From: an uncultured bacterium
GTDB lineage: Bacteria; CSSED10-310; CAZUFC01
Direction of reading: 5' to 3'
NCBI GenBank assembly: GCA_964619725.1
Contig: CAZUFC010000017.1
Coordinates: 1 to 64,000 of the forward strand
Length of the DNA: 64,000 bases
In this document: piece by piece, positions 1 to 64,000 of the stretch
Position numbering within the stretch: the stretch's first letter is position 1
How the letters are laid out: each line of letters starts with the position of its first letter
Translations under genes and position numbers: made by a program
Notes under the pieces: generated by a model
Told to the model about the DNA's origin: nothing
The model's input: only the letters and a program-made list of their open reading frames with translations
The model's database searches: none

Positions 1-109
1 AAAATCACACTTTTTCAATAGGTTGTGACATTCTTGTCAGGAGTTCAGAAATTCAGTCCTTTGGACATTAAAACCTATGGATAATTTGATTTTGATTGCA
101 TTATAACTA

Positions 110-252
110 GTTTTTGTCCATAAACGGCGAATTTTTCCCAATACTGCGTCAGTCTTCGGATTTGCTCAGTCAAAATATAAGCGCCGCCCCTGCCTCGCAA
201 ATCCTTACAATCCTTGCCTTAAGAAAAATTCGCCCGTTTATGGATCAAAAAC
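110..252. repeat. Palindromic REP/MITE-like element (~143 bp)
   Basis: Imperfect terminal inverted arms GTTTTTGTCCATAAACGGCGAATTTTTC ... GAAAAATTCGCCCGTTTATGGATCAAAAAC; non-coding. Confidence 0.7.
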
Positions 253-257
253 CGCAG

Positions 258-310
258 TGGCTGTCCAGCATTAAATTTTGAATCGAGATTCGAGTTTATG
301 GACAGACGCT
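258..310. repeat. Short degenerate palindrome related to the 110-252 element
   Basis: CTGTCCA...TTTATGGACAG ends with inner hairpin AAATTTTGAATC/GATTCGAGTTT. Confidence 0.4.
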
Positions 311-450
311 TTTTCGTCAAACGTTCACATTTTTTTTCAATCAATTTCAGGTTATGTGAAATTGTTGGGGAAAATCTCCATCAGGAAGCATCCACAATTT
401 CGACTTACCGTCATCGCAGTACACGTTAACAGGCATCCTCGGAGCATCAA

Positions 451-864
451 TCACCATATGCCGTCGACATATTCGTAGTTTCTTATTTTTTCATCTTTGG
501 TCACTATCGGCAATCCCATTCTCATCCCTGTCGCCGTTATTATCCTGTCCGCCGGGTCCTTATGAAATTGTCCCGGTAGATTAACCGACTTCACTGCCGT
601 TTTCACATCTATAGGTATAAACTGTAAAAAAGGAAGCCCTTCGTTCCACGCCAACCAGTCCTCAATGCCCGCCTTCAACTGCAATCGACCTGAAAGCGCC
701 AACATTGCCGCCTCCCACGTACTTATGGCTGATACAAAAATGGCCTTTTTCCTTAGACATATCTGGATCACCCTCTCCGCTTCTTTCGACAATTCCTCAG
801 AACCGTTTACCCACCATATCCAGGCGTGCGTGTCCAGTAAAATTCCTTTAATCTCCCCTCTCAT
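451..864 (-). CDS. vapC: PIN-domain (VapC-type) toxin
   Basis: ILLDTHAWIWW, SAISTWE and HKDPADRII motifs; ATGA overlap with antitoxin stop at 861-864. Confidence 0.9.
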   Translation of the reverse strand: MRGEIKGILLDTHAWIWWVNGSEELSKEAERVIQICLRKKAIFVSAISTWEAAMLALSGRLQLKAGIEDWLAWNEGLPFLQFIPIDVKTAVKSVNLPGQFHKDPADRIITATGMRMGLPIVTKDEKIRNYEYVDGIW

Positions 865-1094
865 TTTAAAGACTCCCAATCATCAATCCCCACCGGCTCA
901 AGCGGCGATTCGTATTTTATTACTGAATCGCGTAACACCTTCAATGCTTCTTCAGGCGACTTGACGTACGGTATTATTTTTAAGACTTCAACACCTCTGT
1001 CTGTAATGATTATTTCTTCTCCTGTCTCTTGAACCCTGCGGAAATATTCCAATGCCCTCGGTTTAAATTTGGATTTTGATACTTTAATCGCCAT
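861..1094 (-). CDS. Phd/YefM family antitoxin
   Basis: VSKSKFK..ALEYFRRVQETGEEIIITDRG pattern; SD GAGGAGG before ATG at 1094; coupled to PIN toxin. Confidence 0.85.
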   Translation of the reverse strand: MAIKVSKSKFKPRALEYFRRVQETGEEIIITDRGVEVLKIIPYVKSPEEALKVLRDSVIKYESPLEPVGIDDWESLK

Positions 1095-1214
1095 TATCTC
1101 GTCCTCCTCAACTATCAATACCATAGTCATATTACCATGGTCATATAATTTCGCCAAATTTTACACGTTCTACCTTTAAGCAGACGCTGTGCCCTCTGCG
1201 GGATCAGAATCGGA

Positions 1215-1350
1215 GGACTGATCAAACCGGGATTACGCTTCTTTCAAACTTTTCGACGGTTTTTTTCGGTAATCGGGATCGAAAAAGAAATAAAATAATG
1301 GGATATTCGGAAGACTTGTAACCCCAAAAGAGGCATTTGGGATCAATGCC
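1215..1350 (+). repeat. Dispersed repeat copy 1 (MITE-like)
   Basis: GGACTGATCAAA...TGTAACC.CAAA...GATCAATGCC; similar along its length to 6818-6966 and 54570-54734. Confidence 0.8.
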
Positions 1351-1373
1351 AATTTACTCGCCGGCAATTGCAT

Positions 1374-2213
1374 TCAATCGGCGTATTTGAGTAAATCCTC
1401 AGCCGGTTTTCTTTCGGGCGTTTCGGGAAACGTTTCGGGGAAACCGAGAGGCGTGACGGTCGCTATTTGATGCTCCGGCGGTATGCCGAGTATTTCTTTG
1501 GCTTCCTCGCGATCCATGGCGGCTATCCAGCATGTGCCGAGTCCGAAGAGTCTTGCTGCGATCATAAAATGATAAGCGGCGATGCAGGCGTCCTGTTCGG
1601 AACGGCCTTTTACTGAAGAATCGGAACATATCGCTACAGCTATGGGGGCTTTTTTGATGGGTGCACTGTTGGGACCTCTCAGGGCGGCGAGCTGTTCTTT
1701 TTTGCTTTGATCCCTTACGAGGACGAAATAGTATGACTGCGAATTCATGGATGTGGGCGCAAAACGGCATAATTCAAAAATATGCTGCAACGTATTTTCT
1801 GGAATTTCCCGATCAGCGAATGTCCTGACGCTTCTTCTTTCCAATAACAGTTCCGTTCCATCCATAAACGGAGCCAGGTCATGCAGAAAACACTGGAATT
1901 CGACGGCTCGTCCTTCCGGGTCCCTGGCGAAAAAATGGTAAATCCTGTAACGCTCATTCAACTTGGGAGCAGTTTCAGCGGCATCCTTGAACTTTTCGTA
2001 TGCCCGGTCCACCTCTTCTTTATTTTCATAAAAAAAAGTGATCATCCCATCCAGGTCTGCTTTTTCTCTTCTGCAGAAACCCAGCAGCATATTACCCTGT
2101 TTAAGGATAATGCAGTCATTCTGATCCGCCCAGACATCCATACCTGCCCTGGATATGTAGAAGTCCTTGCATTTTTCAAGATCATTGGCGTTAAAAAAAA
2201 CAATACCCGACAT
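1374..2213 (-). CDS. VOC/glyoxalase domain fused to nitroreductase domain
   Basis: N-half with FFARDPEGRAVEF (VOC); C-half with RRSVRTF, APTSMNSQ, GLGTCWI (nitroreductase). Confidence 0.85.
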   Translation of the reverse strand: MSGIVFFNANDLEKCKDFYISRAGMDVWADQNDCIILKQGNMLLGFCRREKADLDGMITFFYENKEEVDRAYEKFKDAAETAPKLNERYRIYHFFARDPEGRAVEFQCFLHDLAPFMDGTELLLERRSVRTFADREIPENTLQHIFELCRFAPTSMNSQSYYFVLVRDQSKKEQLAALRGPNSAPIKKAPIAVAICSDSSVKGRSEQDACIAAYHFMIAARLFGLGTCWIAAMDREEAKEILGIPPEHQIATVTPLGFPETFPETPERKPAEDLLKYAD

Positions 2214-2248
2214 TCATGGGCCTCCTTTCAGATGCTTTCAATTTCTTC

Positions 2249-4261
2249 TCATTTTGTTCTCATTTTAGAGGAAAAAAACTCAATTGTTTTTATCGCTTTA
2301 CGGGACTTCTCTTCGAGCCTGTTCGTCGAAACGTCTATTCTGACATTATGTTTCATCGCTTCCTTTATATCATTTTCATAGCGGTCCGGTTCAAGCCGGA
2401 GGACGTAATTATAGAAATCCAACGCTATGTGATTCCTGTTTATTGACTGGAAAAGTCTTGCAGTGCGATAAACGGACAGTGCATAAGCGCTGTAGATGGA
2501 TTTAGCATCCATATCAGGGTATTCTGGAAGCGGCAGCAATTTTTCCAGGGTTTCATTGAAAAAAGCTTCGTTCCAATCCGCTTCAGACCAGGACGGAACA
2601 GGAAAAGGGGTATCCATTATTCGCAACGTCAGACCTTTGGGGATCATTTGATACCTGTCGTAATCCGCCCCCAGCAATTCCTTTCGACTGATCGTCGGGG
2701 TTAAGTAAACGGGTCGGCTTCGTCCCAGGCTCTCAATCATTTTTTTCGCGTACATCAGTTTCCCTCTGACTGATTCAAGTTCCGACGCACTAACTTCTTT
2801 ATAATCCGGCCAGTCTTCCTCAGGATACCTTGAGCGGAGCTGCTCGACATGCCATAAAAAAAGATGGCCGGCGCTGACTGTGATGACGTCGGGAAATTTT
2901 TTCTCCACACCCTGGATATACCATAACGCATGAACCGTCGTATCGCCCTCGGCAAACAGCAAACCGTTCGGCGCCGCCGATTCCAGCACATCCTCGCCGT
3001 ATTGTCTTACATAACGGCATGAACTCAAATCAACGCGATGATAATTCAAAAATAAACCGGCCGATCCGAGCGCCGGTAAAACTATTGAAATCAGCATCAC
3101 GGCTTTTTTGCTGAATCGTCTGATATTTAAAATATAATCAGCGCCGAAAGCGGCTAGAATTCCGCATGCCGCAAAAGAAGGAAGAAAAAAGGAAGATATG
3201 TCCAGTACATGGTAAAAACTCAGAAACAACAGGTTTAATAGAATTAACGCAGAGAATGAAAGAATCAAACGCCGGCGTTCTCCTTTTCTCCTGATGGATG
3301 CGATGATGCCTAAAGGTGCGAACAAAAGGGCCAATCCCAATTCTCTGTGAATGTCCTGGAAATTGTAGGCGAATTTATCCGCAACAGAAAATAAATCTAT
3401 TGGCCTCAAATGTCTTGAATAGTTGCTGCCGAAAAGCATTCTCTTCAAACCGGCCGGATTCTCCGTATTCAATATGTCTATGGGCGGATCGAACAGACTG
3501 GCCAGAGGCAAGTATGCGAAAACGAGAAATGACAGGATGACTCCCGTAAGAATGAATTTAAAATTGCTGCGTATTTTAGTCCCGGCATAGCGAAAAGCGC
3601 TGAGAAGAGGGAAGATGAAAGGGAAATAAATCAGGTTAATCGGTCTGTGTCCTATCCAGAGTCCGGCAAAAAAGCCTGTAACGGTCCATATTTTTGCTGA
3701 ATTGCGATTTAAAACTGTAAGGAGAACATTCAATAACAGAAACAAAAGCAGCATATCGAACGAGTATACTTCCGCTTTCAGACAGGCCGACCAGTAAGCG
3801 GCCCCTGTCCCCAGGCAAGCTGTGCCGAACAGGGCTGGACCGGGGCCAGTTTGCAGCCGGCGTAGAAAACAGTACATAAGGGTTAAGGCTGCAGCGCCGT
3901 AGAATCCTGATATTAAATTGGCGGCATGCGCCGGATTCAGGAACAAAAAAATGCGCATTATACTGCCGGTCAAAAGAATATACAGGGGATAACCGGGCGG
4001 ATGAGGAACGCCGAACACGGCGGCGGCTGCGGCGAGTTCGGGACTGTCGCCTGCAGCTATATCCCGGCATGCCGTCATTCCATAAGTGATCATGAAAAAA
4101 AGAAAAACCGCAAAAGCTGCCAGGTAATCCGATTTTTTTAGTTTGCCGGCAGCAATGTATGTCTTTCCGACATATTTTTCAGAATTCTGTTTGTTTTCAG
4201 GCTTCGTTTTCTTTGTTTTTTTCATTATTGCCTTGTAATTATTACGAGACCACAAAGTCAT
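2249..4261 (-). CDS. DUF2723 / TMEM260-like GT-C membrane glycosyltransferase
   Basis: GDSPEL..GVPHPPGYPLY, AEVYS and EGDT motifs; many TM segments; TPR-like C-terminus; start codon uncertain. Confidence 0.85.
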   Translation of the reverse strand: MTLWSRNNYKAIMKKTKKTKPENKQNSEKYVGKTYIAAGKLKKSDYLAAFAVFLFFMITYGMTACRDIAAGDSPELAAAAAVFGVPHPPGYPLYILLTGSIMRIFLFLNPAHAANLISGFYGAAALTLMYCFLRRLQTGPGPALFGTACLGTGAAYWSACLKAEVYSFDMLLLFLLLNVLLTVLNRNSAKIWTVTGFFAGLWIGHRPINLIYFPFIFPLLSAFRYAGTKIRSNFKFILTGVILSFLVFAYLPLASLFDPPIDILNTENPAGLKRMLFGSNYSRHLRPIDLFSVADKFAYNFQDIHRELGLALLFAPLGIIASIRRKGERRRLILSFSALILLNLLFLSFYHVLDISSFFLPSFAACGILAAFGADYILNIRRFSKKAVMLISIVLPALGSAGLFLNYHRVDLSSCRYVRQYGEDVLESAAPNGLLFAEGDTTVHALWYIQGVEKKFPDVITVSAGHLFLWHVEQLRSRYPEEDWPDYKEVSASELESVRGKLMYAKKMIESLGRSRPVYLTPTISRKELLGADYDRYQMIPKGLTLRIMDTPFPVPSWSEADWNEAFFNETLEKLLPLPEYPDMDAKSIYSAYALSVYRTARLFQSINRNHIALDFYNYVLRLEPDRYENDIKEAMKHNVRIDVSTNRLEEKSRKAIKTIEFFSSKMRTK

Positions 4262-4300
4262 ACATGAACAGAGACGGATATTTCAGGTTTACCGAACGGA

Positions 4301-5746
4301 TCATTGTATGTATCCGAGCGATTCAAGCTGATCCAAAGTTTCCTTCCTCACTTTTTCCATTGGTTCTGCAGCGTTTTCAGGCTCAACATTTATCCAGGAA
4401 TCAGTCCAGTCCGCCAAAACTTGCCTCATATCCTTAAAAACCGGTAAATTTTTATATGCGAGGTTTTCGGTTTCCCCGGGGTCCTCGATTATATCGTATA
4501 ATTCAAAAGAGACGTCGTTCATAAGCGAGGCAGTCTCCGGGTCTCTGATACGGATCAGTTTCCACCGTTCAGAACGGACCGACAATTCATAGTCCTGAGC
4601 GTATCCCGATTCCGTGAATATATACCTTTCGGCATTTCCGTCCTTGAGCAAACGTAATAAGCTTTTCCCGGCAAATTCCGATTGGGAAAAAGACAAACCT
4701 GCAGTATGGCGGATAGTCGGAATTATATCCATTAAGGAAACCGGGATATTTGAAATACCGTGTTTTATACCGGGAAAACGAATCATAAAGGGAACGCGAG
4801 AACAGGCATCATAGGGCAGCAATCCATGATCAAAGTAATAATTATGTTCGCCGAGGCTTTCTCCGTGATCAGAAGTTACGATCATTATGGACCGTTTAAA
4901 CAATCCGAGTTCACGAATTTTCTTCAGAAGTGTTCCCAGCTCATGATCGACGTGCGCTATTTCACCGTCATATTGTGAAATATAAAAATCAAAATCTTTT
5001 TTGTCCTGGAGCACGGCAGCAGGATAAACAGCGCCCAAACCGTTGCTGATTCCGGTTTCTTCCGGCAGGGCAACGACTTTTCCCGTATTCCGGTCCTTTC
5101 CCGTAAATACATCGTCGAAAGGAGGATCAGGCGTATATTTGGCGTGAGGTTTGACATAATGCACCCAGAAGAAGAATTTCTTCTTATGGTGAGTCTCCAA
5201 CCAATTGACGGCGGCTCGTGTAAGGTCCCCTCGCAAATCCCATTTTTCCAGATAGTCTTCCATGCCCTGGTCAAAACCGAAATCTGAATAAAGATTGCCG
5301 TTGCTGACCGCTGCTCCCGTATAATATCCTTCACGTTTCAACAGTTCAGCCAGCATAACGTTAGAATCGGCTATCCTCTGCTTGTTGTCTCGCATCACTC
5401 CGTTGGTATGTCCATAATTTCCCGTCATTAATGCCGCGACGGCCGGACTGGTTCGGGGCCAGGGCGTATAAGCATTCTCAAACAATATACAGCTCTTCGA
5501 CAACCCGTCGAGATGCGGACTCGTCTTTTTAGGATATCCGCAGAAACCCAAATGATCGGCCCTTAAAGTATCAATCGTAATAAGAATAATATTGCAGTCC
5601 TTACAGATATTCGCAGAGTCCGCTGAAATCGCTGCGCTTCCATATAAAATCGCGGTCCAAAATAAACACAGCAGAACAAAGAGCGGAAATCCGGCTGATT
5701 TTATGCTGTAGATGTTCATATCGAAACTCTCGTCATCGATGCCCAT
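4301..5746 (-). CDS. Sulfatase-family (alkaline phosphatase superfamily) protein
   Basis: NIILITIDTLRADH, TSDHGE, ELYD..DPGETENL, LESLGY; Thr-type motif (PRTSPAVAALMTG) in place of CxPxR. Confidence 0.85.
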   Translation of the reverse strand: MGIDDESFDMNIYSIKSAGFPLFVLLCLFWTAILYGSAAISADSANICKDCNIILITIDTLRADHLGFCGYPKKTSPHLDGLSKSCILFENAYTPWPRTSPAVAALMTGNYGHTNGVMRDNKQRIADSNVMLAELLKREGYYTGAAVSNGNLYSDFGFDQGMEDYLEKWDLRGDLTRAAVNWLETHHKKKFFFWVHYVKPHAKYTPDPPFDDVFTGKDRNTGKVVALPEETGISNGLGAVYPAAVLQDKKDFDFYISQYDGEIAHVDHELGTLLKKIRELGLFKRSIMIVTSDHGESLGEHNYYFDHGLLPYDACSRVPFMIRFPGIKHGISNIPVSLMDIIPTIRHTAGLSFSQSEFAGKSLLRLLKDGNAERYIFTESGYAQDYELSVRSERWKLIRIRDPETASLMNDVSFELYDIIEDPGETENLAYKNLPVFKDMRQVLADWTDSWINVEPENAAEPMEKVRKETLDQLESLGYIQ

Positions 5747-6164
5747 CGCATTTTACCTGCCGAACCGGTCGATTATCGCCTTTCCATCACGAAAAACACT
5801 GGAAATCCCCATAGAACATCGGAATAATCTGCAGGAATGACAGTGCGATTCACATCAAACCTCCTCAAAATCAACTATAAGTTAGGCGGCCATAAATGAA
5901 AAGAAAAAACAGGTCTGCCGGCATTGGAATCAGCTCAGGTAATGGGACTGATCATGTGTTTGCGAAGGGCTCTGACCCCGCCGCAGACCCCGCAGCATTG
6001 ATTCGCCGGCATGAAATGTGCCTCTTGTCATTTTGTTCGTTATCGAACGAGGGAATTATCGTTGATGTAACGACAACAGAAGGGGTACAAAGAAAGTGAA
6101 AAACAAAAGCATTGCAACTGCAGCAAAAAGCGAAATCACGTCAAATGTCCGCCTGGAGCGGATA

Positions 6165-6806
6165 ATGAAAAAATTAACTGTCATACCGTCATTGTTCGTA
6201 ACGGTGTTCGTATTCGTTACGCTATTAATTCAGGCAGAGCAGGCCGGCGGCGCGGCGTCAAGACGTTCTCTGGACGGCCGTTTCGGAATGGGCCTGCAGC
6301 CGGGATTCTGGAAAGCCCGTGAAAATAAATCAGGCAAGACCTTCGCCGGATTCAGCGTTACTTACCGCCTGTTTCCGCATATAAGCCTGGACGGCGATCT
6401 TGATTTCACAGGCGAACGGGCTAAATCCATCGGTCGCGGTCAGGAAAAGGAAGAGCTGCTTGACTATGATACCAATCTGTTTGCTGTGCAGGTATCCATA
6501 GCCTGGCATTTCAGACCGCAAAAAAGCATCGATCCTGTTGTTTACGCTGGACCCGGATATTACTATTTCGACATTGAAGGGGAAATTGAGGAAGCAGCGA
6601 GCCCGCAAGAAGTAAAAGGATCGTTTTGGGAACCCGGAATCCATGGAGGCATCGGCGTTTTGTTTCGCGTTTTCAACAATTGGATATTCAACATAAGAAC
6701 CAAATTTCTGGCTGTTGAGATCGATGCTGAAGTGGATGGCGCAAGGATTGAAGATGATCGTTGGAAAGGATTCCAGATCAGCCTGGGTTTTTCCCGGTTT
6801 TTCTGA
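6165..6806 (+). CDS. Small outer-membrane beta-barrel protein (OmpA/OmpW-like)
   Basis: Signal peptide, amphipathic strands (PVVYAGPGYY, GIHGGIGV), C-terminal LGFSRFF; start placed at ATG 6165. Confidence 0.75.
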   Translation: MKKLTVIPSLFVTVFVFVTLLIQAEQAGGAASRRSLDGRFGMGLQPGFWKARENKSGKTFAGFSVTYRLFPHISLDGDLDFTGERAKSIGRGQEKEELLDYDTNLFAVQVSIAWHFRPQKSIDPVVYAGPGYYYFDIEGEIEEAASPQEVKGSFWEPGIHGGIGVLFRVFNNWIFNIRTKFLAVEIDAEVDGARIEDDRWKGFQISLGFSRFF

Positions 6807-6817
6807 TGCTGACTGTC

Positions 6818-6966
6818 GGGACTGATCAAACCTGTGTTACGCTTCTTTCAAAACTTTAGCCAGTTTGTTTTAGTAATCGGGGTCGGTATCGGGATCGCAA
6901 TCGAAACAAAATGACGGGATATTCTTTAGAATTGTAACCTCAAAGGCCGCATTTTTAATCAATGCC
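6818..6966 (+). repeat. Dispersed repeat copy 2 (MITE-like)
   Basis: Same ends and internal blocks as copies 1 and 3; internal NNTCGN hexamer run. Confidence 0.8.
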
Positions 6967-7083
6967 TGAATGCCGGCATACAAGAACGCTCAAATTCCCG
7001 CAGATTGGCGCCTGTTGAGTCATGATGCGGCAAAATGCGGAAATATGAGCGTTCAGCAGCAGTGTTAAGCGGTTATTATTAAA

Positions 7084-8421
7084 TCAATTCCACCCGAAAG
7101 TCAATGTGCTCATGGAACCGAAAAGGTCACTCATGCCGGGATCGGTCAATGCGCCGTGGAATTTTATCCCGGAAGCCTCTCCTGCGCCGGAAGGCCAGGG
7201 AAACTCATCCAGTACGATAACTTTACTCAAGCCCGAAGGAAAAGTTCTTTCATAATAATCGACGCCTTCGAGGTAATGTTTCCAGGAGGGCGCGAACCAA
7301 TATTGGCCGAAAATATCGAGGATGACGAAAAGAGGATAACCGGTCAGCATATCGCCATCTTCGTTGTAAACCCAGGCCCATAGGTAGCAGTTGTCGCCGG
7401 CGTTAAAGAAGTCATCCGGCATTTCCAGAGTGACGCCGTTTTCAGGGGCTGCTGTAGCCGTAACCGAGGGTCCGGGCGACGGCGTTTCCGTTAAGAAAGG
7501 AGACGGCGTAAGGGTCGGTTCTTCCGTAAAAGTCGCTGTCGGAGAATTCGTCATCGTGCAAGTGGGAGTGGCGGTATATGTCGGCGTATCTGTCGGGACT
7601 GTCGTAGGCGTTCTGGTCGGAGTTCGGGACGGACTGACGGTTCCTGTCGGCGTATATGTCGGCGTTCCCGTTATGGTCGGCGTTCGAGTCGGCGTTCTGG
7701 TATTCTGATCGGGAAGCAGCCATTCGAGGTATCTGGCCATCACTTCCTGTTTGGTTCCTTCCAGTCCGTCTATCATGGCGCCGAAGATAAAAGTTTGATG
7801 TATCGTTCGGTAAGTTCCGTTCGTATGATAAACGGCCCTTCCGTTGTTGTCCTGACTTTTAAAATGAATGGTTCCGCCGTTCGCGCTTATTACGCTGACC
7901 CATTCATCCGGCGGGGTCCCGTAAGGATAATCCAACGCCAGTCCTTCCGCTATCGTACCTGCCTGACCTGTGACGCGACTGACGTTTCCTGTCGATCCGC
8001 CGTCGTTTACGTAATTACATCCGAAATAACCATATATCGGGTCGTCAGAGTGAAAATAACCGAAATCATTGAATCCGATGTAAACAGAACCGCCGCCGTT
8101 CAAATACTCAATTAAACTTGCTTGCTCAGACTGAGCAAGCTCCAGGTCGATTCCTCAGCAATACCACCCCATAGTTACGAATATAACGTCGTACTCCTCG
8201 GGATGCCCAGGCAGAGACAATCCTGTATCATAAGAGTAACCGTTGGCTTCCAAAGCCCGCTTCACGGCATACTCGGTCCCAACCATCATTCCGGACTCAG
8301 GATCCTGAAACTCATATCCCGGTCCCGCATCATTGTCCCATACGTAAATCTCTGCTGCATCACCCGAACAAACAATCGCAACCAACAACAAGAGGACGAC
8401 TGCAACGGCTTTGCTTTTCAT
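7084..8421 (-). CDS. Putative secreted selenoprotein (445 aa; in-frame TGA at 8155-8157, motif WYC-U-G) with Pro/Thr linker and conserved C-terminal domain
   Basis: ORFs 8155-8421 and 7084-8103 are in the same frame; linker reads GIDLELAQSEQASLIEYL with no stop; SECIS-like hairpin follows the TGA; signal peptide only in the upstream part. Confidence 0.7.
8120..8140 (-). promoter_or_regulatory. Candidate bacterial SECIS element
   Basis: GCUUGCUCA-GUC-UGAGCAAGC perfect 9-bp stem starting 15 nt after UGA; apical G at +24. Confidence 0.65.
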
Positions 8422-8870
8422 GAAACAAACCCTCCTATTTCCCGCAAATTTCCTCGACCATGAAAATTAATAACACGGTAACGTCGAAACGCTCCGCCAT
8501 ACGAAAAGATCGTTTTTTCCATTATCCCCATCCCTTTACCCTGATGCCGACTCACTCGGCCGACGGTATGGAGACGTTACACCCGCGGATCATTCTGAAA
8601 CGCATACAAATCGTTTCTGCGAACGCCCGAAATCAATTTCATTATATTGGCGCAAATGTACAATGTCAAAAACCTTACCCTACGAGGACTCTTTTCCGAT
8701 TTATTAAGCCGGCGGCGATTAGTGACACCCGACGACGGCTTTGTTATATTTGAACTCGGAAGTTGAGGTTCCTCGACCTCGCAAACTCAGCAGCTCGAAC
8801 CATGTTAAAATTATTCAGGCCGCTTTCGGCAGGTCGTTGATTTCTTCAATACTTAAGATGTAGGTTCGTC

Positions 8871-9827
8871 ATGAAGCCGATAGAATACGAAAATATTCAG
8901 GAATACAGGAAAATATTCGGTCAAACCAAATTGTGGATGCCTCTGATGAAGGAAATAGCCCGAAGGCATGCCCTTCAAAGTGATTCTCTGAGTCATACCG
9001 GAGAAGGCACTCACATCGTGTTCCTGGCTGGAGATGCGGTTGTGATTAAGCTTTTCTGCAGTCTCTTTCCGGAAGATTACGAAGCGGAGAGTCGTTTTCT
9101 GGAACTGATTGACGACTTCTCGCCGTTCGATATCCCTCGGCTTCTGCATAAAGGACGAATATCCGGATACAATTACCTGGTCCTTTCACACATCAGGGGA
9201 ACATCCTATGAGAAATTGGAACCATTGCTGACGAAGGATGAAAAAATTCGTGCGGCCCGGGATATTGGACGACTGATTGAACGGATTCGCTCTGTACCGG
9301 CGACGGGTATGCTCGATCTATGTCCCGACTGGAAGAGTTTTATCGAACAGCAAAAAAAGGACTGCGTTCTTCGTCAGGCGCAGTGTGGAGTCTCTGAAAA
9401 AATCTGTAATCGGATACCGGATTATTTAAACGAAGCTGAACCCCTTTACGAGGATGATTTTTATCCGGTCATGCTTTCTGCCGACATCACTGCGGAGCAT
9501 GTTTTCATGACAAAAATCCGAGGAAAACGGCGGGTTTCCGGATTACTGGATTTCGGAGATGCCATGCCGGGACATCCTGATTACGAGCTTGCGGCGCCCG
9601 TGATGGATATAGTCTGCGGCAATGCGGAAATGCTGACAGCGCTGCTGCAGTCGGCCGGTTATGATTTGAGCCGGGACAAGGAAAAATTGCAGCGGCGATT
9701 CATGGCATATTTTCTGCTGCACAAATTTTCCAACCTATCCTATGCTGTAAAAAAGAATCCTGAAATCTCAGGCGAGGCGCTCACCCTGGATGAAATAGCT
9801 GAAAAAATGTGGCCCCTGTCAGGCTGA
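8871..9827 (+). CDS. Aminoglycoside phosphotransferase / choline kinase family protein
   Basis: VVIKLF, Brenner-like SADITAEHVF, GLLDFGDA..GHPDYEL. Confidence 0.8.
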   Translation: MKPIEYENIQEYRKIFGQTKLWMPLMKEIARRHALQSDSLSHTGEGTHIVFLAGDAVVIKLFCSLFPEDYEAESRFLELIDDFSPFDIPRLLHKGRISGYNYLVLSHIRGTSYEKLEPLLTKDEKIRAARDIGRLIERIRSVPATGMLDLCPDWKSFIEQQKKDCVLRQAQCGVSEKICNRIPDYLNEAEPLYEDDFYPVMLSADITAEHVFMTKIRGKRRVSGLLDFGDAMPGHPDYELAAPVMDIVCGNAEMLTALLQSAGYDLSRDKEKLQRRFMAYFLLHKFSNLSYAVKKNPEISGEALTLDEIAEKMWPLSG

Positions 9828-9836
9828 TGCTGTCAG

Positions 9837-11675
9837 ATGAGGAGTAGATTGCTTAATAATCCATTAAGACGAAGTTTCAGTTTACATGCCGCATTGTTGC
9901 TGCTGCTCAGCGCATTGACGGTCCTGGCGGCTGTTCTTCTGCGTCAGAAGGCGGAAAAGATAATTTATTACAGGATTGCCGGGCCGATGGAAGCCGTTAA
10001 TCTCCTGGTTCCTTTTTTATTTATCGTATTAACGGTCACTACGGCGTGTCTCTATTTTTTATGCAGGAATGGAAACGCTAGACGGCAGGAGAATCTTCTA
10101 TCCCAGCCTGTCCGTGTTTTGTTTCTTATTCTGTTCCCTTGTTGCTGCTTTATCTGGTTCGTATTTATCCGGTTCAGGCATTTAATCCATTTTCCCATTT
10201 CATTGACGCCGGAAGTTCTGCCCTACCTGGCCGGCGCTGAAGAATTCATTAATATGCTAACGCAGAATTTCTCCTTCGCCGCTCTGTCCGCACAATGGAG
10301 GCACGGAACAGGTATAGCTCTGCTGTGGGGATTCTGGGCCGAATGTTTCGGATATACGGAATATTCATACAAACTGATGCAGGCTGTTCTGACCTGCAGT
10401 ATAACCGCGACGGCTTCAGCCTGGGTCTTTTTTTCCATGAAGAGAAGCATGGAAAGGATATTCGGCATTGCAGCGCTCTGCGGGTCCGTATTCATACTGG
10501 GTCCAATGTATCGCATGAAGTGGCATACGCTTGTACCGCTTGTTCAGATATGCGGTTTGAGTTTTTTCTTTCTCGGCGAAATACACAACAAAAAATGGAA
10601 AATCGGCGCTTTCATCATATTTACAGCCGGCATATTTCTTTATCCCGGCAACATTATCCACATTGGGGCGCTTAGCCTGTATTACGTATGGAAATCGATA
10701 AGCGTCCGGGGGCTGACCCGCCGCACTTTCTTAACGGCTTGCCTGGCGTTTGCCGTCTGTCTGATCGCTCTGACAGCCGCAGCGACGATACTGCCAGGAG
10801 GAATGGATCGTACGTTTTTGCCTTACGTTATCAAAAAAACGGCGCGACATAGCGTTCTCGCCAATTTATTCAGCATGTTCCATGAAATATATCACCGGAG
10901 CTATTCTCTTCCCGGATCAATTATTTGGACCGCCGGACTGACTGTTTCCTTTTTAAACCATAAAAAACCGATCAATCGGATGATGAACGCCTATTTCATC
11001 TGCACCGCTTTCGTTCTGCTTCCGACGCACGGTTATGAGAATCCGGACGAAAACGCTTTCATCATCGTTCAGAATCTGTGGTGGACGGCTCTCGGCGGAT
11101 GCTTATTCTTCCGCATCTCCTTCGCTTTGACTCGCCAACTCCTTCATCGTTTGTCGCTCCATGTACGGACAGCTATTTTGTTCTTTATCTTTGCCGCATT
11201 GATCACGGTTTATTTTCAAGCGGAAAGAAACCTCTTCCTTAATCAAATAATCTACACCATGAGCCCTCGGCCCAGCAAAAACCTTCCCCCCCGCTTTCAA
11301 CTCGGCATAGCGCTGGAAGATGCCCGAAACAAAGCAGAAAACGACCGTATTGAATTCTGGTTCGATGAATCCGTCGTCAGCGGCGTCGACAGAGGATTCG
11401 CTCCTTACGTGAGGTTATACCGAAAGCTCCATTCTCATGAATTCCTGCAAAATGCCTTTTTTGCATCTTCATTCAACGATTTCATAAATTCCCCGCCGGA
11501 CGGCCCTGTTAAAGAAAAAAGACTCTACTTCAACCGTACCCTCCAATCCATGAGAACCCTCAAAACACTGATAAAAAATAACCCCCAGAAAGACCTGTCC
11601 ATTGAATGGATCAGTTCTGAATTCCCCTTATGGGAAAAAATGGGTCACATACCTGTTCTGGTTTACCGGAGCTGA
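9837..11675 (+). CDS. Polytopic membrane protein, possible GT-C glycosyltransferase
   Basis: Roughly 12 hydrophobic segments plus soluble C-terminal domain; no diagnostic motif recognised. Confidence 0.55.
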   Translation: MRSRLLNNPLRRSFSLHAALLLLLSALTVLAAVLLRQKAEKIIYYRIAGPMEAVNLLVPFLFIVLTVTTACLYFLCRNGNARRQENLLSQPVRVLFLILFPCCCFIWFVFIRFRHLIHFPISLTPEVLPYLAGAEEFINMLTQNFSFAALSAQWRHGTGIALLWGFWAECFGYTEYSYKLMQAVLTCSITATASAWVFFSMKRSMERIFGIAALCGSVFILGPMYRMKWHTLVPLVQICGLSFFFLGEIHNKKWKIGAFIIFTAGIFLYPGNIIHIGALSLYYVWKSISVRGLTRRTFLTACLAFAVCLIALTAAATILPGGMDRTFLPYVIKKTARHSVLANLFSMFHEIYHRSYSLPGSIIWTAGLTVSFLNHKKPINRMMNAYFICTAFVLLPTHGYENPDENAFIIVQNLWWTALGGCLFFRISFALTRQLLHRLSLHVRTAILFFIFAALITVYFQAERNLFLNQIIYTMSPRPSKNLPPRFQLGIALEDARNKAENDRIEFWFDESVVSGVDRGFAPYVRLYRKLHSHEFLQNAFFASSFNDFINSPPDGPVKEKRLYFNRTLQSMRTLKTLIKNNPQKDLSIEWISSEFPLWEKMGHIPVLVYRS

Positions 11676-11777
11676 TTTTTTGAAAACCCGGATTTTGATT
11701 ATTCGAATACTTGTGGTATATATCTCTCGGCTCAAAGATGAGGAGCGACGAAAAACAGCAAAGCTGGAAAAACAAAA

Positions 11778-12836
11778 ATGAAAAACACCTCAAAAAATTC
11801 ACCGAAAAAATCGATCCTTACCAAAACGGCGCTGCTTGCTGGAAGTGTAATTTTTTCACTGCTGTTAATAGAGGCGGTCATGCGCCTGTTTCATATAGAA
11901 CCTTTCAATCTGGATTTTGAGATAAAAATTATGACGCATGACCTTAACCGGCTCAAGTTAAGGGACTACTATGATTCGCCGGAGAAACCTCCCGGAGCAT
12001 GGAGATTGCTGGTGATCGGCGATTCTTTTACTTACGGAGCGGGTGTAGAAATACCCGAAACTTTCGTGAAAAAGACAGAACGTATGGCGCATGAAGAAGT
12101 ATCAAAAAGAATCGAGATATGGAATTGCGGTTTTCCCGGGTGGGATACCGAAAGAGAGGTGGAATATCTTGAAAATACGGCCCTGGGATACTCACCCGAC
12201 ATGATCACGATATGTTTTTATTTAAACGATGCCACCGACTGGGAAGAACACCCCATGATTTTTTCTGAATGGTATAAGAGCATGGAAAAAAACAACTTTC
12301 TGGACAAGGTATCTTACCTTTACCGGTGGCTGCACAAACGACTGCTGTCGATGAAGATAACCCGGGAGACGACCCGGGCATTTAAGGAAGCTTATTTCAC
12401 GCCGGTTGACGGAGTTGACCGGTGGACGCTGTGTAAAAGGTCACTGAGGAAAGCCAGGAATCTGTGTGATCAAAACGATATTCCCTTCACGCTCATGATT
12501 TTTCCTATATTGGTTCAGTTAAATGAAAATTATCCTTTCATTTCCATACATGAACGCATAAAGCGCTTCTGTGAACAGTTCGACATACCGGTCCTGGACC
12601 TGCTTCCGGCTTTCCAGGGACAGGATGCGATGTCGCTGAGAGTTCGAATTAACGATGCGCATCCCAATGCCGAGGGGCATACTATTGCAGCAAAAGCTTT
12701 TTATTCCTGGTTGAAAGAGCAGAATTACTTTCCTTCAGGCCAGGACCGCATCGATGATGTACTTCATAAAAACAGGATCGAACAGGGACTGTCGTCAAGC
12801 GTCCCGCGTAATGAAGAATTTGTTGATGTACAATGA
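11778..12836 (+). CDS. SGNH/GDSL hydrolase, membrane-anchored
   Basis: IGDSFTYG, NCGFPG, FYLND and DAHPN blocks; N-terminal TM. Confidence 0.9.
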   Translation: MKNTSKNSPKKSILTKTALLAGSVIFSLLLIEAVMRLFHIEPFNLDFEIKIMTHDLNRLKLRDYYDSPEKPPGAWRLLVIGDSFTYGAGVEIPETFVKKTERMAHEEVSKRIEIWNCGFPGWDTEREVEYLENTALGYSPDMITICFYLNDATDWEEHPMIFSEWYKSMEKNNFLDKVSYLYRWLHKRLLSMKITRETTRAFKEAYFTPVDGVDRWTLCKRSLRKARNLCDQNDIPFTLMIFPILVQLNENYPFISIHERIKRFCEQFDIPVLDLLPAFQGQDAMSLRVRINDAHPNAEGHTIAAKAFYSWLKEQNYFPSGQDRIDDVLHKNRIEQGLSSSVPRNEEFVDVQ

Positions 12837-12877
12837 TGTCGGCTTGAGCCGTTCTATTTCCCCCTGCTCGATACGCT

Positions 12878-15163
12878 TTACTCAAAAGCAAAATGGACGC
12901 TTGCCGCCTCTCCGAAAAGGTCAGTCGTTCCGGGCCTGGTTAGTACAGCATAAAAGTAGAAAGGGCCGCCGGCTCCCAGAGGTTCGGGAAGAACGAATTC
13001 CAGGATCGGAACGGTTTCGATGCTCCAGGCGGGAACAGTCCTGAAATCGTAACGGATTTCCTGAGTCCAGAGAGGATAAAAATATAAAACGCCGTAAACG
13101 TCCAGGGCTACATAAAGGTCAGCACGCGTTTCCGGGCCCATATTCGTTATGACGGCATCAAGCAGAAAATCGTCGTTCGCCCGGTAAACCTGCCGGTTCA
13201 AATGAAGGCTTATTTCAGGATCACGCGGATTCTCCGTGGGAAAAGGTGAAGGCGTGGGCGACCAGTAAGGCGTCGGCGTAGGAGAGCAGCCCTCTGTGTA
13301 AAAATAATAGAATTCATCAACCAGCGAACCCGAAGGCGACCCCTCGTCCTGGACGCTGACGGAAATCTTAACCTGTTCGCATGTTGAAAAGTACTGTTCG
13401 GGCACATAATGTAATCCGGCCGCCTTGTAATCCTCGACAACTTCGGGGATGACTTCCTGGTCGTTCACTTTCATCGTTATCGTCTCCAGGTTGATGCCTT
13501 CCTCCAGGTCCCTCAATTCCAACCGTATGTCCGTCGATAACGGAACGCCCGCGCTGTCGTAATCTGGCTCCATTTCAGTAAAATACGGCCTCGGTCCTAT
13601 TCTATGGTACCCCATATCCAACGTTCCGAAATCCGGCACTATGTCTGTTCGCGTAAATCGTGAATGAAACGGCGTGCCTGCAGATTCGCGGCTGCCGGCA
13701 TTTATGCAGGGCGAACGTCCCAGGGAAATCTGGGCAGGCGCACCGGTGGAGGGTTCCGACAAGTAATAGTCATCCAGTTCGCCCGTGACGAATAAAGGGT
13801 CTGCAGAAATATTTCCGTCTATGCCGAATATGTCGGGTATCGTTCCCCCAATATCCCCGCCGGTACTGTGTCCGTAAATGTCAGTATGATATATTTTTAT
13901 CGCCTGGTCCGGCAACGCCCCTTTGTAATGAATGCCGTCTCCCAGCCTGTTGAAAGCTACAATAGAATCCTTCAGCTCCATCCCTGAATCATCGGAAATG
14001 TAAATGCCCGAACCGAACGTCTCAATGACGTGCCTTAACTCATTGTCCGCAACCGTGCAATTCGTAAGCCTTACATTGCAATTGCCCGCCGCCATGAATG
14101 CTCCCCCTAACTGCAAAGCCGCATTCTCAAAAAATAAACAGTTCTCAAATTCAACCTTGGCATTGCGGAAAACAGCAGCGCCGCCGCCGTTGAACGCCAC
14201 ATTCTCCTGAAATACGCAATCTTTTATCTTATAATAGTGTTCCTGCACTCCACTGTCCAACCATATGGCGATCAGCCCGGCCCCCGCCTCCTCACATTCA
14301 TTCTGATAAAAAACGCATGACTCGATTCGAGGCTCCGACTCATGCCACCAGCCCATTCCACCTCCGTGACTCGCTGAATTATGAGTAAACAAACAGTTTA
14401 TAAATGTGGGGTAACTTACCACAAACCATCCGCCGCCCCCCAGCGTCACCTTGTTTTCAGTGGGGTCCAACAATACCACGTGATTATCGGCAAAAGTGCA
14501 ATCTATAAACGTCGGCGCCGATGTCCACATGTGAAAACCGCCTCCCGTCACTTCGCTTCCCGCCGCCCCCGGAGGCATCTCCATTACGTTTCCCTCAACA
14601 AGACAATTGATGAAATAACTCGTCGAATTCAATAAGTATATGCCGCCGCCGCCGAAAGGATTGCCCTTTACGGCCTTGTTGCCCATAATACGGCAATCCT
14701 TTACCGTCATCGAACAGGCCGACATGCGTATTCCGCCGCCCCCGTCCGCTCTGCCGTTCGTTAACGTGAAACCATCAAAATATGCTGCATGAGCCCCCAC
14801 CACGCAACTTTGCGCCTGATTGCCGTCAACTGTCGTCTCGTACACCTCCGGATCACGCTCCCCAGCTCCCTCTGGCGGATAACCACCCAGAAATTCCGTT
14901 CCCTCTCTCAATACAAGATTCTCGACATAGGTTCCCTCTGCTACATGAACCACATCTCCGGCATTCGCCGCCGTCAACTCTATCGCCGCCGTAATAGTCG
15001 CTTTAGCCGCTTCCCAACTGGTTCCCTCATTTCCGTCACTCCCGTTCTCAGAATCCACATAAAAATGCGTACCGCCGTGCACAAACGGCGCTGCAGCCGC
15101 TAATGCCGCCGCCAGCATAAGCGCCCTCAAACCCAATGTTTTAAACTTTTTTCGTAAAGGCAT
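12878..15163 (-). CDS. Secreted right-handed beta-helix protein with Ig-like domain, PT linker and conserved C-terminal domain
   Basis: YVD..GSD.NEGTSW, TI..AI, GGG(I/A) and F..N repeats, NISADPLF; ends with domain similar to the 7084 protein; start placed at ATG 15163. Confidence 0.8.
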   Translation of the reverse strand: MPLRKKFKTLGLRALMLAAALAAAAPFVHGGTHFYVDSENGSDGNEGTSWEAAKATITAAIELTAANAGDVVHVAEGTYVENLVLREGTEFLGGYPPEGAGERDPEVYETTVDGNQAQSCVVGAHAAYFDGFTLTNGRADGGGGIRMSACSMTVKDCRIMGNKAVKGNPFGGGGIYLLNSTSYFINCLVEGNVMEMPPGAAGSEVTGGGFHMWTSAPTFIDCTFADNHVVLLDPTENKVTLGGGGWFVVSYPTFINCLFTHNSASHGGGMGWWHESEPRIESCVFYQNECEEAGAGLIAIWLDSGVQEHYYKIKDCVFQENVAFNGGGAAVFRNAKVEFENCLFFENAALQLGGAFMAAGNCNVRLTNCTVADNELRHVIETFGSGIYISDDSGMELKDSIVAFNRLGDGIHYKGALPDQAIKIYHTDIYGHSTGGDIGGTIPDIFGIDGNISADPLFVTGELDDYYLSEPSTGAPAQISLGRSPCINAGSRESAGTPFHSRFTRTDIVPDFGTLDMGYHRIGPRPYFTEMEPDYDSAGVPLSTDIRLELRDLEEGINLETITMKVNDQEVIPEVVEDYKAAGLHYVPEQYFSTCEQVKISVSVQDEGSPSGSLVDEFYYFYTEGCSPTPTPYWSPTPSPFPTENPRDPEISLHLNRQVYRANDDFLLDAVITNMGPETRADLYVALDVYGVLYFYPLWTQEIRYDFRTVPAWSIETVPILEFVLPEPLGAGGPFYFYAVLTRPGTTDLFGEAASVHFAFE

Positions 15164-15229
15164 GTTGAGACTCCTTTCCCGATCATCGTCATGCGAAACA
15201 TGTAAAGAGCAAAAATCATGCACGCTTTT

Positions 15230-17170
15230 TCAGGGAAGGTAACCGATGCGACGCAGCAGCTCTAATTTTTCCGGATTGAGAAATTCCGGCTTTTCCTGCT
15301 GCTTCATCGATAAACGGTTTTTGGATATCCAGACGTTTAAATCGGTGAACATATTTCTAAATTTCGGCCTGGGGCCCAAAACTTCAAAATTCATTTCCGC
15401 AGGATCGCTTTTCAGGTCAAATATGTTGTAAATGTTGCCGAAAAAATGAAATATTAATTTGTAGGGACCGAGACGATAGAAATACTTGGGCGGAAAAAAT
15501 TTCAGAGTATGGCTCAAGCCGTAAATCCGTTTCTCAATTTCTTCCGGGTTTATGTTGACGGCGTTTTCTCCATCCAGGGCATAGGGGACGGGGCTGCCGA
15601 TAATATTGAGTACAGAAGGCATCAATTCGATGCTTTGAATGGGGTAGTCGAATATCTTATTTTTCACGGATTGAGGAATTCTGAGCATCAGGGGAACACG
15701 GACGCATTCCTGGTATAGTTGAAAATGAAGCGCTGAACCATGGTCGCCGAATTCTTCTCCGTGCGGCGAATAGAGGATGAACATCGTATTCTGGTAGAGT
15801 TTTTCTTCTTTGAGTTTTTCCAGGAGTCTGCCGAACCTTGAATCAGCATAATATACCGCAGAATCATACATAAATTGCAGATATTTCCATTGTGCATCGG
15901 AAAGAACGGTCTTTCCTTTTGCGGCTTGCATCATGAGCGCAGCCCCGCAGGCATCGTCCCTGCATCCGTCAAAAACCAATTCGTCATATGCGGTTTTAAA
16001 CAGGTTTGCGAAAGGTTCTGGAGGCGAATAGGGCAAAGGGCCTTTCCTGACGTTAAGATCGTGATAATTGATGAATAAAAAGAACCGGTCATGCCTGTTG
16101 TCTTCCAACCAGGAAAATATGACCTGATTCATCTGATCGGCGCTGTAATCCGGCAAATACCGGTATGAATTAAATCCCTGATCGAAACCATATTCAGCCT
16201 TCAGCCAGTTATTGGCGACAAAAGCGGCCGAGTGATATCCGCAATTCCTCAAAGTCTCCGTAAGCGTTGGGGCCCCCGGGCGAAGCTCTGTAGTCGGGTC
16301 CAGCTTGTGATTGAAGGGATACAGGGAAGTTAAAAACGACATTTGGGACGTTAAAGCAAAGGGTTCTTGAACGCTGCAGTCACTGAAGATCATACATTCA
16401 CGGGAAAAAGCATCCAGAACGGGCGTGACGGACCTGTCGCTTCCATATGCCCCAATCCTGTCCGTTCTCAAACTGTCGAAGGAGACCATTACTATCCGCC
16501 GGATATCCGGAGTAACGATTGGATCGATAATTTGAGGAAGAAGAAAAGCCAGCGCACCCAAAATGATAAACTCACCCATAACCGCCTGCAATAACGACCG
16601 CCTGGGCAGTTTTCGGAAAAAATGCCAAAACGGCTTTCTCATTATGGAATGTAAAAAGAGCTTCAACGAATGCAAAATTAAAATAAAAACGAAAAGACTC
16701 AGAACATTAATTCCGATTACTGCATAAGTCTTTAGGGTCCAGTATTTTTCAACATCCAGCGTTAACATGCGCCTTAAGCCTTCGGATTCGTATATCAGAT
16801 CAGCGATCGTTCTTAACCATCCCTCCCTGATAAAATAATTCCATACGATCACTCCCCACTGAAAAAAAGCGAACAGCAGGGTCCAAATCAATGCTGCGAC
16901 AGCATCCCGCCTGATCTGCCGGATTATGCTGTAGAAAAGACCATAGAATAAACCGGAAAGAAAAAACGCCGTCAGAACATAAAAAAAGACGACGCGGAAG
17001 TTCTGCGCGGCGAGCAAGATCATATTCCATTCAACATATTCATTTTGCTGAATCTTTATGATGCCGTAGAGCACGCCTGCCTGCAAACCTACAATCAGAC
17101 CGACGGCCCCTCCATTGACGACATTGGTCCATGCTTCCTTTAACACCAGTTTCCAAAGTATCCGTTTCAT
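15230..17170 (-). CDS. Membrane-anchored sulfatase-fold protein with degenerate active site
   Basis: About 5 N-terminal TMs; VSFDSLRTD, PFALTSQMSFLTSLYP, SPHGEEF, LRRIGY. Confidence 0.8.
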   Translation of the reverse strand: MKRILWKLVLKEAWTNVVNGGAVGLIVGLQAGVLYGIIKIQQNEYVEWNMILLAAQNFRVVFFYVLTAFFLSGLFYGLFYSIIRQIRRDAVAALIWTLLFAFFQWGVIVWNYFIREGWLRTIADLIYESEGLRRMLTLDVEKYWTLKTYAVIGINVLSLFVFILILHSLKLFLHSIMRKPFWHFFRKLPRRSLLQAVMGEFIILGALAFLLPQIIDPIVTPDIRRIVMVSFDSLRTDRIGAYGSDRSVTPVLDAFSRECMIFSDCSVQEPFALTSQMSFLTSLYPFNHKLDPTTELRPGAPTLTETLRNCGYHSAAFVANNWLKAEYGFDQGFNSYRYLPDYSADQMNQVIFSWLEDNRHDRFFLFINYHDLNVRKGPLPYSPPEPFANLFKTAYDELVFDGCRDDACGAALMMQAAKGKTVLSDAQWKYLQFMYDSAVYYADSRFGRLLEKLKEEKLYQNTMFILYSPHGEEFGDHGSALHFQLYQECVRVPLMLRIPQSVKNKIFDYPIQSIELMPSVLNIIGSPVPYALDGENAVNINPEEIEKRIYGLSHTLKFFPPKYFYRLGPYKLIFHFFGNIYNIFDLKSDPAEMNFEVLGPRPKFRNMFTDLNVWISKNRLSMKQQEKPEFLNPEKLELLRRIGYLP

Positions 17171-17231
17171 GTCTCTTTCATATTACATCAAGCAGTCAAA
17201 TATCAAGCAGAACTCACATGCATCATTGCAA

Positions 17232-19643
17232 TTAAAATGATTGCTCAGGCTCATCTTCCTCTGCACCATCCAGGCGCTGTTTCAAATTTCGCATCGATTC
17301 GCTGGATGGATCAAGCTCTAAAGCCTTGCGACAATACTCCAGAGCCTCTTTCCTCTTCTCTTGCATGATCGCCAGTTTGGCTTTTATTTCATAAAGATCA
17401 GCAATCAAAGGGCATTCCCTAATGGCTCGATCGATATATTTCCCGGAAAGTTCCCAATTGCCCTGCGCCGCTTCAACTAAAGCCTTGTTCCTTAACTCAT
17501 AGGCCGATACAAACGGGTATATCCACTCCCCTGTCAACGGCCTGCCCTGCGTATCCCTCCGCACGTGCGCCTCGAATAATTTCTCGTCGAATAACGCCCT
17601 GTAGGAAAGCTCAATTTCCAGAAAATTGGCGGAAGGCTCCTCAGAAACTTTAACGACACCGTAAATTCTGAAAAAATCATTTTCATATACGAGATCGAAA
17701 AAATCCAAATCCATCGGTTTAAAGTGAAATTTATAACAAACCCAGTCTTTATCGAATGCCATTTCGTCCGCCACATACCGAAAAGAAAGATTCCGGTCAG
17801 TGCGAAAAAGTATGTGTGCATTATAAACAACATAATCAGCGTCCCATTCCCGGCAAAGCTCATACAGCTCCTTTTCTGAAAGAAACATTCCCGAAACGTA
17901 TCTTATGTATTTTCTGCGAACGTCGCTCTCGAAGTAAGCGTGTAAATTGACCCGCCTTCCCGTATAGGCCGGAATGACGGCTGAAAGAACGAATTCGCAC
18001 AAGAAGGCAGCGGATTCATCAGAATTATGTTTTATCCAGCCGAGCATCTGAGCCGCAGGATAGGAAGGAGTGCACCGCGCCATGTATCGCATTTCGGGAT
18101 AGTCAAGACCTGAGTTATAAAGCAATGCTGCGAACGCTGAATTTTCCCAGTGCGAGGAATGATAATACTGAAAGCCGAAAACGAGACAGAGGAAGCAGAT
18201 AACGAGCGCCCTGCAGCCCATCATGCGCCGCCTTTTCGATACCGTCGAACTGTTGACGTTTTCTGTCCTTGCGTAACCTTTATTGAGAAAATACAGGGCT
18301 GTCGCCGGCGCCAGAAATAATGCGGTGACGGTTTTCAGTTTAATAAATAACAAATAAAAAAAGATGGAGGCAATACCCATAAAAAGGAAAAACTCTTCAT
18401 GAATCCCGGTCCGTCCTTTGGCGAACTTTCTTACAAGAACGAACAGCGGATAAGCTGCGACCAGGAGCATCCAAATGCCTTCGTCCAGAAATTCGAATAA
18501 GTTGGGCGAGGTATAGGGAGGGACCCAGTAATGTCTGGCTTCATAAGGCAACAGGGATGGATCATAAGGCTTTTGCATGAATCTCAATTTGTAAATGAAC
18601 GTGGTCCAGACATGTCCGTAGTTCCCGCCTGAACCAAGCAGGAAGTAAAAAACGCAGAAAAAGATAATACAGGAAAAAACAAAGAGATATTTTTCGTGAT
18701 TTTTACTGATGGAAACAACTCTAAGCGCCCGCAGTTTTTTACTTTTAATGATAAAGGGAACTATCGCCCTGGCGAATGAGATACCGGCGAGCAGGATCAT
18801 AGTTTCGGAGAAAAAAAAGTATTCGCTTCGCATCCATCCTCCGGGCGCCAGGGAAAAGAGAAGAATTACCAAAAAATGCGGAAGAATAAAATTCGTCCAC
18901 AATTCCGTTCTCCGGTATTTTCTTGTTGCTTGAAAAAAAAGAAAAAGACTCAGGAACAGCGTATAAAACCGGATGACCTTCCAGGAAAGCAAAGCCGCGA
19001 CAAGGAACAAAGCCGATATCAGGGCGTTTTTTCTTTGCAGAGAGCGCAAGGCTTTAACGGCAAACGCAAAATGAAAGGCTAAAAAGAGCAGCGAGGTATG
19101 TTCGTGAAAAAAAGTTTCCCCTGTGGACCTGGAAACGGCTGCGATTGAAAAGAGATAAGTTGCTGCGGCAAATATGGAACCGGCATAGGAACCTGTCAAA
19201 TAAAAACCGGCGAGAAAAACGGGAAAAACGATCAATGCGGCGGCTATCCTGACATACTTACGAATGAAAAGTGTCCGATGAATCCGCTTCGATTCCGGCT
19301 TGTCAGGTTCTGCATTATTCAGGGAGAAAAGCCGATATATCCATCCGGCGGCGTATTCTCCCAGGACGGTTTGAGTAAATGGATTAAAGCCTTCGGGGTG
19401 ATTGATCTTCATGTCGGGAGAAGGCAATGAGCCATTATCGATAATTTCTTCTACGTAACGGAAGTGTTGGGCGGATTCAGCCCAGAGCGGGGCTGCTTCC
19501 GCAGTTCCCCGAGCATGAAACGCTTTTTTTCTGGCCTGATATCCGATAAGGACCAGGAAAATCAGCAGAATGATAACGGCAGCATTGGGGATGAAGCGAA
19601 GAGAGCGGACATGATCAAAAACTTTACCTGCTGGAGAATTCAT
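17232..19643 (-). CDS. DPY19/STT3-like GT-C membrane glycosyltransferase with C-terminal TPR
   Basis: ESAQHFRY, HPEGFN, FFHEHTSLLFL, GHV..FIYK, LGWIKHNS...TGRRVNLHAYFE...DYVV; many TMs; TPR tail. Confidence 0.7.
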   Translation of the reverse strand: MNSPAGKVFDHVRSLRFIPNAAVIILLIFLVLIGYQARKKAFHARGTAEAAPLWAESAQHFRYVEEIIDNGSLPSPDMKINHPEGFNPFTQTVLGEYAAGWIYRLFSLNNAEPDKPESKRIHRTLFIRKYVRIAAALIVFPVFLAGFYLTGSYAGSIFAAATYLFSIAAVSRSTGETFFHEHTSLLFLAFHFAFAVKALRSLQRKNALISALFLVAALLSWKVIRFYTLFLSLFLFFQATRKYRRTELWTNFILPHFLVILLFSLAPGGWMRSEYFFFSETMILLAGISFARAIVPFIIKSKKLRALRVVSISKNHEKYLFVFSCIIFFCVFYFLLGSGGNYGHVWTTFIYKLRFMQKPYDPSLLPYEARHYWVPPYTSPNLFEFLDEGIWMLLVAAYPLFVLVRKFAKGRTGIHEEFFLFMGIASIFFYLLFIKLKTVTALFLAPATALYFLNKGYARTENVNSSTVSKRRRMMGCRALVICFLCLVFGFQYYHSSHWENSAFAALLYNSGLDYPEMRYMARCTPSYPAAQMLGWIKHNSDESAAFLCEFVLSAVIPAYTGRRVNLHAYFESDVRRKYIRYVSGMFLSEKELYELCREWDADYVVYNAHILFRTDRNLSFRYVADEMAFDKDWVCYKFHFKPMDLDFFDLVYENDFFRIYGVVKVSEEPSANFLEIELSYRALFDEKLFEAHVRRDTQGRPLTGEWIYPFVSAYELRNKALVEAAQGNWELSGKYIDRAIRECPLIADLYEIKAKLAIMQEKRKEALEYCRKALELDPSSESMRNLKQRLDGAEEDEPEQSF

Positions 19644-20230
19644 TAAATCTCCAGGATTCGTCTGGATTCCTGCCAGAGTTCCTTTTTTCCTAAACCGGTG
19701 ACGGCGCTGAACGGGATGATGCGGTCAGACGGCCTCATTTCCAATTTGTCGCTTATAATCCTGCTTCGCCGCTTAGTTTCATTGGTTTTTACTTTATCGG
19801 CCTTTATCGCTACTTTGATCTGAGGGTATTCATATTCTCTCAGCCAGCGGTCAATTTCAATGTCCAGTCTGGAAGGGGGATGACGAATATCCAAAACGTG
19901 AATGAATCCTTTTAATCCGGGCCAATGGTCAACGAAGCGACCAATACTCGCCATCATTTGTTTTTTTATTTTCGCGGGCAATTTCGCATAACCGTATCCC
20001 GGAAGGTCCACAAGATAGAAGGCATCATTGACAAGATAAAAATTGACTGTCCTGGTTTTACCCGGTTTTGAGCTTGTTTGAGCCAGCTTTTTGCGATTGG
20101 TCAGTTTGTTTATCAGGGAAGATTTACCGACATTCGAACGACCTACAAACGAAAGGGACGGCAAAATTCTGCCGGGAAAATTTTTTTCCGTAGTCGCGCA
20201 TACTATGAATTCCGCCGAACGTATCTTCAC
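19643..20230 (-). CDS. engB: Ribosome biogenesis GTP-binding protein EngB/YihA
   Basis: GRSNVGKSSLIN, SSKPGKT, DLPGYGYA, KADK. Confidence 0.95.
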   Translation of the reverse strand: MKIRSAEFIVCATTEKNFPGRILPSLSFVGRSNVGKSSLINKLTNRKKLAQTSSKPGKTRTVNFYLVNDAFYLVDLPGYGYAKLPAKIKKQMMASIGRFVDHWPGLKGFIHVLDIRHPPSRLDIEIDRWLREYEYPQIKVAIKADKVKTNETKRRSRIISDKLEMRPSDRIIPFSAVTGLGKKELWQESRRILEI

Positions 20231-20265
20231 TGTCCTTCACCTGATTTTCCCGCTCCATTCCTTTT

Positions 20266-20850
20266 CTATTTTTTCTGTTCAATGACGTTGTCTATCAAAC
20301 CATATGCCTTGGCTTCTTCAGCCGTCATATAAAAATCCCTGTCGGTATCCGTTTCAATCTTTTCCAGCGGCTGATTCGTGTGCTTGACGAAAATGTCATT
20401 GATCATATTCTTGGCGCGAATGATTTCTTTTGCTTGTCGATCAATATCCGCCGCCTGTCCCCGAAAACCTCCCAACGGCTGATGCAACATAATTCGCGCA
20501 TTCGGCAGCGCGAACCTCTTGCCTGACGTACCGGCACACAGAAGAAGAGCTGCCAGACTGGATGCCTGACCGACGCAGATAGTCGATACCGCCGGCTTGA
20601 TATACTGCATCGTATCGTAAATGGCCAAACCGGAAGTCACGTAACCGCCCGGACTGTTCAAATACAAGTGAATGTCCTTGTCCGGGTCCTCAGCTTCAAG
20701 ATATAGAAGCTGCGCTATCGCCAGATTCGCCACATTGTCGTCTATCGGCGTTCCAATAAAAATAATGTTGTCTCTCAGCAGGCGAGAATAGATGTCATAC
20801 GACCGCTCTCCCCGGCTCGTTTGTTCAACTACAATCGGAACAAGACTCAT
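20266..20850 (-). CDS. clpP: ATP-dependent Clp protease proteolytic subunit
   Basis: [19 protein letters not shown], catalytic Ser (QASSL), HQP, DRDFYM. Confidence 0.97.
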
Positions 20851-20943
20851 ATGCGTCCCCTTTGGTAAATATTTTTTTCCGTTTTATTTTTCTCGTCTCG
20901 TCAAAATTCGACAACCGGGTATACCCGCTCATCCGTTATAACT

Positions 20944-22350
20944 TCAAGATATTTGTTCGTTCCGCTCCTCGTCTGCACCCGCTGCTTCCATACCGGCTTC
21001 ACCCGGTTCTTCAGTTAATCGCTCCTCCTCTTCAGCCAAATCAGACTCTGATTTCGCAGGCGCTTCCCCGGCAGCAGATTCTTCGGTAATTTCCTCTTCG
21101 GATTCCTCATCCGTGATTTCTGCCTGAGAATAAAGAAAATCAATGACTTTCTGTATTCTCAAATTGGCTCTTAAGTTACTCAATTTGCCGCTCTCTTCCC
21201 ACTGCTCCTTTAAAACGCCTTTTTCCACTTTCTCCTGATTCGCCGCAATCGTTAATTGCTGTTCAATCTCATTCTCGGTAACGAAAATATTCTCGGTCTC
21301 GGCAATTTCGTTCAAAATCAAATCACGTTTGACCATGTTTTCTGCAAAACCCCAATACTGATCCTTCGCCTCGTTGATTTTCTCAGAATCATCCGAACCG
21401 ATCAGCATGGCAATCCTATTTCTAACCAGCTTTTCCGGCGCTTCCAAAGAAGAATTTTCGATAACCTTCTGTATTATTTTCTCGTTAAGCTGATGCTCGG
21501 ACTGCTTTTCCATTTCTATTGCTAGCTGGTTTCTTATCGCATCCTTGAGCGCTTCCAAAGATTCGAAATCGCCGGCATCAGCGGCGAATTCGTCGTCCAA
21601 TTCCGGAACTTCGCGCTTCTTTATTTCTTTCAATGTTGTCTTAAAACAGACTTTTTTACCCGCAAACGTCGGCAGAGCATACTCTGAAGGAAATTCAAGA
21701 TTGATGGTTTTTGACTCTCCTGGCTGCATGCCGCATAGAGATTCTTCAAACTCAGTGCCCGGCAAGAATCTGCCCGTTCCCGGCTCGATATCCACATCGC
21801 CCGGACCGAACAATACCGTCTCATCCTCTTCATCAATCCCCTCAAGATTTACTTGAAGTATGTCGCCTTCCTCCGACGGACGATCCGATACGGGAACCTG
21901 AATCGAATGCTGAGCCCGCAACTGCTCCAACTGGCGGTCAACCATTTCCTCGGTAACCGGCAGCTTTTCTCTTTTGACTCTGATGTTTTTATAATCGCCG
22001 AGGCTTATTTCCGGCAAGATTTCCACCGTTACCTGAAAAGAATAAGGTTTTTTCCATTCTACAGGATCATGTTCCACCAGGGGACTTCCTACAGCCCTTA
22101 TCTCTTTCTCTTCTAAAGCCTTGTCAGTGTATTTGCGAGCCAAATCGTCGCCAACCTGCTCATTAACGAGTTTGCCGAATCTCATCCTCATAATCCCGAA
22201 TGGAACTTTACCCACCCTGAAACCATCAACCTGCACCGTTTTTCGAAGTTCTCTATAAGCCTTCTCCAACTCTTCCATTACCTCTTCTTCAGACAACTCG
22301 ATTTTCAACAACTTTTTCAGTCCCTCGAGCTCCTCAACCTCAACTTTCAT
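20944..22350 (-). CDS. tig: Trigger factor with acidic C-terminal extension
   Basis: GFRVGKVP ribosome-binding motif, FKBP-like domain, ELDDEFA; located upstream of clpP. Confidence 0.95.
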   Translation of the reverse strand: MKVEVEELEGLKKLLKIELSEEEVMEELEKAYRELRKTVQVDGFRVGKVPFGIMRMRFGKLVNEQVGDDLARKYTDKALEEKEIRAVGSPLVEHDPVEWKKPYSFQVTVEILPEISLGDYKNIRVKREKLPVTEEMVDRQLEQLRAQHSIQVPVSDRPSEEGDILQVNLEGIDEEDETVLFGPGDVDIEPGTGRFLPGTEFEESLCGMQPGESKTINLEFPSEYALPTFAGKKVCFKTTLKEIKKREVPELDDEFAADAGDFESLEALKDAIRNQLAIEMEKQSEHQLNEKIIQKVIENSSLEAPEKLVRNRIAMLIGSDDSEKINEAKDQYWGFAENMVKRDLILNEIAETENIFVTENEIEQQLTIAANQEKVEKGVLKEQWEESGKLSNLRANLRIQKVIDFLYSQAEITDEESEEEITEESAAGEAPAKSESDLAEEEERLTEEPGEAGMEAAGADEERNEQIS

Positions 22351-22453
22351 CAGTCACCTCAAATCTAATTTTACCTGGGACCAATTACCTTGCGTCCCCT
22401 CAAAATTATAATGTTTCCCGGCTTACAATCCTGTCATACCAAATCTATAAAAA

Positions 22454-22534
22454 TGCGAGAGGGGGGACTCGAACCCCCACGGTTTTACCACTGGAACCTA
22501 AATCCAGCGCGTCTGCCAGTTCCGCCACCCTCGC
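22454..22534 (-). tRNA. tRNA-Leu (anticodon TAG)
   Basis: GCGAGGGTGGCGGAACTGGCAGACGCG..CTGGATTTAGGTTCCAG..GGTTCGAGTCC..CTCTCGCA; variable arm; CCA not encoded. Confidence 0.95.
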
Positions 22535-22597
22535 CTTTACTGCCCGTCGCCGGCCCTCTTCAGACCTGGCCGCACGGTATAGCCGAACAGCAGAGTC

Positions 22598-22626
22598 AAC
22601 ATAAGTATCTTTCTCTAATAAGTCAA
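22598..22626 (-). promoter_or_regulatory. sigma70 promoter for tRNA-Leu/tig
   Basis: TTGACT-N17-TATGTT. Confidence 0.55.
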
Positions 22627-22760
22627 GCGCTTATAACTTGCAAGCCGTTTTTGAACGGAAAAAATTCCTTCCTCTAAACGCGGTCACCTTGCAGCTCCCC
22701 GCTCTAAAAACGCCTTTATGCTTTTCTGTTTTTCAACGAGCAGAAGTCCCGTCAGTCTCT

Positions 22761-23225
22761 TCAGTCGCGGACAATACCTCCCAAATGCTTCGAAGCCGGT
22801 TTGTGAGGCTTGTCCAGGTCCATCCTGATGCGGCCGCCGTCATATTTTCCGACTATGATCATCCCGTCGTTCCTCTGAAATAAACGGTCAACTTTCAGCT
22901 CATTCCATTTGTCGTCCGCCTTCTTGTATAACTTCTTCTCCTTCAGCTCCATCTTGTACGACGCTTTACCGCATTCTATCTTCAAAGTATTGCCGTCTGC
23001 CGATTTCATTATCTTGCAATCTTCCATTGGCGTCCACGGTTGTCCCGACATGACTTTTCCTTCCAATACCGTCCAATCTGAAGTCTTAGCCGCCGCCGGC
23101 GCCGCTTTCGCCGCCTTTTCCGTGTCGGCTTTCGGTTTTTCAGGTTGTTCCGTCCCGCACATGACAGCCTGAGAAAGCGCGAACAACAACAGAAAACTCA
23201 AAAAAACCACAAAAAAACGATTCAT
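22761..23225 (-). CDS. Hypothetical exported protein or lipoprotein
   Basis: SD GGAGGT, signal peptide ending AVMC, Ala/Lys/Pro linker, small beta-rich domain. Confidence 0.6.
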   Translation of the reverse strand: MNRFFVVFLSFLLLFALSQAVMCGTEQPEKPKADTEKAAKAAPAAAKTSDWTVLEGKVMSGQPWTPMEDCKIMKSADGNTLKIECGKASYKMELKEKKLYKKADDKWNELKVDRLFQRNDGMIIVGKYDGGRIRMDLDKPHKPASKHLGGIVRD

Positions 23226-23263
23226 AAAACACCTCCAAAGAGTTAAGGTCTCACATTCCGAAA

Positions 23264-24640
23264 TCAAACTATATAAATTATTCTTAAAAATGACAACACT
23301 ATGCTGATCCAGAAAATCGATAAAAGCACAGCCGTCGTCAGATTCTGCCGGTTTAGAACCAACAGTTCTTCCGGTTTATTCATTATGCACTGAAATCCTT
23401 TCAAAGTAAACAGAAAAAGAAAAGGCAGCATTGGAATTCTATATCTCGGCAACCCGTGTACGCAAAAATGGACGAAAGAATAATACACGATAAGCATAAC
23501 GATCAGGTGTTTGAGAGGGGAGGATTCCGAACGTACGAGTCCTACGAGTGCGAGTGAAAGGAAAAAAATGTAAAGGAGACTGTTGAGTATCAGCAGAAGC
23601 GAGGCTGTATATTTGCATCCGTCGAGGTTGCTCAGTCTGAGGAAGTGTTGCAATCTTCCCCAGAGGTTGACGAAATGAACGACGCCCATTTTCAGGAAAT
23701 CAACAGGATTCTGCATGACGTGATCTTTTATTTCCCTGATCAATCTCTGATAATGTATGTATTCCTCGGTTTTCGTCTGATTTTCGTCCAATATTTTCAG
23801 TTTCCTGGTATGCAGTGCGTTCGGATTGAATTCCTTGAGCAGCCCAATGTTATTATCTTCCCTTCTTTCGGTGGTTTGATGCTCCAGGGTCCGGGCTACG
23901 CTGGTGTTGATGAGGATAAAACCTCCATGGAGCAGGTAATTTCTGACGGTCCACGGGCCAATGCATAAAAAGGCGCCCAGCAGAAGAAACGCCGCTCCTT
24001 TTTTCTTTGTCTTCGGCAACTTAAAGAAAGCGTACACTCCGCTTACAATTATAAAACCCGCCATGACGGAACGGGTCAGGGCTGCCGCTCCAAAGAGTAT
24101 TCCTGCTCCCAGTCCGGCAAAACTCGATTTAAACATTCTGTTCAACAACAGAAAACCGCCGCTGATCAAAAAAATAAAAAGAATTTCCGTCATCAGATAA
24201 CTGGGAAAAAAAATGAATACGGGATAGGACAAAAAGATCAGGGCGCCGACTGCTGCGGAAGGCGAGTCCTTCCATAAGCGCAGGCCGAGGATGTAAATCA
24301 AAAAAGCGATAATTAGAGACATGGCGATCTGTATTAGTCTGACGACAATGAGGGATTCACCGAAAATTGCGTATATGCCGGCCAGGAAGAAGGAATAGAG
24401 CGGAGGACGAATGGAGGACCTGATGCCGTCGTGAAGGTACAAACCATACTGTACAAGGCCCTGAGCCGAACCGTGATAGAAATGACCGTCGAAATGAATG
24501 GGAGCAGCAGGGAGACTGAAAACGCAGATCAGTTTAAGTATCGTTGAAACCGCAATGATGAAAACAGCGAACCGATAAAACCGCCGGTTTTTGTCCTTCC
24601 GACGGCTGCGCTTTGAATGTAGATATGAATCTTTCGTCAT
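23264..24640 (-). CDS. ArnT/PMT_2 (GT39/GT83-like) membrane glycosyltransferase
   Basis: FDGHFY, RPPLYSFFLA, LMTEILF, ALTRS, PWTVRNY, RYRIP motifs. Confidence 0.85.
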   Translation of the reverse strand: MTKDSYLHSKRSRRKDKNRRFYRFAVFIIAVSTILKLICVFSLPAAPIHFDGHFYHGSAQGLVQYGLYLHDGIRSSIRPPLYSFFLAGIYAIFGESLIVVRLIQIAMSLIIAFLIYILGLRLWKDSPSAAVGALIFLSYPVFIFFPSYLMTEILFIFLISGGFLLLNRMFKSSFAGLGAGILFGAAALTRSVMAGFIIVSGVYAFFKLPKTKKKGAAFLLLGAFLCIGPWTVRNYLLHGGFILINTSVARTLEHQTTERREDNNIGLLKEFNPNALHTRKLKILDENQTKTEEYIHYQRLIREIKDHVMQNPVDFLKMGVVHFVNLWGRLQHFLRLSNLDGCKYTASLLLILNSLLYIFFLSLALVGLVRSESSPLKHLIVMLIVYYSFVHFCVHGLPRYRIPMLPFLFLFTLKGFQCIMNKPEELLVLNRQNLTTAVLLSIFWISIVLSFLRIIYIV

Positions 24641-24699
24641 CGTCTTATATCACGGCATATGTTATTGTTATAAAATCTCTTTTTAGGCCGTAGCGGAAT

Positions 24700-24723
24700 A
24701 AAAAAAAGCGCTGCCCGGCAACG
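24700..24723 (-). terminator. Intrinsic terminator after argS
   Basis: CGTTGC-CGG-GCAGCG hairpin followed by T8 on the minus strand. Confidence 0.55.
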
Positions 24724-24725
24724 AA

Positions 24726-26435
24726 TTACATTTTTTCCAGAGCTTTAATTCCCAGAAGATTCAACCCGTTTTTCAATATCTGCCTTACGGACTGAATAAG
24801 AAGCAATCGGTTTGAGCGGACCGGTTCTTCGCTCTGCAGGACGCGATGAGTATGATAAAAGCTGTTGAACTTGGAAGCCAGGTCAAGCAGATAATTGCTG
24901 AGAACCGACGGTTCGAATTCATTTGCTGCCTGCTGTACGGTCTCCGGAAAGGCTGCAGCCGCCATCAGCAGCCGTTTGACCTCCGGGTCGGCAAACTGGT
25001 CCGGAACAAGAGCGCTGACTTCAGGAACATCTTCCGCTTTCCTGAGTATGCTGCAAATGCGGGCGTGGGAATACTGCAGATAAGGCCCTGTTTCACCCTC
25101 GAAACTCAACATCTGATCGTAATCGAAAGTAATATCCCGCACGCGTTTGTTTTTCAGATCGTTAAAAATCAAAGCGCCGATTCCCACGGCCTCCGAAACG
25201 GCATCAATTTCACTGTCATCTGAAAACCGGCCGGCATGCAGGCCGCTCACGATCTTTTCCCGCGCCTTTTTCACGGCTTCATTTATAACGTCCTTGAGGA
25301 ACACGACCGTTCCCTTCCGGGTGCTCATTCCGATAATATGTCCGAATGAAACGTGGTGCATGTTTTCAGCCCAGGGATAGCCCAAAAGTTCGCATACTTT
25401 GAATAATTGTTGGAAATGAAGCGATTGGGGGGTTCCGGTGACGTAAAGCGCCAGATTGAATTTGTATTCCTGCGCCCTGTATTCTGCAGCAGCCAGGTCC
25501 CGGGTGCCGTAAAGGGTCGTGCCGTCGGATTTGCGGACCAGAAAAGGCGGCAGATCATACCTGTCCAGCGGAACGATCCAGGCTCCCTGACTTTCCTGAA
25601 GCAACGATCTGTTCTGAAGATGTTCAATAGCGGATTCCATTTTATCCGTGTAAAAACTCTCACCGGTGTAAGCATCAAATTCCACGCCCAAACGGTCGTA
25701 TATCTTTTTCAACTCATCAAGACTTTTACTCTTTAATTTTTCCCATAACCGCGAAGCTTCTGAATCGCCTTCCTCAAGCCTCCGAAACCAGGAACGCGCC
25801 TCATCGCGATACGTCTCATCCTGCTCCATAAGCCTGTTATACTCGACATACAGCCGGTAGCAGTATTTGATCGAGTCTTCGTCGAGTTTTCTTTCATCGC
25901 CTGTTTTTTTCAGAGCTGCCAGCATGACGCCGAACTGGGTTCCCCAATCGCCCAGGTGGTTGATTCCCATGCAATTCCAGCCGAGATACCGGAAAATCCG
26001 ATACAGGGCGGCGCCGATCATCGTCGAGCGAATATGTCCTATGCCCAAGGGTTTGGCTATGTTCGGCGAAGAATAATCAATTACGACAGTTTTGCCGCTG
26101 CCTTCTTCCGATGAACCATACTCAGCGCCACTCTCATGCACTTCCCGCAACGTCCTTTCCGCCAAATATGCCTCATCAATAAAAAAATTGACATAGGGCC
26201 CAGCCACGCGAATCTCTCTAAATGGATGAATTTCCCCTTTCCCGATTGAACCGACCAGTTCTTTTGCCGTCTCATTAGGATTCAGACCGGAAAGACGATA
26301 TTTAAAACACCCGAATGCGATATCTCCTAATTTCGGATCAGGCGGCGTTCCCAAAGCCTCATACAATTGTAACGTATCTGCTTCAAAGTAAGGTTTTAAA
26401 AGCTCTATCGCCGCTCTCCTGTATTCAGTAATCAT
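24726..26435 (-). CDS. argS: Arginine--tRNA ligase
   Basis: DYSSPNIAKP.GIGHIRST, NHLGDWGTQFG, KSDG..LY..RD, MSTRKG, GETGPYLQY. Confidence 0.97.
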   Translation of the reverse strand: MITEYRRAAIELLKPYFEADTLQLYEALGTPPDPKLGDIAFGCFKYRLSGLNPNETAKELVGSIGKGEIHPFREIRVAGPYVNFFIDEAYLAERTLREVHESGAEYGSSEEGSGKTVVIDYSSPNIAKPLGIGHIRSTMIGAALYRIFRYLGWNCMGINHLGDWGTQFGVMLAALKKTGDERKLDEDSIKYCYRLYVEYNRLMEQDETYRDEARSWFRRLEEGDSEASRLWEKLKSKSLDELKKIYDRLGVEFDAYTGESFYTDKMESAIEHLQNRSLLQESQGAWIVPLDRYDLPPFLVRKSDGTTLYGTRDLAAAEYRAQEYKFNLALYVTGTPQSLHFQQLFKVCELLGYPWAENMHHVSFGHIIGMSTRKGTVVFLKDVINEAVKKAREKIVSGLHAGRFSDDSEIDAVSEAVGIGALIFNDLKNKRVRDITFDYDQMLSFEGETGPYLQYSHARICSILRKAEDVPEVSALVPDQFADPEVKRLLMAAAAFPETVQQAANEFEPSVLSNYLLDLASKFNSFYHTHRVLQSEEPVRSNRLLLIQSVRQILKNGLNLLGIKALEKM

Positions 26436-26456
26436 TAATTCCCGCTCCCTTATTCC

Positions 26457-26828
26457 TCATTTGACATACGAAGTCCTCAACAGGGATACATTGTCTATTA
26501 TTTCCACTCGGTATATGTCCATTTCAAGCTTCTCGGTCTTCTCTTCCACTATACCGTATAAAACTCTGGCAAAATCCTCTATCAATACCATTGTCCCCTG
26601 GAACTCCGGCAAATCAGTCAGATTGATGCCGTCATATCTCTGTACGCAATTCTGAATGATATCCTCAATCTCCCGTGAAGGCAAAAAATGCGCCTTCGTC
26701 TGAGAAACTTTTAATCGAAAATGAAAACGGATCGTTAAATCATGCTCATGAAGCACACTATCGTCCTGGTCGGAATCAACTATCTTGTGCATGGGACGAA
26801 CTTTAGCCTCCGCAGCCAGTTCATACAT
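26457..26828 (-). CDS. Divergent QueD / 6-pyruvoyl-tetrahydropterin synthase (T-fold) family protein
   Basis: H...LHEH metal-site pattern, NLTDLPEF, IEDFA; size and layout of QueD. Confidence 0.6.
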   Translation of the reverse strand: MYELAAEAKVRPMHKIVDSDQDDSVLHEHDLTIRFHFRLKVSQTKAHFLPSREIEDIIQNCVQRYDGINLTDLPEFQGTMVLIEDFARVLYGIVEEKTEKLEMDIYRVEIIDNVSLLRTSYVK

Positions 26829-26965
26829 GAGACTCTCCCCTTCCTGTAATTCCAGAGTCCATATTCCGGTTCATCAAACCAACCATCCCCCGACAATCGG
26901 ATCGCCGGCTCATCACATAGCGCTCCCTCAACCTGAAATTCGAGACGCCTTTCATATGAAAGCAT

Positions 26966-26993
26966 AAAAGGCTGCAGCAACCTTGCTGCAGCC
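26966..26993 (-). terminator. Intrinsic terminator after tRNA-Val
   Basis: GGCTGCAGCAA-GG-TTGCTGCAGCC followed by TTTT. Confidence 0.75.
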
Positions 26994-27001
26994 CTGTATT
27001 A

Positions 27002-27073
27002 TGGGCGATACAGGATTTGAACCTGTGACACCCGCCGTGTGAGGACGGTGCTCTCCCCCTGAGCTAATCGCCC
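27002..27073 (-). tRNA. tRNA-Val (anticodon CAC)
   Basis: GGGCGATTAGCTCAG..CCGTCCTCACACGGCGG..GGTTCAAATCC..ATCGCCCA. Confidence 0.95.
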
Positions 27074-27160
27074 TGTTGAACCGATTAAAACACCACGCTG
27101 CCCAAAAGTCAAGACCATTTAATATTCCGACTCATTCGCCCGATTCTGAGCATATGACGT

Positions 27161-28285
27161 CTACAAATTATTGATTATTATTTCCATCTTTCGGCGAACG
27201 CTTTCCGTAAAGAGCGCCAGTTTTTCCATGATCTCATGGATATCCTCTCTGAAAAGGAAATATCCGGCTGCAGCGGCTATAACCGCCAGACACAGAAGAT
27301 AAATCCCGGCCTTCCTTCGAAAAGATAATACTGTCTCGGTCTTATCCGCGGTCCCCGACTTTCTCGATTTCATGTTCTTTTTGTGCATCTCGCCGATTCT
27401 TCGTTTCAAATAATTTTTTACGGTCGACCGGTCAGCGGCAAAATATCCTAAATTTCGTATCACCACATTTATGTTCTCAAAACGCTCTTCAGGATATGTT
27501 TTCAGCATTCCCTCCAACAAAGCGCTCAATTCCGGATCAAACTTTGACGGCAGAGGCCTGGGCTTTGTTTTAGTTTTTATGTTGATTACGCGGAAGATAT
27601 CTTCATTTTTCTTGATCGAAAACGGCAACTTTTTCGTCAACATCTCGTAAGTCATCAACCCCAAAGAATAAATATCGGATCGCTCATCAAGCTCCTGCCC
27701 TCTTTTTCCTTCAAGCTGTTCGGGTGACATGTAAGCGGGAGTGCCGACCATGAATCCGGTCTGCGTCAAAGCGATGTTTTCAGTCCTGGCTATGCCGAAA
27801 TCCGTTAATTTAATGATTCCCTTTTTCGAAATGAGGATGTTGTCCGGCTTCAGGTCTCGATGGAGAATATTTTTTTTATGAATGTAGGCCAGAGATTTTG
27901 CAATAATGAGCGCTATGCCTGTCGCTGTCTCCTCCGGCAAAGGACCGTTTTTTCTTATAAGCTCTCGCAGTGATATCCCGTCAATGAATTCCATTATTAT
28001 CTGACACGTTCCCATTTCCTCAAGAAAATCGTAAACCCTGACCACGTTGGGATGCTTGATTCCTTTGATTGCTTCATATTCATATTTGAATCTAAGTTTG
28101 GTCTCTCGCTTGTCCGTCAATTCAAGGCGCAGCTCCTTCATGGCCAGAGTCCGGTTTCCGGCATCTTTAACCTGGTATATCCGGGACATACCGCCCTTCG
28201 CAGACTGGCAAACAACCCGATAACCGCCTATCTCAAAGCCCTTTGAATAAACAGGACTCCTTTTCTTTCCTCTTTGCGTCGTCAT
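27161..28285 (-). CDS. Hanks-type Ser/Thr protein kinase with C-terminal TM
   Basis: AMKEL, HRDLKPDN, DFGIAR, GTPAYMSPEQ, SDIYSLG. Confidence 0.95.
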   Translation of the reverse strand: MTTQRGKKRSPVYSKGFEIGGYRVVCQSAKGGMSRIYQVKDAGNRTLAMKELRLELTDKRETKLRFKYEYEAIKGIKHPNVVRVYDFLEEMGTCQIIMEFIDGISLRELIRKNGPLPEETATGIALIIAKSLAYIHKKNILHRDLKPDNILISKKGIIKLTDFGIARTENIALTQTGFMVGTPAYMSPEQLEGKRGQELDERSDIYSLGLMTYEMLTKKLPFSIKKNEDIFRVINIKTKTKPRPLPSKFDPELSALLEGMLKTYPEERFENINVVIRNLGYFAADRSTVKNYLKRRIGEMHKKNMKSRKSGTADKTETVLSFRRKAGIYLLCLAVIAAAAGYFLFREDIHEIMEKLALFTESVRRKMEIIINNL

Positions 28286-28739
28286 GATGGTTCTAAAATT
28301 TTCCGGCCTGCCTCCTTCTTCTTTTTAATCTTATAAACATAATCGGTCACCCGGAAAACAAATTACCCTGTTGCAGCCGGCGAACAGACCCGACCGCAAG
28401 GCAGAACAACAATATATTATACTTCTCGCCGCCTCAAGAGCTATTCATGTTTCTGTTTCTGTCCTGAGACGCAATCCGGCGTCGAGGATTTAACCAGCGC
28501 CTCAGAATAGTGAAAAAAACAGACGGTTCGTTTTTTGTCGGATAAAATTAATTTTTAATGCTTGAGATACTCATCAGCCCCTGTCCGCTGAGTCTTTGTG
28601 CGTGAAAAACATAATGCGGCAGCGTAGCTCTTTATTGTTTTTGCCGGCGTTTCGCATTGACATGAATCCGCCTGATATGTTAAATAATTGATGTTTTGAG
28701 GAAATGAGCAGCAATAAACCAAACTATGCGGGAGCGATT

Positions 28740-29516
28740 ATGAATAAAGTTCTTATCGTCGAAGACAACAGACAATTTTTGGATGATGTCGCCCGATCAT
28801 TGGAAATGAGAGGATATAAGGCGCTGAAGGCTGAAAACGGGAGACAGGCTTTGCAACAGATCGAAGAAAACAAAGATATTCTGCTGATGATACTGGATGT
28901 TGTTCTTCCCGATTTTAACGCTATGGAAATACTGCAAAAGATTTCCAGATTGGATCGCAAGGTTCCGGTGGTCATTTGCACGGTGAGAGATAAATTAGTG
29001 CAAGAGTATGAATTCACTTTTCCATTTGTACGCGGATTCATTTCGAAACGAATGGGCATCAGAAAAATTATCGATCAGATCGAAAACGTCCTGGCTGGAA
29101 GTAAAGTTGAAGCCATACCGGAAACTGAAGAAAACGCCAATGTGAAAAGAGTTTCGATGGAACTGAGGAAAAAATTGAACCTGGAGGATGGAAGCGGGAA
29201 AGAAATCGTCGATAAGCTACTTTACCTTGCCGATCTTCAGAATATCAACAGAATCGTGCTGGACATCAAAGGTATGCATTGTCGGGTGGCCCTGCTCTCT
29301 GACGACATGGAAGCAAGCAGCTTTACTTGTACCGAATCCATTTTCGGAATAATCGGCAGGCGATTGGAGATAATGGCTAATCTTCCTCTGTCGCAGCCTG
29401 CAGTAGAAGTTAAGGGTAATTTCGACGTTGTGGTTAACGGAAGAAAAAGCTCTTATACGCTTATAAGAAACTGGATGGGGACGACCAAGGTTTTCTCTCT
29501 GGAAAAAAACGCCTGA
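28740..29516 (+). CDS. Response regulator (REC) with C-terminal domain resembling the GspE/PilB N2 domain
   Basis: VLIVEDN, phosphoacceptor LDVVLP, conserved Lys (FISK); C-terminal RRLEIMANL..KGNF pattern. Confidence 0.75.
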   Translation: MNKVLIVEDNRQFLDDVARSLEMRGYKALKAENGRQALQQIEENKDILLMILDVVLPDFNAMEILQKISRLDRKVPVVICTVRDKLVQEYEFTFPFVRGFISKRMGIRKIIDQIENVLAGSKVEAIPETEENANVKRVSMELRKKLNLEDGSGKEIVDKLLYLADLQNINRIVLDIKGMHCRVALLSDDMEASSFTCTESIFGIIGRRLEIMANLPLSQPAVEVKGNFDVVVNGRKSSYTLIRNWMGTTKVFSLEKNA

Positions 29517-29599
29517 CGGGGACGGGGATGCTCGCCCCTTATTCCAAATCGTGGGACTTCACAATTAGTTTAATAATCTGGTCTTTTTCGGGAGGAGCT

Positions 29600-31945
29600 T
29601 TATACGTCAACCCGGGATTTTCTCCATAACGACAGAAGGAATCCGGGTATAACGAGGAGCAGCAGGGCGCTCCAGGGTGATGTTGCGGGTATGGGCGGCG
29701 GAAGTTCATCCGAAACGTCGCCTGATACGACCAGGGCGTAGCCTTGGGTAAAGGCGTTCAGGTCCGCGCAGTTCACGTTCACGGTATAAACGCCTGGTTC
29801 CGGTTCATCCAGATATACGCATTCCACGGTGTTCACGTCATCATATATGCCGCCGGTCGTTGACCATCCGTACTGGAATTTATTGCCGATGTATTCAGTT
29901 TCATCAGGCGCGGCGACGGTCAGGTTAAGGTCGTTCCTGACCACGGAACCTGTAGTTCCTATTATTCCATAATAGTCGGTCCAGCAGAGAGTAATTTTGA
30001 GAGGCTCATCGGACGAGGACACGTAATACTGGTATTCGTGTTCCTGCCCCGAGGCGGTGAAGCCATCAGCGTTTAAAATATCCTTTACGCAAATTTTCCG
30101 CGTATCGCCTTCAAAAAACATCACGTCATCCAGGGTAGGCCGTCCCCACCCCTGATCGTCTCCGGGTCTGTCGCCGAAACCGGTGCATATGCCGATCATT
30201 CTTCTCGCTGAATTGATAATCATGGCTTTGAGTAAAGCTCCTGAAGGATCGAGTGAGTCTTCGGTTATTTGTGTTCCGGAGGGGTAATAACCTTCTTCAA
30301 AATACTGATGGATCAAAGCTACGGCCCCGGCCACTATAGGCGCGGCAAAACTCGTTCCCCCCACGGAACAAACCTGACTGTTGAAGAATCCCTCACAAAC
30401 TCCATCGGCTTTGTTTAATCTCAAGCCCGAATGATTACTGTCGGAACCCGGAGCGACGACATCCGGCATCTGACTGTTCCCTGTAGCGTTAGGCCCCCTG
30501 TTGCTGGCCCACCACCCGTTATACATATCGTCCAGATCATCCAGATCGTCCGAGGCTCCGACATCAATCGGGCTTTTGGAATAATTCGGGTCCTGGTAGT
30601 CGGCCATTGATGCGCATGAACCGTCATTCCCGCAGGCATTCGTTATCATGCACTCTTCATTGTATCTAATGGTGTAATCGTACAACCGGGCCTGGTTGGT
30701 ATAATCTTCAGGCGGGGAACCGGGAGACCCCCAGCTCCAGCTTGTGTTCAATACGCATGCGCCCATATCCAGAAGGTTGTTCCATTGATTGTACTGGTCT
30801 GTGAAGTTGAACCCGGAAAAACCGTTGTTCGGTCCGAAAAATATCTGGGCCTCGTGAGCGAGCGCATCCCCGTAATAACCCGCGGAATGGTAAAGCGTAA
30901 AAATTGAAGCATCATCGGCATTGCCGTCCTGGGCCGCTGCCGCTGCCACAGACGTCCCATGTCCGTCGTATTCGTCGCAAAGAACTCCTCCGGCCAAGTC
31001 CGCATAAGGAACCTTCAGCGTGTAATCGGGCGTCGTTATCAATGGATTGACGGGAGGTCTGAAGTAAGCATGATTATAATCGATCCCGGAATCCGAAATC
31101 GCTATCGCCTGATGCTGTCCATGTATGCCATGCTCCATCCAGACAGGATAATCATCAGTATTGACAGTTCCGTCCGTTATATCATCATCATCTCCGCCGG
31201 CCGACTGAATTATTCCCGCTGCGCTTAATCCTTCAAATTTCTTGATCTTGGGCCGCGGACTTATATATCTCACTTTCCCCCGTTTCGACAAAACGATTAT
31301 AAGGCTTTCAGGCTGCGGCACGTATAAACCCATGCTTAAACCGTCGCTTCCGAAATCAAAACAATCAAATATCTCCGCATTTAACTCACTCGCTATCTCA
31401 CCGGCCTCAGCTTCACTCACACCGGGAAAAAATTCTACATATACTTCGCCTCGCCCCTCGGCATCCCTCGGTATATGAGCATCCGGCAAACCCATTAAAT
31501 TGGGTGAAATCTTGTAGGCCGGATGATATCGGCCCGTCCAATCAACAAATTCCAAATTCCTTAACGCCGTAACCTGTTCCTCGGAACTGACCTTTACAAT
31601 ATAAAAATAATTGGGAATCCGAAGCCGCGTAGTTTCCGCTCCCGTCCGCCGCACTTCACTCAGCCAGCTCTCTTCCCACGGTTTCTCAATATGTACCAGC
31701 AGCCATTCTTCCTCTTCGCCTGCCTTGCCCGTGCACAATAACTCAGCAGGCATCTCCGGCTCAGAATCATCATGAATGGAAAAACAAACCGTGGACAAAA
31801 AAATGGCCGAGTCGTCCTCGAAAGGTAATTTTTCGCCGTAAAGCGGTCTAACGGAATAAGGCCACGGCTCACCCGCTGCGATTGCTCCGGCAGAAAACAT
31901 GACGGCTGTAAACAAAAAAACAAATAAATTTTTTCTGATTTTCAT
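29600..31945 (-). CDS. Secreted subtilisin-like S8 peptidase with C-terminal sorting/TM anchor
   Basis: Triad SDSGID, HGTSVA, GGTSFAAP; NDLNL beta domain; IPATS + TM + basic tail. Confidence 0.9.
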   Translation of the reverse strand: MKIRKNLFVFLFTAVMFSAGAIAAGEPWPYSVRPLYGEKLPFEDDSAIFLSTVCFSIHDDSEPEMPAELLCTGKAGEEEEWLLVHIEKPWEESWLSEVRRTGAETTRLRIPNYFYIVKVSSEEQVTALRNLEFVDWTGRYHPAYKISPNLMGLPDAHIPRDAEGRGEVYVEFFPGVSEAEAGEIASELNAEIFDCFDFGSDGLSMGLYVPQPESLIIVLSKRGKVRYISPRPKIKKFEGLSAAGIIQSAGGDDDDITDGTVNTDDYPVWMEHGIHGQHQAIAISDSGIDYNHAYFRPPVNPLITTPDYTLKVPYADLAGGVLCDEYDGHGTSVAAAAAQDGNADDASIFTLYHSAGYYGDALAHEAQIFFGPNNGFSGFNFTDQYNQWNNLLDMGACVLNTSWSWGSPGSPPEDYTNQARLYDYTIRYNEECMITNACGNDGSCASMADYQDPNYSKSPIDVGASDDLDDLDDMYNGWWASNRGPNATGNSQMPDVVAPGSDSNHSGLRLNKADGVCEGFFNSQVCSVGGTSFAAPIVAGAVALIHQYFEEGYYPSGTQITEDSLDPSGALLKAMIINSARRMIGICTGFGDRPGDDQGWGRPTLDDVMFFEGDTRKICVKDILNADGFTASGQEHEYQYYVSSSDEPLKITLCWTDYYGIIGTTGSVVRNDLNLTVAAPDETEYIGNKFQYGWSTTGGIYDDVNTVECVYLDEPEPGVYTVNVNCADLNAFTQGYALVVSGDVSDELPPPIPATSPWSALLLLVIPGFLLSLWRKSRVDV

Positions 31946-32230
31946 CCTTTTTTTCTCCTGATCATTCTGTAAATTTAATCCGGATATGTCCCGGTTATGC
32001 GTCTTTAAACGTTCCATTAACTGCGACGCCTCATGAAACCATATTCATATATACGAACGTCCCACTCCCGTGTCAAACTTTGAGCTGCCCATCCGTATAC
32101 TCATACGACCGACTCTGCGTTCTGCCCTGCAGCAGCCGGCAAGCGTTCTCGCCTTCTACGCCGACGGATATTTTTTTACAGTCTCTATATTCTTTGCTAT
32201 CTTGATTCCGGAGAACGGACGGTCCTTATC

Positions 32231-33268
32231 ATGAAAGAAATTCAGGAATTAAACAAAACGCAAATGGATGTCTCAGTCCGCAACCTGGGATGGAAGCCCT
32301 ACCGCTCACGGCAGATACTCCGCTGGCTGTATAAAAAAAACGAATTCAATGTCGACCGGATGACTGATATTCCTGAAAGATATCGAACGGCAATCAAGCA
32401 AGAATTCTTCTGCTATAAACCGCCTGTGATTCGTTCTCAAAAAGCAGAAGACGATACGAAAAAACTTCAATTGATGCTGAAAGACGGTCATTCGATCGAA
32501 ACAGTTTTCATGCCCTACGAAGATCGCTCCACTGTTTGCATCTCCACTCAGGTCGGCTGCGCCATGGGCTGTCGCTTCTGTGCAACAGGAAAAATGGGGT
32601 TAATTCGTAACCTCAGCGCCTCCGAAATATTTTCACAGCTCAAAATCGTTCAACGCGAATTCAACGATAAAAAAGATAAGAAACCGGTGAATATCGTACT
32701 GATGGGCATGGGAGAACCTCTTCATAATTTCGCCAACGTCATCAAAGCCCTTACTTTTTTATTGGCTGATTGGGGATTTGACTGGTCCAAACGGAGAATA
32801 ACTCTATCAACCTGCGGTTTGATTCCTCAATTGGAGGCTCTGGGAAAACTGAATCTGGGTATAAATCTCTCCGTTTCCCTCAATGCCTCCGACGATAAGA
32901 CCAGAAGCCTTCTCATGCCCGTCAATATTAAGTATCCTCTGGACCAGCTCATGAACTGCCTTCGCCGTTATCCCCTGGCTAAAAGACAAAGAATTACCTT
33001 TGAATATATTCTGATTAAAGGCATAAACGACTCTTATCAGGCGGCTAAAAAACTGATCAGAATTCTCCATGGCATAAAATCTAAAATAAATCTCATTCCC
33101 TACAACACTATTCCTGAATTTAAATCACAGCAGCCTTCTCAAAAGGATATCCTGACCTTTCAGAATATCCTCATTGATTCAGGATACTCGACTTTTATCA
33201 GGGAAAGTAAAGGCTCCAGCATATCTGCAGCATGCGGGCAGCTCGTTACCCGTAAGCCGGATATTTGA
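32231..33268 (+). CDS. rlmN: 23S rRNA/tRNA m2A methyltransferase, radical SAM
   Basis: CISTQVGCAMGCRFCATG, MGMGEPL, AACGQL. Confidence 0.95.
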   Translation: MKEIQELNKTQMDVSVRNLGWKPYRSRQILRWLYKKNEFNVDRMTDIPERYRTAIKQEFFCYKPPVIRSQKAEDDTKKLQLMLKDGHSIETVFMPYEDRSTVCISTQVGCAMGCRFCATGKMGLIRNLSASEIFSQLKIVQREFNDKKDKKPVNIVLMGMGEPLHNFANVIKALTFLLADWGFDWSKRRITLSTCGLIPQLEALGKLNLGINLSVSLNASDDKTRSLLMPVNIKYPLDQLMNCLRRYPLAKRQRITFEYILIKGINDSYQAAKKLIRILHGIKSKINLIPYNTIPEFKSQQPSQKDILTFQNILIDSGYSTFIRESKGSSISAACGQLVTRKPDI

Positions 33269-33330
33269 TTAATGCAGCGGAAGGCATTAGAAATTTCGGC
33301 AGCGTTACTTTCCGATTATGACGCATTGCA

Positions 33331-33402
33331 TTGTAAAATGTAACTTTACAACGATCCTTTCCGCGCTTTTTTGTTGACAGGACGCATCCAAGTTTTTATA
33401 CT
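33331..33402 (+). promoter_or_regulatory. sigma70 promoter with upstream palindromic site for the FadL-like gene
   Basis: TTGACA(33374)-N17-TATACT(33397); palindrome TTGTAAA-N7-TTTACAA at 33331-33351. Confidence 0.65.
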
Positions 33403-33530
33403 CGCACGAACTGCATTCCTCAACAGGATTTAATTCAATTCTTGGATTGGAAAGATGTTCGATTTGTTCCGGGTTTTCATCGTTTGAAGGAGGAATGCGA
33501 GGAACGTTTTATTCTCAAGAAGGAGGAATC

Positions 33531-34778
33531 ATGGAGCGTATCAAAGTTATTTTAACGGCAGCGGCGATAATTATTCTGATGACGGAAAACGCGATGGGCA
33601 ACGGATTTGCGGTTCCTATTCAGGGCGGGCGTTCACTCGGCGCCAGTTTTGCCGTCTCTTCCGATGCGGAAGATATTTCCGTCCTTTATAACAATCCGGC
33701 CGGATTGACGCAGATGGAGGGAACTCATATAACGCTGGGAACCAATAACGGATATGCGGATGCCGAGTACAAAGCCGGCGGAGAAAAAAAAGTAAGCATT
33801 CAACAACATGCATTTTACCTGCCGTTAGTGGGAGTCGCTTCGGATTTAGGCACGGAGAGATTCCGGGTTGGCCTGGGTTTGTATGCGCCCTACGGAGCGC
33901 GTATGGATTATCCTTCGGAGGGGCCTCAGCGTTTCCTCATACAGTATGTGGATTTACACACCATATTTACCACGGCGGCGGCTGCCTATAAAATAACGGA
34001 TAAACTCTCTGCCGCGCTGGCGTTGCATTATGTCATGGCTGAATTGACTTTGGAGCAGAGTCGCATTGAAGAATTCCTGGGACTGGAAGTGGACGTTGAT
34101 ATCGGCATGAACGCTGAAAGCGACGATCTGGGCTGGGGGCTTTCATTGATGTATGACGTCAACGACAGGATAACAACAGGATTAAGTTATACGCATAAAC
34201 TGGTGGGCGACATGGACGGCACGGTCAGAATTCGGGAAGTCAATATGGATATTCCCTTTGAACTGGAATTTGAAGAGATGAAAATCAGGGAATTCGACGT
34301 AGTGCTGCCTAACGTTTATCGCTACGGAATTAATTATAAGTTTAATCCCAATTTTAAAATTCTGGCTGACGTGCTTTACTGGAAATGGTCTCTCTGGGAG
34401 GAAAATGAAATACTTCTGGAAGAGAATCCTTACGGCATTGAGGAAGTGAACATTAAAAGAGACTGGAAGGATGCCCTGACGATTTGTGTTGGAACCGAAT
34501 ACAAACGGAATAAATGGGAATATCGTTTCGGACTGGGTTACGACCAGAAAGCCATTCCGGATGAAACGCTCGATCCTGCTATTCCTGATTCTGATAAATA
34601 TTTATTCGCTGTTGGAATGGGATACAACTTCTCTGACAGGTACGACGTCAATCTGGGATTCGGGCACCTTCATTATCTTGATCGTGAAGTAGACAACAGC
34701 GAGCTTGAAGTCCCGGGTAACGGCGAATATGCCTATGGAATGGATTTCCTGAGTTTCGATTTCAATATCAGACTATAG
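33531..34778 (+). CDS. OmpP1/FadL family outer-membrane transporter
   Basis: Signal peptide, NGF start of mature protein, YNNPAGL, APYG, IPDSD motifs; SD AGGAGG. Confidence 0.9.
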   Translation: MERIKVILTAAAIIILMTENAMGNGFAVPIQGGRSLGASFAVSSDAEDISVLYNNPAGLTQMEGTHITLGTNNGYADAEYKAGGEKKVSIQQHAFYLPLVGVASDLGTERFRVGLGLYAPYGARMDYPSEGPQRFLIQYVDLHTIFTTAAAAYKITDKLSAALALHYVMAELTLEQSRIEEFLGLEVDVDIGMNAESDDLGWGLSLMYDVNDRITTGLSYTHKLVGDMDGTVRIREVNMDIPFELEFEEMKIREFDVVLPNVYRYGINYKFNPNFKILADVLYWKWSLWEENEILLEENPYGIEEVNIKRDWKDALTICVGTEYKRNKWEYRFGLGYDQKAIPDETLDPAIPDSDKYLFAVGMGYNFSDRYDVNLGFGHLHYLDREVDNSELEVPGNGEYAYGMDFLSFDFNIRL

Positions 34779-35081
34779 GATTCTGGGGATAGATCAAATA
34801 GGGGTTACGCCTTTTCATAAAATATTTGATTGATTGAAATTCCCGTCAAGATACCAGACCTGACCCATAACTTTCTCTCTGACAAACTCACTTGGTTGTT
34901 TTTTCATAAAAGGACGTTTGTTTCGGTATCATTTATCGGAGTAAGCTGTTACGAGGATATGTGTTTTGCCTTTATCAGATGTTCAAGGCTGCGAAAATTC
35001 ACATCTACTGAATTTGATTCATGAAAATTGTGAAATGTTTAATGAAAAAATACAATCGATAAATTTTAAATCCGCTTTTTT

Positions 35082-36965
35082 TTATTCAGCGGCATTTCTG
35101 CCTTCAGCCAGTTTAAGATATATCATAAGAGCGTTAAGCGCTGCAGGGGTTATGCCCGGAATGCGAGAGGCCTGTCCTATAGAAAGCGGTCTGATTTTTT
35201 TGAGTTTTTGGCGCAGTTCGAACGAGAGGCCGTGCACTTCCTCATAGTCAAGCCCTGCCGGTATGCGGATTTGTTCGGATTTTCTGAATTTTTCGGCTGT
35301 TTCTTTCTGTCTCTGTATATAGCCTTCGTACTTGATTTTTATTTCGAGTCTTTTGTGGAGCATCTCAGGCAAAGGCATATGGGAATGGTCTTTTATGAGA
35401 TCGAGTAGTTTGCGATAGGATATGCCGGGCCTGCGTAAAATTTGTTTTGCGGTTAAAGGATGATCAGGCGGGTTTTCATTATTGGCTGTGAACCAGCGTC
35501 TGGTGTTTTCGGTAGGATTGAGCGAAAGAGCGTTAAGGAATTCGATTTCAGATTGCAGTTGATCCAGTTGTTCCTGGACGTGTTTTATTTCATTTTCGGA
35601 TATGAGACCAAAGCGTCTTCCGTATCGAATAAGCCTTTCCTCGGCGTTGTCTTCACGCAACAATAACCGGTATTCAGCGCGGGAAGTAAACATCCGGTAA
35701 GGTTCATCGACACCGCGAGTGACCAGATCGTCAACCATGACTCCGATATAAGCTTCGTCTCTCCGAGGAACCCAGGAGGATTCGCCCTGCAACTTTAAAG
35801 CGGCGTTGATGCCTGCCAGCAATCCCTGGGCAGCGGCTTCTTCATATCCGCTGGTGCCGTTTATCTGACCCGTGAAATAGAGGTTTTCTATTTTTTTCGT
35901 TTCCAGCGTGGGTTTGAGCTGCGTGGGGGGCATGAAATCGTATTCTATGCCGTAGCCCGGTTTGAGGATTTCCGCCTTTTCCAGGCCCTCTATTGATCGA
36001 ATATACTCTACCTGCACATCGTAAGGAAGACTTGTGGATATTCCGTTAGCATAGTATTCGTCGATATCCGAGCCTTCCGGCTCCAAAAATAACTGATGTT
36101 TATTCCGGTCCGGAAAACGCACGACTTTATCTTCAATGGATGGGCAATATCTGGGTCCGATTCCGACTATTCTTCCCTGATACAATGGCGATTTATCCAA
36201 ATTCTCCCTTATAATTCTGTGAGTCGTTTTATTAGTGTAGCCAATCCAGCATGGTCTCTGGGGACGTTCAATGTTTTTTGTGCGAAATGAGAACCAATGA
36301 TGATCTTCCTCGCCGTCTTGCCTGACGAATTTTTTAAAATTGATGGTCCTGCCGTCGATTCTTGCCGGAGTGCCCGTTTTTAACCGCCCCACTTCAAAAT
36401 TCAATGATTTAAGCGAATCTGACAAACGATGAGAAGCGAAATCGCCGATACGGCCGGCTGGATAGTTCTGAAGTCCTATATGGATCAGTCCGTTCATAAA
36501 GGTCCCCGTCGACAGAATAACAGCGCTGCTCAACCGTTCGCCGCCCCATTGCAGTTTTACGCCGACAACGCGACCGTCATCCGCCAGAATCTCCTGGACC
36601 ATATCCTGAGTCAACAGAAGGCGCTCCTGGTTTTCTACCGCTTTTCTCATATAAAGAGAATATTGGCGTCTGTCTGATTGAACGCGAAGCGCCTGCACCG
36701 CCGGTCCCTTTTTCTTGTTTAGCACGCGAAACTGAATGGCTGTCTGATCCGTAGCATCGCCCATGACGCCTCCGAGAGCGACGATCTCCCTTACAAGATG
36801 ACTTTTTCCCAGGCCGCCGACGGCAGGATTACATGACATCTGCGCTATATGATCAATATTGGAAGTGACCAGCAGCGTTTCCATTCCCATCCCTGCAGCA
36901 GCCATCGCCGCCTCGATACCCGCATGTCCTGCCCCGACTACTATGATATCATACGTTTCAGGCAT
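35082..36965 (-). CDS. mnmG: tRNA uridine modification enzyme MnmG/GidA
   Basis: GAGHAGIEAA, MSCNPAVGG, RLKTGTP, GPRYCPSIEDK, GQINGTSGYEEAAAQG. Confidence 0.97.
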   Translation of the reverse strand: MPETYDIIVVGAGHAGIEAAMAAAGMGMETLLVTSNIDHIAQMSCNPAVGGLGKSHLVREIVALGGVMGDATDQTAIQFRVLNKKKGPAVQALRVQSDRRQYSLYMRKAVENQERLLLTQDMVQEILADDGRVVGVKLQWGGERLSSAVILSTGTFMNGLIHIGLQNYPAGRIGDFASHRLSDSLKSLNFEVGRLKTGTPARIDGRTINFKKFVRQDGEEDHHWFSFRTKNIERPQRPCWIGYTNKTTHRIIRENLDKSPLYQGRIVGIGPRYCPSIEDKVVRFPDRNKHQLFLEPEGSDIDEYYANGISTSLPYDVQVEYIRSIEGLEKAEILKPGYGIEYDFMPPTQLKPTLETKKIENLYFTGQINGTSGYEEAAAQGLLAGINAALKLQGESSWVPRRDEAYIGVMVDDLVTRGVDEPYRMFTSRAEYRLLLREDNAEERLIRYGRRFGLISENEIKHVQEQLDQLQSEIEFLNALSLNPTENTRRWFTANNENPPDHPLTAKQILRRPGISYRKLLDLIKDHSHMPLPEMLHKRLEIKIKYEGYIQRQKETAEKFRKSEQIRIPAGLDYEEVHGLSFELRQKLKKIRPLSIGQASRIPGITPAALNALMIYLKLAEGRNAAE

Positions 36966-36970
36966 ATCGC

Positions 36971-38359
36971 TCACTTTCCGATGCAAAATCGACTGAAAAT
37001 TAAATCAAGCACATCATCGGGCGTCGCTTCGCCCGTTACTTCGCCTACAGCATCCAGCGCAGCCATAATATCCGCTGCCGGAAATTCCGGAGAACTGCCT
37101 TCTTCTACACGTTTTCCCGCCCTGGCAAGATTCTCCAAAATTTCTTTTAACAATTTGCGATGACGCACTCCAGCCAGAATATCGCTTTCGCTCGATTCAG
37201 CCTTCTGACGCACCCACATTACCGCTGCTTTCCTCAAATCTTCAACGCCGGCGCCGGTCAATGCGCTGATGATGAAGAGCGGGAAGGAAGGAAATCGATC
37301 CCCAAGCAAAGAAACATCCAGTTTCATTTCCAAGTCCTTCTTGTTGCAGACCAGGAAAACATCAGGTCCTTCAATGTTCGTAATTATTTCCAGATCGTCC
37401 TCTCTTAACGCCAAAGAGGCATCCAGCACAAAAAACAGTAAATCAGCTTCCCGTATCCTCTTTCGACTTCTGTTTATCCCCTCTGCTTCAACTTCTAAGG
37501 CATTCTTCCTTAATCCAGCCGTATCGATCAATCGGAACAGAACGCCTCCTATCATCCGCTCTTCCTCAATAAGATCACGGGTAGTTCCCGGTGAAAAATG
37601 AACTATCGCCCGGTCCTCTTCCAGAAGGGCATTCAATAATCGTGACTTGCCCGCGTTCGGAGGCCCTGCGATAACAAGCCTGTATCCCTCCTTCAAACCC
37701 TTTTTTTCTTCCGAATAATTCAAAAATTTCGCCGTATCTCTGCTCACATCTTCTAAAACCGCTAAAAATGCTTCCCTGTCAAAGTCATCCAGCTCTTCTT
37801 CAGGAAAATCAATGGCCGTTTCCAGCCGCATCTTAAGTTCTATCAGCTTCTCCTTTATCTGCTCGAATCGCTCCGATAATCCGCCTTCCAGTTGTTTTAA
37901 TCCTGATTTCAAGGCCGATCGGCTTTTGGCGTTTATGATGTCCAGCACAGCCTCGGCCTGAGTCAAATCGATGCGATTGTTTAAAAAAGCCCTTCGAGTG
38001 AATTCTCCAGGTTGCGCCATACGGGCGCCGGCATCCGTGACGACTTCCAGAATTAACATGGAGACAAGCCTGCCGCCGTGACAGTATATCTCCGCTGTAT
38101 CCTCTCCCGTGTAACTGCGAGGTCCCTTCATGAAGCTAACTAATACCTGATCGATGATCTCCTCGTTTTTCGGCTCCTTTATGATGCCGTGATAAAGTCT
38201 GTGCGATGCGTAATCCTTACGCGCTTTACCGTCTCTTTTGAAAAAAATTCTCTGAAGCAGCGCTGACGATTCAGGTCCGCTTATTCTTATAACGGCTATT
38301 CCGCCTTCGCCCTGCGGAGTCGCAATAGCTGCAATCGTGTCGTTCAGGATGACTTTCAA
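36971..38359 (-). CDS. mnmE: tRNA modification GTPase MnmE/TrmE
   Basis: DTIAAIATP, GEFTRRAF, GPPNAGKS, GTTRD, DTAG, FCIGK. Confidence 0.97.
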   Translation of the reverse strand: MKVILNDTIAAIATPQGEGGIAVIRISGPESSALLQRIFFKRDGKARKDYASHRLYHGIIKEPKNEEIIDQVLVSFMKGPRSYTGEDTAEIYCHGGRLVSMLILEVVTDAGARMAQPGEFTRRAFLNNRIDLTQAEAVLDIINAKSRSALKSGLKQLEGGLSERFEQIKEKLIELKMRLETAIDFPEEELDDFDREAFLAVLEDVSRDTAKFLNYSEEKKGLKEGYRLVIAGPPNAGKSRLLNALLEEDRAIVHFSPGTTRDLIEEERMIGGVLFRLIDTAGLRKNALEVEAEGINRSRKRIREADLLFFVLDASLALREDDLEIITNIEGPDVFLVCNKKDLEMKLDVSLLGDRFPSFPLFIISALTGAGVEDLRKAAVMWVRQKAESSESDILAGVRHRKLLKEILENLARAGKRVEEGSSPEFPAADIMAALDAVGEVTGEATPDDVLDLIFSRFCIGK

Positions 38360-38491
38360 TTTCCGACGCCTCCCCGGTCGAATATTACATCAAGAAGTCT
38401 TGAAAAAAAACCTCAAAAATATTATAAAAATCATCGATTATTTGAGTCTTCCGATTTAAAATCTCAAACCAGGGAAAATCAGGATTCAAAA

Positions 38492-40126
38492 ATGACGGAA
38501 AACAATGACGGGAAATTTTACAAAAGCAAAATAAAATCTGCGGCTAAACTAGCAACCGCTTTTGCGCTCATTATCCTGACCGCGCTTTTCGCTTTCGGTT
38601 CTTCGCTGAACAACGGGTTCGTCTATGATGACGAATACCTGATCCAACCGGGACGCTACATGCTCAGCAATATCGAACCGAATGTCTTCTTTTCAGATCA
38701 ATATTTCGGCTGGTTCGGCGAAGCTTCCTACCGGCCCGTCGTCAGCCTGTCTTATATGATCGATTATCAATATTCCGGTCGTCTGCCTGTGGGATACCAT
38801 CAGACGAATTTTCTTTTGCATTGCGGGACAGCGCTGCTAATTTTTATTCTCTTAAGAGCTATAAAAATAAATATGCCGGGAGCTCTGGCTGGTACGCTGA
38901 TCTTTGCAGGATTACCGGCGGCTTCAGAAGCCGTCAATGGAATAGCTTTTCGGGAGGACCTGCTGGCAGCCTTATTCAGTATAGCCGCTATTATATGCCT
39001 TGTCAGAAGCATCATGACGAAACATCTGCGATGGATCATACTTTTCACGCCGCTTATGATCCTGGCTCTGTTTTCCAAGGAATCGGCTTTCATGCTGCCG
39101 GTAATGGGAATAGCCGTAATGCTTCTGCTCAAAAACCCGAAAGACAGACCGGGCAAAAAATTTTACCTTATCTGGACGATCACCATGTCTGTCGTAACCG
39201 GTCTTTGTCTTCTGGGCTGGTTTCTGCTGATGAAGGATAATGCTTTCTTCCTGCCCAACAAAAACCCAGAACTAAATCAAAGAATCTTCGAAATACCCTG
39301 CCTGTTCTCTTTTTACTTTCAAAAACTGTTCGTGCCCTCCCGTATCGCAGTTGAACTGCCGATGCCCGAGAACCGAAAAGCCGCTTTGTATGTGTCCATC
39401 CTCTTCCTGACCGGCGCTCTCATTGCCGGATTCATGAATAAAAAAGCTGCCCTGTTTTCGCTTTGGTTCGTCATCTTCCTTATCCCTGTATTACAGATCA
39501 TTCCTTTAAAAAATAAGATCGGTCTGCGCTTTGTTTATTTACCCGCAGCAGCCTACGCCGGATGGACTGCACTGATCTTTCAACGTCTATGGAACGACGG
39601 AAATAAAATAAAACGATTAGCCGTCGTCGCCCTTATCGTTATCGTCACATTTCAATGCGGCATTTCAAGAGCCGTCACCGAAAGCTGGGAAAATAACCTG
39701 GCCCTGTGGTCTGTCGCAACGAAAATCAATGCTGACAACGCCCGAGCGGCCTACAATATGGGTAAATATTCGGTCGAAGCAGGATTCATCAAACTGGGAG
39801 AAAAATGGCTTACTAATGCTGTGGAAATCGATCCCGACTCACATTTTTTACTTTTTCAATTAGGCTATTTCTACGAAACCAAGCAGAAAAACAAGAAAAA
39901 AGCCGCTGAATTTTATAGAAAATCCCTTGAATTAAAACCGGATACTTTTCAGCCGAACTTCCAGTTGGGACGGCTACTCTTCCTCAATAATCAAGTGGAA
40001 AAAGCGGAAAAATACTTGAAGAAAGCCCATGCTTTGAAACCGAACTGGATTACCGTTAACGTATGGCTGGATTACGCCCTTGATGAAATTGAAAAAAAGA
40101 AGAAAGAATCAAAAAATGAAAATTAG
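38492..40126 (+). CDS. TMTC-like (DUF1736 + TPR) GT-C membrane glycosyltransferase
   Basis: [42 protein letters not shown], TPRs. Confidence 0.85.
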
Positions 40127-41216
40127 TAAAAACCGCTACCTGTCCGGTGAAGAAATCCTTCCGCCGGCGATCTCTCCGCAAATCAGCGCCGCTGAACTCA
40201 TCGACAATCAATTTACTGCATACAACGCCCGACGTTTAAATGAAATTTGCCGACTTTTCACGAAAAAAATACTGAATAACAAAACTACAATAGGACTGTC
40301 GCTGTCAGGTGCGTTGACCCCTGCAGGATTGGGCATTTCCTGTATCATTCCTCTTATGCGGTACGGAATGATAGACTGGATCGTATCAACGGGAGCGAAT
40401 CTCTATCACGACGCGCATTTCGCTATCGGTAAATCTTTGCATAAAGGAAAAATTTCCTGGAATGACGTTGAACTGAGAAAAAACAACGTGGTCAGAATAT
40501 TCGACGTTGTGTTCGATTATAATGTCTTGCTCGATACGGACGCCTTCTTTCGGCGAATAATTAAACAACCTGAATTTCAACGGGAAATGGGCTCCGCAGA
40601 ATTCCACCGCCTCTGCGGTCAATACCTGATAGAACGAGAAAAAGAACTTGGACTGAAAAAAGTCTCAATCCTGGCCGAAGCATGCCGGCTTGACATTCCC
40701 GTTTTTACCTCCTCCCCAGGCGACAGTTCAATCGGAATGAATATAGCCGCTGCCGAACTGGAAAACAATAAACTGAAAATTAATTCGTCCGTTGATGTAA
40801 ATCAAACCGCTGCCATCGTCTATAATGCAAAAAACAACGATGAATTCTCGGCAGTCGTTATATTGGGCGGCGGCTCGCCTAAAAATTTCATGCTCCAAAC
40901 AGAACCTCATATCCAGGAAGTCCTGGGACTAAAAGAAACAGGTCATGACTACTTCATCCAGATAACGGATGCCAGACCTGATACCGGCGGTCTTTCCGGC
41001 GCCACTCCATCAGAAGCCGTTTCCTGGGGAAAAATCGATGCCGATAAATTGTCCAACACCGTCGTCTGCTACTCCGATACTACCATTGCACTCCCTCTTT
41101 TCGTCGCTTACGTCCTCTCAAAACAAAATCCCAGAAAACCTTCACGGATTTATAAAAATCTGGATAGCTTTACCGAAAAAATGAAAAAGGCGCTGAATAT
41201 CAAAAAACGAGACTGA
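40116..41216 (+). CDS. Deoxyhypusine synthase-like protein (probable homospermidine biosynthesis)
   Basis: [43 protein letters not shown] with catalytic Lys. Confidence 0.9.
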
Positions 41217-41339
41217 GCAAACAGGGATTACACTTTTGGGAATCATTTCTTCTCTTTTCTGTGATGATCAGATATGTCCCGGGCTGAGGTGTCTTTGTAA
41301 TTGTTTCTGAAAATCCGGGCGTTTTGACCATCGATCCCC

Positions 41340-41607
41340 CAAAAAAACGCTGTATATTTCTATGTTTCATACTTCCTGAGCGGCAGCATATCTCTGAAAA
41401 AGCCTGAATGTGATCATCAACGCTTCCTTGCGCAACCCTAGCGCCACGCACCTCACCCCCTTTTCACGGGCCCTCCCCCGCTCGCTTTCAGATTCGGATC
41501 ATCCACCACCTCGGGCAAACCTTGCCTCTGAAACAGGTCATGCTTCAGAAACATGCCCCCTGCCTTCCTTGCGAGCGAAAGTTCCAAGATTCTGGATCCG
41601 AATCTCA
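41340..41607 (-). ncRNA. Candidate sigma54-dependent structured sRNA (or small-ORF transcript)
   Basis: Downstream of a sigma54 motif; several complementary segments and repeated CGCAAGGAAG; no long ORF; boundaries approximate. Confidence 0.4.
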
Positions 41608-41617
41608 TTCAGCTTGA

Positions 41618-41872
41618 AGCACCTTTCATGCCAAAAATAAGTTTTCTTTAAAAACAATAAGTTATATTTTTCTCTTGCCTTGCCGTATCTCCGAAAATTC
41701 AAAAAATTTGAATTTTTTTCAAATTTTTTGAATTTCATTCCAGCCGCTAATTCAGTCAACCCAAAAAAACAATTCCATAATATCCTTTAAACACAATAAA
41801 TTAAATTCTTCGATAATTCCATAGAAACGGCGGTTTTTACCGTAATCCAGAGTTCAAATTTTTTGAATTTCA
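41618..41872 (-). promoter_or_regulatory. sigma54 promoter with IHF-like site and upstream activator-like repeats
   Basis: TTGGCATGAAAGGTGCT (GG-N10-GC, 41634-41618); IHF-like AAACAATAAGTTA at 41652-41664; TTCAAATTTTTTGAATT repeats at 41696-41712 (inverted), 41718 and 41853. Confidence 0.65.
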
Positions 41873-42101
41873 CGTTTTTGTGTGACATGCGATCAAAGGA
41901 TATCACTGTTTTCCTGTAGACATAACCCTTCCAGCATAATATTTTATCCATTGAATGGGTTTGCGGAGGTCCCCTGATAATATTTCTTACAGCTTCGCAA
42001 CAAACTCATTTTCGGTAAAAGCTTCCTCATGCATTGAGAAAAAGTAGAAGGACACAGAGAAACACTTCATCCGCTAAAGGGTTCTATTAAGGAGTTAAGC
42101 G

Positions 42102-45100
42102 ATGCAGCGAATAATTTTTCTGGCGATTTTCCTGGCGCTGATGGAATACTGTTTATTTTCAAGGGAATGTTCTGGAGTAGAATCGTACGATCAATCATCA
42201 TATTTTATAAGTGATGCCGAGCCTGTGCCGTTGGAGAAACCGATTTCAAATCCTCTGGAATATTCGACGTCGAGGATAGGCTTGGACATTGACGGTTTCA
42301 AACTTCCTCGAGGACATGAAGGGAGGTACAGGTTTTCATGCCGATTTCCGGTCATTGATTATGTTTCCGAGCGTCCATTGTATATGAAACAATGGACGGA
42401 GGAACAGGCGGATTTGCTGATGAGTTCTCACAGTGAGAAGGGCATAGAGGTTGTAGCGGACGCTTTGACTATTTTGTGCGGAGGTAAAAACGAGACTGAC
42501 GTTGAACCTGCCGAATTAAAAAAGGAGAAGGAATTATTTCGCGATAAGCTTCAGGCGTCGTCTTTTAAGAGCTGGTATCAGGACGCTCTGCTGGAGCTTT
42601 ACGAGAGTTATTTGAAAGCGTGGAGATTGACGAAATACGGGCGCCGGGGATTGAGCGAAGAGGATTTGTCGTTTTTCAATAAGAATCCTGGTTATTATAT
42701 CGCTCCGACGGAAGAAAAGATGACGTCATTAACGGGGAATGTCGAGACGCATTTTCGATATATCGAATGCGCCAGGCGGGCGGATTATGCCTGCATATTC
42801 GGAGGAGCTGAAATCGTGTCGAAAGCGGTGATGGCTTATATAGAAAGGGTGGAATCACATTCATCGAGTGATTTTTGTCGTGGTGATGCGAGCAAAAGCT
42901 TCCGTTTAGAATATGAATCGCCGGCGGGACTCATAAAAGTATCGGGTAAAGGAAACGACGAACACAACGAAGATGCGGTTTTTCTGATCGATTTAGGAGG
43001 CGACGACGTATACGTCAACAATGCCGGAGGCGTTTGCAATCTGAAACAGGCGGTCTGTTTATGTATTGATCATGCGGGAGACGACGACTATATTTCTTAC
43101 AAAGGTCGTTATATGCAGGGATTCGGACATCTAGGAACAGGAATGCTGATTGATTTGTCTGGAGATGACCGTTATATGGCGGGACATTTTTCGCAGGCGG
43201 CTGGGATAATGGGAGTCGGAGTTATCTGGGACAAAGAGGGTGATGATCAATACATCGGGCAGACTTTCGGACAAGGGGCCGGTATGTTCGGACTCGGGAT
43301 GCTCCTTGATGATGCTGGAGAGGATTTTTATGATATTGCGAGTTTAGGCCAGGGAGCAGCGACTACATTAGGATTGGGTATTCTGTCTGATTTAACGGAC
43401 GACGACAGATACCATCTTGCGGTCGGAAGAGACAAGGATTCTCTGGGGGGAATGCCCGGATACGGCCAGGGAGGCGCTTTATCCTTTCGTCACTATCCCT
43501 GGGAAGGCGAATTGACGCCTTACGGCGGAGCGGGAATGCTCATAGACGCCAGAGGGAACGATCGATACCGCACAAAAGGATGGTGCGATCAGGGAGGCAG
43601 CTACATCATGTCCCTGGGAGCGTTGGTCGATTATGAGGGAAATGATCATTATTCGGCTCATACAGGCCAGGGAAGCGGAATACATATTACTAACGCTATC
43701 CTGGTCGACCGGAAAGGACATGACGTGTATGAGGGGAAATTTCGATGCGGCGGTTCCGGAGGAGACCGTTCACCCGGATTTTTGATCGATTATCAGGGCA
43801 ATGACGTTTACCGATCCAGGACTTCATCTTACGGCACAGGCTGCAAACCCTTCTGTTTTTCTCTGTTTGTCGACTATTCGGGCGACGACGTTTACATATG
43901 TCCTCGGCCGGAAGATGAGATCACTTTCAACAACTGGGAAAGCTTCGGCGGAGTATGGCCGGAATCGGAACCTCACATCTGGCCTTACGCCGTTTGTCTG
44001 GATTTAAGCGGCGACGATGATTATCAGGTCCGCAATCGTTCGAATAACTCCGAAACACACAGTTTCGGGCACGGAATTCATCTGGACACGGAATTTCCCT
44101 CCAGCGACATCATAGGAACCCTTCCCTGTCCGCTGGAACCTTATCGCTCGTTTCCACTTCCTCTTAACGTTAAAAATTCCGAATATTACGAAGACATAAA
44201 AGCGCTTCAAAATCCCCATACTTTTATCCGTTTTCAGACCATAGGCCGCATAACGAACAGCGGTACCGATGTTTTGCCGTCTCTTGTCGACGCTGTAATT
44301 AATTCTGAACATGTTCAATTCAACAGAGACGTTCTCGAATGCATTCATATTTTCTGTTCATCCCGGATAATCAGCGAAAATGATGAAAAAACGATAGCGA
44401 AGCTGCTGAAAGCAGCGTCGCCGGAAATCAGGATCATCACAGCCGATAACTGCGGAATTTGGAAATGGACATCCTCTGAACATGCACTTATGGAATCTTT
44501 AAAAGATGAAAACGCTGAAGTTCGCAGATTTGCGTTGAATTCGCTGATCAGCCTGGAATCCGATAAAGCATCATCCTTCGTCAGAGAAAGCCTGATAAAG
44601 GATTCGTCAGAAAACGTCAGACGAACGGCCGTTCGATATATTCAACTGATATCGGAAGAATTCGATCCTTTTCCTTACCTGGCGGATGCTCTGCTGGATG
44701 ATCCGGCATCGTCCGTAAGAGTCGCTGCGGCTGAGGCGCTGGGTTATCTGCAGGAGCAGCGCGCTGTTGAGCTGCTCAAGGATGCTGCGGAATCATACGA
44801 TGTATACCTAAAACGTGCGGCGGCAAAAAGTCTGGGGGAGCTGGGAGAGATCGAGGGCATTGAAATTCTGATCGATTCACTCTCCTTTCCGTCCATTGAT
44901 GCGTTTTTCAATTACGACCGCAACATCCCAAACTATATATCGGCATATGCCGGACATGACCTCAACGAGGATGAAAGATATGACAGAGAAAAGTGGCGTC
45001 AATGGTTCCAAAAAAGTAAAGATCAAATTGATCTGAAGGAAAACGTAAAAGCCTACAGGGCATATCAGGATACGGCAAAGGCAGTGCGAGACATTACAAT

Positions 45101-45449
45101 TAAACGGAAAATCGAAAAATATGAAGCATTTTTATCGAATTTTCCTGATTATAATCGCGCTCGAAAAGCCCTGGCGAAAATTCTGAATGAAGCCGCCTGG
45201 AAAATGGTCACGGCTCCCGAAAATTCGAAGGATCATGATCCGGAGACAGGCCTGAAATACGCTCTGCGCGCCGTTGAACTGGAACCTCACATCAATTACA
45301 TCGATACTCTTGCTGAAGCTTATCTCGCCGCCGGCAAAACGGCTGAAGCGGAAGAATTATGCCTGGAAATGCTGGAAAAGCATCCGGATGAAAAGATGTT
45401 TCAAGACAGGTTGGATCGTTGCAGGAAAACCAGTGAAAATGATTTATAA
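42102..45449 (+). CDS. Large exported protein: 12 DxxG(D/N)DxY repeats + HEAT repeats + TPR
   Basis: Signal peptide; LIDLGGDDVY-type repeats; VRRFAL/VRVAAAEALG HEAT units; DTLAEAY TPR. Confidence 0.8.
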   Translation: MQRIIFLAIFLALMEYCLFSRECSGVESYDQSSYFISDAEPVPLEKPISNPLEYSTSRIGLDIDGFKLPRGHEGRYRFSCRFPVIDYVSERPLYMKQWTEEQADLLMSSHSEKGIEVVADALTILCGGKNETDVEPAELKKEKELFRDKLQASSFKSWYQDALLELYESYLKAWRLTKYGRRGLSEEDLSFFNKNPGYYIAPTEEKMTSLTGNVETHFRYIECARRADYACIFGGAEIVSKAVMAYIERVESHSSSDFCRGDASKSFRLEYESPAGLIKVSGKGNDEHNEDAVFLIDLGGDDVYVNNAGGVCNLKQAVCLCIDHAGDDDYISYKGRYMQGFGHLGTGMLIDLSGDDRYMAGHFSQAAGIMGVGVIWDKEGDDQYIGQTFGQGAGMFGLGMLLDDAGEDFYDIASLGQGAATTLGLGILSDLTDDDRYHLAVGRDKDSLGGMPGYGQGGALSFRHYPWEGELTPYGGAGMLIDARGNDRYRTKGWCDQGGSYIMSLGALVDYEGNDHYSAHTGQGSGIHITNAILVDRKGHDVYEGKFRCGGSGGDRSPGFLIDYQGNDVYRSRTSSYGTGCKPFCFSLFVDYSGDDVYICPRPEDEITFNNWESFGGVWPESEPHIWPYAVCLDLSGDDDYQVRNRSNNSETHSFGHGIHLDTEFPSSDIIGTLPCPLEPYRSFPLPLNVKNSEYYEDIKALQNPHTFIRFQTIGRITNSGTDVLPSLVDAVINSEHVQFNRDVLECIHIFCSSRIISENDEKTIAKLLKAASPEIRIITADNCGIWKWTSSEHALMESLKDENAEVRRFALNSLISLESDKASSFVRESLIKDSSENVRRTAVRYIQLISEEFDPFPYLADALLDDPASSVRVAAAEALGYLQEQRAVELLKDAAESYDVYLKRAAAKSLGELGEIEGIEILIDSLSFPSIDAFFNYDRNIPNYISAYAGHDLNEDERYDREKWRQWFQKSKDQIDLKENVKAYRAYQDTAKAVRDITIKRKIEKYEAFLSNFPDYNRARKALAKILNEAAWKMVTAPENSKDHDPETGLKYALRAVELEPHINYIDTLAEAYLAAGKTAEAEELCLEMLEKHPDEKMFQDRLDRCRKTSENDL

Positions 45450-45750
45450 ATCTGGTCTGATCAATCCGGGTCGCAATGAGCTTCAATGACCTACAGACGT
45501 TTTTATAATCCGGAGCGCTTCTCGTTTTACTCTGCTTCGGATACCAATCGTTCAGAATATTAAGCGGCAATGTTGCGATGGATTTGCTCCTTCCGGAATT
45601 CAATAATTGAAAAAAAGCAATGACTATGATAGGTAAGTCCCGGTTGAAATTTGATTTTGCATCTGACTCATAAATCAAATTGCCTGGGAGAGCGTTCAAT
45701 GAAGATGGCGAAGAAGAGAGCATGAAGGAGGTTAGGAGGTTGAAATGAGC

Positions 45751-46095
45751 ATGAAGATTGCGCTTTTTGCTTTTAACGGGGAGCAAATGTGTTTCATCCA
45801 CGTATTATTGAATGCATTGGATATGAATGAAAAAGGATATGACGTCAAACTTATCATCGAGGGAACAGCGACGAAGCAGATAAAGGAGCTCTCGGAACCG
45901 GGAAAGATATTCGCGGGATTATATGAGAAGGTAAAGGCTGCAGGGTTAATCGACTGCGTATGTCAGGCGTGTGCGAACAAGATGCAGTCTCTTGAGAGCG
46001 CCCGTTCACAGGAATTGCCGGTTTGCGGAGAGATGAGCGGACATCCGTCGATCAGCCGTTATTTGCAGCAGGGTTATGAAGTTTTAGTATTTTAG
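45751..46095 (+). CDS. DsrE/DsrF-like family protein
   Basis: FAFNGE.MCFIHVLLNALDM, IIEG.A, CVCQACA, GHPS. Confidence 0.75.
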   Translation: MKIALFAFNGEQMCFIHVLLNALDMNEKGYDVKLIIEGTATKQIKELSEPGKIFAGLYEKVKAAGLIDCVCQACANKMQSLESARSQELPVCGEMSGHPSISRYLQQGYEVLVF

Positions 46096-46240
46096 TATAA
46101 GAAGCGAGAGAAAGAGAAAGCGCAGGTATTGAACTTTTGCAAAAAGGAATTAGAATTACTAAGCGAGAAGCTTTCATGAGACAAAGAGAGTCTGAAACAG
46201 AGAGAAGCTTCATTTTGTATTCATGCGAGGAGGAAGAATT

Positions 46241-48850
46241 ATGAGGAAAGCATTAAGTGCAATATTGGGAATTCTATTATTGAGCGGAGCGGCGAGGGGA
46301 GCTGAGCAGCTTGTATTTGAGGACCCTGCGAGCGATGACGACGGTCCCGGTTATTACATTTACCCGACTGATCGTGTGTATACGCCGGGCTCGTTTGATC
46401 TCAGGATGCTTGAGGTTGTTGATCGGGGCAACTTAGTGGAAGTAACGGTGACGGTGGGAGCGAAATTGGAGAATCCCTGGGAGATGGATACGGGTTTTTC
46501 CTTACAGATGGCGACGGTTTATATCGATCTGGACGGTAAAACCGGTTCCGGTCACGAGTGGGCGCTTCCCGGTTTTAACGCCGGTTTTCGAGCAGACTCA
46601 TTCTGGGAAAAAGCTCTTATTCTTTCACCCCAATCAGCTTCTCGTTTAAACACGGAAATAAAAACCAAAGCGCCTGAACTGGAAGAGGACATTCTCATAC
46701 CCATCAAAATGAAAGTAAGGACCAGGAGTTTTACGGGAGTATTTCGCAAGGATGATTTAGGAGCTGATGTGTCTGAAGATTGGGGATTTCAGGTTTTGTT
46801 GACGAGCAACGAAGGTTTTCCTGATGCCGACGAGATAATGACGAGAAAAGTTAATGAGTATGAAGGTCCTCATCGTTTCGGAGGCGGCAGCGATTATGAC
46901 GGAGACCCTCATTTCATGGATATGCTCTGGCCGCCGGCGCAGGGTGGTCCGGATGAAATAGATGGACAGCACGAATGTCTTTCGAGGTACGAAAGCAGTT
47001 CTGATCCTTCGGAGAATGTATATGTAAGGATACCTATGGTCAAGGCGGGCCGTGAAGAAGGGCCGGCGCCCTTTCAACCGGATGTAAGGACTTCGGTGTA
47101 CGGAAAAGCTCCTGTGTCGAAAAGCCAGGTTGTAAAAGTGGGCGAAGACCTGAGATTTAAATGGGGCGGAAAATTTTTCACTAACTGGTTATGGGGTAAT
47201 GACGTATCCGAACATTCCGTCTACATGGATGCGTTCGGTGATCACGGACTGAACGGCATCAATTCAGAGCTGGAATTGACGATTCACGCCTATATTTCAG
47301 ATTACGCCGAAGCGGGAGCAAGAATCAAAAACAGATTCAGATACAATTACTGGACGACATACTGGAACAACGACAATTTGGATGAAGCCGAGTATATGAA
47401 ATTAAGGGGATACTGGCTGCGATTCCGCCTGCCGGAAGTGTTCGCTCCTTATCTGGAAAAAATACATATCGGTTCTTCTGACCTGGGAATGTTCAACGCC
47501 TGGACCGTGGGCAGAATCAGATATATCGACAGAGACAATGCCAAAGGCATCTTCTTCATGGGAAAATTCAGCGACAAGGTGACCTATGATCTCGGGCGCA
47601 TCAGCCTTCCTGAATTGTGGGCAGGACCAGGATGGTCTACCCGCGGCAAGGGATATTATTCAGCCGACGGTTTCGCAGTGCAGGATTACGCGCTGGCGGC
47701 ATCCGTAAACGTGGATGCATCGGATTATTTCAGGTTTCGCGTGTTAGGCGATTACACGAGCGATAAAGAAGGAGACCTGGATGATGATAATCCCAGGGAC
47801 GGAGTGGACCGGGAAACTCGATATCAGAACACCGTAGGCAGCTTTGAATTTGCAGCAGACCTGGCCGGTTTCGCTGAATTAAACGGCGTTTATAATTATT
47901 CAAAATCAAATTACGATGCGAAATTCGATTATCTTGCACAAAAAGGCGAAAACGTCATTCCGCAGAAAGATGTTTCAGATTCAGCTTACAAACTGGGGCT
48001 GGAGTCCGACGATCCTTTCGGCATAGGCCTGGGCATCGAATTGGAATACTTCAACATCGGAGCGGACTTCATTTCACTGATGGCTGCCCGTCGCGAAACC
48101 GACGTACTCCTCACAGAAGGTTTTGAGGCTGATGACGTCCTGGAATTAAATCCCGAGGACGATTTTCCTGAGGCCTATGAATACGGAGGCTGGTGGGGCG
48201 CCATGGGTCAAGCGCCCACGTTGAACATCGACAACAATGATACCCAGTTTGATGAAACTTATTATCAGTCCATAATCGGCTGGAAAGGTTTTACCGCTCT
48301 ACTGAAATACGGATTCGGAAGTTTGGATTTTTCAGGCGAATATACCATCATTGATTACAACACCAATATGCAGGGCAGGGATATGAGCGTTTATCCCCTT
48401 TACGCAGGCGTTTATAAAGAAGACCAGGACAGAAATTCCTCCATCGCAGCGCTTAACGCTTCATATACATTTGAGATGGGAAGAACGTTCGATATTTCTG
48501 CCAGAGCCAAACACATACTGGATGAAGACGATCAGAACAAAGACATATCTGCGGATGATTACGAATACGACAAATGGATATATGAAGCAGCTTTGGGCTG
48601 TCGCATCATTGATGAGATTTATCTCAATATCGGAACCACAATGTACGACCGTACGATTACTCTGGGCGACGAAGAACATCCCGCCGATAAAACCCGCATA
48701 TTTTTCAAAGGTTCTTACGACCTGGGAGGCGTGAAAATAGGCGGCGCACTGGAACAGTACAAAGGCGAATCCTGGTCTGCCGATTTCACCGAAAAATATG
48801 ACGATTACAAGCTGAACAGAGCAAGAATCTTCTTTGAAGCCGCTTTTTAG
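46241..48850 (+). CDS. Glucodextranase DOMON-like carbohydrate-binding domain fused to an outer-membrane beta-barrel
   Basis: DP..DD.GPG.Y.YPT, FDL, NPW..GFSLQ..YID; long amphipathic beta region ending in Phe; SD GAGGAGG. Confidence 0.7.
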   Translation: MRKALSAILGILLLSGAARGAEQLVFEDPASDDDGPGYYIYPTDRVYTPGSFDLRMLEVVDRGNLVEVTVTVGAKLENPWEMDTGFSLQMATVYIDLDGKTGSGHEWALPGFNAGFRADSFWEKALILSPQSASRLNTEIKTKAPELEEDILIPIKMKVRTRSFTGVFRKDDLGADVSEDWGFQVLLTSNEGFPDADEIMTRKVNEYEGPHRFGGGSDYDGDPHFMDMLWPPAQGGPDEIDGQHECLSRYESSSDPSENVYVRIPMVKAGREEGPAPFQPDVRTSVYGKAPVSKSQVVKVGEDLRFKWGGKFFTNWLWGNDVSEHSVYMDAFGDHGLNGINSELELTIHAYISDYAEAGARIKNRFRYNYWTTYWNNDNLDEAEYMKLRGYWLRFRLPEVFAPYLEKIHIGSSDLGMFNAWTVGRIRYIDRDNAKGIFFMGKFSDKVTYDLGRISLPELWAGPGWSTRGKGYYSADGFAVQDYALAASVNVDASDYFRFRVLGDYTSDKEGDLDDDNPRDGVDRETRYQNTVGSFEFAADLAGFAELNGVYNYSKSNYDAKFDYLAQKGENVIPQKDVSDSAYKLGLESDDPFGIGLGIELEYFNIGADFISLMAARRETDVLLTEGFEADDVLELNPEDDFPEAYEYGGWWGAMGQAPTLNIDNNDTQFDETYYQSIIGWKGFTALLKYGFGSLDFSGEYTIIDYNTNMQGRDMSVYPLYAGVYKEDQDRNSSIAALNASYTFEMGRTFDISARAKHILDEDDQNKDISADDYEYDKWIYEAALGCRIIDEIYLNIGTTMYDRTITLGDEEHPADKTRIFFKGSYDLGGVKIGGALEQYKGESWSADFTEKYDDYKLNRARIFFEAAF

Positions 48851-48889
48851 ATTCCGGGTAACAGCAATACTTTAAAATTCAAGCCGACG

Positions 48890-48918
48890 GCCGTCCGCTG
48901 CAAAGCGGACGGTTTTTT
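48890..48918 (+). terminator. Intrinsic terminator
   Basis: CCGTCCGCT-GCAA-AGCGGACGG followed by T-run. Confidence 0.8.
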
Positions 48919-49042
48919 ATTCAATCCAATTTCGATGCAAAAAAAGCGGCTGACGGAGCGATATCCTCGAATAGCGGTCCACAGGAAAATAATACTTTTA
49001 AAAAAGCGCTTGCCGTCTCTTATCGTCCCATAACCGCAAGGT

Positions 49043-49852
49043 TCAAAGAACATAACCGGATGCATAACCCACAACAGCCAGATAATCGCCGGTGATATCG
49101 CCTGATGTCTGATACCTGACTATTTTCGCTTCCGTGGCGCCCATTCGCTTGCATGCCTCCAGCATTGTAACGGTGGGAATGAAACCGCACATACTGATAT
49201 TATGTTTTCTGACGACGCGATAAAGCCCCTCCGGATTCAATTTTTCAAACTCGGTCAGCGCCATTTTATCCTTTCTGTTTGCAGATTCCTGAGGTTCCTG
49301 ATGAGTCATGTCGGTACTGGCTACTATCAGGTATTCCTTTTCCGTTTCGGATTTAACAGCTTGCGCTATGGCGGCTCCCACTTCGGTACAAGTTTCATAC
49401 TTGTGATCCATGAAACTTATTGGGACTAATTTAAAATCCTCTCTGAAATATTGCAGGAACGGAAGCTGCACTTCAAGCGAATGCTCGCCCGTATGCGATG
49501 ACGGATCGTCGCTGATCCTTCCCTGACCGGCTTTTAAAATCGACCTGGCCATATCCGCATCTATCTGCACCTCACCTAATGGTGTTTCCCAGGAACCCTC
49601 GGTCATGATGCTGACGCTCGATGTCGCCCACCTGTGATTGGGACACATGACTATCACCGTTTCAGGGATGACGATCCTGGAATATATCGCTCCGGCTACA
49701 GGACCGGAAAACATATATCCGGCGTGAGGAGAAATTATCCCCATTACCTTGCGTTTAGCTTCGATCTCCTCTACGTATTCTTCGATCTGGCTGATCAATG
49801 CGCTGCGTTTACCGGCATAAAACTGACCCGCTACTGCCGCTTTTCTGATCAT
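49043..49852 (-). CDS. AmmeMemoRadiSam system protein B (MEMO1 family)
   Basis: R.AAVAGQFY, PHAGY.FSG, PNH, EHSLEVQLPFLQ, STDMTH, SMCG, VVGY. Confidence 0.92.
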   Translation of the reverse strand: MIRKAAVAGQFYAGKRSALISQIEEYVEEIEAKRKVMGIISPHAGYMFSGPVAGAIYSRIVIPETVIVMCPNHRWATSSVSIMTEGSWETPLGEVQIDADMARSILKAGQGRISDDPSSHTGEHSLEVQLPFLQYFREDFKLVPISFMDHKYETCTEVGAAIAQAVKSETEKEYLIVASTDMTHQEPQESANRKDKMALTEFEKLNPEGLYRVVRKHNISMCGFIPTVTMLEACKRMGATEAKIVRYQTSGDITGDYLAVVGYASGYVL

Positions 49853-50264
49853 TTTTTCTCCCTCCTCTTTATAACGAAAAGATATTTTTATGTTTTAAGT
49901 TTTTTAATTCCGCATTTCATCATAATCCTGGAATCTCTTTCAATAGTTTGAAAAATCATCGCTGTAACAATTTAAGCAGAAAACAGAAAGCGAATCAAAT
50001 ACAACAGAATTCACCCGTTGCGCCCCTGATGTTTCGGCGACAGATCGATTCTTTTCCGGCAAGGCGAAAGTTGAGTATCAAACCCGGCGCACAATGATCC
50101 TTCGAAAAATTAACATCATTGGGCTGAAACCGCTCCTCACAAGCTCATGCACCATAATGAGAGACAGGCTCACGTATTGCACTACGACATCGCATATCGG
50201 TAAATCCTGATCAATCTCCGTCCCTGCACTCCAACACCGGCCCCGGCCTGTTCCTCTTGCAAGA

Positions 50265-51977
50265 TCAGTCTCCGTTCCCATTTATCGGCGTCAACCGTCT
50301 CAGGTATTCCTCTATCAGCCGATTTTGTTCTGCCTGTTGCAATTCCAGTTCTTCTATTCTTTTCTCCTGTTTCTTAACGATCTTAGTCAGAACGGCTATT
50401 ATATTCATTGTGCTTATGCTTTTTCCATCCGGACCTACGATAGATTCTGGAGATTCTTCCGCAATGAATCCCAGCATTTCCTCCGCCTTAGCCTTACTCT
50501 TTTTGTATCTAACGGGATTCAACCCGGCTAGAGCATTCCTGGCATCTTGAATATCCAGAATACGGATTTCCGTCATATCGCCAAGCGCAGCATGCTGATG
50601 ATAATTGTCAGCTATAACGTTACCGTTTACATCCAAGGCTTCTCCCGGGCTGTTTGTCCTGATTCCCACCGAACCATCTTTCGTAAAGTACATGACGTCG
50701 GTTCTTTCCGTGTAATCATGAAAAAGTTCCAAGTCCTGGGAATTCGGCGGAACCCTCATAACCCAGATAGTCGGGTCCGTTAAATACATCAACCTGTACC
50801 AAAGAAGTTCGGATGTCGCTGCATCGCCTCGCGCAGACATATAAAAACGGGCTCTATCGTTGCTCTGAGCGATAACGTCTGCGGTTCCGGAAGTATTCTC
50901 CATAAAGACCATCTTTCCGTAATAATTCTCAGCCCTGGCATCCCCGTTCACATGGAGAAGAGTTCCCGGGTCGTTCGTACCTATACCCAATCTGTTATTG
51001 GTATTATTGTAATACAGTTCAGCTCCCGCAGCATTGCCGTCGTTGTTGTAAATCAGTTGCATATTTGATCCTGCGACTGGTCCAGCAGGGCCATTAGGAC
51101 CTGAAGGCCCGCGCTCACCCTGAGGGCCGGAAACGCCCTGAGGGCCGCTGGGCCCCTTTGATCCCTGAGGTCCCGAAGGTCCTGGTTCGCCCTGATTGCC
51201 GGGCTCTCCCTGCGGGCCGCTTGGTCCCCGAATTCCCTGGTTGCCTGAAGGACCGGTCGGTCCCCGGTCGCCTGCTTCGCCCTGCGGACCTGTCGGGCCT
51301 GTGGGGCCAACTGCTCCGGTATCTCCCGGCGGACCCGCCGGACCGCTGGGGCCTCGATCCCCCTGAACGCCGACAGGACCTGAAGGGCCGGTAGGGCCCT
51401 GTATACCAGCTTCACCTGCCGGACCCGAAGGTCCTGAAGGTCCCTGGTCGCCGATATCTCCCTGCGGGCCTGTCGGTCCCGTCAAACCGGAAGAAGGGCC
51501 GACCCATTCGCCATATTCGTTAATGACCTCCCCTTTTTCATATCCCGGTATACTGACCGTTCTTGGATTTATGTCCGCCTCATATACATCCTCAGCCTGT
51601 AATGCCCTGCCTACGCCTGTCAATAGCTGCCTCGGCATCAGTGTCTCCGCCCCGCTCACTCCGTCGTCAATCTCTATTTCCAACCAGTAGGCCTCATTAA
51701 AATGCATCTCCGAAGGAAATTCCAGGATAGACCCCATTTCTACATGAAAAATCCCACCTTCTGTCGAAACTCCCGGATGAACCTCCATCCAAAGCGGCGT
51801 ACCGCCGGTTTCCTCGTCATAAATCCTGAAACTGAATGCAAAAATTCCCTCCAAGGGCTCACCCGTCGACGGATGCGTTATCTGACCCTGATAATTGATT
51901 GTCCTCGGGCCTTCAGCTCCTGCCGTGACTGAAAATATTACGAAAATCATGATCACTGCATATCTTATCCGTTCCAT
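50265..51977 (-). CDS. Exported collagen-like protein with C-terminal S74-like chaperone and coiled coil
   Basis: Signal peptide, INYQG domain, 46 contiguous GXY triplets, GIGT..P...LHVNG repeats, LNPVRY..GFIAEE, coiled-coil tail. Confidence 0.85.
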
Positions 51978-52409
51978 TCTTCCTTCTCCCCGCTGTTTGC
52001 ATAATCGTTTTAAATCTCCGAATTTTATTGTACCGTCGCTCACTTGCTCCTCGAATAATAAAACAAAATTCCTTCCTATTTCACGAAAACCTCACATCTT
52101 CAATCAATTGTTATTATTCCAGCCTCCTTTGTTGAGGTTTCAAACTGTCGTCAATCACTTACAGTTATAAAGAGAAAAATAGTAAAAGCAAGAAATAGTC
52201 GATCAAACTGTCTGAATATTTTAAATCGCAACGTGCACAGTACAACCCGCATTCCGATATTCTTTATGCTTCGATATCGACTCCCTTCTCCTTATTTTGA
52301 AGCGCACCTTCGGTTCTTCACTTATTCATAAAATATTTTCTGAAACCCATCAATGCAAAAGTGAATCCTAATAATGAGGCCATTGGGGTCTGAAGCGAGG
52401 GGACGTAAT

Positions 52410-52646
52410 ATGAGAGAGTGCATCATTGTTCAAAAATTTACGGAATATTATGACGGAGAAATAAATGAAAGGGATCGGCAAATGATCGAAAATCAATTGA
52501 GCGTCTGTCCCAATTGTAAAAAATGTTACGAAGCATACAAAATTGCGGTGGATATTTGCCGACGTCTAAACAAAGAACAAATGCCCCCCTACTTGCATAT
52601 AAAATTAATAAGACGCCTGCGCCTTGAATACGAGAAGAATTATTGA
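52410..52646 (+). CDS. zf-HC2 anti-sigma-like small protein
   Basis: C..., YYDGE, ENQLSVCPNC (Gln replaces His of HxxxCxxC). Confidence 0.65.
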   Translation: MRECIIVQKFTEYYDGEINERDRQMIENQLSVCPNCKKCYEAYKIAVDICRRLNKEQMPPYLHIKLIRRLRLEYEKNY

Positions 52647-52767
52647 GATGAAATAATGATCCGAACATTCAGGTCCGAACCCTTTTCAAGCCGTTCCGTA
52701 TATTCTCATCCGGAACTTAAATCGGAATTGATTATGAATTAAGGAAGTGAATTTGTAAGGAGTGTAA

Positions 52768-53730
52768 ATGAACTCAAAAATTTCAAGGCGTAATTTCCTC
52801 AAAGCAGGGCTGACGATGGCCTGTAGTATCGCTGCTGCCGGTCCCGCGGGAAGGGCTGCAGCAGCGTTTGAAAAAAAGGAGTTGCTTGCAACTTTAATCG
52901 ACGTCCGCAAGTGCATAGGCTGCGAGGCATGTGTTTACGCCTGCCGGGAAGCGAATGCCGGCAAATTTCCGGAACCGGAAAAGCCTTTTCCCAGGATGTA
53001 TCCCGACCGTGTTCCCGTAATGGACTGGTCCGGGAAAAGGGATGTAACCGACAGGCTGACGCCTTACAACTGGCTTTATATTCAAAGGGCGTCCGTAGAA
53101 ATAAACGGAAAAAAAACCGATATCTCACTCCCCAGAAGATGTATGCACTGCGTTAATCCTCCCTGCGTCAGGCTTTGTCCCTGGGGCGCCGCACGACAGT
53201 ACGATGACGGTATATCCGCCATTGATCCGGAATTATGTCTGGGGGGTTCGAAATGTAAAAATGTTTGTCCCTGGGGCATTCCTGAACGGCAGACAGGCGT
53301 CGGACTCTATCTGGATTTTCTGCCCTCACTGGCCGGGAATGGAGTCATGTACAAATGCGACAGATGCGTCGACCGGATCAGAAAAGGAGGAATTCCCGCT
53401 TGCATCGAGGCGTGTCCTGAACATGTTCAGTCCATTGGCCCCCGGGAGGAGATTCTGAGGAAGGCTCATCAGATTGCGGAAGAAATCGATGGATATATTT
53501 ACGGCGAACATGAAAACGGCGGAACGAATACGATATATGTTTCTCCCGTACCGTTCCAGGAGCTCAATGAAGCGATAGACAAAGGTAAAGGAAAACCGCA
53601 TTTGCAGCGCGTCAAAGATAAAATGGCGGCGGGGAATAATCTCGCTAAAGCTATGATAATCGCTCCTGTTGCCGGCGTCGCAGCGGCTTTCGGAAAGTTT
53701 TACCGAACGATGAGGGAGGATGACAAGTGA
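52768..53730 (+). CDS. Tat-exported 4Fe-4S dicluster electron-transfer protein (HybA/NrfC-like)
   Basis: SRRNFLK; CIGCEAC..AC, CMHC.NPPC..CP, C.GGSKC...CP, KCDRC..PAC..ACP. Confidence 0.88.
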   Translation: MNSKISRRNFLKAGLTMACSIAAAGPAGRAAAAFEKKELLATLIDVRKCIGCEACVYACREANAGKFPEPEKPFPRMYPDRVPVMDWSGKRDVTDRLTPYNWLYIQRASVEINGKKTDISLPRRCMHCVNPPCVRLCPWGAARQYDDGISAIDPELCLGGSKCKNVCPWGIPERQTGVGLYLDFLPSLAGNGVMYKCDRCVDRIRKGGIPACIEACPEHVQSIGPREEILRKAHQIAEEIDGYIYGEHENGGTNTIYVSPVPFQELNEAIDKGKGKPHLQRVKDKMAAGNNLAKAMIIAPVAGVAAAFGKFYRTMREDDK

Positions 53731-54212
53731 AGCGGCAGGGCAATCTTTTAAATAACCGCAGCTCCATTTACGTAAAATATATCTATCGCATCGGCCTGCT
53801 GTTCCTTTTCCTGTCGGGGTTCGCTCAAATGCCTATATTCAAAAGATATTATATTGCCGATATGCCAGGGTTGGGGTGGCTGGCCGACTTCTATGCAACT
53901 CATTTTATGCATTACCTTTTTGCCTTTATTCTGATTGCCCTGGCCGCCTATGTGATGACGGACAGATTTCTTCATCGCAGCGATCCAAGCAGAATCACCG
54001 CCTTCGGGTATGTCAAAGGCGCATTGATAACCGGCCTTATCCTGACAGGAGCGCTTCTCGTCGTCAAAAATTTTACCGGCACTCCCTTTTCACCGAACAC
54101 GGTCTTCCTCCTGGACGTATTACATCTCGCTCTGGCAGTCGCCTTGCTTTTTACCGGTTTGCTGAGTCTTGTCCTGCGCAAAAAATGGATTGCCGGACTA
54201 AAGAATGGGTAG
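53727..54212 (+). CDS. 4-TM membrane partner, cytochrome b-like
   Basis: SGFAQMPIFKRYYIAD.PGL.WL; TM His residues; overlaps upstream stop. Confidence 0.65.
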   Translation: MKRQGNLLNNRSSIYVKYIYRIGLLFLFLSGFAQMPIFKRYYIADMPGLGWLADFYATHFMHYLFAFILIALAAYVMTDRFLHRSDPSRITAFGYVKGALITGLILTGALLVVKNFTGTPFSPNTVFLLDVLHLALAVALLFTGLLSLVLRKKWIAGLKNG

Positions 54213-54569
54213 GAGGATGGTCGGAACAGAGAATTCGATGCGGCATCAAGTTAGAAAGCTTGCGAATAAACGTTTCTTTGCATCTGGAGATGTGAAGATT
54301 ATAATCGGGCCCCTGTCGTCTCAGGATCACCGGCGGCGACGAAGCCGCATCGGCTTTTGGAAAAGCGTTTTCGCCGTCCGGTTCATCCCTGGGTCAGGCA
54401 ATAATATCAGCCACGGATAAACACGGATGATTAATAAACGAATCGCTTGACTTGAATTTAACTTTTTCCTTACCGAAATTAATAAGCAAGGCGACGCTTA
54501 TTTCCGTAGCCTTCAATTGATTCAACAATTGCGGTTCATCTTTGGAACGGTGACTTCTATGCTTTTTTG

Positions 54570-54734
54570 GGGACTTATCAAACAGGATTAAACTTTTTCA
54601 AAACGTTTGACAGGTTGTTTCAGGAATCGGACTCGGTATCAGGATCGCAATCGGGGTCGGTATCGAAATCGAAACAAAATGTTCGGATACTCGGAAGAAC
54701 TGTAACCTCAAAAGTCGAATTTTTGATCAATGAC
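54570..54734 (+). repeat. Dispersed repeat copy 3 (MITE-like), longest hexamer tract
   Basis: GGGACTTATCAAA...AATCGG ACTCGG TATCAG GATCGC AATCGG GGTCGG TATCGA AATCGA...TTTTGATCAATGAC. Confidence 0.8.
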
Positions 54735-54784
54735 TCTTTTTCAAAAAGACCGTCCATCCACTGTCCAGCATTTCTCTACATACA

Positions 54785-55006
54785 TCAAACGCAGGGATGC
54801 TTTTTCACATCTCCATGACATTTGCGTATCTGCTCCGGCGTACAATCGCCGGGACGGCCTTTCAAACTCTCGGGATGCTCGCATTCCTGCTTGACGCAAG
54901 GATGCTCCTTAACTTCACCGTGACACTTTCTTATCTGCTCCGGACTGCACTCCTTCACATCCGCTTTCTTAACATCCTCGTTTTGACATTCCTTTTTCCG
55001 ACACAT
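54785..55006 (-). CDS. Small Cys/His-rich tandem-repeat protein (metallothionein-like)
   Basis: Two C-x12-C(S/T)PEQIRKCHG-x4-HPC units; SD AAGGAGG; downstream of ArsR. Confidence 0.75.
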   Translation of the reverse strand: MCRKKECQNEDVKKADVKECSPEQIRKCHGEVKEHPCVKQECEHPESLKGRPGDCTPEQIRKCHGDVKKHPCV

Positions 55007-55042
55007 TTTTTTCCTCCTTTTACTAATGATAAATATTGATCC

Positions 55043-55336
55043 TTAAATTTCCTCTTCACTCTCCAGAAGTTTATTCATTGCGTTTCTCCATTTATCGAGA
55101 GTTTCCCGGTTAATCGCATAATGCACGAAATATCCTCGCTTTTGGGAAACCACCAGGTCTATATCCCTGAGAATCCTCAAATGTTGCGATACGGCTGCAG
55201 GCGATATGTCAAGCTGGGCCGCCAGAGCGTTCACGCAAAGCATCCTCTTTTTCAGAAGCTGAATAATGCGTATACGCTTGTCCGTCGCCAGGGCCTTTAA
55301 TATTCTTTCAAGCTTTTGAACTTCATCCATTTGCAC
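55043..55336 (-). CDS. ArsR/SmtB family transcriptional regulator
   Basis: LKALA...RIRII.LL, LCVNALA, AVSQHLRILR, KRGYFVHY. Confidence 0.92.
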   Translation of the reverse strand: MQMDEVQKLERILKALATDKRIRIIQLLKKRMLCVNALAAQLDISPAAVSQHLRILRDIDLVVSQKRGYFVHYAINRETLDKWRNAMNKLLESEEEI

Positions 55337-55343
55337 CGCATCC

Positions 55344-55390
55344 TTTTAAGCGGCTGCTTAAAAACTAAATTACTTCGACAATCATGTCAA
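55344..55390 (-). promoter_or_regulatory. Promoter and palindromic operator of the arsR operon
   Basis: TTGACA-N17-TAGTTT overlapping palindrome TTTTAAGC-N4-GCTTAAAA (55344-55363). Confidence 0.65.
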
Positions 55391-55497
55391 GTTAATTTGA
55401 GTATTTTTTTACCTTTAAGGGGGGCAAATAAAATCAGCGTCCCCGGTCATAATGTTTTTACATTTTTTATGATCGTCCGGCGTCAGGCAAATGCATT

Positions 55498-56613
55498 TTA
55501 CTGGTAAAGGTTTTTGCGAATAATGCGCTTCAATCCTTGATCGGCATCAATATTACCGGGTTGTTGAGCCAGAACGCGTCGGTAGAAATTTTCAGCCATG
55601 TCGTAATTGCCGGCCTGTTCGAAGGTTCTGGCGATGGCGAGGTCTCTTTTAACGGCATTAGCGACGAGAGGGTTTTTGCTTCGGGAGCGAGCGGCCGGTG
55701 ATGCGTGGCGTGCGCTTTTCAGGAGATAAGCGGCAGCGCCTCCGATGGCGAATCCGCCGACATGTGCCCAGAAGGCGACGCTGGAGAATTCGCCGACGGT
55801 TGAGGAAAGCAGAGCGTTGCTGAGTTCTCTGATGAACCAGAAGAGGAGCGCTGCTTTGGCGGGTATATGGACAACGCCCCAACCGATGAGCAGGAAGAAC
55901 CAGAAGAATTTAATTTTAGCCTGTCTATGGGTGATCATAAAAGCGCCCATGAGGCCGGCGATGGCTCCTGAAGCGCCGACGATGGGTATATCGCTGCCGG
56001 GCGAAACGGCAACCTGGGCCAGTCCGGCGCCGACGCCGAAGAGCAGGTATAGCAGGATGAATTTCGATCTTCCCCAGGCGTCTTCCATGGCGTATCCGGC
56101 GAGCCAGAGAAAAAAGAGGTTTCCGATCAGGTGCAGCCAGCTTCCGTGAAGGAACATGTATGTAATCAGGTCATGGAAGTTGAGTTCTTCCGGAATAAGG
56201 CCGTATTGGTACGAGGGAAAGTTTTTTTTGTATTCATTGATTTCGGCGTTGAATTCGTGCAATGTTCTGATCATATCATCCGGGGCTTCCGTCTCACCTT
56301 TGAGAATTTTATCTTCAAAGGCTCTAAGTTTATCTTCAAGACGTTGGATTTCCTGCACGGTGATCTGACTGCCAGGATCATAGGAATAAGAATCTTCAAA
56401 AACGTTTTTCACTTCCTGAAAATCAGTTTCCAGCATATACTCGAGCAGAATTTTTCTCTTTTCACCGATCAGTTCTTCAAGGTAATAGATTTGGGTCTCT
56501 GTAGGTTTGGATTGTGAGAGGAAAACCAGGAACAGAACGACCATGAGAGTCACAGTAATTATGGGTCTTTTTTTGACTCTCCGATCGTGTCCTATAGGAA
56601 AAAAGAAAAACAT
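55498..56613 (-). CDS. Rhomboid intramembrane serine protease with soluble insert and TPR
   Basis: MFLHGSWLHLIGN, GASGA, WAHVGG. Confidence 0.9.
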   Translation of the reverse strand: MFFFFPIGHDRRVKKRPIITVTLMVVLFLVFLSQSKPTETQIYYLEELIGEKRKILLEYMLETDFQEVKNVFEDSYSYDPGSQITVQEIQRLEDKLRAFEDKILKGETEAPDDMIRTLHEFNAEINEYKKNFPSYQYGLIPEELNFHDLITYMFLHGSWLHLIGNLFFLWLAGYAMEDAWGRSKFILLYLLFGVGAGLAQVAVSPGSDIPIVGASGAIAGLMGAFMITHRQAKIKFFWFFLLIGWGVVHIPAKAALLFWFIRELSNALLSSTVGEFSSVAFWAHVGGFAIGGAAAYLLKSARHASPAARSRSKNPLVANAVKRDLAIARTFEQAGNYDMAENFYRRVLAQQPGNIDADQGLKRIIRKNLYQ

Positions 56614-56616
56614 GGA

Positions 56617-57468
56617 TTAATCCGATCTACCGTAAAGATCGGCATGATAGGAGCTTCTGACGAGGGGTCCTGATTCGACGTGACGGAACCCCATGTTGAG
56701 GGCTTTTTGTTTCAATTCGTCAAATTCATCGGGAGTGACGTATCTGTGGAGCGGCAGATGTTTTTTTGAGGGTTGGAGATATTGACCGAGGGTCAGCATT
56801 CTGCATCCGGTTGAGTGTAAATCCTGGAAAACTTCGAGTATTTCTGAAATGGATTCCCCCATCCCCAGCATAAGTCCGCTTTTGACCTTCAATCCATGGT
56901 TATAAAAAAAACGTAGAACGTTTAAGGAGCGCGAGTAATCGGCTTCCGGTCTGACTATGGGGTAAAGCCGGGGGACGGTTTCCACATTGTGATTAAGGAC
57001 GTCCGGCGGTTCTTCAAGAATGATGCGGAAAGATTCGGTTTTGCCCATGAAATCGGGAATAAGCGTTTCAATGCCGGCATCCGGCAAATGTTTTCTGATC
57101 CGTTTTACGGTTTCAGCGAAATGACGGGCGCCGCCGTCATCCAGGTCGTCTCGGGTGACCGAAGTAACGACGACGTAATTCAGGCCAAGCGCCTCGGCGG
57201 CCAGCGCGGTATTTTCCGGTTCATCAGGGTCCGGCTCCCCGGGGCTTCCTTTGGCAACGTTGCAGAACCGGCAGTTGCGAGTGCACAGGTCGCCCAGGAT
57301 CATAAAAGTTGCGGTTCCGCGATTCCAGCATTCACCGAGATTCGGACAGGCAGCGCTTTCGCAAACGGTGTTAAGTTTATATTTTTTAAGGTTTTTCTTT
57401 ACTTTTGCATAGGACTCTCCGCCTCCCAGTTCAGTTTTCAACCAGTGCGGATGTCGTTTCATTTTCAT
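56617..57468 (-). CDS. lipA: Lipoyl synthase
   Basis: CESAACPNLGEC, CTRNCRFC, TSVTRDDL, GQYLQP, RSSYHA. Confidence 0.97.
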   Translation of the reverse strand: MKMKRHPHWLKTELGGGESYAKVKKNLKKYKLNTVCESAACPNLGECWNRGTATFMILGDLCTRNCRFCNVAKGSPGEPDPDEPENTALAAEALGLNYVVVTSVTRDDLDDGGARHFAETVKRIRKHLPDAGIETLIPDFMGKTESFRIILEEPPDVLNHNVETVPRLYPIVRPEADYSRSLNVLRFFYNHGLKVKSGLMLGMGESISEILEVFQDLHSTGCRMLTLGQYLQPSKKHLPLHRYVTPDEFDELKQKALNMGFRHVESGPLVRSSYHADLYGRSD

Positions 57469-59464
57469 CTTTTATCCTTTCAAATTGGCGGTTAGAGTGA
57501 ACGGGGCAAATTTTGGAGGGAAGGTTATCGATTTTATAGTATACGTTCGCCTTGACGGGACAATTATCCACCGCTATTTGACCGGTATCCCTGCAAATTT
57601 CAACGCGAGCCAGTCCTGGAGGAGCGATGAATTTTTCTTCGGGATGTCGAGCTATAACGGCGCTCATGAAATCCATCCACACAGGCAAAGCGGCCCGGCT
57701 TCCTGATTCTCCCGAGCCGAGTGATTTTTTCTGATCGAAACCGACCCATACACCGCAAGTAAGGGAAGGCGAGAAGCCCATGAACCAGGCATCGGTATAA
57801 TCGTCTGTAGTGCCGGTTTTTCCGGCCAGAGGGTGATTAAGTCTGGCCGCTCTGATGCCGGTTCCTCTTTGAATGACGCTTTCCAGCATGGCTATAAGCT
57901 GAAAGGCTGATTTTTCATCAATGGCCGCCGCTGTTTCGATCTCATTTTTGTATATAACCCGTCCGTCATTATCGATAACTTTTTTAATATAAAAGGGTTT
58001 CGTTCTTAATCCTTTCGCAGCGACGGTCGAATAGGCCCTTGTCATTTCCAGAAGAGAAAATTCGGACGTTCCAAGCGCCAGTGAAAGAAAAGGCTGTATG
58101 TTGCTTTCAATCCCCAATGCTCTCGCCGTTTCAATTACCGAATCTATGCCCAGTTTATCCAGAAGCTTGATTGCCGCTATGTTTATCGACCTGTCGAGCG
58201 CTTCAAGCAGAGTAACAGGCCCGGCATAATCGCTGGAATGGTAATTACGGGGTTCCCAACTGCGTTTCGTATAGGGGTTCTTATACAACACCGGCGCATC
58301 GACGATGATGGTCGACGGCGACATACCCCTTTTCAGCGCCGTCAGAAATATGAAAGGCTTAAACGCCGATCCGACCTGACGATAAGCCTGCACCGCCCGA
58401 TTAAAACGACTCTGCTCAAAATCTACTCCGCCCACCATAGCCTTTATTCCGCCTGTTTTCTGATCGACAGCCACAAGCGCAACCTGCATAGTTTCTTCAC
58501 CCTTCATCTCAGGGTGTCGCTCGTAATACTGCTCCGCTCCCGTCGCCGCAGCAGACTCCGCGGCCTTCTGCATCTCGACGTCCAGAGTCGTATGCACTGT
58601 CATTCCCTTCTTGTATATGGCATCTGAACCGAATTTCTCCTGCAGTATTTTTCTTACTTCTTCAACAAAATATTTCCCGGGTTCTTCTTTTCTTTTGCGG
58701 TTTGCGGTCACTACAGGTTTAAGCAAGGCTTCCCGGGCCGTATCGTTCGATATGAATCCTTTTTCCGCCATCATTTTTAACGCTAAATTTCTGCGATTGA
58801 GCGCCCTTTCAGGATGTTTCAGGGGAGAATATATTTCAGGGGCTTTCAGAAGGGCAGCGATAAGCGCAAATTCTTCCAATCCGCATTCTCTCAATTTTTT
58901 ACCGAAGTAATAACGAGCGGCGGATTCAGCTCCATAATTGCCGTGACCGAAATATATCTGATTAATATAAAGCATCAAAATTTCGTCTTTGGTATATCGT
59001 CGTTCAATCTGTATCGCCAGAAATGCTTCTTTGACTTTCCTGGAAATAGTTTTAGCAGGAGTCAGAAACAGCGTTTTAGCCAATTGCTGGGTGATGGTGC
59101 TGGCGCCCTGTTCCGGAGCGCCTGCCAGGATATCCTTCCAGAGGGCTCGCATTATACCGGGCAAATCAATACCCCAATGATTGTAAAAATCAGCATCCTC
59201 TGCCGCCAGCACAGCCTTTATGAATAATTCCGGGACTTCATGCCGCTCCAGAATAATACGGCGTTCCAGAAAAAACTCTTTCAGCAAAGTTCCGTCATCG
59301 GCAGTAACCCTGGTTATCAGGCTTGGTTTGTAATTTTCCAGTTCTGATACGTCCGGCAGGTAATGAACCTGGTAGGTCACCAATCCGACGCCGCATAGAA
59401 GCCCCAGTCCGACAGCCGTCAATATCAATCCTGCCCATAATTTAATTTTTCTCTTGAAACCCAT
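57431..59464 (-). CDS. mrcA: Penicillin-binding protein 1A (class A PBP)
   Basis: AEDADF..H.G, GASTITQQLAK, GSAFKPF, SIN, KTGT; start placed at ATG 59464 before the TM. Confidence 0.9.
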   Translation of the reverse strand: MGFKRKIKLWAGLILTAVGLGLLCGVGLVTYQVHYLPDVSELENYKPSLITRVTADDGTLLKEFFLERRIILERHEVPELFIKAVLAAEDADFYNHWGIDLPGIMRALWKDILAGAPEQGASTITQQLAKTLFLTPAKTISRKVKEAFLAIQIERRYTKDEILMLYINQIYFGHGNYGAESAARYYFGKKLRECGLEEFALIAALLKAPEIYSPLKHPERALNRRNLALKMMAEKGFISNDTAREALLKPVVTANRKRKEEPGKYFVEEVRKILQEKFGSDAIYKKGMTVHTTLDVEMQKAAESAAATGAEQYYERHPEMKGEETMQVALVAVDQKTGGIKAMVGGVDFEQSRFNRAVQAYRQVGSAFKPFIFLTALKRGMSPSTIIVDAPVLYKNPYTKRSWEPRNYHSSDYAGPVTLLEALDRSINIAAIKLLDKLGIDSVIETARALGIESNIQPFLSLALGTSEFSLLEMTRAYSTVAAKGLRTKPFYIKKVIDNDGRVIYKNEIETAAAIDEKSAFQLIAMLESVIQRGTGIRAARLNHPLAGKTGTTDDYTDAWFMGFSPSLTCGVWVGFDQKKSLGSGESGSRAALPVWMDFMSAVIARHPEEKFIAPPGLARVEICRDTGQIAVDNCPVKANVYYKIDNLPSKICPVHSNRQFERIKDENETTSALVEN

Positions 59465-59693
59465 TGATACGTCCGTATGTTCAGAAAAGACCGAACGACG
59501 GCCTCCCTGACCTTTCATTTTTAACCTATCACATCGGTCGGTTCCGGAAAAGGAAAAGAGGGATTCATGTTGTAACGCAGAGCGCCCTGTGTTATCATAA
59601 ATTCCATCGGCCGTCGGACCGTAACGAAAAAGCGGCTCATCAGAAATCAATGGTCGCTTGACGAGTCGACCTTTCGCCCGGCAGCCTTGCGAT

Positions 59694-60968
59694 ATGAATC
59701 CTGTTTCTTTACAAAACCTGATAGTAATTATAAGTCTAATCGGGTTATCTGCGTTTTTTTCAGGTTCGGAAACCGCATTTTTTTCTCTGAGCCGCTGGAA
59801 GATCGCCATATTCCGAAAAAAGCGGCTTCCCTATGCCGAACGGCTTCACCGGCTGGTGTCAAAGCCGCGAAGACTGCTGATCACCATACTTTTATGCAAT
59901 AATCTGGTTAACATAGCAGCGACGTCGTTGACCGAACGTTTTTTCGAGACAAAACTGCCTCAACTGGGCGTAATCGGTTCCATTGTATTCATGACGGTAA
60001 TGCTGTTGCTGTTCGGCGAAATAACCCCCAAAGTAATAGCGGTAAACGAACCGGAGCGTTTTGCGGTCAAGGCTTCCCGGCCGATCGCTTTTTTTACGGC
60101 GCTGTTTTCGCCGTTTCGTTATTTCTTTGAACAGATAATACGGATTACCGATAAACTTTTGATGCGGACCGAAGCGACGAAAGATTATTTCGTCTCGGAA
60201 GCTGAATTGAAGTCGCTTATCCGATTGGTTCAGAAGAAGGGGCTGATACAGCAGAAAACGGGAGATTTCATCGAAAGCTTATTCACCCTGAAGGATACGC
60301 CGGTAAAAGCGGTCATGACGCCAAGGACCGACATGGCTTTAATGTCGTCGGGAACGACCATTCAGCAGGCCGTTCAATTTTACAGGAAGAAGCCTTTTTC
60401 GCGTATTCCGGTATACAAGACGAGAAGAGAAGAAATCGTGGGCATATTATACGCAAAGGACCTTTTAGAGTATCATTACGGACTGAAAAAAGGCTCTAAA
60501 ATCAAACCTTTGCTCCATTCGCCGCATTTTGTTCCGGAAACTAAAAGCGCCAAAGCGCTTCTGAAAGAGATGATGAGGTTAAAAATTCAAATAGCGATAG
60601 CAGTGGATGAGCATGGGGGAACGGCAGGCATGGTGACTCTGGACGATCTGCTGGAGGAGATGGTGGGCGATATTTCGCAGCCGTCCAACCAATCGTTGAT
60701 CAAGACATTGCCCGGCGGACAGTCGCTTATCGACGGCCGGACGCCCATCAGCATTTTCAACCGGTATTTCAACGCATCTTTGAAGTCCGAAGAATATTAC
60801 ACGATAGGGGGAGTGCTTCTTGACAATTTCGGCCGTTTGCCGAACAAACAGGAAAGCATTGAAATTGGAAACTTGCGGATTTGGGTGGTAGACGTCCAGG
60901 GAGCCAAAATAACCAGGGTCCTGGTTGAACCGATAAATCCGGAAATCAACGAGGGAACGAAAAATTAA
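59694..60968 (+). CDS. CNNM (DUF21)-CBS-CorC hemolysin-family protein
   Basis: SAFFSGSETA, TILLCNNLVN, FGEITPK, MTPR, SRIPVY, VDEHGGT. Confidence 0.92.
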   Translation: MNPVSLQNLIVIISLIGLSAFFSGSETAFFSLSRWKIAIFRKKRLPYAERLHRLVSKPRRLLITILLCNNLVNIAATSLTERFFETKLPQLGVIGSIVFMTVMLLLFGEITPKVIAVNEPERFAVKASRPIAFFTALFSPFRYFFEQIIRITDKLLMRTEATKDYFVSEAELKSLIRLVQKKGLIQQKTGDFIESLFTLKDTPVKAVMTPRTDMALMSSGTTIQQAVQFYRKKPFSRIPVYKTRREEIVGILYAKDLLEYHYGLKKGSKIKPLLHSPHFVPETKSAKALLKEMMRLKIQIAIAVDEHGGTAGMVTLDDLLEEMVGDISQPSNQSLIKTLPGGQSLIDGRTPISIFNRYFNASLKSEEYYTIGGVLLDNFGRLPNKQESIEIGNLRIWVVDVQGAKITRVLVEPINPEINEGTKN

Positions 60969-61009
60969 CATTGACGCCAGGAGAATGCGACCGTAAATGA
61001 TTTAAGGAT

Positions 61010-62272
61010 ATGGAATCTTTTTTGATCGGGATAATAATTATTGCTTTTTCGCTGTTTTTTTCTGCTTTCTTTTCCGGCAGTGAAACCGGTCTTATAACCT
61101 GCAACAGGATAAGGGTTCAAATATCGGCTGATAAGGGTTCCGCCGCCGCCAAAACGCTGTTGCGATTGTTAAACAACCAGGAAAAAACGATCGTTTTCAT
61201 ACTCATCGGCAACAACATCGCCAACGTTACCGGCGCTGCCGTCGCCACAGCATTTCTCTTCCGATGGCTGAGCTTCAATCCCCTTCAAACTACTCTCATC
61301 ATGACTCCCCTCTTCCTGATATTCGGTGAAATATTACCCAAAGCTCTTTTCGTCTCTAATCCCGAAAAACTCGCCATGACCGTCGCGCTTCCCCTCGAAA
61401 TGATTTCATACATCCTGAAACCCCTTACGGAATTGTTCTCATATTTAACCAAAATACTGCACAAAACTTTCAGAAGAAGCGCCAGGCAGGGACCGACAAC
61501 TTTAACGAAGGAAGAATTAAAGATGATGGTCGAAATGTCGAAAAGGAATTCCGATATTCCCGACGATGAACGCTTAATCGTAACGCGCCTGTTTGAATTT
61601 ACGGAAAAAGTCGTTCGGGAAGCCATGATACCGCTGGTCAACGTGACCGCCCTGTCACTGGAATCCTCCACCGTAGACGTGGTTAGAAGCATGAAAAGAA
61701 CGGGGTATTCCCGTATTCCCGTCTACAGGGACCGAATAGACAATATGATCGGTATCGTCAATGCCGACGATCTTCTGATTTCTTCTGAAACGCAAAAGGA
61801 TATTTCCGATCTTATCCGTAAAGCTCCCTACGTTCCCGAACTGCAGGAAGTGGATAGAGCATTGACGGATTTTCAAAAACAGGGAGCTTCCTTTGCATTC
61901 GTTGTGGACGAATACGGCGCAGTAAGCGGAATCATCACCATTGAGGATTTACTGGAGGAGGTACTCGGAGAAATTCATGATGAATATGATCCTCCTGCGC
62001 CCAGTAAACTCAAACAATTGCAAAAAAACATGTGGTCCGCTGACGCGAGTATTGAAATTGAAGCCTTGAACGAAGCGTTACCCGCTAAAATCATCAAAGG
62101 TGACTATGAAACCCTGGCAGGATTTCTCCTGTCTCTCATCAGACGCATACCCGCTCCCGGCGAAATAATACACAGCAATCCCTTTACTTTTACTATAATC
62201 CATTCTGACGAAAAAAGAATAAAAAAGGTCAGGATACTTCTGGCGCCTTCTACAGAACGGACTGCTCCCTAG
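61010..62272 (+). CDS. CNNM (DUF21)-CBS-CorC protein, tandem paralog
   Basis: SAFFSGSETG, LIGNNIAN, FGEILPK, SRIPVY, VDEYG, EIHDEYD. Confidence 0.92.
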   Translation: MESFLIGIIIIAFSLFFSAFFSGSETGLITCNRIRVQISADKGSAAAKTLLRLLNNQEKTIVFILIGNNIANVTGAAVATAFLFRWLSFNPLQTTLIMTPLFLIFGEILPKALFVSNPEKLAMTVALPLEMISYILKPLTELFSYLTKILHKTFRRSARQGPTTLTKEELKMMVEMSKRNSDIPDDERLIVTRLFEFTEKVVREAMIPLVNVTALSLESSTVDVVRSMKRTGYSRIPVYRDRIDNMIGIVNADDLLISSETQKDISDLIRKAPYVPELQEVDRALTDFQKQGASFAFVVDEYGAVSGIITIEDLLEEVLGEIHDEYDPPAPSKLKQLQKNMWSADASIEIEALNEALPAKIIKGDYETLAGFLLSLIRRIPAPGEIIHSNPFTFTIIHSDEKRIKKVRILLAPSTERTAP

Positions 62273-62295
62273 CGCCCGTCCATAATGAAGAGTAT

Positions 62296-62401
62296 TGTGT
62301 TTGGAGCGCTCACTTAATACTCCATCAGCGTAAATTTCAAAGTTCAGTTTTGAAGTTGAGTTGAGGTCTAAAGAGAGGTGGGCGTGAGCATTCCAAACAC
62401 A
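62296..62401. repeat. Inverted-repeat element upstream of the TA module
   Basis: TGTGTTTGGAGCGCTCAC ... GTGAGCATTCCAAACACA (16/18 complementary). Confidence 0.55.
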
Positions 62402-62408
62402 TCAGAAT

Positions 62409-62437
62409 TTGACATAATTTCATAAATTTTTTATGAT
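62409..62437 (+). promoter_or_regulatory. sigma70 promoter with overlapping palindrome (TA autoregulation)
   Basis: TTGACA-N17-TATGAT; TCATAAA-TTT-TTTATGA palindrome. Confidence 0.65.
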
Positions 62438-62458
62438 AATATGCGAAAGGAGGATCGA

Positions 62459-62701
62459 ATGACGAAAAGAACGACCGTCGTTATAGAAGAGGAATTACTG
62501 GCAGCGGTGAAGGAATTTGCTGCCGACAAGGGTTGGAGCCTTAGTAAAGCCGTGGCCGAATTGGTTAAGATCGGTATGAATCGTCCGAAAGAAGCTGAAA
62601 ACTATGCTTTTACCTGGCGAACATTCAGGGGTAAAACCGCGCCCGGTCTTGACATTGACGACAGGGACAAGCTGTATGACATGATGGAAGGGGAAAAATG
62701 A
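62459..62701 (+). CDS. RHH-type (VapB-like) antitoxin
   Basis: KRTTVVIEEELL..VK..A; SD AGGAGG; ATGA overlap with toxin. Confidence 0.8.
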   Translation: MTKRTTVVIEEELLAAVKEFAADKGWSLSKAVAELVKIGMNRPKEAENYAFTWRTFRGKTAPGLDIDDRDKLYDMMEGEK

Positions 62702-63138
62702 AAACCATTGATACGAATATTCTTGTTTATGGTCATCGAGAAGAATTCGACAGACATAATAAGGCATTATCGTTAATCAAAGAACTTTGTGAGGGAGATG
62801 AGCCGATCATTATTTTGTGGCCCTGCATATATGAATTTTTAAGGATAGTAACTCATTCCAGACTGTTTTATCCTCCGACGCCCTTGAGCCTGGCATTGGA
62901 AGCGATCGAGGGTATTTTGAATTCTCCCTGCATTATAACCGTTGGAGAAACCAGGCGACATATAACATGTTTAAATGAAATGACGTCAAAAGGAAGCTGC
63001 AAAGGCAACCTGGTTTTTGATGCTCATATTGCAGCGTTAATGAAGGAGCACGGAATAGATGAGATACTGACGACAGACAAGGATTTTCATCGTTTTCCGG
63101 GTTTGACCGTCACTGATCCATTTCAGAGCGGGGATTAG
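62698..63138 (+). CDS. vapC: PIN-domain VapC toxin
   Basis: IDTNILVY, EFLRIVTH, GNLVFDAHIAAL, TDKDF. Confidence 0.92.
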   Translation: MKTIDTNILVYGHREEFDRHNKALSLIKELCEGDEPIIILWPCIYEFLRIVTHSRLFYPPTPLSLALEAIEGILNSPCIITVGETRRHITCLNEMTSKGSCKGNLVFDAHIAALMKEHGIDEILTTDKDFHRFPGLTVTDPFQSGD

Positions 63139-63262
63139 TCGACGAATCTTCGGCATGACTTTCCGGCTCGGCGGATTGACACAGAACGTTTTTGATTGAT
63201 AGAGTTTTCCAGCTTTTTCTTTTAAGCATGAACCTTGAGAAAAGAGGGCTGCAAGAGTAATA

Positions 63263-64000
63263 ATGAAAGCATGCACAAATATACTGAAAGCAGCGCTGCC
63301 GGTTTTTTGCATTTTATCGATATGCTGCGGCCAGAGCCCCGGTTCGGGGGGTACTTCTTCCGGCGGGCTTTCCGAAGTTAAAGGGAACGTCGTCAACGGT
63401 TCATGGACTGCGGATTTAAAAGGTTTCGATCCTGTGGACGGCGGCGACACTTATTCCGGTCAGGCCATAAACATGGTGTACGAGGGATTGATGCAATATC
63501 ATTATCTCAAGCGGCCCTTCCAGGTGGAGCCGTGTCTGGCTGACGGCGAACCGGACATATCGGAAGACCTGAGGGTTTATACTTTTAAAATCAAAAAGGG
63601 AGTATTTTTTATAGACGATGAATGTTTTCCTGCCGGAAAAGGGCGGGAAGCGGCGGCGGAAGATTTCATATTTTCATTTAAACGTATTGCGGACGTAAAA
63701 ACCAACAGCACGGGATATTGGATATTCGAGGGTAAAATCAAGGGTCTGGATGATTTCCGGGAACATTCCAAAACCTCTAAGGAAACGGATTACAATCTTC
63801 CTATAGAAGGCCTCCAGGCGCCTGATCCTCATACTTTACAGATAAAACTGACCGAGGCGTATCCGCAACTGCTGTACGTGCTCGCCATGCCTTATACGAA
63901 AGCGGTTCCCCGCGAGGCCGTCGAATATTACGGACAGGAGTTTTTAAACCATCCTGTGGGAACGGGCCCTTATAAACTTTCCGATTGGATTCGCAACTCC
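63263..64000 (+). CDS. ABC transporter substrate-binding protein, family 5 (partial, runs off window)
   Basis: Lipoprotein-like signal; KGFDP, VYEGL.QY.YLKRP, YTFKIKKGV.F, EDFIFSFKR, PVGTGPY; absent from the ORF track because there is no stop in the window. Confidence 0.88.
   Translation, partial: MKACTNILKAALPVFCILSICCGQSPGSGGTSSGGLSEVKGNVVNGSWTADLKGFDPVDGGDTYSGQAINMVYEGLMQYHYLKRPFQVEPCLADGEPDISEDLRVYTFKIKKGVFFIDDECFPAGKGREAAAEDFIFSFKRIADVKTNSTGYWIFEGKIKGLDDFREHSKTSKETDYNLPIEGLQAPDPHTLQIKLTEAYPQLLYVLAMPYTKAVPREAVEYYGQEFLNHPVGTGPYKLSDWIRNS

Follow-up and report, generated by a model that had tools for sequence, protein, structure and literature searches.

An apparently uncatalogued family of putative exported selenoproteins with a Cys–Sec pair on a glutamine-amidotransferase-like fold

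Does a lone TGA between two open reading frames of the same frame end a gene, or does it encode selenocysteine (Sec) within a longer protein, and what might such a protein do? The locus that raises this question lies in a 64,000-nucleotide stretch of DNA from the genome of an uncultured bacterium (the window). As a first-pass annotation had proposed, an 88-residue open reading frame (8155–8421) and a 339-residue frame with a TTG start (7084–8103) share one minus-strand frame and are split by a single TGA at 8155–8157; read-through gives a protein of 445 residues with Cys88-Sec89-Gly90 at the junction. The features of the gene are as follows.

7084–8421, minus strand: whole gene of 445 codons, in which a single internal TGA is read as Sec and the stop is the TGA at 7084–7086 (sequence, family comparison)
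8356–8421, minus strand: predicted N-terminal signal peptide, residues 1–22 (by eye; similar leaders in relatives)
7702–8355, minus strand: Sec-bearing domain, residues 23–240, with a class I glutamine-amidotransferase (GATase)-like fold (AF2 model, Foldseek)
8155–8160, minus strand: Cys88 (8158–8160) and Sec89 (TGA, 8155–8157), in the loop after strand β3 (sequence, AF2 model)
8120–8140, minus strand: bSECIS-type hairpin with a 9-bp stem and a 3-nt loop, G first in the loop at +24 (folding, consensus constraints)
7438–7701, minus strand: Thr/Pro/Ser-rich linker, residues 241–328 (sequence)
7087–7437, minus strand: C-terminal β-sandwich tail of about 117 residues (comparison of open reading frames across the genome, structure model)
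8431–8436, minus strand: Shine–Dalgarno sequence AGGAGG upstream of the ATG at 8421 (sequence)
8641–8669, minus strand: σ70-type promoter match, 12/12 (by consensus match only)

The putative signal peptide, judged by eye, has a basic start, a hydrophobic core and an alanine at the likely cleavage site. The 445-codon gene appears to stand alone, and the promoter match would imply a leader of ∼210 nt (8422–8640, minus strand). This leader has no Rfam match of meaningful score, a folding z of −0.18 and no second copy in the genome; a local hairpin is present within it. Across a common intergenic region lies a divergent gene for an APH-family phosphotransferase (PF01636; 8871–9827, plus strand), which has a weak likeness, far under the cut-off, to APH(7'')-Ia and is not a recurrent neighbor in the loci of relatives. 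Among 62 fetched loci and the first 16 kb of the window, no neighborhood is conserved beyond close kin.

The genome of the window (G000) encodes selA, selB and two selD genes over the cut-offs, together with a tRNA-Sec (selC), and the Sec machinery that the first-pass annotation had asked for is thus present. The tRNA-Sec is the only tRNA with a TCA anticodon. Moreover, TGA terminates 1,688 of the 3,635 open reading frames of at least 300 residues, which indicates that the code is not globally changed. One selD (G000:C59:48405–49325) lies inside a 747-residue open frame without a stop, and the other (G000:C204:671–1600) has an in-frame TGA and a G-loop hairpin. A sequencing or assembly error, which had been named as a possible refutation, is argued against by runs X2 and X4, two further samples from this study, whose contigs bridge the TGA unchanged; a third run, X3, also covers it, with a flank too short to count, and run X1 may itself be the source.

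Searching 1.84 billion protein representatives with residues 23–240 gave 548 matches. Among the best 150 of these, many start right after the Sec site, and two others end at the Cys, as does the 88-residue piece from the window. Pattern scans yielded 32 loci, 29 with TGA at the site, two intact Cys-free relatives and one without the region. As a single query, the window domain found no relatives in pattern scans of genome and metagenome contigs and only itself in word-based protein searches; the sequences in alignments A3 and A4 differ too much to serve for such scans. Phylum-wide searches, centered on named records, returned matches in 42 of 272 WOR-3 genomes (TGA inside 45 of 49 matches), 79 of 232 Cloacimonadota genomes (93 of 103, by our own row count), 26 of 70 Fermentibacterota genomes (26 of 27) and five of 167 genomes of one further phylum (7 of 7), with the position of the stop established only for the fetched loci.

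Removal of duplicates from 113 fetched loci left 94 that are distinct. The site is TGA in 85 of these, comprising 54 CU, 30 CxxU and 1 TU forms (U, Sec), such that a Cys precedes U directly or at −3 in 84 of the 85. The other nine loci are five CxxC genes with TGC, one in which both residues are lost, two that are Cys-free and one without the region; neither TAA nor TAG occurs at the site in any of the 94. The homologs therefore carry TGA or Cys at this position, and the simple nonsense mutation for which the first-pass annotation had named Trp, Arg, Gly or Ser as the sign was not borne out. In the Fermentibacterota locus L219 (G657:C229), Cys, Sec and hairpin are all lost and the frame is intact, making it a natural negative control; Cys and Sec are also lost together in protein P0248. 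Among the genes from the further phylum, four are confirmed as CxxU, of which one was already counted as L131 and one matches L139, whereas in L228, L229 and the second gene of G125 the site was not resolved by pattern. One carrier genome is labeled Phycisphaerales, and membership of TA06 is taken from names in the cluster of P0008.

The Sec form was not seen in 13 other genomes of the phylum to which the window belongs, where only distant Cys-free homologs were found; two weak matches with one TGA in that phylum (G003:C30:20398–20922 and G008:C26:934–1461) may be terminal stops. In a quick tree the window protein groups with P0004, P0014, L127 and the TA06-type L133 (SH-aLRT 93), deep support being weak. 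An ESM Atlas look-up with a natural CxxC homolog returned mostly unnamed clusters, with DUF4960 and MJECL34 as leads only. Nine Cys-poor relatives (P0007, P0009, P0025, P0026, P0031, P0059, P0066, P0082 and P0101) have in common a short C-terminal tail, S/T-W/L/V-G-x-I/V-K/R-x-L-F/Y-R, which is possibly another sorting signal.

The hairpin described by the first-pass annotation was reproduced as well: positions 8140–8120 form nine pairs closed by a GUC loop, beginning 15 nt past the UGA and placing the loop G at +24. For bSECIS elements, section 5 of PMC13188914 gives a loop of 3–9 nt with G in the first two loop positions, a stem of 4–16 bp, a spacing of 16–37 nt and a minimum free energy of −7.5 or lower. 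The window hairpin falls within these limits, with a loop of 3 nt, 9 bp, a spacing of 23 and a free energy of −12.6 kcal/mol. The 60 nt that follow the UGA fold with z = −2.3 relative to dinucleotide shuffles (5 of 200 equal or better), and a G-loop hairpin of −12.6 kcal/mol stability was reached in none of 300 synonymous recodings of the window peptide. On the 60 largest contigs, the contig of the window included, 304 stops have long open frames on either side; only two of them, both TGA, are followed by such a hairpin.

Conservation of the hairpin in homologs, which had been suggested as a check, was found in both main subgroups. Hairpins of −4 kcal/mol or lower are present at 52 of 54 CU loci and 25 of 30 CxxU loci, compared with 8.3 and 6.2, respectively, expected under synonymous recoding. 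In addition, a seven-pair stem across the family pairs in 80.8% of cells, five of its seven pairs change on both sides, and none of 500 shuffles reaches its covariation score, although the stem was named from the window sequence, itself a row of the alignment, and is to that extent favored over slid controls. RNAalifold gave no consensus structure on a 29-sequence alignment because the spacing is not constant from one subgroup to another. Four of the five CxxC genes retain the hairpin; about half or more of their synonymous recodings also fold, so in these four genes it may be partly forced by the peptide or a relic.

The family is also linked to the Sec machinery. A selA gene over the cut-off is present in 22 of 23 carrier genomes. 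The exception, the single-chromosome WOR-3 record G118, has an intact selB adjoined by only a C-terminal piece of selA, which may reflect an assembly fault or a rearrangement; this record carries a TGA form, L142 (G118:C1:1644088–1647378). In WOR-3, 35 of 38 TGA-form carriers have a selB match versus 122 of 272 genomes overall (our own cross-count, in which kin genomes are not independent and genomes are incomplete); three carriers gave no match. All five tested genomes with CxxC forms keep selA, which indicates that changes from Sec to Cys or from Cys to Sec took place within Sec users.

Collectively, these data argue that UGA89 is recoded by SelB, Sec-tRNA and the hairpin, such that the locus would encode one exported protein of 445 residues; from the sequence comparisons we put the probability of this at about 0.96. 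That the TGA is instead a true stop, a sequencing error or a Trp or Gly codon, with the hairpin serving as a terminator, is very improbable. The hairpin does score as terminator-like, three database proteins show Trp at the Sec site, and the window copy has lost residues that are conserved elsewhere. However, terminator-like sites in the region number two, against 2.5 expected by chance. The Trp-bearing proteins are probably gene calls made under TGA = W, since the cluster of one of the three also holds 85-residue forms that end at the Cys. As for a broken gene, the changes at 116–117 and 176 in the window copy are shared by its closest relative, P0004, which suggests a mark of the lineage and not decay. 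Trp or Gly recoding, termination and sequencing error were each rejected on the grounds of TGA conservation, the tRNA set, the terminator counts and the contigs from other samples.

The AF2 model of the Sec domain has a pLDDT of 95.4. Structural comparison (Foldseek; VIA) gave as its best match 2gk3 (STM3548; Z 17.1, rmsd 3.1, 190 residues aligned), followed by GH42 middle domains, ThuA-like proteins and IFT52 (GIFT). Overall, the fold matches have Z values of 13–17 and rmsds of ∼3–3.5 Å over 180–196 residues, with sequence identities of 8–17%. A PDB sequence search with the family profile gave no match (best E 0.45). A profile comparison with a CTP-synthase-like GATase domain of the genome produced no alignment; the mapping of loops thus rests on the order of secondary structure and GATase topology. 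In the model, Cys88-Sec89 is located on the loop between β3 and α2. Going by GATase/DJ-1 topology, we take this loop to be the counterpart of the oxyanion loop, at the edge of the sheet where the active site lies; there it would presumably adjoin the ends of β1 and β4. The end of β1 contributes Trp28 and Asp31, then Cys49, and that of β4 contributes Glu116-Gly117-x-Asp119.

Across the 85 TGA loci, Glu116 and Asp176 are each conserved in 83, Gly117 in 76 and the third cysteine, Cys49, in 57; position 118 is variable, being Cys in 9 of the 54 CU proteins. This third Cys is near the same predicted face as the Cys–Sec pair in 28 of 30 CxxU and 38 of 54 CU proteins, whereas in the window copy the CU pair is alone there. 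Indeed, the window protein harbors Thr49, Gly116, Phe117 and Ser176 and so is without three residues that most relatives keep; P0004 has the same Gly116, Phe117 and Ser176. The elbow after β4, mapped by topology only, has no conserved Cys, and there is neither a conserved His nor a C-terminal His-x-Glu, and the Sec domain is therefore not a glutaminase. The conserved acidic residues are E116, D119, D172 and D176. Cys-free distant homologs have the E-G-x-D motif too, which ties it to the fold rather than to the Sec site.

Most members of the family start with a signal-peptide-like leader, as judged by eye, and their C-terminal ends differ between lineages. The window tail (∼117 residues, a β-sandwich with a model pLDDT of 96) recurs on 218 open reading frames of the genome, lying within 10 residues of the stop in 208 and preceded by a TP-rich stretch in 146. 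A second copy within the window (12881–13230, minus strand) follows a Thr/Pro linker. The tail has no Pfam match; its structural matches are generic Ig-like sandwiches (best Z 9.9, rmsd 3.0, 98 residues aligned), with no tail of the type 9 secretion system (T9SS) among the 50 matches listed. It is probably a lineage-specific sorting or anchoring tag. In the WOR-3 and Cloacimonadota proteins scanned, the C terminus is formed by a T9SS type A or FlgD-Ig tail, and the Fermentibacterota locus L120 has a C-terminal tail that looks similar by eye. SprA was found in all four of the relatives' genomes tested; in the window genome, which is 91% complete, it was not found with TIGR04189, a model that matched 0 of 14 controls. 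The tail is missing from a WOR-3 subgroup (L125, L126, L128, L130 and L157), whose members start with a lipoprotein-like leader and have an additional N-terminal domain. Close to L126 is a gene, shared with L125 and L130, that was labeled YedE-like by eye from the start of its sequence. The Cys-free distant homologs of the Sec domain sit inside large secreted proteins, including C25 peptidases, where this parent domain is an accessory module that is often repeated.

What, then, might the protein do? The pattern of motifs suggests a thiol/selenol redox protein of the envelope or cell surface, a reading to which we give roughly even odds. It is favored because the partner Cys is near-invariant, its spacing to the site alternates between CU, CxxU and CxxC, and in L219 and P0248 the loss of one of the two residues goes with the loss of the other. 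A Cys paired with Sec or Cys at such spacings is the pattern of the dithiol and selenothiol redox motif classes in Table 1 of PMC13188914. In the mechanism that we propose, the Cys–Sec pair on the post-β3 loop would cycle between the selenolate/thiol and selenenylsulfide states, and could thereby reduce disulfides, polysulfide or peroxides outside the cytoplasm, or keep secreted cysteine enzymes reduced. Recharging might come, probably via another exported redoxin, from the membrane carrier of DsbD/CcdA type that the genome encodes. The GATase-like body would act as a scaffold and not as a glutaminase, and the C-terminal tail would place the protein at the surface. By lineage, placement would rely on a T9SS type A tail in WOR-3, Cloacimonadota and Fermentibacterota, on an unrelated, lineage-specific tail in the window genome and on a lipoprotein-like leader in the tail-less WOR-3 subgroup. 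Several observations weigh against the redox reading. No conserved neighbors hint at a substrate or partner, GATase-like folds do not count among the known redox folds, and the window copy is without Glu116, Asp176 and Cys49. Moreover, although the genome has a gene with a DsbD transmembrane domain, genes of this type are widespread (10 of 14 controls). A bolder version, which we regard as rather doubtful, is that the family is a multi-phylum class of surface selenoenzymes in which a Cys–Sec loop was grafted onto a noncatalytic GATase-like module to provide an extracellular reductant for anaerobes. Delivered by T9SS or equivalent tails, such enzymes might open disulfides in protein substrates or keep gingipain-like cysteine proteases active; since the Cys-free module rides on C25 proteases in the datasets covered here, the Sec form would be a free-standing activator of that machinery.

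The main rival to the redox reading, though on balance unlikely, is that the Cys/Sec cluster of the exported protein binds a soft metal or metalloid (Hg, Cu, Ag, As or Cd) at the surface, as a sink, chaperone or sensor. The third Cys near the same predicted face and the conserved acidic residues are consistent with such a site, and section 29 of bioRxiv 10.1101/2022.07.06.499078 argues that CC and CU motifs signal interaction with heavy metals. However, no metal-transport or resistance genes recur as neighbors, the window copy has only its CU pair on that face, and the E-G-x-D motif is not restricted to Cys-bearing forms. A hydrolase or deglycase of the kind found among GATases and DJ-1 proteins, with Sec as a nucleophile at a relocated position, would fit the structural matches to class I GATases and ThuA-like proteins, the existence of a Sec-bearing GATase family (NF004836, GxUxG) and the fusion of Cys-free homologs to C25 peptidases. 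It is nonetheless improbable, as the elbow is Gly or Phe with no conserved His-x-Glu, and the near-invariant Cys at −1 or −3 would be superfluous for a hydrolase nucleophile. We likewise see little prospect that the Se–S pair is structural or adhesive, forming a stable intramolecular bond or a covalent surface link in a nonenzymatic component of the surface layer. The accessory, often repeated nature of the parent domain speaks for this, and GH42-type and GIFT-type domains of the GATase-like fold are noncatalytic; however, costly recoding across several phyla, with switching between CU and CxxU, would seem to fit chemistry better.

Known bacterial selenoenzymes are mostly metabolic. The present family, a large addition whose genes are cut into two by annotation, points to selenium-based chemistry on the cell surface of anaerobes that are common in sediments, mats and digesters. 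Both the scaffold that carries Sec and the position of Sec on it are absent from current catalogs. A single loop switches naturally between CU, CxxU and CxxC, and export is retained while the anchor differs between lineages. As natural CxxC members exist, its function can be tested by ordinary expression in Escherichia coli.

How does the family relate to known systems? In line with the earlier remark that it is not a recognized classical selenoprotein, the Sec domain matched no Pfam or NCBIfam 20.0 model in the window protein or in 11 relatives; a weak OS_HP2 match in P0010 falls on a different, Ig-like domain. Compared by description, the family is absent from the 119 prokaryotic selenoprotein families in Table 1 of PMC13188914, through which, together with NCBIfam, the families of Haft and Tolstoy 2025 were covered. 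No description was found in the portions covered of the literature, which include the deep-Sep (PMC12013277) and SelCysML (PMC13745706) papers, or in BSepDB (PMC13326102) outside its family table. The family of putative exported selenoproteins is real and widespread, and apparently uncatalogued. That annotation pipelines would split the gene was borne out: database entries for the family are split, three are read with Trp, and the database proteins of the tree set contain neither U nor X. Indeed, for a full-length WOR-3 member, 65 of 67 database matches cover only 41–74%, and any name that they carry comes from the tail.

The proposed likeness to thioredoxin reductase holds for the C-U-G motif and not beyond it, since that enzyme carries Gly-Cys-Sec-Gly at the C terminus of a flavoprotein, whereas the window motif is internal (residues 88–89 of 445), in a loop of a GATase-like domain, with no flavoprotein domain. 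SelW-like, AhpD/CMD-like and GrdA proteins have CxxU or CxxC in common with the 30 CxxU members and five CxxC loci, but their folds are of the thioredoxin or AhpD type. The fold itself is shared with STM3548, the GH42 middle domain, ThuA-like proteins and IFT52 GIFT, at the low identities given above, none of which is a selenoprotein in the catalog in PMC13188914 as far as its Table 1 goes. That table also lists NF004836, the Sec-bearing GATase family with the motif GxUxG. Both families combine a class I GATase-type fold with Sec; ours differs in having Sec on the β3 loop as CU or CxxU, Gly or Phe at the elbow, export and no match to NF004836. We take GxUxG to be the nucleophile elbow, by GATase motifs. 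With T9SS type A cargo (TIGR04183/PF18962) the WOR-3 and Cloacimonadota members share their tail, whereas the window protein matches neither model and ends in an unrelated tail. Further close parallels are the bSECIS-decoded CU selenoproteins SaoL (NF040728), SaoB (NF040727), HgcA (NF040863), MbdU (NF045648) and KCU-star (NF033934). Our family is set apart from these by a different fold, the lack of an NCBIfam match or conserved operon, and export with a C-terminal sorting tail. In common with them, it has an in-frame UGA, a G-loop hairpin 3′ of it and a vicinal Cys–Sec pair, and, like them, it is found split or truncated in databases.

Follow-up and report, generated by a model that had tools for sequence, protein, structure and literature searches.

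Qrr1-5 of Vibrio and CrcZ of Pseudomonas are small RNAs whose transcription depends on sigma54 and an activator, and the Qrr RNAs are encoded as dispersed, redundant copies. The RNA family described here, one copy of which lies in the 64,000-nucleotide stretch of DNA that was analysed (the window), is likewise predicted to be sigma54-driven and, like Qrr, is multicopy and dispersed, but it has no Rfam match, a different structure and a different motif, and it occurs in a genome with no canonical Hfq over the cut-off. GlmY of Enterobacteriaceae, as presented in the part of PMC4152352 used here, combines a sigma54 promoter, three activator boxes and IHF sites with a multi-stem small RNA that acts as a protein decoy, and its GlrR site (TGTC-N10-GACA) resembles the box TGTY-N10-RACA that accompanies our RNA in Acidobacteriota. 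The same excerpt describes GlmY as a single-copy gene beside glrK-glrR that controls glmS, whereas 9 to 57 dispersed copies are seen here, with neither an Rfam match to GlmY/GlmZ nor a glrK-glrR neighbourhood. Pxr of myxobacteria is also sigma54-driven and built of multiple stem-loops, with paralogues, in hosts without Hfq; in the sections of PMC5568312 that cover it, however, the paralogues are tandem, beside the activator nla19 and tied to development, whereas our RNA has no Rfam match to Pxr and is not beside a sigma54 activator gene.

Two further systems are linked to competence. csRNA1-5 of Streptococcus are multicopy and additive (PMC4507080), and RocR of Legionella silences the DNA-uptake genes comEA, comEC, comF, comM and radC (PMC6744872); in the passages of these papers that were available, both repress competence by pairing with mRNA leaders. 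The window RNA differs in having activator boxes in common with competence genes and purine-rich loops without C/U-rich seeds. Because the boxes are common to both, the RNA would be induced together with the DNA-uptake genes, in contrast to RocR and the csRNAs. Competence that depends on rpoN is described, in the portion of PMC4371752 that bears on it, as acting via pilA and not via boxes at comEA, comM or radC. Finally, MITEs and REPINs, so far as the partial accounts used here go, resemble our elements in being dispersed, of high copy number and, in two carrier genomes (G041 and G450), sharp-ended, and this genome also has REP-like palindromes and Y1 transposases; they differ in that each of our units has a complete regulated promoter and that old copies keep compensated stems.

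The earlier note on this DNA had proposed a novel regulatory RNA transcribed from the minus strand, and all the motifs that it named were found at their given positions. The locus is laid out as follows.

41853..41872, no strand assigned: distal enhancer box, with a 13-bp core TCAA-W5-TTGA at 41854-41866
41695..41735, no strand assigned: proximal enhancer box pair, 20 bp apart, with cores at 41699-41711 and 41719-41731
41651..41664, no strand assigned: IHF-like site, some 50 bp ahead of the inferred start
41618..41634, minus strand: sigma54 -24/-12 motif TTGGCATGAAAGGTGCT, GG and GC at the correct spacing, in 9/9 copies
41452..41607, minus strand: predicted non-coding RNA of about 155 nt (model match 41452-41607)
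41586..41606, minus strand: 5' hairpin P1, in which 41606-41600 pairs with 41592-41586 in the window copy
41571..41581, minus strand: 5' strand of P2, CUUUCGCUCGC, with its partner at 41485-41476
41513..41558, minus strand: stems P3 (GGGCA/UGCCC) and P4 (variable), with the 3'-side bulge
41502..41515, minus strand: CCCGAGGUGGUGGA, covering the end of P3 and the first part of the purine-rich bulge, an identical 14-mer being present in Acidobacteriota copies
41490..41500, minus strand: segment complementary to 41595-41605, an alternative or crossing pairing
41468..41481, minus strand: invariant motif GYGGGGGAGGGCCC, which can fold into a GGG/CCC hairpin whose loop is GGAGGG, in 9/9 copies
41453..41554, minus strand: 33-aa ORF, rejected as a conserved product
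40080..41216, plus strand: deoxyhypusine synthase gene, convergent with the RNA, a neighbour only
42102..45449, plus strand: HEAT-repeat protein gene, divergent, a neighbour only

The GG/GC spacing of the sigma54 motif places +1 at 41607, and the ends of the RNA are accordingly a start derived from the -12 spacing and a 3' end set where conservation stops. The inverted repeat of the earlier note is present, but its arms are 18 nt long (41695-41712 and 41718-41735) and not 17, and it is better taken as part of three 13-bp palindromic boxes, the third of which stands another 135 bp upstream of the pair. The proximal pair is predicted to be the binding site of a sigma54 activator, and the third copy of the arm, at 41853-41872, is identical at 20/20 positions; such a third box accompanies all 22/22 paired box sites in the genome. 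The idea of a transcript free of ORFs was right for the conserved RNA, which has no conserved ORF, but not for the DNA downstream, where an 83-aa GTG ORF (41200-41451, minus) lies outside the conserved part.

BLAST and iterative profiles run on this genome showed that the window RNA is one of nine paralogues on eight contigs, 49-88% identical to one another, of which the window copy is the most diverged (49-63%). A covariance model, which was trained on those nine copies themselves, recovers the same nine at 102-159 bits with the next match at 15 bits, and a profile built from the other eight finds the window copy at E=7e-14 (leave-one-out). All nine are recovered by profiles of the leave-one-out or the joint kind. 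All nine keep the promoter layout, with boxes and sigma54 motif at equal distance from the conserved block. The IHF-like site, which had been noticed about 50 bp from the inferred start, has its core CAA-N4-TTA upstream of 7/9 copies vs 4.4% of AT-rich control windows, and under a relaxed pattern it is found in 9/9. The genome also carries rpoN, four IHF/HU-family genes and one csrA, whose presence was to be checked, and 37 strong activator-domain matches among 47 listed. The next long downstream ORF is convergent in six of the nine copies (in one, a doubtful 107-aa ORF intervenes), which argues that the copies are independent transcripts and not leaders; the neighbours of the copies are unrelated, and a riboswitch or 5' leader was rejected with a co-directional downstream gene in 3/9 copies only. 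DNA contigs from the sequencing runs held no variant letters and have no bearing on expression. The window element is very probably a transcribed non-coding RNA.

In the modelled fold, the copies begin with a 5' hairpin; then comes a long rod with interruptions, made of P2, P3 and the variable P4 and carrying a purine-rich bulge on its 3' side, and there is also a short 3' hairpin. In a model-fitted alignment of the nine copies, 87.7% of 300 alignment cells are paired and there are 24 two-sided changes; none of 500 shuffles reaches the paired fraction, the two-sided changes or the covariation score, and slid controls are 30-50% paired, with the reservation that the structure was drawn from the same sequences and that two of five covariation measures were not significant (63/500 and 57/500). 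Pairing varies by stem: 94.9% of cells in P1 (one compensatory pair in three copies, the window copy being the most altered), 82.6% in P2 (four pairs with a two-sided change), 98.1% in P3 (two compensatory pairs) and 70.4% in P4. Folding energy alone gives a weak signal (z=-1.64 for the 271-nt region), and the copies have modest z-scores that do not distinguish the strands (sense -0.6 to -2.6, antisense +0.2 to -3.4). The interleaved pairing that had been read as a possible pseudoknot, of AGAUUCGGAUC at 41595-41605 with GAUCCGAAUCU at 41490-41500, is an 11-bp crossing pair that holds up in three of the nine copies (p<0.001 in the window copy, p=0.02-0.03 in two more) and is not significant in the other six. 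As a competitor of the 5' hairpin, it can be no more than an alternative fold. A second hairpin of that proposal, CAGG..CAUGUUU, clashes with a conserved stem present in 9/9 copies and had to be given up. The conserved unpaired parts are purine- or G-rich, have no C/U-rich seed and resemble ribosome-binding sites, not their complement, features more in keeping with the binding of a protein than with the blocking of ribosome-binding sites.

Searches for described families were negative. Rfam 15 gave no match on the RNA in the window, at the eight paralogue loci or at 13 homologue loci, and the best score in the window (16.6 bits, below gathering) falls on the enhancer. The proposal of a non-coding RNA of no catalogued family, driven by sigma54, IHF and an enhancer, is supported by the absence of an Rfam match, the 9/9 layout, the presence of rpoN and IHF/HU-family genes and the covarying stems. 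6S RNA was rejected, the genome's sole RF00013 match lying elsewhere (contig C21), and so was a bacterial Y RNA, there being no TROVE/Ro60 gene in this genome. The family is not described in the main texts searched, a result to be read with the proviso that catalogues in supplements or subscription journals could hold it, and a 12-mer of the motif occurs in published texts only in an unrelated context. By its sequence and modelled fold, the putative RNA is a new family of a known broad kind.

The enhancer boxes connect the RNA with other genes. Pairs of TCAA-W5-TTGA in this genome number 22 at a 7-bp spacer vs 0-1 at each of nine other spacers. Nine of the 22 precede the RNA, six precede Y1 (HUH) transposase genes, and four stand singly before comEA-ssb, a DUF3006-like gene (28.2 bits, an assignment below cut-off) and the genes for an EF-hand and a beta-helix protein. 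Of the remaining three, two lack a promoter motif within 420 bp, and the third is followed, after about 1 kb and another gene, by the sigma54 motif of comEA-comEC. The genome's comM has a sigma54 motif without a box, and its radC has neither. The association with comEA was seen here first, and boxes at comEA elsewhere were then tested as a prediction. In 3/3 Acidobacteriota carriers, comEA has the same box pair as the RNA (TGTYKA-N6-TMRACA) together with a sigma54 motif, and three non-carriers have no such box pairs. The nine exact box pairs of the carrier G456 belong to eight RNA copies and to comEA, the sole protein gene among them; one G456 RNA copy lies directly upstream of comM. Among 11 box loci examined in the deltaproteobacterial carrier G041, nine drive the RNA, and from one of these nine a divergent radC is driven as well; of the other two, one serves comM and one is truncated where its contig ends. 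This gives a partial view of that regulon, since 63 further box matches exist beyond those listed; no stand-alone comEA match was found in G041. As judged from these shared boxes, the RNA is probably a member of a competence regulon.

Some observations on the other loci with boxes belong here. The comEA-comEC operon on contig C10 (L029:1409-3180) has a sigma54 motif, the nearest enhancer triplet has transposase-type flanks, and the gene between the two codes for 271 aa of no Pfam family. The six Y1 (HUH) transposase genes (C5, C12, C22 twice, C27 and C35; L028, L030-L033) carry the triple enhancer of comEA-ssb and a sigma54 motif, and they are possibly co-induced with DNA uptake. Two of the six are an identical tandem duplicate: on C22 (L031:741-4926), a 2.4-kb unit comprising the transposase, the enhancer and part of a neighbour gene is repeated without a difference, either in reality or as an assembly artefact. 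A REP-like palindrome with the core GGGTCAGAGCCC is present in 123 exact copies in the genome, often near Y1 transposases.

The motif GYGGGGGAGGGCCC also occurs in G041, G450, G456, G570 and G307. G041, a Deltaproteobacteria MAG, has 57 copies (control 0); 15 loci were read, and the 12 of them with upstream DNA have repeated boxes, different in sequence from those of this genome, and a sigma54-like motif, with the strict pattern matched in nine, and the 5' hairpin is followed by the motif at the same distance as in this genome. In the Acidobacteriota MAG G450 the 12-mer has 28 matches (control 6); 25 loci were read there, of which 24 form a single family. Across Acidobacteriota, the promoter-plus-motif pattern was found in 3/301 genomes (18, 9 and 1 copies, with one control match in total); these three carriers have orthologous loci in common and were counted as one lineage. 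The boxes differ in sequence among the three lineages, while layout and motif are the same. The 14-mer CCCGAGGTGGTGGA of the window copy recurs in two Acidobacteriota copies, a shared length that 200 shuffles did not reach (maximum 12). With an Acidobacteriota profile, 3/9 copies of this genome beat 100/100 shuffles, at low scores of 0.2-3.1 bits. With a G041 HMM, no copy of this genome beat all shuffles (best 1/100). Homology of the G041 RNA body is less sure because that body yields no profile signal and is missed by model R1, and the link to G041 is made by layout, the 14-mer motif and a 9-mer that is within the null.

A promoter-plus-motif scan of genome contigs produced 23 matches, two of them true (L192 and L201), both of which model R1 misses. 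BLAST over 40 other genomes gave only two weak matches, outside the RNA, and 13 genomes of the same phylum, searched by pattern and covariance model, gave six weak matches (E 0.003-0.4), none with promoter or boxes. An RNA-only pattern gave 68 metagenome and 49 viral matches, none better than E 0.11 or with promoter or boxes, and as this pattern demanded a stem that other lineages lack in that form, absence is not proven by it. The single match of the promoter-plus-motif scan in viral contigs looks like chance, the motif-rich genomes G181, G108 and G318 hold other repeats or chance matches without the promoter, and BLAST of the G041 RNA over 60 relatives gave nothing convincing.

Three elements in other genomes are recorded for comparison. 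In G307 (L238, L275-L277, L370), a conserved element of roughly 400 bp is present five times and ends in GGN repeats and the 14-mer motif; no sigma54 motif was found upstream of these, and it is possible that they belong to the RNA family. In G456, a pilin-like ORF (L362:445-966; so called by its N-terminal sequence, with no Pfam match) is divergent from an RNA copy with one changed base in the motif. The same-phylum genome G004 has inverted GTCCGG-N5-CGGAC box pairs about 275 bp apart (e.g. C16:16678, 16953; C108:522, 797), which are probably the ends of an unrelated repeat element.

The reading that we prefer, at a probability of roughly 0.4, is that of a sigma54-transcribed RNA of about 155 nt that would be co-induced with competence genes and act in trans as a protein decoy through its G-rich loops. 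One enhancer-binding protein would bind the boxes, IHF would bend the DNA between boxes and promoter, and sigma54 polymerase would fire all copies upon competence induction; the RNA dose would be set by copy number and, with many dispersed copies, would be large. Sequences like ribosome-binding sites may be mimicked by the GGAGGG loop and by the GGUGG/purine-rich bulge, and the RNA may in this way sequester a repressor or nuclease that otherwise keeps competence mRNAs or incoming single-stranded DNA in check; this last part is a guess, and the decoy mechanism taken by itself is put forward as a tentative proposal. A trans-acting decoy is favoured because the loops are like ribosome-binding sites, because tests of pairing and of G-quadruplexes fail generally, and because CsrA, Ro60 and Hfq-like proteins fail as shared partners. 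No partner protein common to the carriers was found among these candidates: Ro60, absent here, is not the partner, CsrA (csrA in 0/5 of the other motif-bearing genomes) probably is not, and an Hfq-like protein of 277 aa is present in only 1/5 others. The latter (L168:1459-2292, C35) matches Hfq at 24-25 bits, under the cut-off of 27, in a genome that is 90.9% complete; its look-alike clusters are mostly from Myxococcota and it has homologues in G004 and G041. With 1/5 other motif-bearing genomes positive and a non-carrier having it too, this tandem Hfq-like protein was rejected as a universal partner. Several findings speak against the competence-decoy reading, among them the modest z-scores, the two covariation measures without significance, the lack of a shared partner and the missing profile link to G041. 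In addition, up to 57 near-identical, sharp-ended copies resemble a mobile element more than they do a regulator, comM and radC of this genome are without a box, its comEA-comEC has the nearest box set about 1 kb off behind another gene, and the RNA was not found in 13 other genomes of its own phylum.

The RNA is likely an unrecognised part of natural transformation. A wider claim is more speculative and we hold it to be doubtful: a competence-induced class of structured RNAs that crosses phyla, is amplified to tens of self-contained copies, functions in transformation as a decoy or a recombination landing site, and marks a sigma54/enhancer competence programme that co-induces HUH transposases here. 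Its role might be that of a decoy that disarms a nuclease or repressor during DNA entry, or alternatively of a landing site for recombination that is opened by transcription, and the HUH transposases would act on incoming single-stranded DNA. The link to competence holds in three lineages with differing enhancers, which is hard to explain without a shared function, and none of the sRNA families compared has as many copies as the 9 to 57 seen here. The enhancer boxes outline what may be a sigma54-controlled competence regulon in uncultured phyla, and the invariant loop and boxes make the RNA directly testable in laboratory hosts.

First among the rivals is a DNA cassette that acts in cis or is selfish: enhancer, promoter and G-rich region would be copied as DNA and ride the competence regulon, and transcription would create an R-loop or a single-stranded hairpin at which local recombination or transposition becomes more likely. 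We rate it as unlikely. G041 and G450 have both undergone recent expansions. The 57 copies in G041 are 84-95% identical; many lie at contig ends, and they are sharply bounded and flanked by simple repeats. G450 has 28 motif matches vs 10 known copies in its relative G456. An expanded subfamily in G450 has a sharp right end, the reverse complement of which stands on the left in two copies; among the output listed for the MITE test, these two copies were the ones with inverted ends, and there was no clear duplication. Each copy keeps its upstream promoter, and copying would therefore be at the DNA level, and 6/9 Y1 transposases here bear the same enhancer. The copies in this genome tell a different story, since they are old (49-88% identical) and yet all keep promoter, boxes and paired stems, and no shared ends or target duplications were seen among the nine by eye. 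No transposase is driven by the enhancer in G456, nor was the enhancer seen ahead of the one Y1 gene that G041 has. G4Hunter scores exceed shuffles at p<0.05 in 0/35 copies, by which G-quadruplex enrichment was rejected, and GGTGGTGG is not over-represented here (90 vs 98.7 expected), by which a Chi-like over-representation was rejected. The cassette and the protein decoy are compatible and not mutually exclusive.

A base-pairing small RNA is quite unlikely. Its G-rich loops would pair with C/U-rich targets, either as a sponge of a repressing sRNA of the RocR/csRNA type or on competence mRNA leaders, with activation by opening a hairpin. The invariance of the 14-mer motif across lineages fits an invariant partner, and five related sRNAs control competence additively in the text available of PMC4507080. 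In Acidobacteriota, the motif region pairs with the genome's own tmRNA 3' end at p<=0.017 in 11/11 copies with a complete tmRNA end, an idea that was one among several tried. The same pairing reaches p<0.05 in 0/9 copies here and 0/6 in G041, pairing to the 46 tRNA/tmRNA ends of this genome is no better than in shuffles, complements of the motifs are not enriched in this genome, and canonical Hfq is missing above cut-off. An antisense action on tRNA/tmRNA ends was rejected as a general rule, being at chance level here and in G041. In the tmRNAs of G450 and G570 (L385, L386), this Acidobacteriota complementarity between the tmRNA 3' end and the G-rich 3' region of the RNA spans 11 bases.

Binding of CsrA, as in a sponge of the CsrB/RsmZ type, had been the function suggested for the GGA motifs, and it now appears very improbable. 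The genome has csrA, no copy is without a GGA, and one GGA lies in the invariant loop. All of the GGA motifs first noticed are present, but the second CGCAAGGAAG (the copies are at 41564-41573 and 41423-41432) and CAGGAAG (41372-41378), two of the three, fall outside the conserved RNA; copy bodies hold only 1-6 GGA, and the GGA of the loop is not conserved. The sole csrA sits in a flagellar flgL-fliW-csrA string, and the 0/5 count for csrA in the other motif-bearing genomes comes from MAGs that are all incomplete. A small-peptide gene, either the 33-aa ORF or a Gly-Gly-Gly-Pro frame across the invariant motif, has next to no probability: the ATG of the window copy follows a purine-rich stretch, and in the translated G041 copies no stop interrupts the motif frame across the RNA body, but the start is not common to all copies (ATG in 4/9, GTG in one), one ORF among the start-bearing copies ends after three codons and the others run in a frame unlike the window's, and the motif frame is broken by stops and frameshifts here and in Acidobacteriota, the third codon positions of the motif being invariant.

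A few features near the copies were noted in passing. A second IHF-like sequence seems, by eye, to follow the RNA end in about 4/9 copies (C135, C26, C9 and C185). An Acido-Lenti-1 match of 38 bits (gathering 37) lies about 270 bp downstream of the C185 copy (L185:1179-1233), and a gene for a 172-aa sigma-70-family factor is divergent from the C1a copy on contig C1 (L024:2937-3455). In the window itself, tRNA-Leu and tRNA-Val genes are located at 22454-22534 and 27002-27073.
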